DNA of 63,674 bases, filler included, from Perkinsus olseni (lineage: Eukaryota): NCBI GenBank assembly GCA_013115125.1. It is 25 parts of 25 records of this genome, joined end to end, with 100 filler letters (N's around TTAATTAATTAA, not from the genome) between each part and the next. Parts side by side here need not be neighbours in the genome. Positions count along the whole stretch, not along the records: positions 46,219 to 48,633 come from JABANN010001576.1; 24 more parts are not named here. One strand, written 5' to 3'. Made by a program: the position numbers and the translations under genes. Numbering within the stretch: the stretch's first letter is position 1; the number at the start of each line of letters is the position of its first letter. This document shows positions 1-63,674 of the stretch, in pieces. Under the pieces are notes generated by a model, which was given only the letters and a program-made list of their open reading frames with translations, made no database searches and had not been told where the DNA came from.

Positions 1-1
1 A

Positions 2-2485
2 AATGACGTAGATCGCAGCTCTCATGACCTCTAGGGGGAACATACCACCGATGCACCAATCATCTACATAATAGGCCAGCAGGTTAAGCAGCTCCTCTGG
101 ACTCATATTCCAGTTGGGCTTCTCACCAGTTGGCATCCATTCTCCTTCCTCTGAGCCTTTGGTAGGGACAAAATGAGCAAGGTCAGGAAGAAGTTTACCA
201 TCATCTGAGTAAAGTGGATGTGTCTCCCAGTAAGCTATCATTCTATCAATGGCCAGCCATAGCCCATACGGACTATACACTGATCCAAAGGGCATACGCC
301 CAAATCTATAGGCTTTACCATGTAATATGGTACCGGCATATTCCCTATCACCACAGGCAAGGGAAACTTCGAGAAACGCGGACGATAAATCCAGCAGAAT
401 ATAATATTCACTACATCTAAAGTGAAAGATATTATAGTAGAGGCTCGACCGCGTCCCTCTCTTCCCAGAAGGCGTTGGCAATATAAAACTGTTGTCACTC
501 CTCGCATCGAGGACTAGCCTACATTTCGTAGAAACCGATACTCTGTCCCATACTGGAAACATCGGTATAAACCTCTTCGTAAGACACTCTGCATGACGAT
601 CTCCATCAAAGAGTTCGTCGTCGTTCTTAGGATAGCAGGTTTCCTTACTGACCTGAGCAGAAGGTAAAGTAGGCAGAACGTACTTGCGGTCAGTGAACAC
701 TTGAAATGCTCCAAGGCATTGCTTGATCTGCTCCTCGTCTAACCGCTCGAAGGTCCGCTTATCACGGACGTAACAGGTCTTGAAATTGGGCGGAGGACGC
801 TTATCTCGCCTCCTCCATGGTATCCCTACAGTGGGACGACCATCTATGGCGTCTTCATCAGGAATTAGTCGTAAGGGCACTACTGTCTTGATGTCGTCGT
901 TTTTGGAACTCCCATTCGGCTCAACCGTGTCAATGACACTACAGTGAATAGGTGAGTCTCGGCCCTCGTCGCGATTCTGAATAGCAACAGTACATCTGGG
1001 CTGACTGCCCGCCACTGCCTTAGAGTAATCATAAATAAGACGAGCAGTCTCACCCAGCACAACAGTAGTTTCTCCTTCAGGAGTCAATGTCCACGAGACT
1101 GTTAGCCCACCTAATAAAGAGTAGGGAATGATAATACCACGCATAGAACCACCCACCACGGGCATGATATATATGCGATCAATCTCCACTTTGTGAGCAT
1201 CATTTAGCCAGACATTAACTCCGCTGACGTAGCCGACCGGTCGAGTCTTCGCTCCATTCGCAAGTGTAACCGTAATGGACCTCGGCAGCGTCCGTATATA
1301 GTCGCCGCCATGAGACTCTATATCTTTCGCTAGAGCTTCCCCTGCAAAGCAGGCATCAGCCCCGGAATCAATAAGAGCTTGCTCCCATACCTCATTATAA
1401 GAGTGAGATCGTCTATCTGGGAACTCAAGTCGGACATCTATATACCTTAGACCTTGAACAGCTGCCGCACTCAATAGACCAACATCAAGAGTATCACCTT
1501 CTTGCGGTATAGGCTTCGTCTCAACCACAGCCATGCCGGCGGATTTACCAGCAGCTGGCGCCACTTTCTCGGCGACCTTGCCATCAGGCGTTGCTCTCGC
1601 TGCATCATAAAGATTCCTACCATTTTTAGCATTCTGGTAGATCTTGTTTCTCTCCTCCTTAGGGAGTGGATCCGCAAAGTTGGCTGGGCAAGCTCTGGCT
1701 AGATGGCCTATCTTACGACATCTAACACATATCAGCTGAGAGCTGTCACGAGCCTTACACCTCATCTTCTCCTCAGCGGTCGGGTGATACAATCCACACT
1801 TATCACATCTTTCTCCACTATCTAGCCCTGGGGCTACAGTAAGAGGACATGAATAAGTAGGATGGTCCTGTGAACGACAACGTTGGCACCGAAATTTCAT
1901 CAATTCCGATCGAGCATAAGGGGAATCAGATGAAGTTCCGGTACTACCGGTGGTCGAAATAGTATTAACCTGGTTATTCACAGCGGTCGTACCATAGCTG
2001 GTTGAAGTAGATGGTGTCTTAGAAGCCAGATATCTGCATATGGAACGAGCCTTATGCTTCAGAGTATTGAAAGATATCACTTCCAGCTCTTCCGGCTCAT
2101 AGTCTCGCTCTATCCTTCTAGTCACAGCAGGATCTAAACCATGCAGAAAATATCCAACTATCTCCTTGCGATAAGCCTTCTCACTTAGATCATCGTCATC
2201 GAGAAGCTGCTCAGCCAAGTTGATGAATTCATCACAGAAATCCTCATATCTGGAGATAATATTGCTATAATCACCAGAAGCCATTCGGATGACCATGAGG
2301 CGCCGTCTCACTTGGAAATAATCTCCAGACGACGAATACTCATCATATAAGACCTTCCACATCTCCTTGAGCAGGCCGCTAAATGTCTGAGAAGCATGAT
2401 AATGTTTCATATGCTTATCCACCAGACGAGAAGGTTTACCATCTAGGCACACTCGCAGCAAAGCCGCTAGACGTGCGATCTCGAG
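2..2485 (-). mobile_element. BEL/Pao-like LTR retrotransposon gag-protease-RT, one uninterrupted frame (partial; absent from the ORF track because it runs off the window)
   Basis: Manual translation: three Zn knuckles (CQRCRSQDHPTYSC, CDKCGLYH..C, CVRCRKIGHLARAC, about 1688-1890), protease ALIDSGAD (about 1360-1380), GIPW..PPNF, FIPMFPV...STKCRLVLDAR, FHFR..LLDLSSAF, YRFGRMPFG (284-310), YVDD (59-70). Confidence 0.85.
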
Positions 2486-2509
2486 TTAGGCACTCATTGT
2501 GTTGCGATG

Positions 2510-2609
2510 NNNNNNNNNNNNNNNNNNNNNNNNNNNNNNNNNNNNNNNNNNNNTTAATTAATTAANNNNNNNNNNNNNNNNNNNNNNNNNNNNNNNNNNN
2601 NNNNNNNNN
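2510..2609. other. Artificial contig linker (N44-TTAATTAATTAA-N44); recurs about every 2.5 kb, 24 copies
   Basis: Identical 100-nt spacer with six-frame stops; contig lengths decrease monotonically from about 2506 to 2403 bp. Adjacency across linkers has no biological meaning. Confidence 0.99.
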
Positions 2610-3732
2610 TCACCTTTTGCTCGGCACTGAGAAGTTCATGCGGTCTAGCTCGTGAGGCTCGCTTACTTACAGGTGCGCCTCAAGTGAAGGAGGACAGTGT
2701 CCGAGCAGTGCGAGATATAGGAGAACGCCCTTAACGTCGCCCCAAATTCTCTGAGAAGTTTCCCTTCGTCATCTACGTAAGCGGTCCCCTCGTGGACGAT
2801 CGCGACAAATTCCCCAAATATATTGCTACGGTCAAGCCTAGTGACTCGTTGCGGGCCAAGAACAAGCGAGGAAAGCCGTATGCTCTACTGGGATTCTTGA
2901 CGGAGGTGCTTCGGCACTTGCAGATCTTCAAGCTGATCGTGGTTCGGGTCTCACCGTTCGCCAATTTCTGACCGATCCGCCAAAAAACGGACCGGGGCCC
3001 CGTCAGTAGGCTATGGCGGGGCCACTAAGTCGGCTTATGCCGGTCGATCTTTTGCATTTTCTCCATGCGTGAGGGGTTTTGCCTCTTTACCCTTACGTGG
3101 AGCTGTACAACTTGCTGTACCATCTATAGATCGTCCTTCAATCGATTCCGCATCACAACATGAGTCGTCATTCTTGTCAACTCCTTCCGCGTCTTTCCAA
3201 AGTGCACATGAATCCACGTCGTCTGTAGATAGACCTAGTTCCAGCCGTAGCCAATCAACCACGGGTCTTTGCTCTACGGAGGACTCTCTCCATTGGGTGC
3301 CTCATCAAAGCGCCGTCCCTTCGGAACTAACTTTAAGGATCCGCACTGAGGGGATTTGTATCGATAAGGCACTAGTTGACAGTGGGGCCGGATTCAGTTA
3401 TCTTATTTGTAGGAATCCGGATACACTAGCAAGCCTCGGTGTATCTGAAGAAGTTCAACAATCAGTCCGTCTAGCAGATGGCACTCTATATCAGATACAA
3501 GCTTCCGTTACAGGTTTATGATGAGGATGCTCGGCTATTCATCGACACGGTTGTGCCTCTCCGTCTGCTCGTCGCTCCAGCAGCGCAGCCTCAGGTTCAT
3601 ATAGGTCGTGACCTTATCCAGCGATGGGGGTTATGCATTAAAGGCGCCACCCAAATCCTGAGTAGGTGCGGTAAAGTCCTCTATCAACAACCCCATCACG
3701 ATGATAGTAGCCAGTCAGTGGTCCCAGCCTAA
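2610..3732 (+). mobile_element. Degenerate retroelement gag/aspartic protease fragment
   Basis: ALVDSGAG protease motif, VRLADG flap, HIGRDLI; frameshift near 3515 and in-frame stops. Confidence 0.7.
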
Positions 3733-3769
3733 GTCAGGGTTATACCGTGCATGAATGACACGACTGTAG

Positions 3770-4760
3770 CTGATTGAAGAAAATTTTGGAAAGGGTTGAG
3801 AAAATGAAATCAAGATTGGATGTTAAAGGTGATGGTGGTTTTGTTCCCAATTATAGTGAAAAATTACACGAAACGAGTTTACCAAGATTCAAAGAAATGC
3901 CGGAAGCGAGTATGAATAATTGAATAATAGATTGAGGTAGCGAAGGATGTTGATGTTAAAGATGTTGATGCTTCTTTGAGTTGGTTCGCTTCGGCTAGTA
4001 TCGCTCCTCAGATGGAGTCTGATATACCTGCTTCCCGTACTCTTGCTATCATCACGAATGTTTATCCTGTGCAGACTTAGGATCCGATGTGCCGGTTGTG
4101 TGGCAAGGAGAAGGAGACTTTGTACCATATAGCATCGTCATGTTCTATTTGGGCCGGTGCTGAGTATTTGGATCGTGGATCGTCATAATCGTGTGTGCAG
4201 ATTGGTGTATAAGGTGTGTTGTGATTTGTTAAATGTTGGAATTGAAAACCATTGGCGGACGTGTAGGCCGACTTGTACTGAGTGTGATAGTCTATTCTGG
4301 GACCAAATGATCGACATTCCTCATAAGGTTGAGCATTATAATCCTGATATTATTAGTGTACTCAATGAAAGGAAAGTTGTTACTGTTGGTGAGATAGCAG
4401 TGTGTGCTGACCTCTCTGTGTTGCGCAACGAACAGGAGAAAAGGCCGAATAGCAGTGTTGTATCCGGGGTTTTCAACTGGGACAGTGCCAATTGTGATTG
4501 GCGTGACTGGTGCAATTCCGAAATCCCTCTCCAGGGTGCTTGAGAATGCGCTTCTTGCGCAGATGGATATCAAGACATGTCAGCGTGTTGCTATGTGAGT
4601 ACTATGGATATCGTTAGACGTTTTTTTGGTGGCTCTTTGGTGGGTACATAGAGGAATGTATTGATCTCATTGTTTGCCTTGTGCCGCAACTCCTTATATC
4701 CTCCTTGTAAGTCCAACCGCATATCTTGGTTGGACAGTCCAACTTGGACTTAAACCAGTT
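3770..4760 (+). mobile_element. 3' fragment of an RLE-type non-LTR retrotransposon (R4/NeSL-like), frameshifted
   Basis: CRLCGKEKETLYHIASSC (CCHC, about 4088-4143), RHN, LFWD...NPDII...EIAV..EQEK, VPIVIGVTGAIPKSL; abrupt compositional change at about 3760. Confidence 0.8.
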
Positions 4761-4911
4761 TAGAATGATGATTTGGGAGTTGTTGGGATCTCTTCCGAAG
4801 GACTTTCGTACCGGTTAATACGTGCGTGCAACACACGATATTATAAAACCTATATTTCTCAAAACTTTCCAGATGAATCAGACGCTTTATTTACACTCGT
4901 ATTTTTCACTC

Positions 4912-5045
4912 GTATCTATCGTTGTATTGTTACGGTATTTACTGTATCGTCTGTGCCGCCTATTGTTCCAGCTTCGGTGGTGCTAGTTAGGGTCAGGTGT
5001 TATGTAAGCTAACAAGCTCGTTTGCTCAAGTTAGACTTGAGCCCA
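4912..5045 (+). repeat. Putative LTR/leader repeat homologous to 50900-51085 (minus strand)
   Basis: Shared blocks TGTTACGGTATTTAC, GTCTGTG..CTATTGT, TGTAAGC.AACAAG.TCGTTT, GACTTGAGCCCA; the other copy precedes a gag-like ORF. Confidence 0.6.
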
Positions 5046-5403
5046 TGTAGTCGTCTCTCCTCAGTTCTAACTTCGGAACTCGACATAGGGAGTCGGGAGG
5101 CCAAGTAAAGAGGGGNNNNNNNNNNNNNNNNNNNNNNNNNNNNNNNNNNNNNNNNNNNNTTAATTAATTAANNNNNNNNNNNNNNNNNNNNNNNNNNNNN
5201 NNNNNNNNNNNNNNNATTGGCTTTAATTCTGCACCGCACACCCCGACTGGATTTACGTATCATCTTTATCTCCGTGAATAACAGTCATCATATTATAATA
5301 TAGATTACTACTGAGTATCGACTGAAAGATGGGTATAATGCTCTTAGCACTACTTGTTAGTCATAGTGGAGATAATGAAAGTTTACTTAAGCACTACTTC
5401 AAG

Positions 5404-6872
5404 TTCACTGCTGCACTCAGAAAAATACCATCACTGCTGGGCTCCTGGCCGTTGACTACTTCGCATGGTCAAGGCAATCTAATCGAGTGAGGGAGATGCT
5501 CTCGACAGTCGAGCGGTTGTTGGCTGATGAGAGCGGCCGTGGCTGCCCCGAGTACATCAGCAGTCTTCTGAAGGCCTACCAGTCGTGCATCATGGCGGGT
5601 GACTACGAGGTGACCAATGCTGTTAAACTTAGCAATCATGATGAACTGTTCTATTGATAGACCGCCTACGGACACTTCTATCGCTCCTGGGAGACAGGCC
5701 CCGATGCTGATGACCTTTTCCCACTGAAGAGGGCACAAGTGATAGAGCAAGAAGGGGCTTTTCCGGCTCACTGGGACCTGCCCCTTCGTCGTTGGTAGGT
5801 GATGGCGTTGAAGTGTGGCCGATCTGACCTCGTCTATGACGCCATCGCGGAGATATACAAGAATCGTGGTTCCTGCCTATCCACAATGTATGCTGATCCA
5901 CGATCATCCCACCACCATCCGAATCTCCTCTCAGCCCCTTCCTGTCCGCGATGGTCTCCTTCGGTTTGGAACAGATTGGCGACTATGAAGCAGCCGAGCG
6001 CGTGGCACGTGATGGTTATGCGTGCGAAGGAGCGACCGCTGATGACATCTGGCTCGACCACGCCGTGATCCACAGTTTATATTTCCAAGTAGGCTTCTCT
6101 CACTATCATCCGTTTACCAGCCTGCCGTTGTTCTCAGGGCCCCAAACGCCAGCAGGATGCTCTCGATTTTTTCCGAGATCATCATGAATCGTGGAATGCC
6201 CGCCAGGAGAGTCTCATACCATTCATCTACACCCACTGCTTTTGGCACTGGGCGCTCGTCCTCGCCGAAACTGGCCGCTTCGATGAAGCCCGTGAGTCTG
6301 TGCCGAAATTGCGCAACACAACAAGGACAGTTGTGAGTCAATAATCAAAGGTCTACTTAAAATTTGTAAATGATGGTGTGGTACTACTAGCGCCACGCTG
6401 AGGATACTCAGCTAATACACAATTCTCTGCACGCATACACAGAGGCGCTCTCGTGAGCTGCTTAGTAAAAAAGTTGGGTTCTCGGCACAAGTCGGCCCTC
6501 GTCGTTTAGCTTTACATTCCAAGTACTTCAGTCCGGATTTTCGATGATAACCTGTGGTGGGAAGGCAGGGAGACAACCACCGGAATGTTCACCTCGGCGA
6601 ATCTCCAAGATGACCACGTCATCGCCAACGCCCTAGGCCTCCTCTGGAAGCTACAGATCTCTGACGAGGTAGGCGAAGGCTACGATAACTCGATCTCCGT
6701 GCATTGGTACTGCCATTCAGTCGGCCGCCCTTGCCTTGAAAGGTCGATGGCGATCAGTGACAGCAGTTGCCGTAGCGGCTCCCTCGTGGCTGTCGCATGT
6801 TGATTCCCTCCTTGATGTCCTCCTCGTGAGAGGGCTGGTGGAAGCCGATAGACTTCAAGATGCCGAGACTTT
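5404..6872 (+). CDS. TTC38-like TPR protein, multi-exon, partial; boundaries approximate
   Basis: Exons encode SFGLEQIGDYEAAERVARDG..DIWLDHAVIH, HLHTHCFWHWAL..ETGRFDEA, ANALGLLWKL, separated by short introns. Confidence 0.7.
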
Positions 6873-9206
6873 GGTGGGTCTTCGTTCATCCCTCCTTGAC
6901 CGAATCACCGTTCTAATAATATCTTCTGCGAAACGGCGATCGATTTCAACTTGCCTTGTTTTTGGGTTTTTATTTTTTACCATCACTTGATGTGTTCCAT
7001 CACTTAACTCTATCACATGGATCAGATACGGTGAGAAATGCTATCTGCGTACGAAACTGGCACGTTCAGTTTTATGAATTCTTCGCTGTCACGTCAATAA
7101 TCTACTCAGGTGGGATCCATCAGGACGTCGCTATCACGGGAAATATACGATGTAGCCGAGGCCGTGCATCGATGCTGCTTGGGTGAGCGACTTCCCTCTA
7201 GATTACAGAGAAAACGCTCCTCGCATTTTCGTGGTCGCTACTGGATTCCGTCATATCTTCTGTACTAGTGGATTATTATCTTTGGAGTTTATCCTTAACT
7301 CCTACTGTAAAGACGGCTCATTCTCTTCAGTGTTTCATAATACGGCCGGAGCTGTACTATTAGTGAATATTGGAGAGTCTCACTCAATATTCATCCTGAT
7401 ACGATGTAGATATTGATCATCATAATGACTTACGTATAGTATCAACATCATAGTAGCGAACGAATTGTGTATAATGGCAAGGTCTAAGTTGATGACAACA
7501 ACAATCTTCCCATGAATTAGCCCACCCCACTCGGTGGGAGTTTGCTCGTGTCTTGTGTCAGATCCATCCCTCTCGTCCAGAAACCGTCTACTGGCACTGA
7601 AAGATACTTGGCACGTCGTCGGCGGAAGCGAAGAGCAGCGTCTTTGCATATTAGAGCTCGCCACTAACAAACCATGTGTGTGCGGTGTACCACAATGACT
7701 ATTCCGTTTTTTCATGAAGGTNNNNNNNNNNNNNNNNNNNNNNNNNNNNNNNNNNNNNNNNNNNNTTAATTAATTAANNNNNNNNNNNNNNNNNNNNNNN
7801 NNNNNNNNNNNNNNNNNNNNNGACCGTAAGAAGTCCAGAAGGCTTGATCCTCGCTCGTGCACTGCCCGGCGAGAGCAACACTGAGAGTAGCGGCGGTAGT
7901 AACAGCAGCAAACTTCATCGTATCGACGTCGTTCACAAATTATATACCGGATGATGGTACGTCTTGGCAAGACCTAGCCCAAGATTAGCTGCGGTCTACT
8001 TTGTGTCAGATTTTTGTGTGAAAGGGGACAAAGTGCAGGGGCATGTCTCTGTGCGTGCAGGCTGCTTCTCCAGGCTCCGGGAGTACCCTTTCATCGGTGA
8101 GAGAAGCAGCTGAGTTATGCTCAGCCCGTCCCCAAGACCCGTCAAGGGTACCCCGAGGATCTATCTAGCCTTTCCGTATTGGTTAACGTGTGCGTGAAAT
8201 GGCGAGCCTACCGCGAAGGCGCCGATGCATTTGTCCACGTCTCCGTAATGTGGTTCTGCTTCCGGCCATAACCACACCGGTGGGTTATTGGTGCTTGAAA
8301 AGGTATTGGCCGTAGAACGCATAGGCAGATGAAAGGAAAGAGGTTTCTACGTACATTCTCCAGCAGCCCATTGAACATCCCAACTTAGGATTCCCGTGCA
8401 CAGTCCCAGGGTTAATCGACCGACAGAACACTCGAAGGTTCTCTTGATCGATCACTATTTAAGTTATTGTTCATATCCGAGTTTGTGACAGCCGCGCCCT
8501 CGCTTGGCCCAAGCTCTACGCGGAGTAGATCGATGTCGATGAGCGACCTTACAGACACGTGAGAACACGTGCTTCGTTGGATGCAAGGCCGTGGGTTCAA
8601 CGAAGCGAATTCCTTTGGAACCCGAGTGATGCTGTAGTAACGGTGCTAAAAGTTCTAAGCAGCGATCCAACCAGCCTACACTCGCCTGCGCTCTCCGGCA
8701 TTTACAAGCACGAGCGACTCGGATTGAAGGAGAGGGAATCGTCAACAGCATCCGTATTCCCGGTGCCATCAAAAATCCCGACCCATGGACAAGGACGACC
8801 CTCTGTAACGTACTCCGACCTAGTAGGAACGCTTAAACGAGTTGGTTCAGTCACTCGAGATCCAAAAACTTCCGACGTTCGAGAAATCCGATCGATCGCT
8901 GCAGGGTACAATCATGTCTGACCTACTCCGTTGTGACCGCTACTGGGGCCAACTCGATCTGTAACTGCCTCGATTTCACAGAGTGTCATGGTGTTATCGT
9001 CTTGAAAAGTGTCCTACCACCTCGATGCAACCAGTCATTTTCCTTCCGCATTGACAGAACAAAATGATGAAGCAATACGGAAAACGAGTTCGCCTCGTAG
9101 CCAAGAAGGTCAGACTGAGCCAAACACTCGAAGGAGCTGGCAGAGGAACGAAAATTACAATCGTGGAAAATTAAGCAACTCCTCCACATACGACAAACTG
9201 GAAAAC

Positions 9207-10316
9207 TTAACAAGAGCAAGGCTTACCCGAGCCAAAACAAACAGACGGCTTCTCCCAATATTTGCAATAGGAGCCCGGTAATCCAGCTTCGCATTCAGCA
9301 TCACACCTGGCAATGGACTTAGTCGTGGTAGTGCTCACAGGCTTGCCGGAGCAGGAGCAAGGGATATTGCTCCCGAAACAAGTAGGCTCATCCATCCAGT
9401 ATTTGCAATACGAACCAGCATATGACTGAGCGCAAATGTTATCGGCTTGAGTACAGTCGCCCTTTTGCGTCGGCGTTGCCTTGGTTGATGCTAGCGTCGT
9501 ACTCGCTGGCTCGGTAGAGGCAGCCCTCGTGCGTGGTGCGACGGAGGTCGAGCTAGCATAATTTGTAGTGAGAGCAACAGTAGTGCTGGTAGCGCGAGTA
9601 GACTCCGTAGTGGAAGCAACAGTGGTGCTGGTAGTACTCGTAGTGCTGCTAGTACTGGTAGACTCCGTAGTGGGAGCAACAGTGGTGCTGCTGATACTGG
9701 TAGACTCCGTAGTGGGGGCAACAGTGGTGCTGCTGGTAGACTCAGTAGTGGAAGCAACAGTCGTGCTGGTAGACTCAGTAGTGGAAGCAACAGTCGTGCT
9801 GGTAGACTCAGTAGTGGGAGCAACAGTCGTGCTGGTAGACTCACTAGTGGGAGCAACAGTAGTGCTGGTAGACTCAGTAGTGGAAGCAACAATAGTGCTG
9901 GTAGTGCTGGTAGACTCAGTAGTGGGAGCAACAGTAGTTGTGGTAGTGGTAGTGGACTCAGTAGTGGGAGCAACAGTAGTTGTGGTAGTGGTGGTACTAG
10001 GAGCGGAGGTAGTAGTAGAAAGAGGATCCGTGCCTGTCGGATTTGGTGGCATCTCATTGGGTCCATAACCGGTGCACTTGTACAAATCGGGGTTACACTT
10101 GGTCATCGCAATGCAGCTCAAACACTTCTCAGTGGCCGGACCAGCGATGCAACTCATCATACAGACGTCACGTCCGCACTGAACCGACTGTCCGAAGCAG
10201 GTGGAGCAAGAGTCGGATAAGCCTGACTTTTCAATACAGGCAGTGGTAGCCTTGGCGTCACCGAACGACTCGAGACCGCAGTAAGCTATGAAGTTACTGT
10301 AGGCCTGACCATAAGA
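9207..10316 (-). CDS. Mucin-like Thr/Ser-rich surface or secreted protein with a Cys-rich N-domain and two C-terminal GSYCKYW Cys domains (5' partial)
   Basis: The frame is open from the contig edge; TTVA(P/S)TTESTS repeats at about 9590-10000; two CxxxC..GSYCKYW..P.CFGS..PCSC modules. Confidence 0.8.
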   Translation of the reverse strand, partial: SYGQAYSNFIAYCGLESFGDAKATTACIEKSGLSDSCSTCFGQSVQCGRDVCMMSCIAGPATEKCLSCIAMTKCNPDLYKCTGYGPNEMPPNPTGTDPLSTTTSAPSTTTTTTTVAPTTESTTTTTTTVAPTTESTSTTSTIVASTTESTSTTVAPTSESTSTTVAPTTESTSTTVASTTESTSTTVASTTESTSSTTVAPTTESTSISSTTVAPTTESTSTSSTTSTTSTTVASTTESTRATSTTVALTTNYASSTSVAPRTRAASTEPASTTLASTKATPTQKGDCTQADNICAQSYAGSYCKYWMDEPTCFGSNIPCSCSGKPVSTTTTKSIARCDAECEAGLPGSYCKYWEKPSVCFGSGKPCSC

Positions 10317-10492
10317 TGNNNNNNNNNNNNNNNNNNNNNNNNNNNNNNNNNNNNNNNNNNNNTTAATTAATTAANNNNNNNNNNNNNNNNNNNNNNNNNN
10401 NNNNNNNNNNNNNNNNNNAAATTTTTACACTGAGTGTATATATTTGTAACGCAGAACCACTAGAGGAGATGGGATACGCAATTGTACATCTT

Positions 10493-11461
10493 TCAAGCAA
10501 AATGGGCCCGAACATACGCACTTCGATCTTCCAAGCCCTCTATAGCTTCGACACCCACAGGCGGTTCCACCATGTCCAGTGCATCCTCAATCTCTTCTTC
10601 ATCCTCGTCATCCAAGGCTTCCGGCTCGCCCATTGCGTGTTGAAAGTTGTGCAAGCAGAAGCACGCTAGCACAGCCTTGGCGCTCTTCGCTGCCGGTTTG
10701 AGACGGAGATTGCCATTACATATAGCCCACGATCTTTTCAACGAGCGAAACCTCCTTTCAATCGCAGATCGCACGCTTTTATGAGCTACATTGAAAGAGG
10801 CTTCAGCGGAACCAGGATCTGGGTCGTTGAATGGAGTGAAGAGATGACGCGACAAGCCGTATCCCGAGTCGCCACATATCCAGTATCCCTCCGGAAGAGC
10901 CCTTACACGCCGAGATAATAAGCTGGCATTATATACGCGCGAATCATGAGCAGAACCGGGGTTTGATGTGTTGACCGAGATCCACTTCTCATTAGCACCG
11001 AGGACGGCTTGCACATTCAAAGAAATATGCCTCTTAGAGTCCACAAAGTCTGCACGCTCTGCTAGCGGCACTACGTCTTTCAAAAGCACGTGCGTACCAT
11101 CTATCAGACCAATACAACCCGGTAGCCGCGGATCCACTTCCTCTAGTCCTCTGCAAATCGCCTCGTCGCAGGGGAATCGAATAAAGAAATTCCGACGCAC
11201 AACGATAGCATCTACAACTTCAGCTACGCTTCGACTGACGTACTCCTGCGAACAGTTCAACATATCCCCACTGGCCAACTGGAAGCACCCATTTGCTAAG
11301 TAGCGCAATGCGACCAGCAACTTTGTCATAACATGATGATGTTTGCCATGATCTTTCAGGTCCAGGATACCCAACAGGGTTCGAAGCGAACCTTTAGAGA
11401 AGCGATAGCGGCGGCGCAAGTCGTCGTCTGATATATCATTGATGGGGTCCTCGAGAGGCAT
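10493..11461 (-). mobile_element. PIF/Harbinger DDE transposase (HARBI1-like)
   Basis: RYRFSK, LVALRYLANG, GLIDGTHV, SLNVQAV, PGSAHDSRV, GDSGY, TPF, FNVAH..R..IERRF..LK..W, CLHNF. Confidence 0.93.
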
Positions 11462-11849
11462 GGACGTAACTATATACTGAGTGAATGCGTGTACATATAC
11501 ATAATATATACAATAATATAATAGATAATATTATAGTATCATAACATTATTATGTGAATATAAGAATGATATCTGACTACACTATTCTACTGTAAGACTA
11601 ACACAGTTAGTCGCCAAAGACTAAACAGTATTATACTATCAGACTGTTACACTACCATACTGTTACGCGATATGCCCAAAGCCACCCATTGACTATAACT
11701 GTACAACGCAACCTCCTCATTTGGCTCAAACACTTTTCTGAGTTACCAATAACTAACTAGTAAAATGACACGGGCCCGGTCTCTCCAGCCTATCTCAGTC
11801 ATCACTTTAGAATCAACTAATAGTCTCAGAGACTATTCCGGAGAAGAGA

Positions 11850-12661
11850 CTAAGTCTCTTTCCCCGCTTGCACAGCATCCGTTTGCACAGCATCCGTTTG
11901 CACAGCATCCGTTTGCACAGCGTCCTCGCGAAGCGACTGTGACGTCTGCGTAGAGCTTTCTGAAGTCTCCGCGACACAGAAGAGTCTTGTTAGCACGTCA
12001 ATACCCATGGTACACAACCTTTTAACCGAGTCCGCCGCATCAGCCACACTGTCGATGCACTCAGCGTAAGATCTGGTACGTTTACGTGTACGACTATCGA
12101 AGCCTCCATCAACCGGATCTACTCGAGCATTAGTATCGACCGTCGAGTTCCCACCACCGAGAGTGGACAATGGTGAGACATCGGCACCCATGAAGTCTGG
12201 TGCTGCAGAAGCCGATGCCGTTGCATCAACTGCAGCCATAGCTTTCTGAGCCGCATCCTCCAATGCCGATAAACTTGACGATTGTGGAGTAGACGGGGAG
12301 CCTTTTGACGCTCGACTTCGTAACTCCTTCTCTGCTTTGGCCCTAACCTCTTCTGGTGCAGGTCGCTTCCTCTGCTTCCAATTCCTCACAAAGACTAATA
12401 CTTGTTGCTCGGTGAAAGAAGCTCGGAGAGGAAAGGTGCCGGCGTCCCTCATAGTCTACAGTGAATCACTTCCCTACAGAGTGCCGCCCCCAATATTACT
12501 ATTATTTTGTCGACGAAGGCCTTGAGAGTGGTCTGCTTCTTCTCCAATCCTTTGGTGGCCTTCTCCCAGTCCACGAAGCTCTGTAGAATGTCGAACCTCT
12601 CGTTGGGACTCAGGCTCTTATCGTCAACGGAGTAGGTTAGTTGCCCGGAAGGGACGTTCAT
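11850..12661 (-). CDS. Probable Harbinger second ORF (Myb/SANT-like DNA-binding partner); exons 12661-12500 and 12455-11850
   Basis: A 44-nt GT-AG intron (12499-12456) joins the two ORFs in frame; FTEQQVLVFVRNWKQRK helix; lies next to the transposase. Confidence 0.65.
11870..11920. repeat. 15-bp tandem repeat GCACAGCATCCGTTT, about 3.5 copies (coding DAVQT)
   Basis: Seen directly. Confidence 0.9.
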
Positions 12662-13605
12662 TAAAAGTTCTGTTTTGAAACAAGAAACTACGCGACCAAA
12701 TTCCCTTAGTAAGTGTAATACACTGACAACGCGACATACAATCTTAGACCATGATAAAGCTGAGCGAAAACATTGCTCATCTGTGTCGCATGCTACGTGG
12801 AGGTAGTACTACTGCTGTCATGGCTAGTAATCCTGTAGCTGTATCAAAAGCACTTTCGACTGTCCTCATAGCTTTGGCTGTCGCTCGATATGTCCCCACA
12901 CATCCCTCATCTANNNNNNNNNNNNNNNNNNNNNNNNNNNNNNNNNNNNNNNNNNNNTTAATTAATTAANNNNNNNNNNNNNNNNNNNNNNNNNNNNNNN
13001 NNNNNNNNNNNNNTGGCGCGCGACGATTTGTACGTACAGATGTCAATACGTACGGATGAAAATACGTACAGATGTAGGGCTACGCATTTGAATGAAAGTT
13101 TTTACTGATGCTTAATGGTAAGCCAGGAACTGAAATTCAGTTACTGAATAATGGTGGAGTTGACACCCTCATTGCACAGGCGGCCTGTGACAGGCCCTTA
13201 CCCAGCCCCTGGTCAGCGCATTACTGATGATACCCTGAGACGGTATTTCCTATTGACGGGGCCAACTGTGACTGTCCATTCACACCGCTGCTACATCCCT
13301 TCAATAGCCTTCTTGAATGCCGCAACTTATGTTCCCGAACTTCCCGTCAACTCTCGCTCAAGTGGTCATTGTTCAACTCAACATCGGAAACGAGCCTACA
13401 ACCATTCCGGACAAGGCAAAAAGAATGGATCTCGAAATAGGTATTGTATTATAGCTAGTTTAGAAGAGTTTCTCAACAATTGTAATCTTAAACTTTGGTG
13501 TCAAGAATCGATATTATCAATCATCCTCTTAGGATCATACACTCCGCTGTTGCTTTTCATAAATATGACAACAAGGTATGTTGATCAGCTAACTGATCAT
13601 ATGGA

Positions 13606-14037
13606 TCATTTTTCCAACTGGTAGAGATCATACCCAACGGTCGCGGTGGGCACATTCAAGAACTGATTGTTAGAACTCATATAGCAGCCACTAAGGAAGG
13701 AATCGCCGTAATAACCGTTCGAATCCTCAACAATTTGGCGGCATGGGTCCATCAGCGTCACGTTACTGCTGCCGTTAGCAATATTATATCCACAATCGTA
13801 TTGCCCTTTGCGTAGGCGACCTTTGATAGCGGTTATGAATACCCTCCCACTCTGCTGCCTGGTGAACTTGAAGTTCTGGATAGCTGGTTCCTTACTCGAA
13901 GAAGAGTTCAGGGCGTACGTCTTGTCGATAGGAGCTCCGAGTCGACCAGAATAATCCTCCTTATCGCCGAGGAAGACTTCAGAATCACACTCCGCGACAA
14001 CGAAGATCAAGTACAGACTAGATAGGCGCAGGTACAT
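13606..14037 (-). CDS. Small secreted hypothetical protein, intronless
   Basis: 143 aa; signal-peptide-like N-terminus MYLRLSSLYLIFVVAEC; spaced Cys residues. Confidence 0.6.
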   Translation of the reverse strand: MYLRLSSLYLIFVVAECDSEVFLGDKEDYSGRLGAPIDKTYALNSSSSKEPAIQNFKFTRQQSGRVFITAIKGRLRKGQYDCGYNIANGSSNVTLMDPCRQIVEDSNGYYGDSFLSGCYMSSNNQFLNVPTATVGYDLYQLEK

Positions 14038-15608
14038 TGAGAGAAGGTAGACATGCTGAAGTGGTTGATCTTCAAACCCTCAAACTCGGACTGTCACGCC
14101 ATCAACGAGGGTGCAAAGACTGCGAAATTTCAGCTAATCGCTGGTCTCCTGGTCTCCGAATGGATCCTAAAGATAGGGTTATAGAATTTCGTTCAAGTTT
14201 TTCGGATAGGGAAGCACCCTCGGAGCGGTCTCGGCATGCCTTTTTTTAGAAAGCGGGTACTGAATTGTCCATCATACCTATGCGTGAGTTATTCGTTAAC
14301 TGTCGAGACATGCTATCTTGCGCGGAGCCCTGTGTTCACAGCCGTTCATTCGGGCAGGCGTGCAGTGGGTGTTCAGTCTGAACAGCTCAGAAAATCTTGT
14401 CCAGCTGATGATAAACTTTCCATGTAATTCCATTGGATAGCGAAACACGTTCCCCCGTGATGGCCGCAGGCGTGCTCACAGCCGGCAGAGCATCCTTCAG
14501 AGGGATGCCTGAATCTTGGAACCCATCCGAGGTGAAGAGACAATCTCAATGGTACTGTGCGGTCAGCACAAAAGCTGACAAATATCGTTCCGAAGATTGG
14601 AAGATGAATGTCATGCTCGCTTACGCAATGAAGATTTGGTAATGAGGTGTGATGTAACATCACGTTTTTTTCTTCCACTGATTAACCACATGTCCAGGAG
14701 TTCAAGTTCATTCGTCAGCAGGGCCATAGGGTTACTTGTATTTTTCTATATAAGTCGCCTACCCAAGGGTAATAAAGTTGCGGATACGAGCTCCAACGAA
14801 TCAACGGGCAACTCAGAGTACCTTGACCCTGAAGGATTTGTGTTATCAATTCGGTAGGGGTTCCAACGGTTGTTATGATGAGTCTTCCTGGCAAATGGAT
14901 ACCAGTAGGGTACTCTCCAGTAGTGGCATTCTCTCGTACTACATATCTCTTGTACTCTTAATGGGCAACTCTTAGCAGAGGTTCACCACGGCTGTACAGC
15001 GGTTCACACAGATCGTTATTTGCCCAAGAGTTCCGCTTCCGTCCACATAATTCGGACGCGAATTCAAACGATCTGGTCAGGTAAGCTTGAGCTGCTCAAC
15101 TTAAGGCACAACAGCCTGGCCTGTATCTATATCCTCGCGATGAGTCATGGTGATCGAAGAGTAATTCAAAAAATGCAACATCGTTTCTGTACGAAACCAC
15201 CCTTCTGATGCACTCCCTCGGTCCGAAAAACCGTTTTGTGCCAATTTCTACATGCAAGTTGCGTTCTCTTCATCTCCATGGGTCTCAAGTCTTCTCTGTC
15301 CGAGGCCGAACGTGCCACCAATGGTGGCCCACCATCGTACTACGATGGTTGTAAAGATGAAGAATGAAGGCAGTCTAAAGATGAAGTGGGGGGGGGGGGG
15401 GGGGGGGGGGTGGGGGGGGGGGGGTTTTTTTATAAAAAAAAAAAAAAAAAAATTTTAAAAAAAATAAAAAAAAACACACAGGGTGAAACCCCCGGGAGTT
15501 GGAGTATGNNNNNNNNNNNNNNNNNNNNNNNNNNNNNNNNNNNNNNNNNNNNTTAATTAATTAANNNNNNNNNNNNNNNNNNNNNNNNNNNNNNNNNNNN
15601 NNNNNNNN

Positions 15609-15609
15609 G

Positions 15610-15674
<65 letters not shown>
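15609..15674. repeat. (GTT)n microsatellite at contig edge
   Basis: Seen directly. Confidence 0.95.
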
Positions 15675-16666
15675 GATTGGTTGGTGTTGTTGTAGATGGT
15701 ATTGAGCGTAATCTTCTAGGCAGCTCAATATTATGTAATATCATATTTATTATCATACTTGGATTATAGATACTATCGTTATTATCATCAAGTTTGGTAG
15801 ATACTGCAACCATAGGGACTGAGGATGTAAACCTGATGATCATGAAGGGTAGTAATAATGAGCATTCATTAACTGTCTGATGTTTCTAATTGAAAACGAC
15901 TAAACGACTGCTGCTGTTGTTGTTATTATTACTACCTTGTTTTAGACAATGTCTTCTTCAATCTATTCATCATAGTATTTATCTTCTTATCACGTATTTG
16001 TGATGGTATCAAGTCCACTTTATTCAACACTATCATCAACTGTGGTGCTAGTATCTCTGCTATAACTAAGCATTCTGCTGTTTGTGTTTGTATACCTTTG
16101 GTAATGTCAATAACCAACATACATATATCAATTATTTGCGCACCACCAATAATTGTCCTAAACAACAACAACAACAACAACTAGTTGTAGTAGTGGTGGT
16201 ACTGTGATGTCATAGACAATCATTAGTACCTTATTAATGATGCATGACCAGGACAGTCAACCAAGCAGAATTGTATACTATTGTATCCTTCAGATAGGAA
16301 TGATTGTGGTAATGTTGATGATGATGACGCCAACTAATATTAGTACATTATATATTACATGATAACAACACTACTACTTCGTCGGTATCCTCGTTGGTAG
16401 TAGTACCATCACGTCCTTGTTGTTGTTTAACTGTAAATGAGGAGAATCCTAGATCAATAGTTATACCTCTTCGGACTGATTGTGGATTCTTATCAAGTGA
16501 TGCCGTGCTGGCAACCTACCACCACTACCATCATCATCATGATTAGTTTCCTTCTTGTTGTTGGTGTTCCTGTTATTACCTGTGTTAATGCCCTACATAA
16601 CGATGTTTTACCACAATCAACATGCCCCAATACACCTATATTTATATTACACCCACTATCAGTCAT
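15675..16666 (-). CDS. EEFSEC: Selenocysteine-specific elongation factor (EFSec/SelB), N-terminal G domain, multi-exon, 3' partial
   Basis: NINIGVLGHVDCGKTSLCRALT, DKNPQSEERGITIDLGFS, LVDCPGHASLI, RTIIGGAQIIDICMLVIDITKGIQTQTAECL, VLNKVD. Confidence 0.9.
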
Positions 16667-16930
16667 AATGATGACAACGAGGGGCAACTACTATTACCAT
16701 TAGACAGCCGTCGCCGCCGCCGAAAGCGGTTTCTAACAATGATGAACTAAGAACACAACACTGGAGTATACAAGGTAGGCAATAGGAGAGACTATTATCA
16801 TCTGTTATCATTATCGTTGCGAGCCACAACAACATCATCATCCTAACCATCGACTGAGGTACACAGATGATAAGAATACTACTCTTATCATAATGGGCAT
16901 CATCATCTTCTACTCACCGTCGTTGGTAGT

Positions 16931-17753
16931 TTACTTGAGAGCCTTGCCACCTCTGAGGAGACCAGTCCTTCTAGCAGCGATAAGACCAACCTTCTGACCG
17001 GCAGGAGCACCACGTGCAATAGTAGTAGGATGACCAACATGCTGATGGTTTCCACCACCATGAGGATGCTCAACAGGGTTCATAGCAACACCTCTAACCT
17101 TAGGCCAGCAGTTCCTCTTAACACGATACTTATGGAAGTTGTTACCAGCCTTAAGGACGGGCTTATCGAGTCGTCCACCACCAGCGATGATACCAATCAT
17201 AGCACGGCATTGACTGTTAACAGTCTTACGAGCGCCAGATGGCAAACGGATACGAGTCTTACTGCCATCATCAGAGTGTCCAACAACGATACCAGAAGCA
17301 CCACCAGCAGTAGCACAGGTACCACGATCACCGATCTTCTCTTCAATATTGGAAATAACAGTACCCTCAGGCATCTTACCGAGGGGAAGGACATTACCAA
17401 TAGAAAGAGTAGCGTTCTTACCGAAGTACACGAACTGACCAGTATGCATACCCTCAGTAGCAACAGTCAAGATCTTCTGGAGACCGAACTTATAAGGGTT
17501 ACGGAAGGCGATACGGGCCATAGGGGCACCACGACCAGGGTCATGGATAATCTCCTGTACTAGACCCTTGATGTAACCATGACGCTGAACAAGAAAAAGA
17601 CAGGGAGAATTATTGTTAAAGATATGATACTAAGATGGGTATTACCTCAGCATAGTCCACGGCACGTAGCTTAGAAGCTCCCTTACGATGCTTGGTAACG
17701 GCCTTGAAGATTCCTCCACGACCCTTACGTTGTCCACGAATTACGCGTCCCAT
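16931..17753 (-). CDS. RPL8: 60S ribosomal protein L8 (uL2); exons 17753-17646 and 17584-16931
   Basis: [11 protein letters not shown]..., [33 protein letters not shown]; 61-nt GT-AG intron in phase 0. Confidence 0.97.
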
Positions 17754-18195
17754 AGTGTTAGGCGGGTTGGATGAATAACAACGAAGATGATTATAATACC
17801 CTACCTACAACGACAATAACAACATGTATAACAACATCCACAACCACGACAACATCAGTGCCAACAGCATCGCCTCTCCGGCTCGACACAGTCGGGTGCC
17901 CCTCCAAAAGCGTGATCGATTATCGTCAGTTTACATGCATAATGCAAGAATAGCGCATAATTGTTATCATCACCATCATCATGCTACTACATTCAGACGA
18001 TTATATTATTCAGATTATACTGTAGCAATACTATTATTCACTGAGAAACACAGTAATAATAATCCCTTTAGCAATACTATTATTCACTGAGAAACNNNNN
18101 NNNNNNNNNNNNNNNNNNNNNNNNNNNNNNNNNNNNNNNTTAATTAATTAANNNNNNNNNNNNNNNNNNNNNNNNNNNNNNNNNNNNNNNNNNNN

Positions 18196-20570
18196 CAGGT
18201 AATAGCCGCAGCGATGAAACCACCAGCCGAGAGCTCCTCGTACTTTGCGGTTGAGATGCAGGAGTGGCCCGCCCCAGTGTCGAGGAGCCCCTTCAAGAGG
18301 CAGGACGCCGGTGTCGAGGAAGAGGACGAACTCGTAGATCTGGAATGGATAAACATAGAGAACTGATACTGGTCACTTGAGGGAGATCTCTTGTACTCAG
18401 AGGCAGTACAACCGAGGGGCGTAGTAGAGAGTTGGCACGTTGAAGACTTCAACTTGAAGTGGGCGCCAAGGTAGCACAATCGTCTTCAATGTCGAAGGCT
18501 AGCTGCTGGATACCTCCCGTATTCAGATCTGGGCCGCCTTTCTCTTGGGACTTGTCGTTTTTGCAGTAGGGGGTGAACTTGAAAGAGGTCTAGGCTTACC
18601 GAATTCATCCTTCCACGGATGTGGACATATACCGGCAGTGTGTCCAGACTCTCGGCACCTTTGACAAACTATATCCACGGGTACATCACAACTTGGGAGT
18701 GGATGACGTCGACCGCAGCGAAGACAGCGACGCTGCTGATTCTCGGGAACTGGTTGTCGGCATTCCCGGGCCATATGGTTCGGTCGACTGCAACGTCGGC
18801 AGCTCGGCTTACCATTTGAGAATTGAGCAACAGTGGAGCCGTCCTGATCGTCCTCGACATAAGTATCATACCACGGTCATCTTCTTGGCGACCTCGACCT
18901 GATACCGCCAGCTTACGACGACGCTGCCGATCCTCGAGAAGCATTCGGCATGTAAGTCTCTGGTAGGAGTCCAACTGGAAGGTCCTTGCAAAATCTCGGA
19001 GAGCAGGTACAACCTTGGTGAGAAGGCTTTGCTTAGCCAGCTCGGGTGTCATAGGATTGCCCACGGCTGAGAGTGAGCGGAGGCCGGCTTCGAATCTCTT
19101 CAAGAACTTTGAGAAGTCTTCCCCCTGAGACATCGTTAGGCCATTCCAGTCGTCCATGACCTTGGATAACTCAGCGTCAGGGTCCATCTTACCCTCCAAA
19201 CTTGACCATAAGAGTCCAACCAGATAGGCATAGGAAGACCGGTAAGGGGCGGGGTGGGGTAATGAGAAACCTTCTATGATATCGGCTTCTATAGAACGTC
19301 TGATATAATAGTAAGCAAAAACCTCATCACCGCTGATGTTCTCTTGTATTCTCGAGCGTACGAGAATCAGCGGCCGGACATCTTCGGCGCCTCTATACGG
19401 GCCACCCATGATAAGGGGGGTACCATTAGCCTGCTTCTGGATGTTGCGGACTTCTTGCATATTCAGACACTTCTCGTTGGCCGTACCCGCTCCAGGGAGA
19501 CTATTATAATGGGACACACCGGACGGGACGCCCACAGGCGGTTGACCTGGGTGTAAGCCAGGGATGCTCGGATTGCACGACTGTAGGCCTCCCAATTGAC
19601 CTAGAGTATACAACGGAGCAATAGAAGAGTGGACATTGTTTGCATAGCCCATATTGGTCGGGTAGCCACAACCCAAGAATGGGGTAGGCGGTAAGGGAGA
19701 GTAGGGACCTTGAACTTGTGCTGGAGGACGTACCATGATTCCATTTTGATTAAGCTCAGGGAAGGCGGCCCCTGGGGCTTGACCGTAAGGGAACGAATAT
19801 CCAGACTGGCTGGGTACGATAGAAACGGCAGGACTGGGCGACTGTCTATAGGGGGCTGAGAACGTCGAGGCATAGCCGGGTATCCCATTAGGCATGGGAG
19901 CCAGACCGAGCGTGGATTGACCAATAGCGCTCGGAACCTGACCGTTCACTGCTAATTGGTAACTACCGAATCCTTGCCCACGTATAGCAGCTCCGTCAAC
20001 AACAGCAGCCGCACTGCCTGAATCAGGCAGTTGAGTCGACTCTTGGGAGGTTGGACCACTAGCTTGAGGGCCTTGAACATGACTGACGGGGATACTTGGC
20101 ACAGCCGCCGCCCGGGCAGGATCGATAGAGGCCTGAGTAGTAGCTGGTTGGTGGGGGACTGTTCCATCCAAATCGTTATCAGCTGTCTGGATAACGGCCT
20201 CGGCCATGTGGAGAGTGTCTTCCAACTCAGGAACCTCGATGCCGTTAGGGAGGTCACCAGCCTCCAGTGGCGGGGACAACGACTTCAACACCCTTTCGGG
20301 ACCACCTGGCACGGTCTCATCCGAGAGCCGCCATACTGACTTAAAATTCGCTGGGATCCACGCTCCCAGGTAGTGATGACCGTTAATTTCATGATGGGAT
20401 ACCTTATCGCCCAGTAGGCTACTAGCTGCTGGTCCCAAGAGGACGTCTACCAGAACAAAGAGACCATTATGGACTTCATCCTTCTTTACTACACTGGCTT
20501 GAACATATCTTTCCTGGCCGGGGATACGGATATATCGGTAATATGGTAATCCACTTGAAGTTGCAACCAT
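18196..20570 (-). mobile_element. LTR retrotransposon gag with three Zn knuckles and aspartic protease, frameshifted
   Basis: Gag capsid-like QGEDFSKFLKRFE; after a 1-nt shift near 18870: CRRCSRPNHMAREC, CLRCGRRH..C, CQRCRESGHTAGIC; protease LLDTGAG at about 18270. Confidence 0.8.
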
Positions 20571-20781
20571 GACAGATAACTTATTATAGTTTCAGATCCC
20601 GGTAGAAGATGTGGTACTCGGTAGAACCCGTAACTCTTGATAACGTAACACTCAAGACAGATAGAGATAATAGATTGGTTCNNNNNNNNNNNNNNNNNNN
20701 NNNNNNNNNNNNNNNNNNNNNNNNNTTAATTAATTAANNNNNNNNNNNNNNNNNNNNNNNNNNNNNNNNNNNNNNNNNNNN

Positions 20782-21633
20782 GTACGCATCCTTATGGTCC
20801 CCGCGCCACAGGAGGTATTGGCGGTTCTTGACATTGTACGCCGCGTCAGCCCGATACGCGGCTTGTGCTGTGTTGACTAGGCTGTCGATGTCGTCGAGAT
20901 AGAGATGCTCATCGATAACACACATGTCGTTGACCTGTGATTGAGACGGGTCGTCGATGGCTCTGGTTTTTGTCGCTTCTGGTTTAGGGAATCGGTGGCT
21001 GTACAGCCACTTGTCTCCGAACTTTAGAGCCATTGCCCGCTCGTCGAGCGGGCCGAGCAGCTTGTGGTCGAGCGCGTCTTGTTGTGCCTGGTCCCACAGC
21101 GTTTCTGCATATGGGCCATCGCAAGCCCTCGCCAGCTTGTCGAGCTCCTCTCTTCTCTTGGGTGCTTCGTCGAGTGCTTGTTCCTTGTCGAGGTGTCTGC
21201 CTCGTGGGTCTTGCCTCGGCCTGTACACACCATTGCTGGTCAGCCGCCCTGTCAGCCTGAACCCTGCCGTTATTTCTGCCACCAGTGTTGTGTCTTCGTG
21301 GTTGCAGTGCTTGAGCATCTCGTCGAGTAGGGCCAGGTTCATATGTTGTATTGCGTGCTTCACCTCTGGCGCAGCTCCCGCGATGATCTGCTCGTTTCGG
21401 GTCTGGACCTCAGGGTCCCGCGCCCTCCTCTCCCACTGCCTCATGGCGTGCTCGCGCTTGGCGGTGATGGTAGCCTCCTCTTTGGCTATGCTTAGGAGTA
21501 GTTCGGAGACTTCTGCATGGTCCTTCTTCACTCCCAAGGTCGGCCGGCCCTGTGCTCGGGCGTTATGTATGTGTTGCTCGATCTGTGCTAGCCTCTCGCT
21601 TGGAGGCGAGTTAGCGCCTCCAGGGTCGAACAT
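20782..21633 (-). mobile_element. DIRS/Ngaro-like reverse transcriptase, N-terminal part
   Basis: GFRLTG, LLGP, RFPK..KTRAIDD..VN, WRGDHKDAY; visibly homologous to 44219-45304. The tyrosine recombinase is not within the contig. Confidence 0.75.
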
Positions 21634-21663
21634 TTTGTAGTCGGCGGGGCCCCCGCATAACCG

Positions 21664-22998
21664 TCAATGCTTGGACTGCTGATTGCCGGGCTTGCCTCCT
21701 GCGTTTTGAGCTTGCTGACGCCTTTGATGGTCTCCTTGGCTTGACGTACCCGACCCCGCCGCCGTGGTCCTTCCCTGGTCATGGGGCTGCTGTTTTTTAT
21801 GCTGGGCCGTCCCGTGATATTGGGACCTGCATAGACCACACCTATGGTGATACCTGCAGGTTCCATTTCCTTTGGGGCAACCCCTAGGGCCTTCTCGGCT
21901 GAATCCTAGGCAAAGTCCCTCTCTCATGGCTACCTGCCGCCATCCCTGGGTAGCCCTCGTGTTTGGTTGCCCCGCTTGGTGCAGGGTTTGCCTTCTCACC
22001 AATGTTCTCGCCTGGTCCAGGACGTGTAGGTCTAGAAAGCCATCCAGGGTGGCCTGTCGCCTGTCATCCGTCAGCACTTGTGCTGCCCATCTCTTACGTG
22101 CCATCGTGTCATAGTTGATGGCGGTTTGCCAGCCGTCACTCGCGGCGATCTTTGTGACCGTACCGACATATGTGAGCATGTGCCCCAGGTTCCAGTGTCC
22201 GCTCAGAACATAAGCCAGTCCCATTGCCATCATGGATATAGAGTTGATGGCACCCTGATCTTGGCCGCCAGCCGGGCCGGCAACCGCCGGGAGGAATTTT
22301 TTGAGTTCGACGTACTCCGGTGGGGCCCCACCCTTACCTTTCCTTTTGAGGCTGAGTATGCGCTTCATGACCTGCTTAGGGGGGAGCGACTCGGGGTTGA
22401 TGGGGCCAGCGATCTGCTTCAACTCCTCTAGCTTGTTGGCGATCTGTTCATCTGCCTGCTCATTATCCTCGTCTTCGCCGGCCGTGAGGATCTGGGCGAC
22501 GAAATTCCGTAGCATGGACTGGCCAGTGCCAGTGTGGTCAGCTGATCCCGAGCTTGGCTGGTTCCTGCGAGGTGTCCTTGACCGCGATCTAGATCTGCGT
22601 GTGTCGTCTATGGCGAGGGGCCTTCCCCTCCCCTCGTTGGTCTGTTGTGGGCTTCTAGGCGCGCTTCTGACGGCTTCAGCGTGGGCTGCAGCCGTGCGCC
22701 CGGTTGCCCAGGCCCTGATCTTCGCCGCGAGGAGGACTGACTGTCGGGGGTTTATGCTCGGCAGTAGTTCCTTGCACGTTGCCGGGGTCGTCATCTGTAG
22801 TAGCATCTCGCCGTCAACACCTGCGAGGTCTTCGGTTAGCTTCGCACCGCTGAGGAAACCGAGGTTGCTCATAACCGCCTTGACCTCGTCCTCTGGACTC
22901 GCCAGGGTGATGGTTGTCGGTGTGGGTGCTGAGCTAGGTAACGCTTGCTGCTGGGTCTCCGAGCCGGCGGCGGAGAAGGTGGCTTCCTGGTTAGCCAT
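21664..22998 (-). CDS. Gag-like ORF1 of a DIRS/Ngaro-like element
   Basis: 444 aa; C-terminal CLGF..GC....CRYHHRCGLC...H Zn finger; directly upstream of an RT ORF. Confidence 0.7.
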   Translation of the reverse strand: MANQEATFSAAGSETQQQALPSSAPTPTTITLASPEDEVKAVMSNLGFLSGAKLTEDLAGVDGEMLLQMTTPATCKELLPSINPRQSVLLAAKIRAWATGRTAAAHAEAVRSAPRSPQQTNEGRGRPLAIDDTRRSRSRSRTPRRNQPSSGSADHTGTGQSMLRNFVAQILTAGEDEDNEQADEQIANKLEELKQIAGPINPESLPPKQVMKRILSLKRKGKGGAPPEYVELKKFLPAVAGPAGGQDQGAINSISMMAMGLAYVLSGHWNLGHMLTYVGTVTKIAASDGWQTAINYDTMARKRWAAQVLTDDRRQATLDGFLDLHVLDQARTLVRRQTLHQAGQPNTRATQGWRQVAMREGLCLGFSREGPRGCPKGNGTCRYHHRCGLCRSQYHGTAQHKKQQPHDQGRTTAAGSGTSSQGDHQRRQQAQNAGGKPGNQQSKH

Positions 22999-23377
22999 GC
23001 TGGTGTAGGAGCCTTACGGTAACGCCCTGACTCAGTGTACTGATTATTTATACACTAGCGCAACACGCTTCCCTCAGGAAAGTTTCCTGCCGTCGGCCTC
23101 CTGCGCGACACCGGTCCCCCTTTCCTACTGTTACGGCTGCCGGTTGTCCTTAATCCTTGCTTCTCCCTGGGAGCCAGCGGTATCCCGCTCCAATAAAAAA
23201 AAATCCATGCGCTACAATGGCCGTGAGGCCGCCGAAACAGTTGGCAGTTCAGTCATACTGCATGTCGNNNNNNNNNNNNNNNNNNNNNNNNNNNNNNNNN
23301 NNNNNNNNNNNTTAATTAATTAANNNNNNNNNNNNNNNNNNNNNNNNNNNNNNNNNNNNNNNNNNNNATTTCTTCTT

Positions 23378-23435
23378 AAAGTTGAGGTTCTGCCTCTCGT
23401 GTTGGGTTTACTAGTGACCGCGTGCCACCCACCGT
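23378..23435 (+). repeat. 58-bp perfect inverted repeat; partner at 25784-25841
   Basis: AAAGTTGAGG...CACCCACCGT and its reverse complement at the two contig ends. Confidence 0.92.
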
Positions 23436-24379
23436 GCGAGGTTCCTCCACTGCTAAAGACCGCTGGATTCAATTACTATCCAGACATTGGAAGCGGATTC
23501 CGGATGGACTCATACGCTGAGTTCGACTTCCGTCTTTCGGTTGCCGCAAGACGAACTCGCCGTCGGTGTTGCGAGGGTGATCATCCCCTGCAACGTTTAC
23601 TAGACATTGACACCAGTGACATGCATTGGCGATTCCATGGGTAGTGGGAAATTCCCACTACCTAGGGCCCCTACCCCGAGCCTCGGGCCCGAGGTTTCCC
23701 CTAGGCTAGGGAGAACCTCGGGGGACTAGGTTTGGTTCGATGAATTGTTCCCGGACAATCCCGGACTCGAGAATGTGGAGCAACCCTACCAAGTTTGTTA
23801 CAAGAATATTCACCAGTTCTTGGGGCCAAATAGAGTGTTTGGTTGATCCCAGACGTCGTCGTATGTTCGAGCTCCACGGTGTCAGTGCCAGTGGCACTGC
23901 TGTGCCACTGCTTGACGTGGAAATATACGACGGTGTATTGTACGTATTGTGCGTTTTGGACCAATGTGGAGTAACTGATGGCTAAGACTTAGCCGACAGC
24001 TGACAGACATTATCTGTCAACTTAGCCGCTCAGTTGGCAGATGATGTCTGTCAGATATAGGATGATGAAATCTGTAATACTCTGCGGGAGCGGAGCCGCC
24101 TCAATCACGCTTCAGCATCTCTGTCGGCTTCCACTGAAAACTCTTCAGTGCCGACGAGGAAGATAAAGATGTGCAGCTGGTGAACTGATGAAAACATTCT
24201 GTGCGGCCGATTCTCACCTGAAAGCGAATCACGTTCTGATAGAACGCCTTATGCGATTGATGCGAAGTATATCCTACAACCCCTCACTGAGGTAGTGGGG
24301 ACGGTTTAGTATACCGGGTATACAGAAGATCTATGTTTCAACTTGGCACCTCCTAGCAATGCATATTGTCAACACTGTG

Positions 24380-25400
24380 TACCGTGGTGTGATGAGATGC
24401 GATTCGACCACCCACGACGAGAGGAGAGTGCGTGTGAGGTACAAAGAGACGGTCTCTTAGAGACTCTCTCTCAATCAACATCCAGCGCTGATTATGATTC
24501 GCCCATCATATAATATGATTCATATTTCAGGATCTCTAGATGGCGATGGTTTATTGGTACTGTGGGCGAAACAGATTTGATGTGCAAATTTGACTCGAAG
24601 CGCTATACTGGTCGGGGTCACCCCTTGATTAGCCGTGCGGCTATCTCCACAGATTACCGGGAGTACTTCGGTGGTAGGCTGGCAGTCTCTACCGGACTCT
24701 TTTTCTGGGTCGATTGGGAAGGCTTCCCCACGATGTGATGAACGCCGCACACTTCTACCAATGGCTGATAGAGAGCCGAGTTCCGGCCTTCTTTTGCGTC
24801 ATACATTCGGAGGCTAAACTGGAGTGCGAGATTCCTCGCAAATAGGCATTCATCGGTTCTTGTTGCCGGAAGCATTTGGAAGGATACCCAGCTGTATTTC
24901 CTCGGTGGGAATTTCGGCTGGTGTTCTGCTGTATGCAGCCGTGCCGTTTTATGAAAAATTTATGGGATGGGAAATTCTTTTCCGATGGGACCGTGAATCA
25001 ATACACGTATAGAAGCGTGTTCGAGGGGAATGTTTTCGCAGCGATTCGGGACATTATGTGAGAGCGCCATTGGTGCTGGCAACAAGACGGGGCAATCGTC
25101 TTGCTGTTAATGCTGGTTGGCAGCAAATACTGCAGAATCTATCGCGAAAGATCGTTGGCTTAGCAAGACTCCCGATCTCAACGTCATGAACTTTGAGATC
25201 TCGGGCCCCTTGCAGGCGCAGGTCTCGAGGTCGCGCTCCGAACAGCGGAATGTCCAGGACCTGAAGCGAGTTCTCACCGAGGCTTGGGATGCCACGGTTG
25301 CATTGCCACCCTACTTGCAAAACCCTACCTCAAAAGCTGCGCGAACTGCCATTATCGCAGTGCCATTAACAGGAACAAGTTTCCTGGAGCGCATCCCTCT
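24380..25400 (+). pseudogene. Decayed Tc1/mariner-superfamily transposase (maT/DD37D-like)
   Basis: Remnants WCDEMRF, TVNQYTY, WCWQQDGA, RWLSKTPDLNVMNF, NVQDLKRVLTEAW, with stops and frameshifts. Confidence 0.7.
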
Positions 25401-26021
25401 CCATTCGGACCAATCCCTAACTTATCAATGCAGGTCCAGTTATGGGGCAAGTTCAAGGACGAACGGGTTGTGATTTACTGATGCGGGAGCGTGCTCGGAG
25501 ACCTCCTCGTGGTGTTCCCGGAAACTTGCTCTCTTACAGGAAGATTTTTTTCTCTAGTATTATGGAGGGCTTCTGGACTGTCTTCACCATTGGTGGACCT
25601 CTAATGGCCAATGCTGCATTGCCTGTGTTAACCCACAGAACATAGGGCGTGCTGTAACACCCATCATGGCTTGGTGGTTAGAAAGACAGTTCCCAGGAGC
25701 GTCACAGGTTTCGACGATCCAGCTGGTTATACTTGGTATCGAAGCACGCTGGCCGTCGCTTGAACAACTCCGAGGAGCCTTCAACGGTGGGTGGCACGCG
25801 GTCACTAGTAAACCCAACACGAGAGGCAGAACCTCAACTTTGTGAAGAAACNNNNNNNNNNNNNNNNNNNNNNNNNNNNNNNNNNNNNNNNNNNNTTAAT
25901 TAATTAANNNNNNNNNNNNNNNNNNNNNNNNNNNNNNNNNNNNNNNNNNNNTCTCCATCGCAGCCCAATATCTCCGGATCTTGTGTTACACTTCTAGCAG
26001 CTCAGCTGCGAGTGTTGCTAG

Positions 26022-28244
26022 GTGGAAGGCTGGTTACCCCCGTGGGCGACTAGGACGGTTGGTCTATCCGCTGCCCTGCATGGGGCCCTTCTGGCCCCAG
26101 TGCTTGGGACGGACGTATCGGAGTTAGAGCGTTGTGAAGATGTGAACTTCCTGGCCACGGCCCAATGGTTCCCTGAGGCCGGTGCTACGTATTGCCGCGT
26201 CTGTCGTGAGCTTTATGTGGTCGAGGGACTTCGCCGCTTTGGGACGGAGAATATTCCCTTGGAGGAGTTCAACGACGATGATCTCGCTCTTCTGGTAAAG
26301 GCCCATGCCCGTCACTCTGGCCGGATTCACTTCGAGGGTTGTGCTAAGGACGCTGGTAATAGGTCGGGTTTGTCCGCGTGTCTGTATTTTTATGTGGATC
26401 ACCCCGTCCTGTTCTCGATGACCGTTCAAGACATCTTATTGGGTAGCGACCAGTTGGATGAGAGCCTCTTCGAATTGGCCGGTCATGTTCGCCTTGTGAT
26501 GTTGTCGCTCGGTCGTCGTGGTATGATGGTCCTCCCTAACATAGGCCGGTTGATTATGTGGGTTGCGCCAAACGAGGTGGCTGCGGTCGGTAGCGAGACG
26601 GTTTTCTTGGCCCCCGGTGAGTGCCTCTATGATGAGGAGTTGGCTAACGTTGGAGGACGCCTAGCTCAGGCCGGTTATGACTCGCTCTGTACTGGTACTT
26701 TACGCTCCAATAGGCGAAGGCCGGATCCCCCGTCAAGAGCTCCTCCACCACTTCCCGTCTCGAGAACTGCGCTGCCCCCTTGTCCGTTTGCGGCTGCTCC
26801 CAGGTCGGAGGTTGCGGATGGTGCGGTACGCCCGACGACGACTGGCTCCTTGGTTGTTGTTCCGACTTCGGCTGCTATGAACGGGTTGGCTTCCTGGTCG
26901 TTGGTCGCCCCTTCGACCGACTCTTCGTTTGTTCTGCCTCCGACGGAGTCTTCGTATACGGTCGGTTCGTCGGTGATGATTCCTCCGTCGACAAGGTCGG
27001 TTGGTTCTTCCTTCGTGATGCCTAGGACGGAGAGGTCGGTGAATATTCCACCGACGGTGGCCGAAGCCGATGCCGGGACGGAGTCACCCGGGAGATTGGA
27101 GGAGGAAGCTCAAGGAGTCGATTCGCAAGCACTAGTACCAGTAAGGCCGGATGCTTCTGCCGAGGTTCCTGTCCTGTTATTTCATCACACGGTGGATCTG
27201 GACGCGTCATCGGTTTTAAGGTCGGCTGGCTTGGTTCCTCCAAGGACGGTTACATCTCCCTTCCGAGGCCGGTTTTATCCTATGTGTCATTTCCTTCCTC
27301 ATGGTGACGGTCGCCGTGTGGGTAATGTGGACTGGCTGGATGAGTACAGGGTTATGATGCCGAACGATGAGACCAACCCGGATCCTGCCCCCTTTGCCAG
27401 AGAGTTGGACGGTTACTGGGATGCCTTATTCCCTATCGTAGGACGGACTTGTGGTGAACGTCTTACGAGAAGTTATACTGCGGTGCAGCACGACTTGGTG
27501 GCCGGGCTAGTTCCGAAGGCGTATGCTATAAGGCCGGACGAGATTGGTGAAGGTCATCCCTGTGACTTGTCGGGACGGGTATTGTCGGTTTCGGGTACGT
27601 TGGTGGCTAACGACAACCCCTATTCGTGGCCATGGACCTTATCCGCTACCGATTTGCTTAGGTGGGCTTTGGATGGACGGATTCCTGTGTTGTCCGTTTG
27701 CCTGTTTACTCGTTATGGCAGCGTCTCGAGCGACTGCACCAACGAGGCCGGGTTGCTGTTTTGCTGTCGTCGACACGCCGAACAGTCCATTGTGCTGCTG
27801 CAACAGTTGGCGGTTCATCGTCCTTTCCGCTCCGGGTCGGTTCTCTTTGTGACTCGTCATAAGAGGTCCTGGAGTTTGGACGTTGGCCGGGACTTCCTTA
27901 CGGGACGGCAGCAGCTGGTCGGTCTATCTCCGGCGGAAATGGCGACTACTTGGGTGTATCGTCATCTGTTTGTTCAAGGACGGTCTTCGGCGGCGGATCC
28001 TCGCCAAAGGACGGTTGACAGTTACGACTCGGGCCGGATCCATTCTTGGCGTTGGGTCAGTGATTCGGCCGGCCAACAAGCTTATCATGGCGGAGCTCGT
28101 TATAGGTCGCTCAACAGTATTTTCAGGGATTATGGTGACCCCTTCGACGCCATAATGGCTGTACGTCGTGGTGAAGGACGGATGACTGCGAGGGACGAAG
28201 ACGAAGAGGCCGGGTTCATGAGACGTGGTGCGATGTGGCAGTAG
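26022..28244 (+). CDS. Uncharacterised intronless 740-aa ORF (no ATG at its start; probably 5' partial)
   Basis: Long open frame; CxxC near the N-terminus, Pro/Ser/Thr-rich linker, globular-looking C-terminal half; no family recognised. Confidence 0.6.
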   Translation: MEGWLPPWATRTVGLSAALHGALLAPVLGTDVSELERCEDVNFLATAQWFPEAGATYCRVCRELYVVEGLRRFGTENIPLEEFNDDDLALLVKAHARHSGRIHFEGCAKDAGNRSGLSACLYFYVDHPVLFSMTVQDILLGSDQLDESLFELAGHVRLVMLSLGRRGMMVLPNIGRLIMWVAPNEVAAVGSETVFLAPGECLYDEELANVGGRLAQAGYDSLCTGTLRSNRRRPDPPSRAPPPLPVSRTALPPCPFAAAPRSEVADGAVRPTTTGSLVVVPTSAAMNGLASWSLVAPSTDSSFVLPPTESSYTVGSSVMIPPSTRSVGSSFVMPRTERSVNIPPTVAEADAGTESPGRLEEEAQGVDSQALVPVRPDASAEVPVLLFHHTVDLDASSVLRSAGLVPPRTVTSPFRGRFYPMCHFLPHGDGRRVGNVDWLDEYRVMMPNDETNPDPAPFARELDGYWDALFPIVGRTCGERLTRSYTAVQHDLVAGLVPKAYAIRPDEIGEGHPCDLSGRVLSVSGTLVANDNPYSWPWTLSATDLLRWALDGRIPVLSVCLFTRYGSVSSDCTNEAGLLFCCRRHAEQSIVLLQQLAVHRPFRSGSVLFVTRHKRSWSLDVGRDFLTGRQQLVGLSPAEMATTWVYRHLFVQGRSSAADPRQRTVDSYDSGRIHSWRWVSDSAGQQAYHGGARYRSLNSIFRDYGDPFDAIMAVRRGEGRMTARDEDEEAGFMRRGAMWQ

Positions 28245-29974
28245 TTGAGAGGATTGCTGATAATTCGAGGCCGGTTGTGGCAGGTCGTTTCCCAACCAGG
28301 CCGGTTTGTGAAGTCGAGAGATTGTTGAAGTAGATTTATTTGATATCGTAATTGGGTACTTCCAATTCTGTACGACCCCAATACTGTACGACAGGCTGAT
28401 CTCGCTCGCCCTAAATTCGCCCCCCAANNNNNNNNNNNNNNNNNNNNNNNNNNNNNNNNNNNNNNNNNNNNTTAATTAATTAANNNNNNNNNNNNNNNNN
28501 NNNNNNNNNNNNNNNNNNNNNNNNNNNTGAATATCGTGGAAGGGGTTGAGACCGGACTAAGCCAAGACGCTCGAGATCGACTGTGCATTGAACATTTCCC
28601 TACTGATTTGTCATCATTTCTCTATCACTTTGATAACTATAACTTCGCTGAGTTCAACTCGGTCGAGTCGCGACCTTGCGTTGTGTTTCTTTCCTCCACG
28701 GCTTCCTCCTGTACCCCTCTTGCGGTGGGCAGACATCTCGCGTAGCATAGCACTACGCGACCGTCTATTGGACTTGCTCGCTGGAAGGCGGATATGCGAC
28801 TTCAATCGACGGCTAGCATTACGGGGCTGTCCATTGAGAGACATTATTCGTGTGGCCGGTGATTGGAGAGAGCCGCGAAATAGGTAGGCTGTTAACCATC
28901 AGGAACTCGAGAGGTTTTTGGTTGGAAGCTTGATATTCTGTCTTTAACTACACAGTGGAGGGGGATGGCAAGCGCATCGTATGGATGACCGAGGAAGTCG
29001 CGTCATCCTGTCGACGTGCGACTCCGTCTCCGTTTTGGGCTGTCAAAATCGAACACACTGTAGTTCCCTCCGAATGTCGTGGGGTTCCTATGAACTCCAC
29101 CACGACATTGCCGATTTCCGATTGACTATGAGGCGGCGAAACTTTCACCGCGAAAGATAACAATCTGTAATCGTCCTGAACACCATGGCCAGAACGCTTG
29201 GCGTATGCATGAGATTATGCCTGTACTGCACAATAATTGTCCCAAGTTTTTCCTGTGACAATCTTTTTGCTTTTACTTGCGCATTATTCCGATGATATTG
29301 TTACAGTCTTGTCAAAGAAAATTGTCTGGAGATCATTGGCAAAAGCAACAAATTCACTATGTAGTAATGCTTTGCTTCACACTTACTCGACGACTATCGT
29401 TCTCGAGTACTCTCCGGGCACTTTTTTGACAGTAGATAAGCTCGTGTAAAGCTTGCGACAATAGAGTCACTCTATTGTCACTCTACTAGAGTGCTACAAA
29501 GGCGCATTCAGTGTTAACATGGGGCTACGAATTTTTCACGCCGCAGCAGGAATTCTGATTCAGAATCCCCGCTTATCCAGGCTTGTAGGACTATTCTGAA
29601 CACAACGGCGAGTAGTGATCCGAGACCCAAGACAGGCAAGTGGACCAAGACCAAGACCGCGTACTGTGCGGCCTACAACGACGAAAGCTATACATGGAGG
29701 CATACAGTGCTCAGTGGCTGAAAGCCACTGAGGAGCAGGACATAGCGACGGATACCATCCACGAATCCGCCATGATAGGAAAATGGCGGCATAGTTCCCG
29801 GGTAGAGCTAGGTCCCGGGTTGTCCCGGGCAGAATTGTCCTACGTGAGAAGCATGACAAATTCCCATCTGCAGCAAATGGGTCCACATGAATGAGTTGAG
29901 ACGTTACCGGAACTCCAACGTTCCGTTGTTGAATAGGTCCGCAGTGATTTTACGTAGAGGTTCAAATTGAACCT

Positions 29975-30799
29975 CTACGTAAAATCACTGAACCGTTCAA
30001 TCTTCACCGGGTCATCGAAATCAGTGCTGGCTTCGTGAGGGGGCAGTTCAGCCTGATCAGGCAGTCCCAGATAGTAGAAGAAGATCTTATCTCCCTTGTC
30101 ATACGCGAAGTGTCCCCGTGTCCTGACAAGATCCTGCGAGTAGGAACGGTGAGAACAGGTGAAGTTCATATACTGCAATGAGAGACGCGTGTCTCGCTTG
30201 AAAGCCTCACATGTTCCAGTATGATACGCATAGGCTTTCGAGTCGGTGAGAACGTACATTGTTATAGAGGGATCCATGACGACGCTAACAGTATCATTAT
30301 TGAGGGTCGCCGAATAGATTGTGTCCCGATAGGAAACCTGGGAGTCGGAATCAAATACCGAACTGCACGAAGCACTGACGTCCTCCAGCTCCTCACAATC
30401 CCTTGTAAACTCGAAAGCGTCTCCTCCGTCTATTGGTTGTAAATAGAGCACACCGGAGTCAACTTCAAGCTCGAATTCAAAAGAGAAATAGGGGAACAGC
30501 TTGAAGCCTTCTTCTTTCCCATAACGCTTCAAAATAACCCACCCGTCATCGATTGTTACGTCGTCGTATATAAAGACGAACTTGTGGCCTCCGGAGCCTA
30601 CATAATTCAACATAGCGTAAGGGGGCTTGTACTGGAATAGCAGGCAGTCATGCCTCGAGTTGTTGAGGGGTCTCGTGAGACAGTAAATTTACCTCCCCGG
30701 CTGTAGTGCCACGGTAGCAGGGACCATGTGCAGCAGCAGCAGTAATAGTATTTGCAGTAGAAGTCGGCCCTGTTGTGGTAGGACGAGGCGAGATGACAT
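29975..30799 (-). pseudogene. Secreted hypothetical protein with one in-frame TAA after the signal peptide
   Basis: MSSRLVLPQQGRLLLQILLLLLLHMVPATVALQPGR*IYC... is in frame with the 212-aa ORF. Confidence 0.55.
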
Positions 30800-31071
30800 T
30801 GGGTTATGAAATGCTCACGCTGCGTGAGACACGCAATGGTCAACTTGAGATCTGAGGCGATACACTCTTCTACTAAATCGTCATAGTAGTAGCTGAGCAG
30901 ACGCGTGCAGCGCCTGAGCTGTTCAGTTTGAGCCGCAGCCATGCCGTGCGTGACGTCACAGCCGCTGAGTGNNNNNNNNNNNNNNNNNNNNNNNNNNNNN
31001 NNNNNNNNNNNNNNNTTAATTAATTAANNNNNNNNNNNNNNNNNNNNNNNNNNNNNNNNNNNNNNNNNNNN

Positions 31072-31983
31072 GTGCTCTGACTCGGGATGCTTGTGTGGTT
31101 CCGCCGGTAGCTCCATGCCATCAGCTAGCTTGGCAGATCCGCTAGTCAAGTGGGAGCGCAAGGCTGAGAAAGCTCGGGTACCGCACGTCGATGGAGATTC
31201 TCACCTACCTGGGGCAACCTCAGTAGCATCGGCTGAAGTACCATAACTCCTCAGAGTGGCTTCCAAATCTGCCAGTTCGGCGATGTCATCGTCCTCAGCG
31301 CCGAGCTGAGCAGAGCAAACTGGCCACCATCCCACACACACTAAACGCCTCCTACCGCAGTGGCTACTCCTCTCCCCCTCTGCAGAGCATCGTACCCGTA
31401 GCTACGTTGGCTGTATCGACTTCCGGCGGACGAAGCATCGGAACGAAACGAATAAAAGGACTTGGGGCTCTTGTCGTAAGCAACATAGTCATTGTCGAAT
31501 GGGGCCTTGGCTGAGGCACTCTCCTCTCCGAGGCGGAGGATCTCACGACGCCCAGCTCGACTGCGGTGACTTGCATCGGATACACTAGATACCTATACAG
31601 TAAACCTCTCAGAGAGTAATGGAACACACAGAATGAAAATCTGAAATCTCAGACTCACCTGACTTGGGGCGGGTGAAGGGGGAGTCTCACAAGGCCTGTT
31701 CGCACGTATGAGGATCTTGGCCAACTCCGTGAAGTGGACCCCGCGAGCCTTCTCGTTATGGGTGAGCAGCACGACGACCTCCTCAGGAACTCCAATGCCC
31801 ATAATCTCGAGCTCTTCCAAAAACCTGGCCCACTGGTCGACACGCAAGCCTGTTCCCACTGCGTGCATACCTTCTGGTAGTGATATGACCATAATCCCAT
31901 CTCTCGAAGAGCCGTTTCACACCTGGGCCTTTGGAATCCCAGAACTCCTCAGAGGGACTCGGGTGAGTTCGATTTACTACCAT
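31072..31983 (-). CDS. Hypothetical protein, multi-exon, 3' partial
   Basis: GT-AG introns join VKRLFERWDYGHITTR/RFLEELEIMGI...HFTELAKIL in frame. Confidence 0.5.
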
Positions 31984-32590
31984 GATCCTCTAGGTAAAGA
32001 GCTACAATACGTCACACGAGGGTTCAAACAAAACTCAGGTCACCCTCTAATGAACTGCATCCTACTACTACTAAGCAGTTCGGGCTTCAGAACAGGCACA
32101 AGCCCCTCATGCACACGACAAATTCTCCAGACCAATACCCTCAAAGCCTCTGCAGCGGCAACATAATTTACAACGCAATAAAAATATCTGAGGAACGTTA
32201 AAGTCTACTTCTGATTGAGAGACTAGCAGAATAGCACGTCCAGTGAGCACACACTCAGGAGCTTTCCTCCTGATGTTGAGTGACGAAAAATATAACGATG
32301 AATACAGGATCAAAACCATACTTATATCTGTGGTGTTGTGGTGGTGAATGAGAGGACAGACAACTTCGCTGTACTGGACGAAATAGTGTGTATAGAGAAG
32401 GTTAAATGAGATCTTGAAATAGCAGTGAAAAGTCGATGAACACGCTATCAAACAAAGAGGTTTATCGTTGCAGTTATCCACAGGAGAACATTTATACTTA
32501 CAAAAACGATGGTCAAAAGGGGCCACAATCTCCTGCTGCTGTTCTCTTTCTTTTGCAAGGCAGCATAAACCAAACCCGGGAATCCACAGA

Positions 32591-33509
32591 CTAGCGGAGC
32601 TGCCAAGTAAGACGAAATGGAGCCGATGAACGAGGCAACATTGGGAACCTGACAGTCAAGGGATTTGAATCTGGCACAATAAAACCAGACAACTCACCAT
32701 AAGAGCGATGAGAGTACAAAAGGTAATAGAGAAGAAAGGAGCGCCATATTGCATTAGCACTGACTCGACACCAACGGCCGACTCGATCCAACGGCAGAAC
32801 ACGAAGAAGGGATTCCTCACTGGGGAATCATCAACCTACCAATAAGACGTATACATCTCATGGTCTGAGAGCCGCTGTTCAGCTTACTGTTCCCTTGCCC
32901 GCCCCCAGCTCAAGAGCTTTGTAGAAGCCAGCTAGTCCAGGTAAAAGGTTCATCGGGCCGGCCACGAGCAGCATGACAGTCAGGCCTATACGACAAGCGA
33001 GAATGAGGTGGTCTCCAGACGGATAGTTCTGCATGAAGTTAGGCTTAGTGTCGGTAAGGAACGACAAGTACCTTAACAAGAAACATGTTGTATACCCACA
33101 CTGAGGATATGTCTTCTTACACTGCGATACCCATACCCAAGTAGATGAAGGTAAGAACAACACCAGCTATCACATTAGACATCGTACGTCTCATCGTAGT
33201 CGGCCGGGACCTAAGAAGCCACCCAAAAATGACAATGCCTATAGACGAAAAGCGGAAGACGATGAAAACCATCTTACATTTCAGCTGCCACTTTTACAGA
33301 TGGGACTTGGTTCATCAGCCCAAACATGCACACAGCAAAGGTACTGAATGTGCTCATATTCACCCTGGCCTCCGATACACTCATTGAGAGACGTGCCTAG
33401 GGAAAGAAACAATGCAGATAGTTCAACTCGATTGGTTGAGAACAATGTACCTCATCGCCGTGCTCCTCGGTGAGGGTAGGTGCTCTGATGAGCACCACGG
33501 TAGCCGTCA
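32591..33509 (-). CDS. Amino-acid transporter (AAAP/SLC38-like), multi-exon, partial; 3' boundary approximate
   Basis: FAVCMFGLMNQ, IYLGMGIA/YLSF..TKPNFMQNYP..D.LILACR...LLVAGPMNLLP. Confidence 0.75.
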
Positions 33510-35121
33510 NNNNNNNNNNNNNNNNNNNNNNNNNNNNNNNNNNNNNNNNNNNNTTAATTAATTAANNNNNNNNNNNNNNNNNNNNNNNNNNNNNNNNNNN
33601 NNNNNNNNNTGTCGTTCAGTACAGCATCGACAGATACAGTGACAAGTCGTACAGTATCCAGTCATAAACTGACAACTCGCAAAGTATCCAGCGGTACGAG
33701 CTTCATTCGAACAGCATTGTTCGGTACAGGTGCCTGTTTATAAAAATCGCGGCAATTTTCCACAGTACTGATTTCGACGGAAATAGCTCCTGAAGATTAC
33801 TCGAACCTATGCCACTTCAAGATTGAACCGCTATCCAAACCAACTCACCCGACGAGCCATGCCAAATTCCGAAGACAAGGGGGTCCAGAACCGAGTAGGT
33901 ATTTATTTGAGAATGGAATCGCGAAACCCAGCTTGGTGAGGGGGGTTCACACTCCTGAGTCTGGAGTCCAAAGCATAGACGCAGAGGGCCCAGAAAAAAG
34001 TGCGACCCAGCGAGAGACTTCAATTCCTCTGTAACTATTCATGAATGTCAGACTGGCATGGCAGCGGCGGCTCGCGTATGAAAATTCCGAGAAGTACGAA
34101 AATGCGCTGTACGGAATGATTCCGTAGAACCCCAGAAGTCTTCCTCTTGACCCGTGGAAGGTTCCCGGTTTCATCCTGTCTGACATTCCTCAGGCGATCT
34201 CTTTACTCAGGGCTCCTAATACCATGTATTTGTGAGGCGCCGGGGAGTGTGATAAGCGATGGTTATCCGTTCACTTCGCTCCGCTAACGCAATCTGCGAT
34301 GATGCCAACATCATGATGGAGACAGCGTAAGGCTAGTCCATAGCCTAGCTAACTGTGCTCCTACAATTTCAAGTGTGTACAAGTTAAGCTTCATATAAGT
34401 TTACTTAACTCGTGTTCTCAATCCTCAAGTACAGTGACCCTGGTATTTTTTTATTTGATCTGAGATTTTACCAAGTAGGTCTGGAAATGCTGTAGTAGAA
34501 GGCGGCACGCAATCACTCAGCGGTGATCCATTTTGGCGTGTCTCCCAATTATCATCCCTCAGACCATCGTCCCAGGGTTGTATTAGTAATTTTACCCCCA
34601 CTGTATGACTCAACGTGCAACGAATAATAGGCCTGCACTATAACTCAGTACAGTATGGCTGTTTGGCACGGGGCTCAAAGAAAGGTAGAACCGGACTCAA
34701 GAGGAGCTAAGCAATAACGTGATCTGTAGCTCGCTAAGGTTAGTGTAGCACGTACACTCATGCAAGGCGCAGAATGCGATCAGACGATTATCCGATACTA
34801 ATGGTACGCAGTAGCAGTAGAGGTAAGTGCAGCGATGATAGTCTAACAGCTGAGTAGCACTGATCAGGGCTGTAGCTGTTACATAGCGTACACTATATTC
34901 CTCACCATGTTGTCACTATGGTGCAGGCGAACGCGATTCGTGCGTACGTGCGCGAACAGGTTGGTTACCTGAGCAAGTTCTCGTGCGGTTCCTGTTGACT
35001 CTTTACCCTGACTCAGGGGCCCTGAGGTATACTTAGACTCTCTGAAGATGTAGTGCTACCTCAAGCATAGGCAGAATTGGACACTAATAGTCTTATTTGG
35101 CCGTTGCCTTTGCCGTCTGAG

Positions 35122-36039
<918 letters not shown>

Positions 36040-36401
36040 NNNNNNNNNNNNNNNNNNNNNNNNNNNNNNNNNNNNNNNNNNNNTTAATTAATTAANNNNN
36101 NNNNNNNNNNNNNNNNNNNNNNNNNNNNNNNNNNNNNNNATCGATTCTATGCTCAGCCGAAAAAGAGCTAAGTCCACAGCAATGAACGTCGAGTTGGACA
36201 ATCTCGAGCAGCTCTGGCGCACCTATCCACGGCCAGCCTGGCTACCTGATCTAGGCCCTATGATGATGCCACTCGCGTTTTATTCAGCTGACTATTGGAG
36301 CCTGCAGATTGAAGACTGATCGAACTTCCGTCTTTCTCGGAGCCGAACTGAGCGCGGGTTCCAGTCGTTGAATCGACCATCAGCTTCGTTTTTTAGCAAG
36401 C

Positions 36402-37091
36402 ATGAAGTTCTTCACCGTGAAGGCTCCACTCATCATCTCTCTCGTCGTTGCTATTCAGGACGATGACCCTCAGGACACCGCTGTGGGAATGTCCAACTTC
36501 GATGGCGACGCAAGGAAGCGCTACTTGTTCCATGATGACTCAGTCGTCAGTGCTCTAGGTCACCTCGCCGGTCGTTCTCTGACAAGCGATGCTCTCCGCT
36601 TCCTGCAAGGCGGCAACGGTGGTGCTGGTGGTAATGGCGGTAATGGCGGTCCGGCCGGTGCTGGCGGTAATGGTGGTCGTGGCGGCGGCGGTCAAGCTGG
36701 CGGGAACGGCGGCAATGGCGGCCGCGGTGGCGACAATGATGGGGGCCGCGGAGGTACTGGCGGCGCCGGCGGCGCTTCCGGCCCCCTCGGCCCTGGTGGC
36801 GCCGGCGGTGATGGCGGCAATGGTGGTCGTGGCAGTGGCGAAGGTTCTGGCGGTGCCGGTGGTAATGGCGGCAGAGGTGGCAGTAATCAAGGCGGCAGAG
36901 GTGGTGCTGGCGGTAATGGTGGTATGTACGGCCCAGACGGTGATGGAGGTAATGGCGGTAATGGCGGCAACGGTGCTGATAATAACGGTGGAGACGGCGG
37001 CCCAGGCGGTAGGGGTGGCAATAGCGGTGGCGGAGACGGCGGTAATGGTGGCAACGGCGCCCCTAATGGTCGCATCCTTTTCTTCGAATGA
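36402..37091 (+). CDS. Secreted Gly-rich protein with PGRS-like GGxGGx repeats
   Basis: 229 aa; hydrophobic N-terminus; about 150 aa of GGAGGNGG-type triplets with varied Gly codons. Confidence 0.8.
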   Translation: MKFFTVKAPLIISLVVAIQDDDPQDTAVGMSNFDGDARKRYLFHDDSVVSALGHLAGRSLTSDALRFLQGGNGGAGGNGGNGGPAGAGGNGGRGGGGQAGGNGGNGGRGGDNDGGRGGTGGAGGASGPLGPGGAGGDGGNGGRGSGEGSGGAGGNGGRGGSNQGGRGGAGGNGGMYGPDGDGGNGGNGGNGADNNGGDGGPGGRGGNSGGGDGGNGGNGAPNGRILFFE

Positions 37092-39123
37092 AGATCTCTG
37101 GCGTAGGAGCACAAAAACGCTTACCAATTTTGGCGAATTTCTCCTCGCTGGCTCGTATACAACATGAATCCTTTTTTTTAGATGACAACCCAGTTGAACT
37201 GGGCCACTTTGTCCTCTGCTCGCCCTGTCGCGGAACTCGCTGTGGGTCGAGTACGACTCTGCATCTGAGTAGCGTGCTACAGGCTTACCACGCTACTGTA
37301 CAAGTATTTTACCGGATTCGCCTCCTGATTTTTATGAGTCATACCTTATTGACGCTCAAAGGTTGCGTTGTCCGGGTCGCTGGGATATTCGACGGACCTG
37401 AAGTTAAAGGAAATCACAGAAGCTTCGAAGTCAGCAGCCCCTTCCGCCCTCTGTTAACCATCGGGAAACTCAAGTCAATGGTTTAGTGGAATCCTGAGAT
37501 TCTGCCAATAATGACACTGATAAAGTCATCAACTAGCGTCAGGCTACGCTTAGGAGCCATAGTTGTGCACTTGCACAACTACACCCTCGTCCCGCTCGTG
37601 TATTGTGTGACGGCTCGGCGGCATGCTTCGATAAATAAACTTGGCAAAAGACACTTGAGTCTCAGCTCTGAAAACTCGAGACAAGAAGCCTGAAGTTTTG
37701 TCTTTATCAGCTTTCAAGGCCATGGTTGAAAAGAAGGGTTGGATCGAAACCAGCAGGCCTTTGTTATATATCTATATACTATTTAGTTATAATAAACTTA
37801 TTATTTCAAATATAAATACCAAATATAATAATTTATGAATAGTTGATACAGAATATTGGGTATAAATCCTTAAGGTAATAATGCTTCAAAAATAATAATA
37901 TATTCTATCTACCATATATACTATATATGTGTTCCCTGTAAGCGATTAGTATCCGATAGTATCCGATAGTATCGGATAATCCGATAGTATCGGATATATA
38001 TTATATAGCCATGGATTCAAATATCATTATAGTCTCATGGGGTATAAACTAATGTATCTAATCCGCTATATATCATATAAGTACAATAATATGCTTTATA
38101 AATGTTAAGGGAGTCGTAGGAGCACTAACGATAGTAGGACCAGTCCGAGATTGACGAAAACGCTAGGGCAGGAAGAGCCAGTTCATGAAAAGGGGCGACT
38201 ACGAGAATATCTAACTCGTAAAGATCGATCAACTTAATATGCGTACGCATATACATTGGCGCGCCGAACCTGGACGGCCCTACTAACAACTCTAACAAGT
38301 AATATATAACTAAATAACTAACATGCGTTTCAGCTTCGACCTGCCATGGTAACCATTCCAGACGCTAAGGGGCGCTGAGTGTCCACCTATTGTATGTCCC
38401 TTTCAAGAAAGAGCTTCCTTTGCACTTCAAGCTCGCCGAGGGCAGCGCTTGGTACCGTAGATTTCTCTGACACTTGTCGAATCTACTTTGTAGCCTACAG
38501 TCGTCCAAATAATTCGCAACACCTTCTGGTATCCCTATACGTTTCGCTTCGTAACTCGTCCCAGTTGNNNNNNNNNNNNNNNNNNNNNNNNNNNNNNNNN
38601 NNNNNNNNNNNTTAATTAATTAANNNNNNNNNNNNNNNNNNNNNNNNNNNNNNNNNNNNNNNNNNNNGCACCATTCTGTTATCGTAGTACTACTTATAAA
38701 CGTCGTCATGTGCCAACTGATAACAGTGATGACGGTAAGGGAGAGATCACAAGAAGGCTATCGTCTCTAGTTGATAATATGAGTACTGATGAAGGTGAGT
38801 GATGGTATGATGGTGTATGACCAAGTTGATGATTATTATACACTACATTTTGGTAATACTGAGGTAGTAGTATTAATAGTAGTGAGAATAATAATCATCA
38901 GCATGATACCAGTGCGTTGTTTGGTGGCTTGTGGCCAGCATACATTTTTCTCATCACAACAACATCGTTACCAGCATACACCAGATTTATTATAAATTAC
39001 TAGGGTTTCAGTATACAGTTGCAAGGTTTGTGTAAACAGTAACTGTTCCCTCGGGTAAGAACGCAACAGCAAGATCATTTTGACATCGCATGTATCATGT
39101 AGTAGTAATAACATCTATCATCA

Positions 39124-39395
39124 TCATTGAATATTTAGTGCCTTCAAACGGTGGACAACTTCCTGCATTGAGGGACGACTATCTGGTACATGCTCCCAAC
39201 ACTGTGTCATAATATTAATCAAGTCTTTGTGTATCATAGTATCTCCATCTCCATGATCATCATAAGGATATCTGCTTAGATCAGGCCTTCTACCCCTAGT
39301 AACTGCCAATACTATCTTCATTGCTTCTAGGCCAGTCTCTTCATAAGGTATAGCCCGACATAATGTTTCATACATAACAATACCATAACTATATA
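39124..39395 (-). pseudogene. Protein kinase (TKL-like) C-terminal subdomains IX-XI, cut by a Tc1-like insertion
   Basis: VYSYGIVMYETLCRAIPY...GRRPDL...CWEHVPDSRPSMQEV. Confidence 0.8.
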
Positions 39396-39601
39396 CAGTG
39401 CGAACCAAACCGTTATGCAAATCACCATTTTTGAGGTAACTTGCTCAATAAGAAGAGTTTATCAATGATCTTTGAAAGGTGTACTGGTAATGAGAGTGAA
39501 AATCGATTGACACCGTTTCAGAACCGTTTCATCATCCATTGTTATATTATGGGCGCGCGAAAATTTCCGGACCCTTCCGACCGACCCAAACCGTTATGCA
39601 A
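39396..39601 (+). mobile_element. Tc1-like terminal repeat with inner and outer direct repeats
   Basis: TA|CAGTG terminus; CCAAACCGTTATGCAA at 39405 and 39586; near-identical copy at 48734-48864. Confidence 0.8.
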
Positions 39602-40543
39602 CTCAATCATGCTGGGCTATTCTGGGAGGAACTCTAGGAAAAAAGTACACTCATGAGCCAACATGGCCACCACGACATAGGAGGAGCTGTCTTGATCCAC
39701 ACCGTCATTTTCGCCATTGCAACTTCTCTTACGATTTTTTTCTGTCCTCGCCGAGAACTTTTCGGAGTGCTTGTCGTACCTTTTTGTTTCATCCTGTCTG
39801 GTTCGTCAGCTTGCATATTCGGGTTGTAGATTTACTGATAATTTTCTTTCATATTGGGCAAGACTTGTATTTTCCAGTTCCAAGGTCAATTCAGTATCAA
39901 CCGGTATAGGCCCATCACTCCGAAACATCACTGGGGCTGCGCGAGACATTTCATGCAAGGCGCTGATCTAAACCCTCTCAGGAAGGCACACCGGTGCTAG
40001 TCTAAATAAGCCGTACTGTCGGGCGTTGGATTTCAATTACGCACACACGCCACTGAAAGTGTAAGGGGCGATGATGAAGAGCGGAACAAAACGTATGCGT
40101 TGCTCAAGCGGCTTGAGACTCGAGCTGTGAGTCAAACACTTTTCGAGTCGAGATTTTTTCGTCGAGAGAAGACATCTCAGGGTCTTTGTGGGCCAAAGGA
40201 TCGCTGAGGCTAGTACACTGGCAAATGGAAATTTGATCAACCGAGTATCTTTAAGTACAATGACTCTCAACACTCATCAGTAATGGTTCATGTGCGGTGA
40301 GCCACCAGTGTCGGGCATAAACGGAAATCATAGCGCTAGTGTGACATTGCAGTGTCCCAGTATAATACTTCCGTGATAAAGGGCAATCACAATGATTAGG
40401 ATACGAGCATTACTATCAGCACCCGCATCAGCTGTTAATGAGAAGCGTTAGGAGTATCACACACAAGGCTTCCTGTTCATCGGAGATCTTCAGCTCCTTC
40501 AGTTGTAATAAAAAATTCTATCGTCCACTCCGAACGATTTGCA

Positions 40544-40660
40544 ATGTCGAACGTTAACTCCGAGCTTACGTGGGTTCAGTCTTTCGGCAAGAAGCCACTT
40601 CTCTCCTATCAAGGGTACCTATACAGGTTGAAAGGGCGAGCAGGCACGAAGAGGGGTGAT
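40544..40660 (+). pseudogene. FLYWCH-like N-terminal fragment (possible MULE remnant)
   Basis: SFGKKPLLSYQGYLY pattern only. Confidence 0.3.
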
Positions 40661-41004
40661 GTCACTTTCGCAATTCGGCTTTATGCAACGGTTGGGAAAA
40701 TGATACAATATTTGCAACAGTGTTGCGAAACCTGTGACATGGATTCATGAGTGCAATACGACAGCGTAAAGTGCAACTTTTGGTAAGTTGCTTTGATGAC
40801 AAGTCTTTATGCAACACTTGCGAAAGTGATCTGAATAATGCAATGGCGCTGTTGCCTTCTCTTGCTATAGGGTTTCTACAGGTGTATGACCGCTTTTGCA
40901 ACATACAGCAAGATACTTGCAAGGTACATTGATGTGTTGTTCTGTAGTGCTGCCAGCGTGGTAACGCAACACACACTCACGCAACGAACTACTTAATAGA
41001 ACAG

Positions 41005-41066
41005 CATATCACGCACTTTTGCAACATACCACGCACTTTTGCAACATATCACGCACTTTTGCAACA
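41005..41066. repeat. 20-bp tandem repeat (three copies) within a GCAACA-rich tract, probably a TE subterminus
   Basis: CATAYCACGCACTTTTGCAA x3. Confidence 0.85.
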
Positions 41067-41234
41067 AAGCGCGAGCTTTTGCAACANNNNNNNNNNNNNN
41101 NNNNNNNNNNNNNNNNNNNNNNNNNNNNNNTTAATTAATTAANNNNNNNNNNNNNNNNNNNNNNNNNNNNNNNNNNNNNNNNNNNNTTCCGTACTCGTCC
41201 AGGTGACAGTGCACGAGTCGAAAAACCGGATATG

Positions 41235-42305
41235 CTAAGAATTTGTGGAGGGGTGTATTCCCAGACTTCTCCGACTCAGAGCCCACTCCGGTATCTGTGT
41301 AGCTCCCAGGCGTGGCCAATTAGTTTTCAGACTGTTCTCGAACTGCTCCTCCGAACCGTACCATGGCGCGATAGTTTGACGAAGAACGCGAGTATCCTCA
41401 GGCAGAGTACATTGTGCTTCCTCGACCCTGAAGGATTCAATTTGCTGGTTGAGCTTGGCCTTCGCGGGAACGAAACCGGACATGACTTCTAGACAAATCA
41501 CTAATGTGACAATTACTTCCAATACAATCAGCACGATCAAGGGGCCGTAGAAAGCGAGAGGGTGCTTTTCGAACACGAGATCGGTGAGGATGACCGTCAC
41601 AAGGACTGCAATCTCGCAGCCAGTAACAGAGATGCAGAATCGACTCTGTAATGTCGACACTAGGACTATGGCGTCTGGGCTGTGCGTACGAAGAAAGGAT
41701 GCCACCTCGAATACACACCAGAGCCTCGAGAAGTAGTCGGCTGTCCAGAAGATCACCAGCTTATCCGAGTGACGAAGGAAGACGCTGATACTGCATATTC
41801 CCCGCTCTTTAGCAGCTGGGTCGTCTTGTGGTATACAACACTTATCGAGGAAAACCATCTTGCGTGACTTCTTCTTGGCCAATCGATAACCATATATCAC
41901 CCCAAAACAGGTAGCCACAGCACCAATGAGCTCAACCACAACGGAAGCAAGCTCTTGATAGGCTGGTAAGACATAAACACCGATCGATAGAGGAATGATG
42001 ACAGCCAGCATGGCAATGTAACCCTCTCTAAGGTAGAGAGCTGTCAAGAGTGAGATTTGCTTCCATAGCGGGCTGCCGGCCCATGAGTGGCTGATAAAGG
42101 CGTCCAAGGTCCCAACGGGTTTAGACAACTCGTAAGTATCCCGATTAGCTTCGGGACCACGGAACAAGGACCACTTTGATGCGATGACTCCTACTGGGAC
42201 TCCTCGTAGCAGCAGGGTAAGAGATGATACGTCGCTCGGACTCCTCATCCGCAGTCTGTCAGGTGGCGGCGGCGGATGCTGAGTATCGTTCCGCGGAGAA
42301 CACAT
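41235..42305 (-). CDS. Membrane protein with a TIR-like domain interrupted by TM helices
   Basis: DAFISHSW ... TM pair ... VFLDKCCIPQDD ... FLRHSDKLVIFWTADYFSRLWCVFE, then further TM segments. Confidence 0.75.
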   Translation of the reverse strand: MCSPRNDTQHPPPPPDRLRMRSPSDVSSLTLLLRGVPVGVIASKWSLFRGPEANRDTYELSKPVGTLDAFISHSWAGSPLWKQISLLTALYLREGYIAMLAVIIPLSIGVYVLPAYQELASVVVELIGAVATCFGVIYGYRLAKKKSRKMVFLDKCCIPQDDPAAKERGICSISVFLRHSDKLVIFWTADYFSRLWCVFEVASFLRTHSPDAIVLVSTLQSRFCISVTGCEIAVLVTVILTDLVFEKHPLAFYGPLIVLIVLEVIVTLVICLEVMSGFVPAKAKLNQQIESFRVEEAQCTLPEDTRVLRQTIAPWYGSEEQFENSLKTNWPRLGATQIPEWALSRRSLGIHPSTNS

Positions 42306-42672
42306 CGTGAATTATTATTATCTTGAAAAGGATTCGACTGGGAGGAAATATCCAACTACAAGAAAGCGATACTATAACACTATTTCCATCGAAGTGCGTA
42401 AGCTTAGACCACAGAGCAGAGGACAGTCTCGAGGTGCAATCAGCCGCTTATGAAGTGAAGACATAGCTTGCACTTCTAGGAGCCTCATTTTACTCAGGAA
42501 CAGCAGGACGAAGTGAACTCAACAATCGTGCTTACTCGGAGTGACCGATATGATAAAAGGAGTAAAAAAACAAGAAAAGTCCAGAGGCTTGACGCCTCTT
42601 ATCTAAGTGTAATCAGAGAACCTCATCGAGTTGACGTCAGCAACGATTGACACAATCGGCGGCTATTGAGCC

Positions 42673-43533
42673 TCACGACCTTTGATGTAGTTGAGTCCAC
42701 CAAACCAACGCGACTGCAGCGATAGGTAGAATAATGAAGGACCACGCGTACGGCTCCATTTTGGAGAAGGGACTCCAGGGATCATCGCGCATGAAGAAAC
42801 GGCCCTGAACAGATATGAATGTACTCGCTCCATAAATCAGGGCTAAGACAACCAGAAATGATATGACAAGGCACCTGGCGCACCGACCGAGCTTGGCCAC
42901 TCTGTTATGCAGACGATAGGAGGCAACAGCGAACAACGGTGCTCGGCAGGCTAGCAGAATACATAAGGTTATGGTATCACGCGCTGCGCCTACAAGCTTA
43001 TGGTTGGGGGTCAGTGATAGAGCGCAGGCCACGCGTGGCCATACAATCATAATGTATGGGAATATTAAGAGAGCTGTTCCCTGCTTCGATAGGACTGCCT
43101 GCGGCATCCGCTGCACAGAGCGTATGGACGACCACTTCAGCTTGACGGTATCGTTGAAGTTGTCCTCAGATCCGTACCAATCAACTATTTTCTTGCGGAG
43201 CATATCAGTATCTTCCTCAAGTGTACATTCCGCTGTTATGACCGAGAAGTTGGTAATCTGCTCCCTCAGCACCACGTGAGCGGGCACACAGAGGAACAGG
43301 ACCAACACGCATACAATGATAGATATCAACAACTCACCAAGAAAACAATTAACCTTCATCACTTGGTCACTTACCACCCATGTATTCGACACGATAGTGT
43401 GCGATAGGTCGAACAGGAGGATAGTCAGGAGCTCACAGGATACAACAACAAATACAAATCGCAAGGATGTGGTTGAGAGGCACGAAATCGAACGCGGGGT
43501 ATGAGTGCGGAGATAACTGGCCAGCTCGAAGTA
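42673..43533 (-). pseudogene. Tandem paralogue of the TIR-like membrane protein, 5' truncated
   Basis: FELASYLRTHTP...CE...QITNFSV..AECTLEEDT..LR..I..WYGSE..F aligns with the neighbour; the upstream sequence is unrelated and has a stop. Confidence 0.7.
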
Positions 43534-43703
43534 TTAACGGCAGGTGTTCCGCTCCCTTGAGGGTTGTCAGACATTGACTGAACCCAACAGTTCAGAACTT
43601 GAGNNNNNNNNNNNNNNNNNNNNNNNNNNNNNNNNNNNNNNNNNNNNTTAATTAATTAANNNNNNNNNNNNNNNNNNNNNNNNNNNNNNNNNNNNNNNNN
43701 NNN

Positions 43704-45304
43704 CCAGCACGGGAAGCGAAGGTTGACAAAGCAAAATTAAGTTTACCGCATAGCTTGGAGCACAAGCCGGAATGAAATGTGTTAGAATGCAAGATGTCGG
43801 TGATAGTGGAAATTAACTTGTCGCGTTTATCAGGTGGAAGAGAGATGTGAACTGTGCGAGAAATGAACTGTATGCGAACGCCGAGAAGAACTATGTCAGC
43901 CGAAGGAGGACTGCATTTCTGTTCCTTGACTTGCCAGCCAAGAATAGAATTCAGAAATAAAAACGAGTTGTACGCCGAGGAGACTGTAGATTTGTCCTCA
44001 GCGCCTGAATAATCATCAATATAACTTACCAAAGGGACCGACCAGTATGTGCGAGCCAAGAACACAAGAGATTGAGAGAGTCTCATGTAGTTCCACACGC
44101 TCGAGCGGGAGCCAAATGCCTGTGCGTAGTGAAGGAAGGCCGAGACCGAGGAGTCGATGGGATTCTTCAGAGCAATCAAAGTCGAGTTTGAATGCAGCGG
44201 GAAAGCTGCTACTGAATGCTACGCGGACTTGTGGTCGATATTCCAGAAAGATAGATCAATAGATGATGCTGAAGATGAAGTACCACGGAGAGAAGCATAC
44301 TGATCCCAGGTCAGTTTGAGTTGGCGATACATGGAGATGACAACATCCAAGGTCGGCAAAGTTATTTTACCCCCAAATGTTTGGCAGTCATTCAAGCTTG
44401 ATTTTGAATAATCGTCACAAGGACGATCTTTCGTCAATTGATGCACAATAAACCGGGATGAGATTAGATGGTCGGGGAATACAGAGGTGGTAGGGTAGGG
44501 GCCACCCATAGTGTTGTCCTTTGTTTCAGCTATCGCGCCATCCCAAAGAAGTTGATCATCCTCAGTGACAGCCCTCGAAGATAGACGTGTTATCAGTGGG
44601 TCGTCGCGAATACAGCCTGAGCGAAGGACTGAAGACGGAGGCTTGAAAGTCCACCGCTCAGTAGATTGTGGAGCGAACACGTTGCCAGGAACGGAGAATC
44701 GACCATGAACAGCCAAGCCGAAGACAAGCTCAGCAGGTAGCCGCCAGTCAGCGTAGCCAGCACGACGAAGAAGCACCAGCATGAGGGGTAGATGCAGATG
44801 AGCGCAGAAGGCGCGGATACTTTTCGGCATGCGCTTCACCCATAGCTTGCGAATTCGGGAGAGGGCTTGGCCGAGGCGGCGAACGCACCGCGTCTGGTTT
44901 TCCCGGTCTTGCAAAATGTTGATACCACGGCTGCAGAGGAAGTCGATAGCACGGAGAAGGGTATCCGGCAAAGGTTCGTCCGCGAGGAGAGGATGATGTT
45001 GACCGAGATGTGTCTCAATGTGCCGAGACGGAGAGACAGGAGTAGAGGGGATGTCACGTCCATCATGGCGCTGATGGAGTACATGTGTCGACGAAGATTT
45101 GTAGTAATGACAGTCAGCGAAGGGGCTCGCGATTAGTGGCGTGCAATCCGGGAGATCAGCGTCGTCCGGAAGCGGAAGTGAAGCAGTGGAACCGTCTGGG
45201 AGGTCGATGTGGATGAGAGGATACGCAGTACCAGACGAGCGACGGTGGCGCTGGCGTTGGCGTTGTGCCCGTTTGGCAATGAGAGAACGCCTTGAGCGAG
45301 CCAT
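43704..45304 (-). mobile_element. DIRS/Ngaro-like reverse transcriptase with an in-frame TAG at 44219-44221
   Basis: MGGP, RFIVHQ..KDRPCDD..SLN, DHKSA*, AFGSRSSVWNY, YIDD (44012-44023), LLGV, GKLNF. Confidence 0.85.
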
Positions 45305-45412
45305 GGTCGGCGGAAGAGGAATAGTAGCTGACGAGAAGAAGAGGGCAGGCGGGGAAACACAACATGGTGGTGGTACAGCGTGATAACGACAGCAACAGTA
45401 AGTCGTGTGGGG

Positions 45413-46048
45413 CTAACTCTCCTTAGGTCGCTTAGAAGGAGGGGCAGGCGAGGCCGTAGAGGAAGAGTCGCGAGCTGGAGCAGACTCGGAAGGGCGGAAG
45501 GGACGTGGCGGAAGGCCCTTGCCCTTACCCTTGCCCGGAGAACGTCGCGACGAGCCCGGAGAGGCAGTCGGAGGAGTAGCAGTCAAAGCTGCAGTACAGG
45601 CCGTGTTGGAGTCTAAACGGCAAAGAAATTGAGCCACGTTTGCAAGCGAGTCACCAGCAGACAGCTTAGCGGCACACTCCTTCATCATAAGGTTGTGATA
45701 GGCCTCAGCGGTACGGCTCCCGCCAGCGCGGCCAGAGAAGATGCTACCAACGACGTCGAGAGTGGCAAAGGTGTGTCCGAGTAGGGAAGCGAGGCCCAGG
45801 TCAAGGCACAGGTGCATGGTAGTAGACCAGCGGAGCAGGGCCTTGCCGAGATGCTGGACTCGCAGCGAGTCGTCGGGGAAGGTTGCCGATGCCGAATCGT
45901 CGCTGGACAGGAAGTCGCGAAGCTTGTAACCGAAGGCGAGTCGGGGCCTATCGGAAGAAGATTGGTTGAACAGGTCAGACACGAGAGTGGAAGGGGGGTG
46001 TAGGGCGGCAGAGAGGCCGACTAGAGTAGAGCGGTCGCCAAGCAGCAC
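45413..46048 (-). CDS. Gag-like ORF1 (C-terminal half) of a DIRS-like element
   Basis: Precedes the RT; weak similarity to the LGH....G..TA..Y region of 21664-22998; basic GKGKGKG tail. Confidence 0.55.
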   Translation of the reverse strand: MLLGDRSTLVGLSAALHPPSTLVSDLFNQSSSDRPRLAFGYKLRDFLSSDDSASATFPDDSLRVQHLGKALLRWSTTMHLCLDLGLASLLGHTFATLDVVGSIFSGRAGGSRTAEAYHNLMMKECAAKLSAGDSLANVAQFLCRLDSNTACTAALTATPPTASPGSSRRSPGKGKGKGLPPRPFRPSESAPARDSSSTASPAPPSKRPKES

Positions 46049-46960
46049 CTAGCAACACTCGCAGCTGAGCTGCTAGAAGTGTAACACAAGATCCGGAGAT
46101 ATTGGGCTGCGATGGAGANNNNNNNNNNNNNNNNNNNNNNNNNNNNNNNNNNNNNNNNNNNNTTAATTAATTAANNNNNNNNNNNNNNNNNNNNNNNNNN
46201 NNNNNNNNNNNNNNNNNNAATGCGAAGAAGACAGCCGTAAGTTGCGTCACAAAGCCCCGACTGCGGAGATCAACAGCACAGGCTAGGGTGGCGCTCAGCT
46301 CGCTGCAGAGGCAAGGCCGCTCAGCCGTGGCATTGCTCCGATCGCTTCAACGTGGGGATGATAATCGTCAGAAGCGTCGGGAAGAGCAGGGAGGACTTAC
46401 GAAAGAGAAATCGGTTGGTCGAGTCCTCGACATATCCGCAAGAATGCAAATGGTGGGAAGATAAAACTACACAGCAACAACAGGTCAAAAAGAAAACTTG
46501 GTATTGTTCGTAGGGTCCACGGTATGGGAGAGGGTCCTCTCCCATACCACTCCTTTCGGAAACTATAACACAACATACCTAGCAGCTCGTTGTTCGGGAA
46601 TAATTACAATGATAGTAATAACAAGGACGACGAGGACGACTTCGCTATAATACGCTGCCCCAATCCGTATCTTTCATCATGAGGTCGACCTATGAGGACC
46701 CATAGTGAGCAACGCTGAAAAGATACCTCCATTCGGGATGGGTGCTGGGAGACGGGTACTATTACAAAAAGGAAGATGAGAGGCGACGTGCCGGTCCGAC
46801 GGCAAAGCACGGAACTCGGAATGACGAGTGTTGACACTCAAAAGGGTATAACAGCGTAGACCTTATTAAAAGCCGCGTCGCTCCGCCGACAGAAAAATAC
46901 ACGACTGGATCGACTAGCATGATCGTAGCGGAGCGAGGCAGGGATTGTTATACCATTATG

Positions 46961-48533
46961 CTACACAGCTCGAGAGGTTATGGTGACATCATCATCGTCG
47001 TCACGAGAATCCGGAGGGGCTCTGCTCTCCCCTTCCAAGTCCTCCTCTTCCGGATCGTCGGGGTCCAACGGAGATCGGCACAGCGGACAAGACATCTTAC
47101 CAACCTGAAGGTAGCCGTCATGATTCACGAAAAAGTTGGTATTAGAATGAGGGGCACATATACCAGTGAATGAGATGATTCGCTGTGAATTACCTTAGCC
47201 CAATTCGCCAAACATTTGTGATGGAAGTAATGCTGGCAAGGGGTTTCGCGTATGAGATCAGCACTCGCCGATGATGGGGTCTCGCTAAACCTAACATCGA
47301 CGCGTGATAGGATTGAACCCGGGGCCATAAGCATGTAGAACCACGGACTTAACGGCTAGACCAGAGCTTCCCGCATTACTCGGTTAAGCAGACACTGCAC
47401 TCCTCAGCGACCTTCGACGCTTCTTCTGACGATACAATACGTAGGGCCGATATCACCTAAAGCAACATCAGCCTTCAATACAACACAAACCTCTTTGCTA
47501 AGGAACCTGGTATCTTTCGACCCCATGGAAGGCTCGAGTGACGACGTTGTGCTATACGCCTTTCGTCAGGATGAGAATACTACTGCCCCATCCATGCGCC
47601 AGTACGACCCCTGCGCTCACCCGATCCACTTTCTGTTGCCGCTCCTTAGCCACCCTTATATGACCTCTCCTGATGGCCAGCATGAGGATGCCTATCAGAA
47701 TCGGAGGGCCCAGTAGCGTGAGCACCCATGCTACTATCAATAAGACGACAATCTGAAAACCAACAACCACTGGTGATGACTAGTTGCAACCTGACAAGAA
47801 TCTCAACATACGGGGATGGGGAAGACAGTCGGGTGTACCCATTCGAGCTAGAAGAAGCGCGCGAGAGCGCACTGATGATGATGCTTCAATGAGGAGCGCT
47901 TTTAGGACAGATTCACGCAAGTTAATTATATCAATGGTCGAGATGTCCGAGCCAGGAATCGAACCGGGGACCTGTAGACCACTCACCGCCGTGGATACAG
48001 CAAAGAGCTTCGGCGCCGTCGAACTGCATGTATCAGAAGATGCCAACCAGACCACTCCAATGATCGGCCAAGCGAAGCAGAAAGCTGAAATAACTCTGAT
48101 GATAATTACCGCGCGCCCTTTAATTCCTCAACCTCATCAGGCATGTATTACCAGTGAAGATAGCATCGTGTATTTTGACTCGGAGGGGCTTCTCGGGGTC
48201 GGTGGATGGATTATAGCAAAGCAACACCCGGGTAACGATAGATTTCAAAATGGCGTAAACAACACCGCCGAAATAAACGAGTAAAAACCTACACAAATCA
48301 TCGCTTCGCTCCGCTGTAACACTGACCACAACACTCACGTTCTTAACGGCCGATCACAAACCGTGTCGTTCTTCTCAACTACAAATATCGCCCACACGGT
48401 CACACCTACACCAAGAAGAGCGTAGAAGAATTATCCTCTCACAGTTGATAAATATGAGAACGACGCGGGCACTAGGGTTGCGAGAAGCGAAGTTAGATAC
48501 TACAACTTGCGGAATCAGGCTGGCAAAAGACAT
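46961..48533 (-). CDS. Membrane-anchored RING-H2 E3 ubiquitin ligase, multi-exon; start uncertain
   Basis: CDRPLR, WPIIGVVW..SDTC...APKLF, ECSVCLTEF...TPCQHYFHHKCLANW...SCPLCR, assembled through GT-AG introns. Confidence 0.85.
47303..47370 (-). pseudogene. Decayed tRNA-like sequence inside the 89-nt intron (47379-47291)
   Basis: A-box-like TGGTCTAGCCG and B-box GGTTCAATCC at tRNA spacing. Confidence 0.55.
47944..47978 (-). pseudogene. tRNA 3'-half fragment at the 5' end of intron 47986-47753
   Basis: TCTACAGGTC CCCGG TTCGATT CCTGG CTCGGACA: variable loop, T-arm and acceptor strand. Confidence 0.65.
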
Positions 48534-48563
48534 CCGGAACTATGCGCGCATTTCCCCAGCAGG

Positions 48564-48633
48564 GGCTGGATGGCGTAATAGAAGGAACCCAGCGCCGACA
48601 AGCTTGAGGTCGGGGGTTCAATTCCCGCTCATT
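48564..48633 (+). pseudogene. Decayed near-full-length tRNA-like sequence
   Basis: TGGCGTAATAG A-box; AGGTC GGGGG TTCAATT CCCGC T-arm. Confidence 0.6.
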
Positions 48634-48733
48634 NNNNNNNNNNNNNNNNNNNNNNNNNNNNNNNNNNNNNNNNNNNNTTAATTAATTAANNNNNNNNNNN
48701 NNNNNNNNNNNNNNNNNNNNNNNNNNNNNNNNN

Positions 48734-48864
48734 CGGTTCTGAAACGGTGTCAATCGATTTTCACTCTCATTATCAGTACACCTTTCAAAGATCATTGATA
48801 AACTCTCCTTATTGAGCAAGTTACCTCAAAAAAGGTGATTTGCATAACGGTTTGGTTCGCACTG
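48734..48864 (-). mobile_element. Second copy of the Tc1-like terminus (CACTG|TA)
   Basis: Reverse complement of 39396-39526 with a few substitutions. Confidence 0.85.
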
Positions 48865-48868
48865 TAGG

Positions 48869-49125
48869 ATGAAAGACTACAAACAACACCTTTACGACGG
48901 ACCCTTAGCGGATCACTCCGTCCAACAAGCTCACCCGTTTAGTCTGGATGAACTAGAGAGGGCTTTCGCACGCCTTAACCTTTCCACAGCAAGTGGCCCA
49001 GATGAAGTCTCAGCTCAGATGCTCAAGCACTCGACCACCCGAGGACTAGTGGTAGGACACTAGTGGTACGACCACCCGTGGTAGGACTAGTCAGTCTTGA
49101 TCTACGCAAAGCTTATGATACTTGT
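48869..49125 (+). pseudogene. LINE RT remnant
   Basis: PFSLDELERAF..L..STASGPDEV...MLK; LVSLDLRKAYDT. Confidence 0.7.
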
Positions 49126-49167
49126 ACTCTAGACGTAGTTCAGGCACGTCTATTTGAATCTGATATT

Positions 49168-50133
49168 GGGTGTACCGCGATTCGTCCATGATCGATTGGT
49201 CCACTGCAGCTTCGATCCAAGATTGTTTCGTACAAATTTTGGTTCATTCATGATCTTTTCGTACATCGAAAAGGTGTATGTTTCGGTCACGAGTTTTTCA
49301 TCCATAACCGGTTTCGTACACGATTATTTCGTCCATGGGCGGTTAATCCAAAGATATGCTCATTTTGATCTATTCAACCACGATCTTTTCGGAAAAAATT
49401 CATTCGTCCAATAGTGGTTCGTACATATGAAACTGACGACACGCAAATGTTTATCGGAGGAAATGAACCCACGATTTCGGGAATACGAGCATGAGCTGCT
49501 AACCTACTCACCTGTAAGACTACTGAATTCCGACAAAGTACCGCCCATGCGATACCCAACCTATTCAACTTGGCTCCATTCATGTTTGGAGCCTCTAGGC
49601 ACTGGGATCACCACAGAGACAACCTGAATCAGGTTACCTGATGTGGGGGTGCTAGATCGTCACCACTGGTGACTCACCAGGAGAGGCGGCGGTGAGATTC
49701 TTAGGTCGTAGTAGGTGATGGTAATAGCGGAATTGGTAGAGCTCCCGGCTTGCATGACGATGGTCCCAGGTTCGAATCTGGGTAGGGGCAGACGACATGG
49801 GTGGCACTGGTGGAGCCGCCAGCGCGCTACTTTTAGACATATGTGACGCCGCGGCGTCACATATGTCTAAAAGTAGCGTGGACGAAACTCATGTGTACGA
49901 AAGGCTTGTACGAAAAGCCCTGGACGAAAGAAGCGGAGTTAGAGCATGATTGGATGAAACGGCGTGGATGAAAGAATCATGTACGTAAGACCCGTGGACG
50001 GAAGATGTGTGTATGAAAAAGGATGGACAAAAGTAACATGGACGAAACAAGCAGGCTGAACCCTACCATGGACGAAGCAATCGTGGACGAAACCTACAAT
50101 GTATGAAACAGCGATGTATGAATGGAAGTTCCC
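49168..50133. mobile_element. Foldback-like element: inverted arms made of TTCGT(C/A)CA modules
   Basis: Motif repeated on + at about 49180-49425 and on - at about 49879-50125, with alignable blocks; no TSD found. Confidence 0.55.
49718..49789 (+). pseudogene. Decayed tRNA-like sequence (possible TGC anticodon)
   Basis: TAGCGGAATTGGTAGAGC...CTTGCAT...GGTCCCAGGTTCGAATCTGGG; stems poorly paired. Confidence 0.6.
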
Positions 50134-50772
50134 CGCCTTTTCCATATCTCCAGTACCAGATATGTCGACCATACCAGCGTGGGCCCGTGCAGGTAAACTG
50201 GCCGTAATCTCAATACTATCCGGACATGAATACTCGCTGGGGAGGTCCTTAGGCTTCCCCTGTATAGTCTGTTCAGCCTCTCCCTCGGGTGCCTCCGAAC
50301 TCTCCAGCACCGTAGACATACCATCCTGAATATCCTGACATTCTGGACCCTCTAGTAGCTCCTTAAGCATGATGCCAAAACGCGGTAACCATACATAAGG
50401 GCGCTCGTCAGCAGTCATGGGGGTAGTTCCTAATCCCATTCTCCCACGAATAGATCCATTCTGCGTATCCTCGCGTTGTACATCCGTTCCTCCATAAGGA
50501 GATTCCATGATAATGTTCCCTATGGTGTCTAGGGTCGAAGATGTCTCTTGAGGGGTACCCAAATCACTAATCATACCCTTAAGGCGTAGGTAACCGCTGC
50601 GTGTAGTGACTGGGAATCCCAGTCTGGGTTCACTCTCAACTCTCCCTAAGATCTTGGAACGGACCATACGACGAGCACGTTCGTTGACCTTCACAATCCT
50701 ATCAATTGGTTTAAGTTCATCCGACTGATCAACGACTCTATTGGAACTCTTGCCACTACGAGTCAATACCAC
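50134..50772 (-). mobile_element. Probable retrotransposon gag N-terminus interrupted by the foldback-like element
   Basis: VLTRS start, intronless, downstream of a repeated leader; no catalytic motif seen. Confidence 0.4.
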
Positions 50773-51246
50773 CGTGACTATTCAACTCAATGCCTAACTC
50801 GGTAGACAATACCGTAACTAACCCTTGACTACGATACCGTTCAGACGAAGCGTAGCCACTAGCGGATGAAATACCTCAAATCACGGTAAATCACCCTGAG
50901 CCTGGGCTCAAGTCCAACGTAAAGTAAACGACCTTGTTCGCTTACAGAACACCACGCCCTAAGGATCCTCACTACCCTTAAGGAGACAGCACGCGTGCAC
51001 GAATCGGTGACCTCACAACACCGAGGCTAGCACAATAGACAACACAGACAATATGGTAAATACCGTAACAGTGTAACGATAAATACTATCATACAAGAGA
51101 CAGATCAACCGTAATAGTTAACAGGTCTCCGTACACTGCGCTGAACNNNNNNNNNNNNNNNNNNNNNNNNNNNNNNNNNNNNNNNNNNNNTTAATTAATT
51201 AANNNNNNNNNNNNNNNNNNNNNNNNNNNNNNNNNNNNNNNNNNNN

Positions 51247-52798
51247 TATACTCCATCACTACTGCTAATCCATTGCATCATTATGTCCATCACTGCATCG
51301 AGTTCTAGTCCGGAGGCCTCCGACCAGCGGTTCCTTAACACCATTAACAATCGATTAGACGGGCGAGCGCTACTTACAGTCTAACGCGTGTAACATGAAC
51401 GCTGGTGCGTCGTATAGACCAGAGCTTCCTGCCATACCCCTTGAGCGGTAGTGGCACGAGGCTGCCAATACACTATCTACTTGTATTGGCCCACTCTCTT
51501 GGAAGCCGTCCATCAGAGGCTATTGTGAGTACACTGTGCTTCCCATAATTTCCTGTGTTGTCCGCCAGTGAATGGTGGACGTAGGGAATAATAACAAAAG
51601 ATGGTGTTCTTTAGGACAACTATGATATATTGTTGTCGTGATAATAATAATCATCATGATACCATTTTCGTGTACATGTTGATGGTGCTGCAACAACGAT
51701 GCATGGTTGTCGATGAAGCGTTGTTGTTCTTGTTCTTGTTGTTGTTGTCATTACTTTTAATACCTCCCCATCACCACATCTATCCTAAAGTAATACTATT
51801 GGCAGTAGCTGACAGTAGGTGGTTATTACAAGTGGGGGTATCATCATAAGCGGTATCACCCAGTTGCCCTATTATCCTGCCTGTTGGCCTGAGGTAGTCA
51901 GCATACTATACATCAATGCATACCCCACTATCACCTCCATCGTCGTCGTGGTCGTCCATAACTCTCCTGCACATACCTCCTCAGTAATGATGACGCTGTG
52001 GTAGTATTCTCCCTTTTGTAATCCTCATCACCATTAACTTGTAGCATCATTGTAGGTGTATCACCATCACGGACACCATGATTATGATGATGATGATGAT
52101 GTTTGAGTACCCCAGTAGGCTTTAGTGCTATATCTAATAATAATAAAACATCGCATACACTTCATCAACATCATACTACTACTCACCGTCCTGACACCAG
52201 CATCCTACAGTAGCCCCACCACGGTGTACTGCTGAAGATGATGGTATCTAATGTTGATCATGGTATTATACAGGTATACTCCTACTCCGACGAATACCTT
52301 CGGGATGGCTACAGTCCTTATAGTCTTCAAAGTACATACATGCTGTTGTTGATGATGATCTGCCGTAGTAGTGGTGGTAGTTGTTGCGTTACCATGAGAA
52401 TGCATACCAAGCAGAGTGGTAGAGGCAGTAGAGTGTGAGAAATATGGTACTGGATCAGTAACTAACGAGGATCACTACTTCCCATACTATCCTTCACACA
52501 CTTACCATAATGATAGTCTTGATGATAAGCAGCAGCAGCAGCAGCAGGAGGAGGATGGGCGTTATTGTATCTTATTTCACCTTCATTGATACATTGCGAG
52601 CATGCAGCATCCTCACATTCTGCCCATGAATTACCTATTGTGCACAGCAGAAGGAGTAATCAAATACGTACTACTACTACCATTATCAAGTATGGTTATT
52701 GTCTTCCATAACGACCATTGTTGTGATGGTAAGGTAACATCACCACACACAGCAGCTACTAGATGTTGATGCCCTGGAAGCATGGGATAGATAGAGGA

Positions 52799-52835
<37 letters not shown>

Positions 52836-53571
52836 CTGTATCGATATGGTGAAGTAGAGATCGGCATATCATCAAGCGTAGTATTGAATGATAACATGTT
52901 CGGGTCGACTGCTTGTTGAAGGCACCTCTGTCCAATATCAGATGAATATCTTAATCTTATTCTATCACCGCCGCCGCCAGCACCATTATCTAGATGTCCT
53001 GTAGTAATGATGATATCCCATGACTGCCTTGACTCCTTATTAACTGTATTGGAGCATACATCACTAACTACCTGAATGATGATACCAACAACAACTACAA
53101 GATGATGTATCCTGTGGCTTGTATTACATGCCATGCTTGCCAAGCGTCTACTGCATCATCATGATCACCATGAGTGTTCCATGATGAGGTAAGCCTTGTT
53201 GAATATGGATATGCTGGTTTGGCCGTAAGACAGCTCCGACCATTGATCAATTGGCCAGTGGATGGTATATAACTCCTACTAGAGGCAGTATACACATGCT
53301 CTCAGTGTTACTATCAGTCTTGTTACCATATTGTATTATTGTTCACTTCTGTTGGTGATGCACAGTCCTTGATCATTGTGACTAGCCCTCTTAATTCATC
53401 ATGGTGTAGGCATTGATCATTGGATACTATACGATATCTTGATGCTTTACGACATTCACAATGACCATGATGATGACCATGGTCCAACTGTGGCCATAGA
53501 CCCTTGTGTAAGGTATGATATGTGCAATACAGCCCGACATACGCTGTTATTGGTCGTGTGTATCTAGCCAT
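51247..53571 (-). CDS. Unidentified multi-exon gene with microsatellite-rich introns
   Basis: Several same-strand ORF pieces bounded by GT/AG; product not recognised. Confidence 0.3.
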
Positions 53572-53581
53572 TGATGATTAG

Positions 53582-53582
53582 C

Positions 53583-53654
<72 letters not shown>
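53582..53654. repeat. (TAG)n microsatellite
   Basis: Seen directly. Confidence 0.95.
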
Positions 53655-56261
53655 NNNNNNNNNNNNNNNNNNNNNNNNNNNNNNNNNNNNNNNNNNNNTT
53701 AATTAATTAANNNNNNNNNNNNNNNNNNNNNNNNNNNNNNNNNNNNNNNNNNNNTTCAGGGCAAAAACAAAGAAGGACCGCGCTGTACGAGATAAGAGAG
53801 CCCGAAGCCGCATGTAGGTCGATCGTCAACGTCATCACCGTAATGATTATCATCTCTTCCCTCGTGGATTTTGTTTCAATATTTACTCGCCCGGTTGGCT
53901 TCCCGGCACTCCGTGTAATTTATCATTAACTCCTCTCGTTGGCCGATTTTCGGTATTTTTATTTCACAGTTACGGCACCAAAGGACACATACAGGGTTAT
54001 GGTGATGATGAGCCTTTTGATTGGTGACGACGGAGCGAAGCGATCCATGGAATCATCTCTAACAGTTTCCGAAGATTTATATTTTGCTTGTCAGTAATTA
54101 ATCGGCGACCTTCGAGTTTTCTTCTTTTCTACTGGGAGCTCGTGACGATGGCGACGCATCCCCTCAGCAGTTCGTATCCGATTCTTCCGAGTGAGCTAAT
54201 CGGACGTATCTTCATGCGCATGCGTGCAAGATTCTCGGCTCACATTCATCAGGCCAACAGTCGATGAGTGGGCAGCTTGACGAAGATGGTGTGGATATCG
54301 CCGACCTGCAGGTGATCATCTTCAATCGATTTATTGATGATGATTGTCTTCGTGTAGATGAAGGCGTGGCGGTACAAGGAGCTCATCCACAAGAGCTCAA
54401 GTCTAGCATTACACAATCACCAACTCATACGAGAAGTTGAGAATATGAAATTTGAGGTATTCCGACACACCAACAGCATCTTCTCGATCACTCGAGTGCT
54501 GATACACTCATAGAAGGAATCATCAATCGAAATGTATTTAAGGTTGAAGGCGGCCAGTTCTCAATAGTTCGTTGAACAGCGACAGTTAACGAGGTCAGTG
54601 ATAAGACACGAAAATAGGAGTTGTAAATTTCTTGAAAATGGATTGACTGCGTTAGTGATTGTCACTAATCCTCTTCTTCCTTCTTCTCAATTATTTGATT
54701 TATTATAGGCCAATAGGATGCTGCCCTCACCGACTAATCGGATGACTGCACCATTGAAGACAATTGATGAGAGTGAGGTGGATGATGACAATAGCCAGTA
54801 TTGTCATCTAGTTGGAAGATACACCTGTTGATGGACTATCCGATGGATCACCTCAAAATAATAATCGTACCAGTCTGGTAGATCTCCTCAATGAACTCGA
54901 GGTTAAGTTGGATACCTCTAGAGGTCGACTCAAGGAGTTCTCAGATCGTAAGATACTCCTTCCCGTTGATCAGCTATCAACATCATCATTTCAGTTCCGT
55001 CATTACCATTATCGACCATCGACTCAATCGCCCCTCACCCGGTGGGTTGGTACTCGTCTGAATGCTTCTCATCATCTTCCTCAGAGTCCTCCACCACTGT
55101 TGATGACATCTCAGCCGCTCGGCCTCCCGTCGGCCTTCCAAGACTTCCAAAGTCAGTCCGCCTCGGCAATTCCTCTCGAGAGCTTCCGCTCAGATTTCTC
55201 ACATCGGTCGCTGACTCTGACGACTCCTTCCATCACTCGACAGTTTACCAACCCTTCGACCAGCCAATATCTCAGCAGCACCTGTAAAGGCTCGTTCGTA
55301 CCGCCACCAACTGCCAATATTCTATCAGCATCACTTCAGCCATTTGACGCTCTCACGAGGAGCACCATGTTGATGCTCGATCAACAGGTTATTCATAACT
55401 TCAAATTCCGTAACAGCCAAAGTCCCTCAGGCCTCCCCCGGGTCGTGGATCCCTCGAGCCCCTCCCCCCACACTCTACGGTAACATCCTTCACTGGCATT
55501 TGGTAAGGCCAGTCGACGGAGCGACGATAATTCGCTTTTCCTGCAGAGCCGATTGGTGGCTGTCATTCGGGGTCTGCAATCAACAGTCCTCTCGGCTGCT
55601 CTACGAGATCTGCGTAAGCTAGTCGGATGAGTCAATCTAGAAATCTTCGAATTGAAACTCCGGAAATCTGCTGCCCTCGAGTACCCTCTTCGTGAGCAGC
55701 CTTGCCGATTGAAACGAACGACTTCCACAGCGGCTGTTGGACTCCTTCGTTCACTCCCTCATGTGATGAGGACCGGTTTCATCTCAGGCTATGACGGATG
55801 GAACGAAAAAAGCGGAGCGAAACTCAAAGAGGAGAGACTGGCGAGAATCTTCGGTAGAGCATTTGAGAAGAATTACTGTTGGAGCGGTGATTGGCAGAAG
55901 ATGGCCGATTGAAGAGGCGAATTGACGAACGAAGACGATGGGATGACCTCAGACGGCACGTCAACAACGGCGGTACGCTCGATCGGGCGGAATAGTTTGA
56001 GTTAACTTCGACGCCGCCGTCTCGCGTCTCTTCAGGGACAATTGATATCTATTTGGCCCACAACACCCTCGATCAGCATTCCACTCATCTGCTTCGCTCC
56101 GCCTTCCGTCTGATCGCCGACTTGAAAGTTATTATCGCTGAAGGGGCGGCGATGGCGGTCGNNNNNNNNNNNNNNNNNNNNNNNNNNNNNNNNNNNNNNN
56201 NNNNNTTAATTAATTAANNNNNNNNNNNNNNNNNNNNNNNNNNNNNNNNNNNNNNNNNNNN

Positions 56262-57704
56262 CCCAGGCTCGCTGATGTGTCGCTTGCGCGACAGTTTATG
56301 GTTTTTGGCAAACCCGGCGCCTTACCACCAAGCATCAATGAGTACATCGAGTATTGGTATCATAAACAAGCTGAGTATCGGAAGAAGATCAACTTGTCTA
56401 CAGAGAAGACCTACCCAGATCCGAAGCCCTTCGACATCGTGTTCGTCACGAACCAAAGCGATATCGGTTGGACTATTGGCAACAAGATGAAGTCAAGGTG
56501 GGAAGGGCCTTATACTATCGCCAAGGTCTCTACATCAGCTACAGCACTGGTGGCCCCCGAGCTTATCCTTCCCAACAGGAAGATATGGGAAAGATCCAAC
56601 TCTGGATCATCTAGCTCAACATCACCACCTAGCCCATCCAACATTGACGACTCTGATGACCCAAACCCCACCAAGATGATCGACGACCACGACTACAACG
56701 AATCTTCAATAGATCAACTGTTCAAGGGTCATGAACTACAATTAGTCTCTCTCAAGAATGTGGTGCATGCTAGAGCATTCCAAGACCTAGTACGAGATCA
56801 ACATCTACGAGGCCAACGCATCTACGTGGATCACCGTGGTGCTATCAAGTCTATCGAGTCAACAGGCAGCGAAGTTCGTTATCTACAACTTGTCCGAGAA
56901 GTGAGAACTGAAGACGCTATCAACGATGCTATCACAGAGTGGAGAAGATCTACTACAACACCACCATCATCAAGTTCTAGAGACGACGGGTTAATTGATG
57001 GTACACCACAACAAGATCAACAACGACCCGCATCTGATCCTATCACCCAAGATGCTCCCGAAGATCAACCCTCCAATGACCATCCCCACTCAACACAACA
57101 AGACGAGGGTCCTTCATCTGATGAAGACAACCCTCTATCTACTGGTAACTATCCCGCCGTCCCCAACAACCAACCAACTCAAGATGATAGCATCACGAGC
57201 GACATTGATCATGACGACAACGATGACATCAACGCCGCTGAAGAAGTCCTGGTATCACCTCCCCAACGCCGAGTTCAATCTAGAAGACGACATCAAGGAA
57301 GAAAGGGTAAAGGTAAAACTAGGGATCGACATGATCGAGCTCCTACTAGTATCAAGATCCCAAGACCCCTACCATCGACTATATCTGGTCTGAGAAGACA
57401 TCTCCCTCTACTTGATCAACCCACCCTGGGCGCTATACTGAAGACTTATCCCCCAGATGGAAGTGTCGTGGTATCTATTTCGAGTTCAAGACCCAATCAA
57501 GGAGCTGCAATCGTCGCATTCTCAGACGAGGACGAAGGAAGAGTCTACATCACCAAGATCAAAGACGATCACGCTAGGCTTCGTAAGTGCTATCCTACTG
57601 ATCTCATCTATATTTGTGGATCTAGTAGCGTCTTAACTGGACAGCTTCGATCGTTAATCGTTGAACTCCATCACTCCTTAGGGATTGACGATCCTTGGAA
57701 GTAG
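56262..57704 (+). mobile_element. LTR retrotransposon integrase C-terminal region with a long extension (5' partial)
   Basis: GPY/F motif: PFDIVFV...NKMKSRWEGPYTIAKV, followed by about 400 further residues. Confidence 0.7.
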
Positions 57705-58074
57705 TTCAATGAGATCGCTTAAGTCGATAGATCTAATTAAGGTTTTGTTGCACTATCGACGCTAGATATCCTTGCACTGTAGCTATTAGCGTGATCTATA
57801 TTACATTAGTAGCATCTAGACTAAGATTGCATCATTCTTGGACGTTATGCTATCACTATTTATCTTGTGAGTCGCCCCCTGCCTTCTGTGCTTGGCGCAC
57901 CGATATCGATCGCGCAATCGATTTTGTATCTCTAGCCCCGCCGCGGGGCCCCCGCGTCACAAGGGCCAATGATCAACCGTTCGTCTGCGCGCATCGCTCT
58001 TTATCGGTTTTATCGTGTGAGTCGGTATCGTTAGTAGCGACATCTCCTCCTTGTATTTCCCCCTTTACAGCATC

Positions 58075-58666
58075 ATGGCACCCGACTTGTTAGCCATCGC
58101 CGACAGCAACGACTGTATCTATCCCACATCAAGAAGCGGATCGGTCAATGATCTGACCTTCAATCCACAGGGTCTCGACAACTACCGCGCGCTCTGTTGG
58201 AGCTATCGTACGGTTGGATCGGAGGACTATGACCGCCTGATCTATGGAAGATCTTTTCTGCCGACTGTCGATCACCCGCCGGTATCCCCTGATGTTATCA
58301 CCAAGTACAAATCCTTGGCCGAAGAAGGAACATCTACCTGGTGCCCATTATCTGATGATCATGTTGAACCTATATCACCATCATATCCTGATCGAGTTGT
58401 TAACATCACCCCCGAGATCTACACTGATTTCGAGATCGCCTTGGGTAATCTGAAGGTCAGTAAGCCTGGCAGTATCTGTCCTGGGGTCTGGGCTAATCTC
58501 AGCCCAATCTACCGTCAATTCATCTTGACGGGGGAGACGGCATCACTACTATCACTACAAGGACCTATCACTACTACAAGGTTGGCAGATCTGGGTGAAC
58601 GGAGGGCTCGCTTCCATGCGGGGTACCTCACAAATGTTAGCCCGAGCGGGAAGGGCCCCGCGAGGG
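58075..58666 (+). CDS. Unknown intronless ORF downstream of the integrase (3' partial)
   Basis: MAPDLLAIAD... is open to the contig edge, with composition similar to the upstream ORF. Confidence 0.5.
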
Positions 58667-58766
58667 NNNNNNNNNNNNNNNNNNNNNNNNNNNNNNNNNN
58701 NNNNNNNNNNTTAATTAATTAANNNNNNNNNNNNNNNNNNNNNNNNNNNNNNNNNNNNNNNNNNNN

Positions 58767-58836
58767 GTGTGTAGCTCAGTGGTAGAGCGGCTGACTGCAG
58801 ATCAGCAGGTCCTCGGTTCAAATCCGGGCGCGCCCT
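58767..58836 (+). tRNA. tRNA-Cys(GCA), first 2 nt lost in the gap
   Basis: Cloverleaf; anticodon arm GCTGA-CTGCAGA-TCAGC; GGTTCAAATCC; U discriminator. Confidence 0.93.
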
Positions 58837-58945
58837 TACTTTAATCATGGAGCGCTGTCACAGAGGGATGGGTGTGGGCCACATGGAAGTCCCAGCACAG
58901 TTCAGCAGGTCCCTATTTCGAGTTGGATAGCGATGTTCGCTAGAA

Positions 58946-59018
58946 GCCCTGCTGGCCCAATGGATAAGGCGCCACCCTCCTAAGGTGGAGTTTCCGAGTT
59001 GGATCCTCGGGTAGGGTA
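58946..59018 (+). tRNA. tRNA-Arg(CCT) with an atypical T-loop
   Basis: GCCCTGC/GTAGGGT acceptor; CCACC-CTCCTAA-GGTGG; CCGAG-TTGGATC-CTCGG. Confidence 0.85.
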
Positions 59019-59396
59019 TTGTTGAGTGAGGTTGCAAGGCATTCGATCGATTCGAAATATTCTCAGACCCTAATCCTAGCCAGATCAGTCAGATAATCCT
59101 AGTCAGATCGGGCAGGTCCTAATCCTAGCCCGTTGTATTGGCGTGCCTCCTTGGATCCTTCCAAACCGTTCGTCGACGGGTATGAAATTTAATGACGAGG
59201 TACCAATTTTGGTCCGTCAACCACTCATCGACATCCGACGCGAGAAGCACACCCAGCATACCAATCCACCCTCCTATTCAGCATGGCGTCATCGCATGAT
59301 GACTCCTGCGTTGATATTAGTAGCATTGTAACTCAATAACCCATTCTAAAACGTTACAGTTTTCCTACAGTCAATCATATTCGTACAGCTGGGGGC

Positions 59397-60995
59397 TCAA
59401 GCTCCTTCATTCATATTGAAACGAGGCGTGGTGGTGCTCCTATCAGCGATCGGCGTATGCGGTACCACTCCAGAGGACACACAGCCCACAACGCGCTCGT
59501 GGAAGGCCCACGGTTCTTCGTAGGACGTCTAAAAACACCCAGTGAATTTCCCGGCGCTCATGCATGATAAGCAAAATTCCAGGCCGAATCTCACCTGTAT
59601 TGGAGTGACGAAATCGCTTCTATCTTCCGTGCCGCCCAGGTTGCTATAACGTACATAAAGTATGAAACCTATAGTGACTCCGACGACTCCAACGAGAGAG
59701 TAGGGGGAGAAGCTCTCAGCGTACTCCTCGCCCATGATGAAGGAGCTCGTGTACAGCAGACTCGACACGGGCAACTTGACGGCATAGGCTAGGGAGCACA
59801 TGATGGCTCCGACTTGTAGCGCCGAACCGTAGCGAGTTACTGCCACTCCCAGCACGTTGAAGACGAGGTTAACAACACAGTAGGTGAGAAGCAGCAGTCC
59901 GGCGGGTCCGATTGAGAAGCTGAAGGCGTTGAGAAAATTGAAAACCACCGATTTCGGTGAGAGGGGCACGCCTCCAGGCTGGCCAGAAAGGTACGGCACA
60001 CACTGCAGGAATCCGAGACCGAAGGAGATGATCGTCTGGTAGGCGGCGACGTAGGCCGTCATCGTCCATACCCCCACAGCGTAGTTGTTGAAACCGGACT
60101 CCTTATACACATTTGATAGGGCCATGGGGATGTTGGAGAGAAAGTACCTGCCCGAATCAAGCTGGGTGGAACGTGTTTGGCATGAGAAACTCACAGACAA
60201 ACCGACAGGCAGCTGCAGTTGGCGATCGAGGCTCCGCTGAGGGAGGGGATGACGATGATGCACGCACTAGCGAAGACGATAAACGCCGCGCCCTACAATA
60301 AAAGCGCACTCCCGGACGCCTCGAAGAAGACACTTACAATGGACTTTATGTTATATGTCGTGCCGAGCACGAGACTGCTGCAAATCATAGTCACCGGAAT
60401 CAGCGTCTGATTGAGGACAGTTTGGAATTGGCCCGGGGTTGAGGGTCCCCCTATGCTGCTGAAGAGGGTCCCAAGGCCGTCCAGGAGGCCCATGATAGCG
60501 AACTTGTACCTTGGCCATGAATACAACGAAGAAAGCCCGACCGAGCGCTGCGCTTACTGCGGAGGAAAGGTGTCTTCTCGCTGCTTTTGGTTCTTTCTTT
60601 CGCTCCTCAGGACCATCGCCGGCACGGCAGTCATGACCATGTAGCCCACGTTACAGAATTGATCGACGAAAAAGGCGTAACTGTTACGGACGGCCACGAG
60701 TGCGCGGACACTGGGTGAGGAGTGGAGGGGCTTCTTACTCTTGCCCGTAGACGTTCTGAACTATTTTACAAGAGACATCATTGATGCTGCCCGCAATGCA
60801 GAGCAGGAACGCGAGCAGTATGAGGACGTTGCGAGGTTGGCAGAGGAACTCACTGCAGGTTGGTTGAGAAGATGTAGCCTCCTATGAACAGTGAGTAATC
60901 CAAAGGTCCCGAGTTCGATCCCCACAGCCTACTTCTTGTGGCAGTAGAGGTATCTCCAGTGGAGGTGGGACTCTAGTCTCCTTTTCGGAGCCCAT
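59397..60995 (-). CDS. CRT-like (chloroquine-resistance-transporter family) membrane protein, multi-exon
   Basis: YAFFVDQ, YKFAIMGLLDGLG...STPGQFQTVLNQTLIPVTMICS..LG, SNIPMALSNVYKE, VAAYQ, VNLVFNV...VTRYGSA. Confidence 0.85.
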
Positions 60996-61271
60996 GAGAG
61001 AAACTGGCAGCTACTGCGAGGAAGACTACACCTTTTCCCGAGCAAATAAAATGTTTTTTCGTTCGGTTTAAACCATTTTGATAGCAATTCAGCGAGTCTC
61101 ATTGGAATTAAAAAATTGTCAAACCAAATTCGTTTTGTCACCCAAATTAATATTATGAGCAAATATGATTTNNNNNNNNNNNNNNNNNNNNNNNNNNNNN
61201 NNNNNNNNNNNNNNNTTAATTAATTAANNNNNNNNNNNNNNNNNNNNNNNNNNNNNNNNNNNNNNNNNNNN

Positions 61272-61314
61272 TCTTCTTCTTCTTCTTCTTCTTCTTCTTC
61301 TTCTTCTTCTTCTT

Positions 61315-61345
<31 letters not shown>

Positions 61346-63450
61346 ATCTTCTTAATCTTTGGACGCGGCTCGGCCGTGTAGGCCCTATAGCCGCCAATTT
61401 GGGCATCGAGAGTAGTCATCCTTCGTTATTGGAGCTGTAGTCGACCCGTACCACCAATAAATTTCTCTAGTTCTTGCACCAGAGCTCTATCTTTCAGCAG
61501 AATATCCCCGCATGGGGGAGGGCATTGGATGCCTCTTAGTCGCAGGGCTGCCAGAAGCTCACGCCTGTGTCGGCTCCAATGCTGGCAGCGGTATAGGAAG
61601 TGGTGGAAGTCCTCTTCCTCTCCCGAGTCACAGAAGGGGCATACAGAGGAACCGTGGTCTATCTTGCTCCTTGAGTACCGTAGTTGGTTACGGCCACAGA
61701 CAATCATCCAGAGGTTCTTACCGCCAGTGATGGTACATAGAGCGCGTAGGGCAGACATCGTAGGGACGAAATACTGGAGGGACCATCCGAGGGATCGCAC
61801 ATCCTTCTCATATGCTTCAGTGGCTGAAACCATAAGCCATTTATGCACGGTACGCGCCAGAGCCGACTGGGTGAAAGGGATCTTGAGAGGCGCCGCAGGC
61901 CCATGGTGAGCCGCGGCCCGCGCCGCTGCGTCGGCCTTCAGATTACCTATGCTGCCTTTTGAAGGAGTGTATCGCAGTCTGACAGTCACCCCCAGAGTGC
62001 CCAGTCGCTCGGTTATCGCCGAAGCTAAGGTACAGCCGCTGTGGCAGCCAGAGGTTTCTTTCGCGAGGTAATCAATGGCCCGGAGACAATCCGTGTAGAC
62101 GTAGGTCGCTCCCTTCATGAGCCTCAATTTCACCAACTCTCCCGCTTGAAGAATACCCATGAGCTCAGCCTGCACAGGGGTGCAGTGAACTGGCAGCTTG
62201 AAGCCGGCTGTCTGCCATTCGCCAGAGGGCAGTTTCCAGGCAACTCCACATCCAGCACATTCCCTTGCCGTCACTGAGCCGTCGGAGTACAGCTCCATTG
62301 AGTCCTGGGACAGGCTCCTCGAGGTTAGTGGGTTGACGCTCCGTGAGTTGAGTTGATTGAGCCGCACGATCAACTGGCCGCTCCACCGTATATGGGCCTA
62401 CGATGCTGGAGGTTATCCCAAGTACAGGATCGAGAGAGAAAAGCTCTGGCCACTGCACTCTTCGCTTCGCGCACTGTGCATAGCATAGCTCATCCCAAGC
62501 AACATTCTCCGGTCCGATGCGACAGGCGAATGCAGTCGGCGCGCGTCCGCTGATACGCCATGCCCGCCTGTAGAGCCTCGCTTGAAGGGAACGGAGCTGG
62601 TTAGCTATTCGTTTCCTACTCAAAGCAGTGCCCCAGCAGGCTACCCCATGTAGAAGATGACCCCGTGCAATGGTGTCCAGCAGACGAATGGCAGCTTCCG
62701 GAAGGAGGCCCCATGTGCTTCGCACATGCATCTTGACCGAGTGATATGCTCCTTCAATCCTCGACATCAGAGATGCCACGTGTGGCCCCCATCTGAATTT
62801 TCGGTCGAGACACATACCCAGCCAGTTTACACAGTCTTCAGTGATGTGGCAGTCCCCGATGCGGACTTCGACACCCTGCCCTCCGTGAACCCTTTTGGCT
62901 GGGAAGCACATCAACCGCGTTTTCGCCCAGGACAAACGACATTTGGTCGAGAGGCACCAGAGATCCAGTTTGCGGGATATGGCGTTCACCGAGGTTTGGA
63001 TGCTTGCCACGTCCTGATACCGGAAGAGGATGACACCATCATCAGCATAGATCACTGTCAGATAGGGTGTGAGAGAGGCCTCGAAGGTCAGCATGAAGGC
63101 ATTGAAGATCCAAGGGGATGTGACTCCACCTTGAGGAGTTCCCCTCGTGAGTGTGCGAGAGCATCGGTCCGAGCCGTGCTGCAGAGTGAATTCTCTAGAG
63201 CTCAGATAATCTCGAAGAAGCAAGAGATAATCCGACCGGACCTCGCGCTCCAGCAGCACCTTCAGCGCCGACCAAGTGCTGCATTTGTCGAAGGCACCCT
63301 CAATGTCAACAAAAACTGCTCCTACACTGTATCCTTCTGACCATGCCTGCTTGACGACCGATTCGAGTTGGCCTATCGCAGTGTCGCATCCTCTTCCCGG
63401 CCGATACGCATGGAGTGAGTCGGGGAAGCTAGTCTCTGCGCTGACTCTAC
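61272..63450 (-). mobile_element. 5'-truncated LINE with RT, RNase H and CCHC, ending in an (AAG)n tail; frameshift near 62375
   Basis: HAYRPGR, FVDIEGAFD, GTPQGGVTSP, YADD; YSDGS, QAEL, YTDC, GNLKAD; CPFC..EEEDFHHFLYRC. Confidence 0.92.
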
Positions 63451-63451
63451 G

Positions 63452-63674
63452 GAATGCGAAGCCCCAAAACTGTCCAACTTTACCCAGCGCAGTACCAATG
63501 GCTATACCAACAAACCTGAAGGAAAAAGGTGTCATCCGAGGATTGAACCGGGGACCTAACGCTACCCTAAGCTCGTCCGTACAATGCCATCCATCATACT
63601 ATCCACATCGGGATCGAAGAAGTACTTGAGGGCTTGCGCGAGGAGAAGGGCCTCCAAGGGCATGGCCACCCCCG
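63452..63674 (-). pseudogene. ABCB/MDR-type transporter TM fragment (exons 63674-63566 and 63515-63452) disrupted by the LINE
   Basis: GVAMPLEALLLAQALKYFFDPDVDSMMDGIVRTSLG/FVGIAIGTALGKVGQFWGF, joined by a 50-nt GT-AG intron. Confidence 0.6.

Follow-up and report, generated by a model that had tools for sequence, protein, structure and literature searches.

Two introns of a RING-H2 gene in Perkinsus olseni hold sequence that resembles tRNA beyond chance, namely a tRNA 3' half at 47944-47977 and a decayed antisense piece at 48586-48629, and the same is true of a nearly full-length decayed tRNA at 49724-49789. We consider it reasonably probable that these pieces, together with several weaker ones, are tRNA pseudogene fragments, copies of tRNA genes that have been truncated, have decayed and lie in neutral intron sequence, and we infer that they arose at the DNA level and were inserted into introns that already existed. 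The window, that is the whole 63,674-nucleotide stretch of DNA analysed, consists of 25 short P. olseni contigs joined end to end with filler between them and gives about 61 kb of usable sequence; all coordinates count along it.

The host is a minus-strand gene encoding DHHC and RING domains, of which the contig carries the 3' part, with the RING-H2 region in seven exons at 46961-48405 and the stop codon at 46961-46963. A RING-H2 gene had been proposed here from the sequence alone, and annotation bears this out: the annotated protein P0121 matches the last exon at 100% identity and zf-RING_2 at 40.8 bits (cut-off 27.3), whilst the DHHC domain is found upstream in the allele P0123. RNA contigs from runs X7, X8 and X9 span six GT-AG introns at precisely the coordinates given by the first-pass annotation, so all six complete introns of this gene are real. 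The RNA of all three runs skips exactly 234 nt at 47753-47986 (ends CT..AC on the plus strand) and 89 nt at 47291-47379. The other four RNA-joined introns, likewise on the minus strand, have no tRNA-like signal, as at 47105-47193 (89 nt; local alignment p = 0.88), 48085-48151 (67 nt; p = 0.55) and 48289-48338 (50 nt; p = 0.23), or no significant one, as at 47457-47620 (164 nt; p = 0.10). At 48406 the RNA continues into a loose end that codes for the final residues of the DHHC exon lying upstream in P0123, and we therefore read 48406-48633, up to the contig end, as the 3' part of a seventh minus-strand intron of at least 228 nt that continues past the contig.

We searched for tRNA-like sequence with nhmmer, using a profile built from 66 prokaryotic class-I tRNAs and taking 100 Markov-shuffled windows as the null, and by local alignment of introns against 90 tRNAs, with 60 shuffles each as the null. 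A covariance model of our own, R1, was used with matches reported at E ≤ 10, and the Rfam tRNA model was run at E ≤ 10 over 46800-48700, over the whole window and over five short stretches. A combined test counted nhmmer matches of at least 4.7 bits lying within a same-strand ARAGORN match at the 80% threshold, and was compared with 150 shuffles. Splicing was judged from the RNA contigs named above, with contig stretches that no RNA covers and runs containing minor shares of the sequence words left out of the evidence, genomic copies were sought in DNA run X1, and the mapped introns numbered 14, totalling about 1,300 nt.

The 3' half in the 234-nt intron begins 9 nt past the donor hexamer, just beyond the donor as first proposed, and runs in the sense of the gene (minus strand, 47944-47977) through variable loop, T-arm and 3' acceptor strand to the discriminator base. 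It scores 12.1 bits in the profile search, a value reached in none of 100 shuffled windows, and 33 in local alignment, above 60 of 60 shuffles; both methods thus uphold the proposal. Positions 47955-47965 match the T-arm columns of Rfam's tmRNA model exactly over 11 nt (the T-loop consensus). The R1 alignment places no 5' half in the intron, and hence no A-box, and no CCA follows the piece. DNA run X1 has a perfect copy of 26 nt of it on a different contig, which also carries, 686 nt away, a 30-nt near copy (27/30 nt identical). The 26-nt match ends exactly at the discriminator position, that is at the tRNA 3' end, so that what the copies share is the tRNA part only. The exact 26-mer has no match in JGI metagenomes; a 22-mer with one free base is found at six loci, one of which ARAGORN calls a tRNA (tRNA-Ile) whilst the other five are not tRNAs. 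Exact identity over 26 nt implies a recent origin or homogenisation, which does not in itself speak against neutrality.

Two further ideas about this intron were rejected. R1 aligns 48024-47942, running from the exon into the intron, over the whole length of the model with a score of 16.6 bits (E = 0.017), which would make part of the exon tRNA-derived; the only gain over the 3' half alone is a 7-bp acceptor helix, interrupted by one bulge, between exon and intron. Such a pairing forms in 15% of shuffles, and in 5% of cases when other real sequence is substituted, and we did not accept it as evidence for a tRNA-derived exon. A tie to a spliced-leader RNA gene was also rejected, since the P. 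marinus spliced-leader donor given in the available excerpt of PMC3101222 is 'Gguag' and not the hexamer seen here.

The piece in the seventh intron lies on the plus strand, antisense to the gene, and corresponds to profile positions 24-67 before being cut by the contig end. An antisense tRNA-like sequence had been placed at 48564-48633, and profile and local alignment confirm it over 48586-48629: it scores 17.9 bits with nhmmer, where 0 of 100 shuffled windows reach even 12.1, and 36 in local alignment, above all 60 shuffles, with 11.5 bits from R1 over the T-arm. A 13-nt stretch at 48614-48626 matches the T-arm columns of the Rfam tmRNA model exactly. Other low-score Rfam matches (snoRNA, CRISPR, MAT2A and the like) we regard as chance. 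Elsewhere in the window, the decayed tRNA at 49724-49789 (plus strand) scores 30.2 bits with nhmmer and 12.7 bits with R1; ARAGORN matches it at the 90% threshold only, and Rfam gives no match. The sole intact tRNA genes found by ARAGORN at default settings and by Rfam at its gathering score are two on the plus strand within 58764-59018, Cys-GCA at 58764-58837, which starts at the contig end, and Arg-CCT at 58946-59018 (Rfam 56.6 and 48.6 bits). None of the pieces has an intact cloverleaf by these criteria, and the Rfam tRNA model at E ≤ 10 has no match in any of the six stretches that hold pieces.

Evidence is weaker for the pieces in short introns. The 89-nt intron at 47291-47379 had been described as filled by a decayed full-length tRNA-like unit; the intron itself is real, as the RNA shows, whilst the unit (minus strand, 47299-47376) is weak and only possibly a decayed tRNA. 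ARAGORN reports it at the 80% threshold only, nhmmer matches just 47303-47336 at 4.7 bits, a level that shuffled windows yield 1.09 times each, local alignment of the intron to tRNAs gives p = 0.22, and neither R1 (E ≤ 10) nor Rfam in a 101-nt search finds it, so that the combined test is the only one it passes. By eye, and unscored, a word resembling an A-box lies at roughly tRNA spacing in the match at 47303.

A second such case lies in a CRT-like gene (domain at 161 bits), whose 51-nt minus-strand intron at 60882-60932 is supported by annotation, P0124 reading across the junction, and holds an in-frame stop. P0126, the CRT-like protein of P. chesapeaki, aligns colinearly over this junction and is uninformative on the presence of the intron. 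The intron had been said to consist largely of a tRNA variable loop plus T-arm, and of that claim the intron stands; the T-arm-like piece at 60896-60926, on the plus strand and thus antisense to the gene, scores 8.2 bits (0.13 matches at or above this score expected per shuffled window), passes the combined test only, and has no Rfam tRNA match. By eye, an 8-mer is repeated with one mismatch at the borders of this intron, a candidate target-site duplication that is one base out of register and that we take as chance.

The third case had been assigned to an ABCB gene, and this was not confirmed: the contig encodes a reverse transcriptase (RVT_1, 75.4 bits) and RNase H. No ABC-transporter domain was found in 216 reading frames scanned across the window, comprising 72 of the 234 frames of at least 75 aa (hand-picked from the 150 longest in the whole window) and, on 12 of the 25 contigs, 144 of the 220 frames between 48 and 87 aa long; searches for nucleotide-binding motifs gave no match. 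The supposed intron is a 50-nt GT..AG segment at 63516-63565 (minus strand) in the reverse-transcriptase reading frame, a candidate intron whose removal in silico joins two reverse-transcriptase frames; the relatives P0155 and P0132 align poorly across it, the window copy being about 9 residues shorter there. Within it, a T-arm-like piece with five consecutive T after it occupies 63540-63562 (minus strand; nhmmer 4.7 bits) and includes the fifth B-box match, at 63548 on the minus strand. Two other matches to 'GTTCGATC', at 35616 (plus) and 36325 (minus), have no score at all in the tRNA profile.

Derivation from tRNA is thus borne out for two of the three RING-gene pieces and for 49724-49789, and remains weak for those at 47303, 60896 and 63540. 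As a group the pieces exceed shuffled controls, so that the first of the refuting outcomes named by the first-pass annotation, a lack of enrichment over such controls, is not observed: the combined test gives five matches in the window, one of them a real gene and four not, where 150 shuffles average 0.15 and never exceed 1. They also differ from one another and occur in both orientations, as had been noted; a self-BLAST with short words pairs none of them at E < 1, the longest shared words being 13 and 11 nt, and three run in the direction of the host reading frame and two against it. The 13-mer is common to the pieces at 47944 and 63540, which also have the same odd mismatch position in the T-stem. 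The weak pieces have broken T-stems. No piece has a CCA after the discriminator position, which counts against an origin from cDNA of mature tRNA. That the B-box is the best conserved part is to be expected, since the T-loop is common to all tRNAs and is the basis on which such pieces are recognised.

Their distribution was compared with the rest of the window. Three pieces lie in one 2.4-kb gene, against two or three in the roughly 59 kb elsewhere, and the two secure intronic pieces occupy two of the three longest of the 14 mapped introns (234 and at least 228 nt; median about 64). Of the five pieces passing our tests, four are located in mapped introns, which total 1,300 nt; this would be an enrichment over other non-coding DNA, at p = 0.007, if introns make up about 5 kb of the window. 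Over the 61 kb, enrichment in introns relative to other non-coding sequence varies with the total intron content assumed, at p = 0.007-0.09 per piece and 0.11-0.36 per locus.

We propose that the Perkinsus lineage, carrying very many tRNA gene copies, may have had pieces of these genes brought into non-coding sequence by copying or capture at the level of DNA, and much of that sequence would be intronic in a gene-dense, intron-rich genome; such pieces would be removed with the spliced intron to no effect, the splice sites not being supplied by them. In the sister species P. marinus, the available excerpt of Kojima and Jurka (2013, PMC3706591) gives 9, 46, 116, 23 and 349 copies of five tRNA types, together more than 500, and describes Dada transposons that insert into tRNA genes. 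Because the secure pieces lie in long introns, insertion into an existing intron would suffice without any birth of introns. Intron birth would draw its support from the two cases in which a tRNA-like unit 'fills' a short intron, and it is precisely these that are weak. Some observations run against neutral debris: the clustering in one gene is above an even-scatter expectation, there may be the enrichment in introns (p = 0.007 under the 5-kb assumption), GTGAGT stands at a fixed 7-nt offset in two unrelated pieces, and pieces nearly fill the 51- and 89-nt introns while a third fills the 50-nt GT..AG segment. If these short introns are truly nearly filled by tRNA-derived sequence, insertion into an existing intron does not explain them.

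They would be explained if a family of short tRNA 3'-half elements inserted into exons and was tolerated through splicing, much as introners are. We think this unlikely, and equally so its application to the 51-nt CRT-like intron, the 50-nt reverse-transcriptase segment and perhaps the 89-nt RING intron as examples, with the 5' end of the 234-nt intron as an older case that has since grown. T-arm-like pieces do take up most of all three short sequences, and the reverse-transcriptase frame is restored without its 50 nt, but the pieces concerned score only 4.7, 8.2 and 4.7 bits, none of the three is found by Rfam or by R1 at E ≤ 10, and the reverse-transcriptase segment is a putative intron across which P0155 and P0132 align poorly. 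Three pieces are 3' halves starting within about 13 nt of a GT, those at 47944 and 63540 share their 13-mer and T-stem mismatch position, and a related parasite, Amoebophrya, is known to have introners (available excerpt of PMC7789003); against this, similarity between introns extends over no more than 11-13 nt where introner families are near-identical copies, neither splice site is supplied by the tRNA-like part, and no in-register direct repeat is seen by eye at the intron borders. The sequence GTGAGT + 7 nt + AGGTCCC, the latter a variable-loop-like motif, occurs in two pieces and would suit such elements; GTGAGT has a rate of 2.4e-4 per position, but the pattern was noted after the fact and at 60891 lies on the strand opposite the gene.

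Alternatively, T-arm remnants might be kept to bind TFIIIC without RNA polymerase III, and so affect chromatin or host transcription, a role predicted from sequence that we regard as quite improbable. The T-loop consensus retained at 47944, the exact 11- and 13-nt T-arm matches at 47944 and 48586, the lack of a 5' half and with it of an A-box at 47944, and the 26-nt identity of that piece to other genomic copies would all agree with it. Recognition bias, however, predicts better preservation of the T-loop in any case, the T-stems of the weak pieces are broken, and the 26-nt identity extends into the acceptor strand, which is easier to reconcile with a young copy than with selection acting on a B-box. 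That the pieces as a whole are ordinary intron sequence with T-loop-like words is very improbable, although this may well hold for the 89-nt intron, the 63540 piece and the two 'GTTCGATC' sites. A loose T-arm pattern alone gives six matches against 2.95 expected (p = 0.07, not significant), ARAGORN at the 80% threshold reports 46-47 'tRNAs' in the window against a mean of 38.4 in shuffles, and profile matches of 4.7 bits are as common in shuffled windows as stated above; by contrast, chance is ruled out for 47944, 48586 and 49724 by the profile shuffles (0/100) and, for the introns of the first two, by local alignment (0/60), the 26-nt exact copy of the 47944 piece elsewhere in the genome also excludes it, and four non-gene matches in the combined test stand against 0.15 expected. 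Least credible, and in our view scarcely to be entertained, is that the excised intron might be cut at a tRNA-like fold by tRNA-processing enzymes into a stable small RNA. Only the sense orientation of the 47944 and 47303 pieces and a 3' half ending at a discriminator-like base would suggest it, whereas two of the five lie antisense to the host, neither ARAGORN at its default setting nor Rfam recognises a cloverleaf in any of them, and the acceptor partner of the 3' half is not in the intron, its sole partner being exonic with a chance probability of 5-15%.

The tRNA-gene remnants that we favour can be set beside several known classes of element. tRNA-derived SINEs have a tRNA-related head joined to a shared, unrelated body and tail, occur in many similar copies, and may sit in introns. 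The pieces described here resemble them in carrying B-box-containing tRNA-related sequence in either orientation; in this small sample they differ in having no common tRNA-unrelated body or tail and no family similarity, and one is a 3' half without an A-box. In nematodes, for instance, introns of protein-coding genes can harbour intact, functional tRNA genes. Both situations place tRNA-type sequence in spliceosomal introns, but the nematode genes are functional, whereas the P. olseni pieces fail tRNA gene finders at normal thresholds, and neither 47944 nor 48586 has a cloverleaf or A and B boxes at tRNA spacing. The extra-TFIIIC (ETC) sites of yeast are mostly intergenic and are defined by TFIIIC occupancy. 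They too combine a B-box match with the lack of both a usable A-box and an intact tRNA, and here the sequence shows the B-box consensus outside any intact tRNA at 47955-47965 and 48614-48626. Introner elements are known in Micromonas and Aureococcus. Like the pieces here, they are short sequences filling whole short introns of unrelated genes in aquatic protists, among them the Perkinsus relative Amoebophrya, and they form near-identical families in which terminal repeats or target duplications build the splice sites (available excerpt of PMC7789003). By contrast, our pieces share words of at most 13 nt, show no terminal repeats and have splice sites outside the tRNA-like part, and no intron-to-intron self-BLAST match, as near-identical introner-type copies would give, was obtained among the 14 introns.

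The closest correspondence is with tRNA pseudogenes and fragments and with the amplified tRNA genes of P. marinus, with which partial similarity without a cloverleaf, copies elsewhere, assembly breaks and mixed orientation are shared (Kojima and Jurka 2013, PMC3706591, available excerpt). Partial tRNA similarity beyond chance is found at 49724, 48586 and 47944, and copies elsewhere limited to the tRNA part at 47944 in DNA run X1. That study differs in having counted near-intact genes and the transposons inside them, and its available excerpt contains no report of fragments in spliceosomal introns. A full-text literature search covering few subscription journals and articles without their supplements, with sources seen in part, likewise returned no account of Perkinsus introns with sequence derived from tRNA. 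If the pieces were concentrated in short, species-specific introns, they would constitute a new and datable source of intron gain in the alveolate parasite lineage, beside the introners of Amoebophrya. As they stand, they make a small point for annotation, that Perkinsus genomes are littered with tRNA-gene leftovers inside real introns, which break assemblies and can seed false tRNA or SINE calls. Two contig borders in the window fall within tRNA or tRNA-like sequence, at 58767 and 48633, and at the contig end that carries the 48586 piece, depth is about 5.6 times that of the gene body.

RNA contigs from three runs (X7, X8 and X9) span six GT-AG introns of the RING gene, the minus-strand 3' part of a DHHC and RING gene: 47105-47193 (89 nt), 47291-47379 (89 nt), 47457-47620 (164 nt), 47753-47986 (234 nt), 48085-48151 (67 nt) and 48289-48338 (50 nt). 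The limits that the first-pass annotation had assigned to two of them, 47986-47753 and 47379-47291, agree exactly with the RNA. The annotated P. olseni protein P0121 (280 aa, encoded on a contig of 2,415 nt) is 100% identical to the last RING-gene exon and scores 40.8 bits on Pfam zf-RING_2 (cut-off 27.3), while P0123, from an allele (520 aa), carries a DHHC domain (116.8 bits) upstream of the RING part. From 48406 on, the RNA contains letters absent from the contig, and their translation gives the final residues of the P0123 upstream exon. We therefore assign 48406-48633 to the 3' part of a seventh intron, which places all three tRNA-like pieces previously described in or beside this gene (named by their starts 47944, 47303 and 48586) inside introns of one DHHC and RING gene.

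In the DNA run X1, both ends of this contig (46219-46291 and 48294-48633) are covered at a depth of 516-544, and the 2,002 nt between them (46292-48293), comprising most of the RING gene, at 92.6. A 72-nt X1 contig of depth 516 links the two ends via 12 different letters, and, of the copies of a repeated DHHC-gene segment, about one in six seems to include the RING part. At 46397-46468, downstream of the RING gene, 72 nt are covered by high-depth RNA contigs from X7, X8 and X9 that have loose ends on either side; this stretch resembles an exon from a different gene, with its adjoining exons off this contig.

Standard finders recovered only two tRNA genes in the whole window, 58764-58837 and 58946-59018. 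A yardstick set was drawn from prokaryotic loci fetched by a generic T-loop pattern, in which ARAGORN called 88 distinct tRNAs, and a sequence profile built from the 66 of class I among them was searched over the window with every filter off. The best eight matches were the tRNA-Cys gene (43.3 bits), 49724-49789 (30.2), 48586-48629 (17.9), the tRNA-Arg gene (16.0), 47944-47977 (12.1), 60896-60926 (8.2), 63540-63562 and 47303-47336 (4.7 each), with everything beyond them at 4.0 bits or less. When the contigs were shuffled 100 times under a second-order Markov model, a window held on average 0 matches reaching 12.1 bits, 0.13 reaching 8.2 bits and 1.09 reaching 4.7 bits. When each RING intron was locally aligned to 90 tRNAs, with 60 shuffles per intron, the 234-nt intron (score 33) and the seventh intron (score 36) were equalled or exceeded by 0 of 60 shuffles; the 89-nt intron 47291-47379 scored 23 (p = 0.22) and the remaining four gave p = 0.10 to 0.88. 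Requiring a profile match of at least 4.7 bits within a same-strand ARAGORN call at 80% threshold left five matches (the tRNA-Arg gene, 49724, 47944, 60896 and 47303), compared to a mean of 0.15 and a maximum of 1 in 150 shuffles. A covariance model built from 57 yardstick tRNAs and the window's tRNA-Arg, run with filters off, scored the two tRNA genes at 55.7 and 53.9 bits, followed by 48024-47942 (16.6), 49724-49783 (12.7) and 48607-48628 (11.5); at E <= 10 it did not report 47303, 60896 or 63540. None of the pieces matched the Rfam tRNA model, even with only about 100 nt as query, and a motif derived from the pieces themselves gave 8 matches against 0.25 expected, a post hoc result to which we attach little weight.

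Taken together, these tests confirm in part what the first-pass annotation had observed and support its interpretation in part, in that tRNA derivation holds. It is secure for 47944-47977, a 3' half, for 48586-48629, an antisense piece, and for 49724-49789, a decayed tRNA of nearly full length; none of these three can be put down to pure chance. In the RING gene the claim stands for 47944 and 48586 (0 of 100 and 0 of 60 shuffles), and is weak for the tRNA-like unit that was described as filling most of the 89-nt intron (p = 0.22). In the CRT-like gene, an annotation-supported 51-nt intron (60882-60932, minus strand) contains an in-frame stop, and the annotated P. olseni protein P0124, which scores 161 bits as CRT-like, is continuous across its junction. 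The piece in this intron, 60896-60926, is a probable, though weak, case: it passed the combined criterion at 8.2 bits, with Rfam and the covariance model silent. Each weak piece, taken singly, could be a product of pure chance. The profile search lent no support to the two other 'GTTCGATC' sites, and the 'ABCB' gene said to host another was not found among 216 reading frames compared with Pfam (part of the window's frames) or by nucleotide-binding motif searches; on the contig that carries the fifth B-box match, Pfam identified RVT_1 (75.4 bits) and RNase H domains. The covariance model also suggested a full tRNA spanning exon and intron at 47942-48024, with 38 nt of coding exon as its 5' half; this was rejected, as a 7-bp acceptor pairing with one bulge, such as it shows, has a 5-15% probability of arising by chance.

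A 14-kb X1 contig contains an exact copy of the 26 nt at 47944-47969 and also, 686 nt away, a 30-nt version with three differences. Both matches end precisely at the expected tRNA end, and the copies share the tRNA part alone and no longer mobile element. Within the window, self-BLAST matched no piece to another at E < 1; the longest common words are a 13-mer (47944 and 63540) and an 11-mer (63540 and 47303). In JGI metagenomes the exact 26-mer had 0 matches, and a 22-mer with one free base had six loci, only one of them a tRNA.

We consider it fairly probable that the pieces arose when parts of tRNA genes were copied at the DNA level into introns already present, where they are now decaying; a tRNA-rich genome will shed such fragments. 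This reading is favoured because of the tRNA copy numbers in P. marinus, the two contigs of the window that begin or end with tRNA or tRNA-like sequence, the long introns hosting the secure intronic pieces (234 nt and at least 228 nt, with a median of about 64 nt over 14 mapped introns), the lack of CCA after the discriminator position in every piece, and their mixed orientation. A T run follows one piece, as expected of a gene copy. Kojima and Jurka (PMC3706591) give 9, 46, 116, 23 and 349 near-intact P. marinus copies of five tRNA types, into which Dada transposons insert. Most likely, then, this is a fresh instance of familiar genomic debris, and the chance that it is something more interesting is modest; searches of openly readable full texts turned up no description of Perkinsus introns that carry tRNA-derived sequence.

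That tRNA sequence provided a route of intron gain is unlikely, though likelier than the other alternatives. Three pieces cluster within one 2.4-kb gene, and four of the five test-passing pieces lie inside 1,300 nt of mapped introns; enrichment relative to non-ORF sequence depends on the intron total assumed for the window, and for 5-10 kb gives p = 0.007 to 0.09 by pieces and 0.11 to 0.36 by loci. Should the weak pieces be real, tRNA-like sequence would make up nearly all of the 51-nt and 89-nt introns, an arrangement that cannot be explained by insertion into an older intron. At 63516-63565, a T-arm-like piece and a T run lie within a 50-nt GT..AG segment whose excision joins two reverse-transcriptase frames, but relatives from that family fail to align cleanly there; an intron in a retroelement gene, as this candidate (RVT_1, 75.4 bits) would be, would be unusual. 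The donor hexamer GTGAGT lies exactly 7 nt upstream of a variable-loop-like motif in two pieces, at a hexamer rate of 2.4e-4 per position; the pattern was noticed post hoc, and in one of the two pieces it runs antisense to the gene. The hexamer differs from the P. marinus SL donor as described in PMC3101222, where introns are reported in 69.2% of 104 Perkinsus genes. Introners are reported in Amoebophrya, in an excerpt that does not mention tRNA (PMC7789003). Intact T-loop words are all that would speak for retained TFIIIC sites, which we regard as improbable, or for intron-derived small RNAs, which are more improbable still; a better-kept B-box is expected when recognition of the pieces relies on the part common to all tRNAs.

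All statistics are based on about 61 kb, in 25 contigs of 2.4-2.5 kb separated by N spacers, with the RING-gene pieces on 46219-48633; densities in the window overstate genome-wide values, because repeats are over-represented among the short contigs of a fragmented assembly. The 108-nt spacer that separates the intact tRNA genes contains a T-arm-like word (58907-58922) with two mismatches to the post hoc motif, possibly a decayed third member of that cluster. The decayed tRNA at 49724-49789 is followed after 36 nt by a perfect 54-nt palindrome (49825-49878), then by loosely repeated short words. A 133-nt inverted match between two contigs (48734-48866 and 39394-39526, 97.7% identity) is a dispersed repeat at a contig start. 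Positions 9210-10316 encode a long mucin-like, Thr/Ser-rich tandem repeat flanked by Cys-rich modules, for which Pfam gave no match. The window also contains a ribosomal protein L8 frame 100% identical to an annotated P. olseni protein, and an intact-looking DDE_Tnp_4 transposase frame of PIF/Harbinger type (10496-11530, 95.4 bits).
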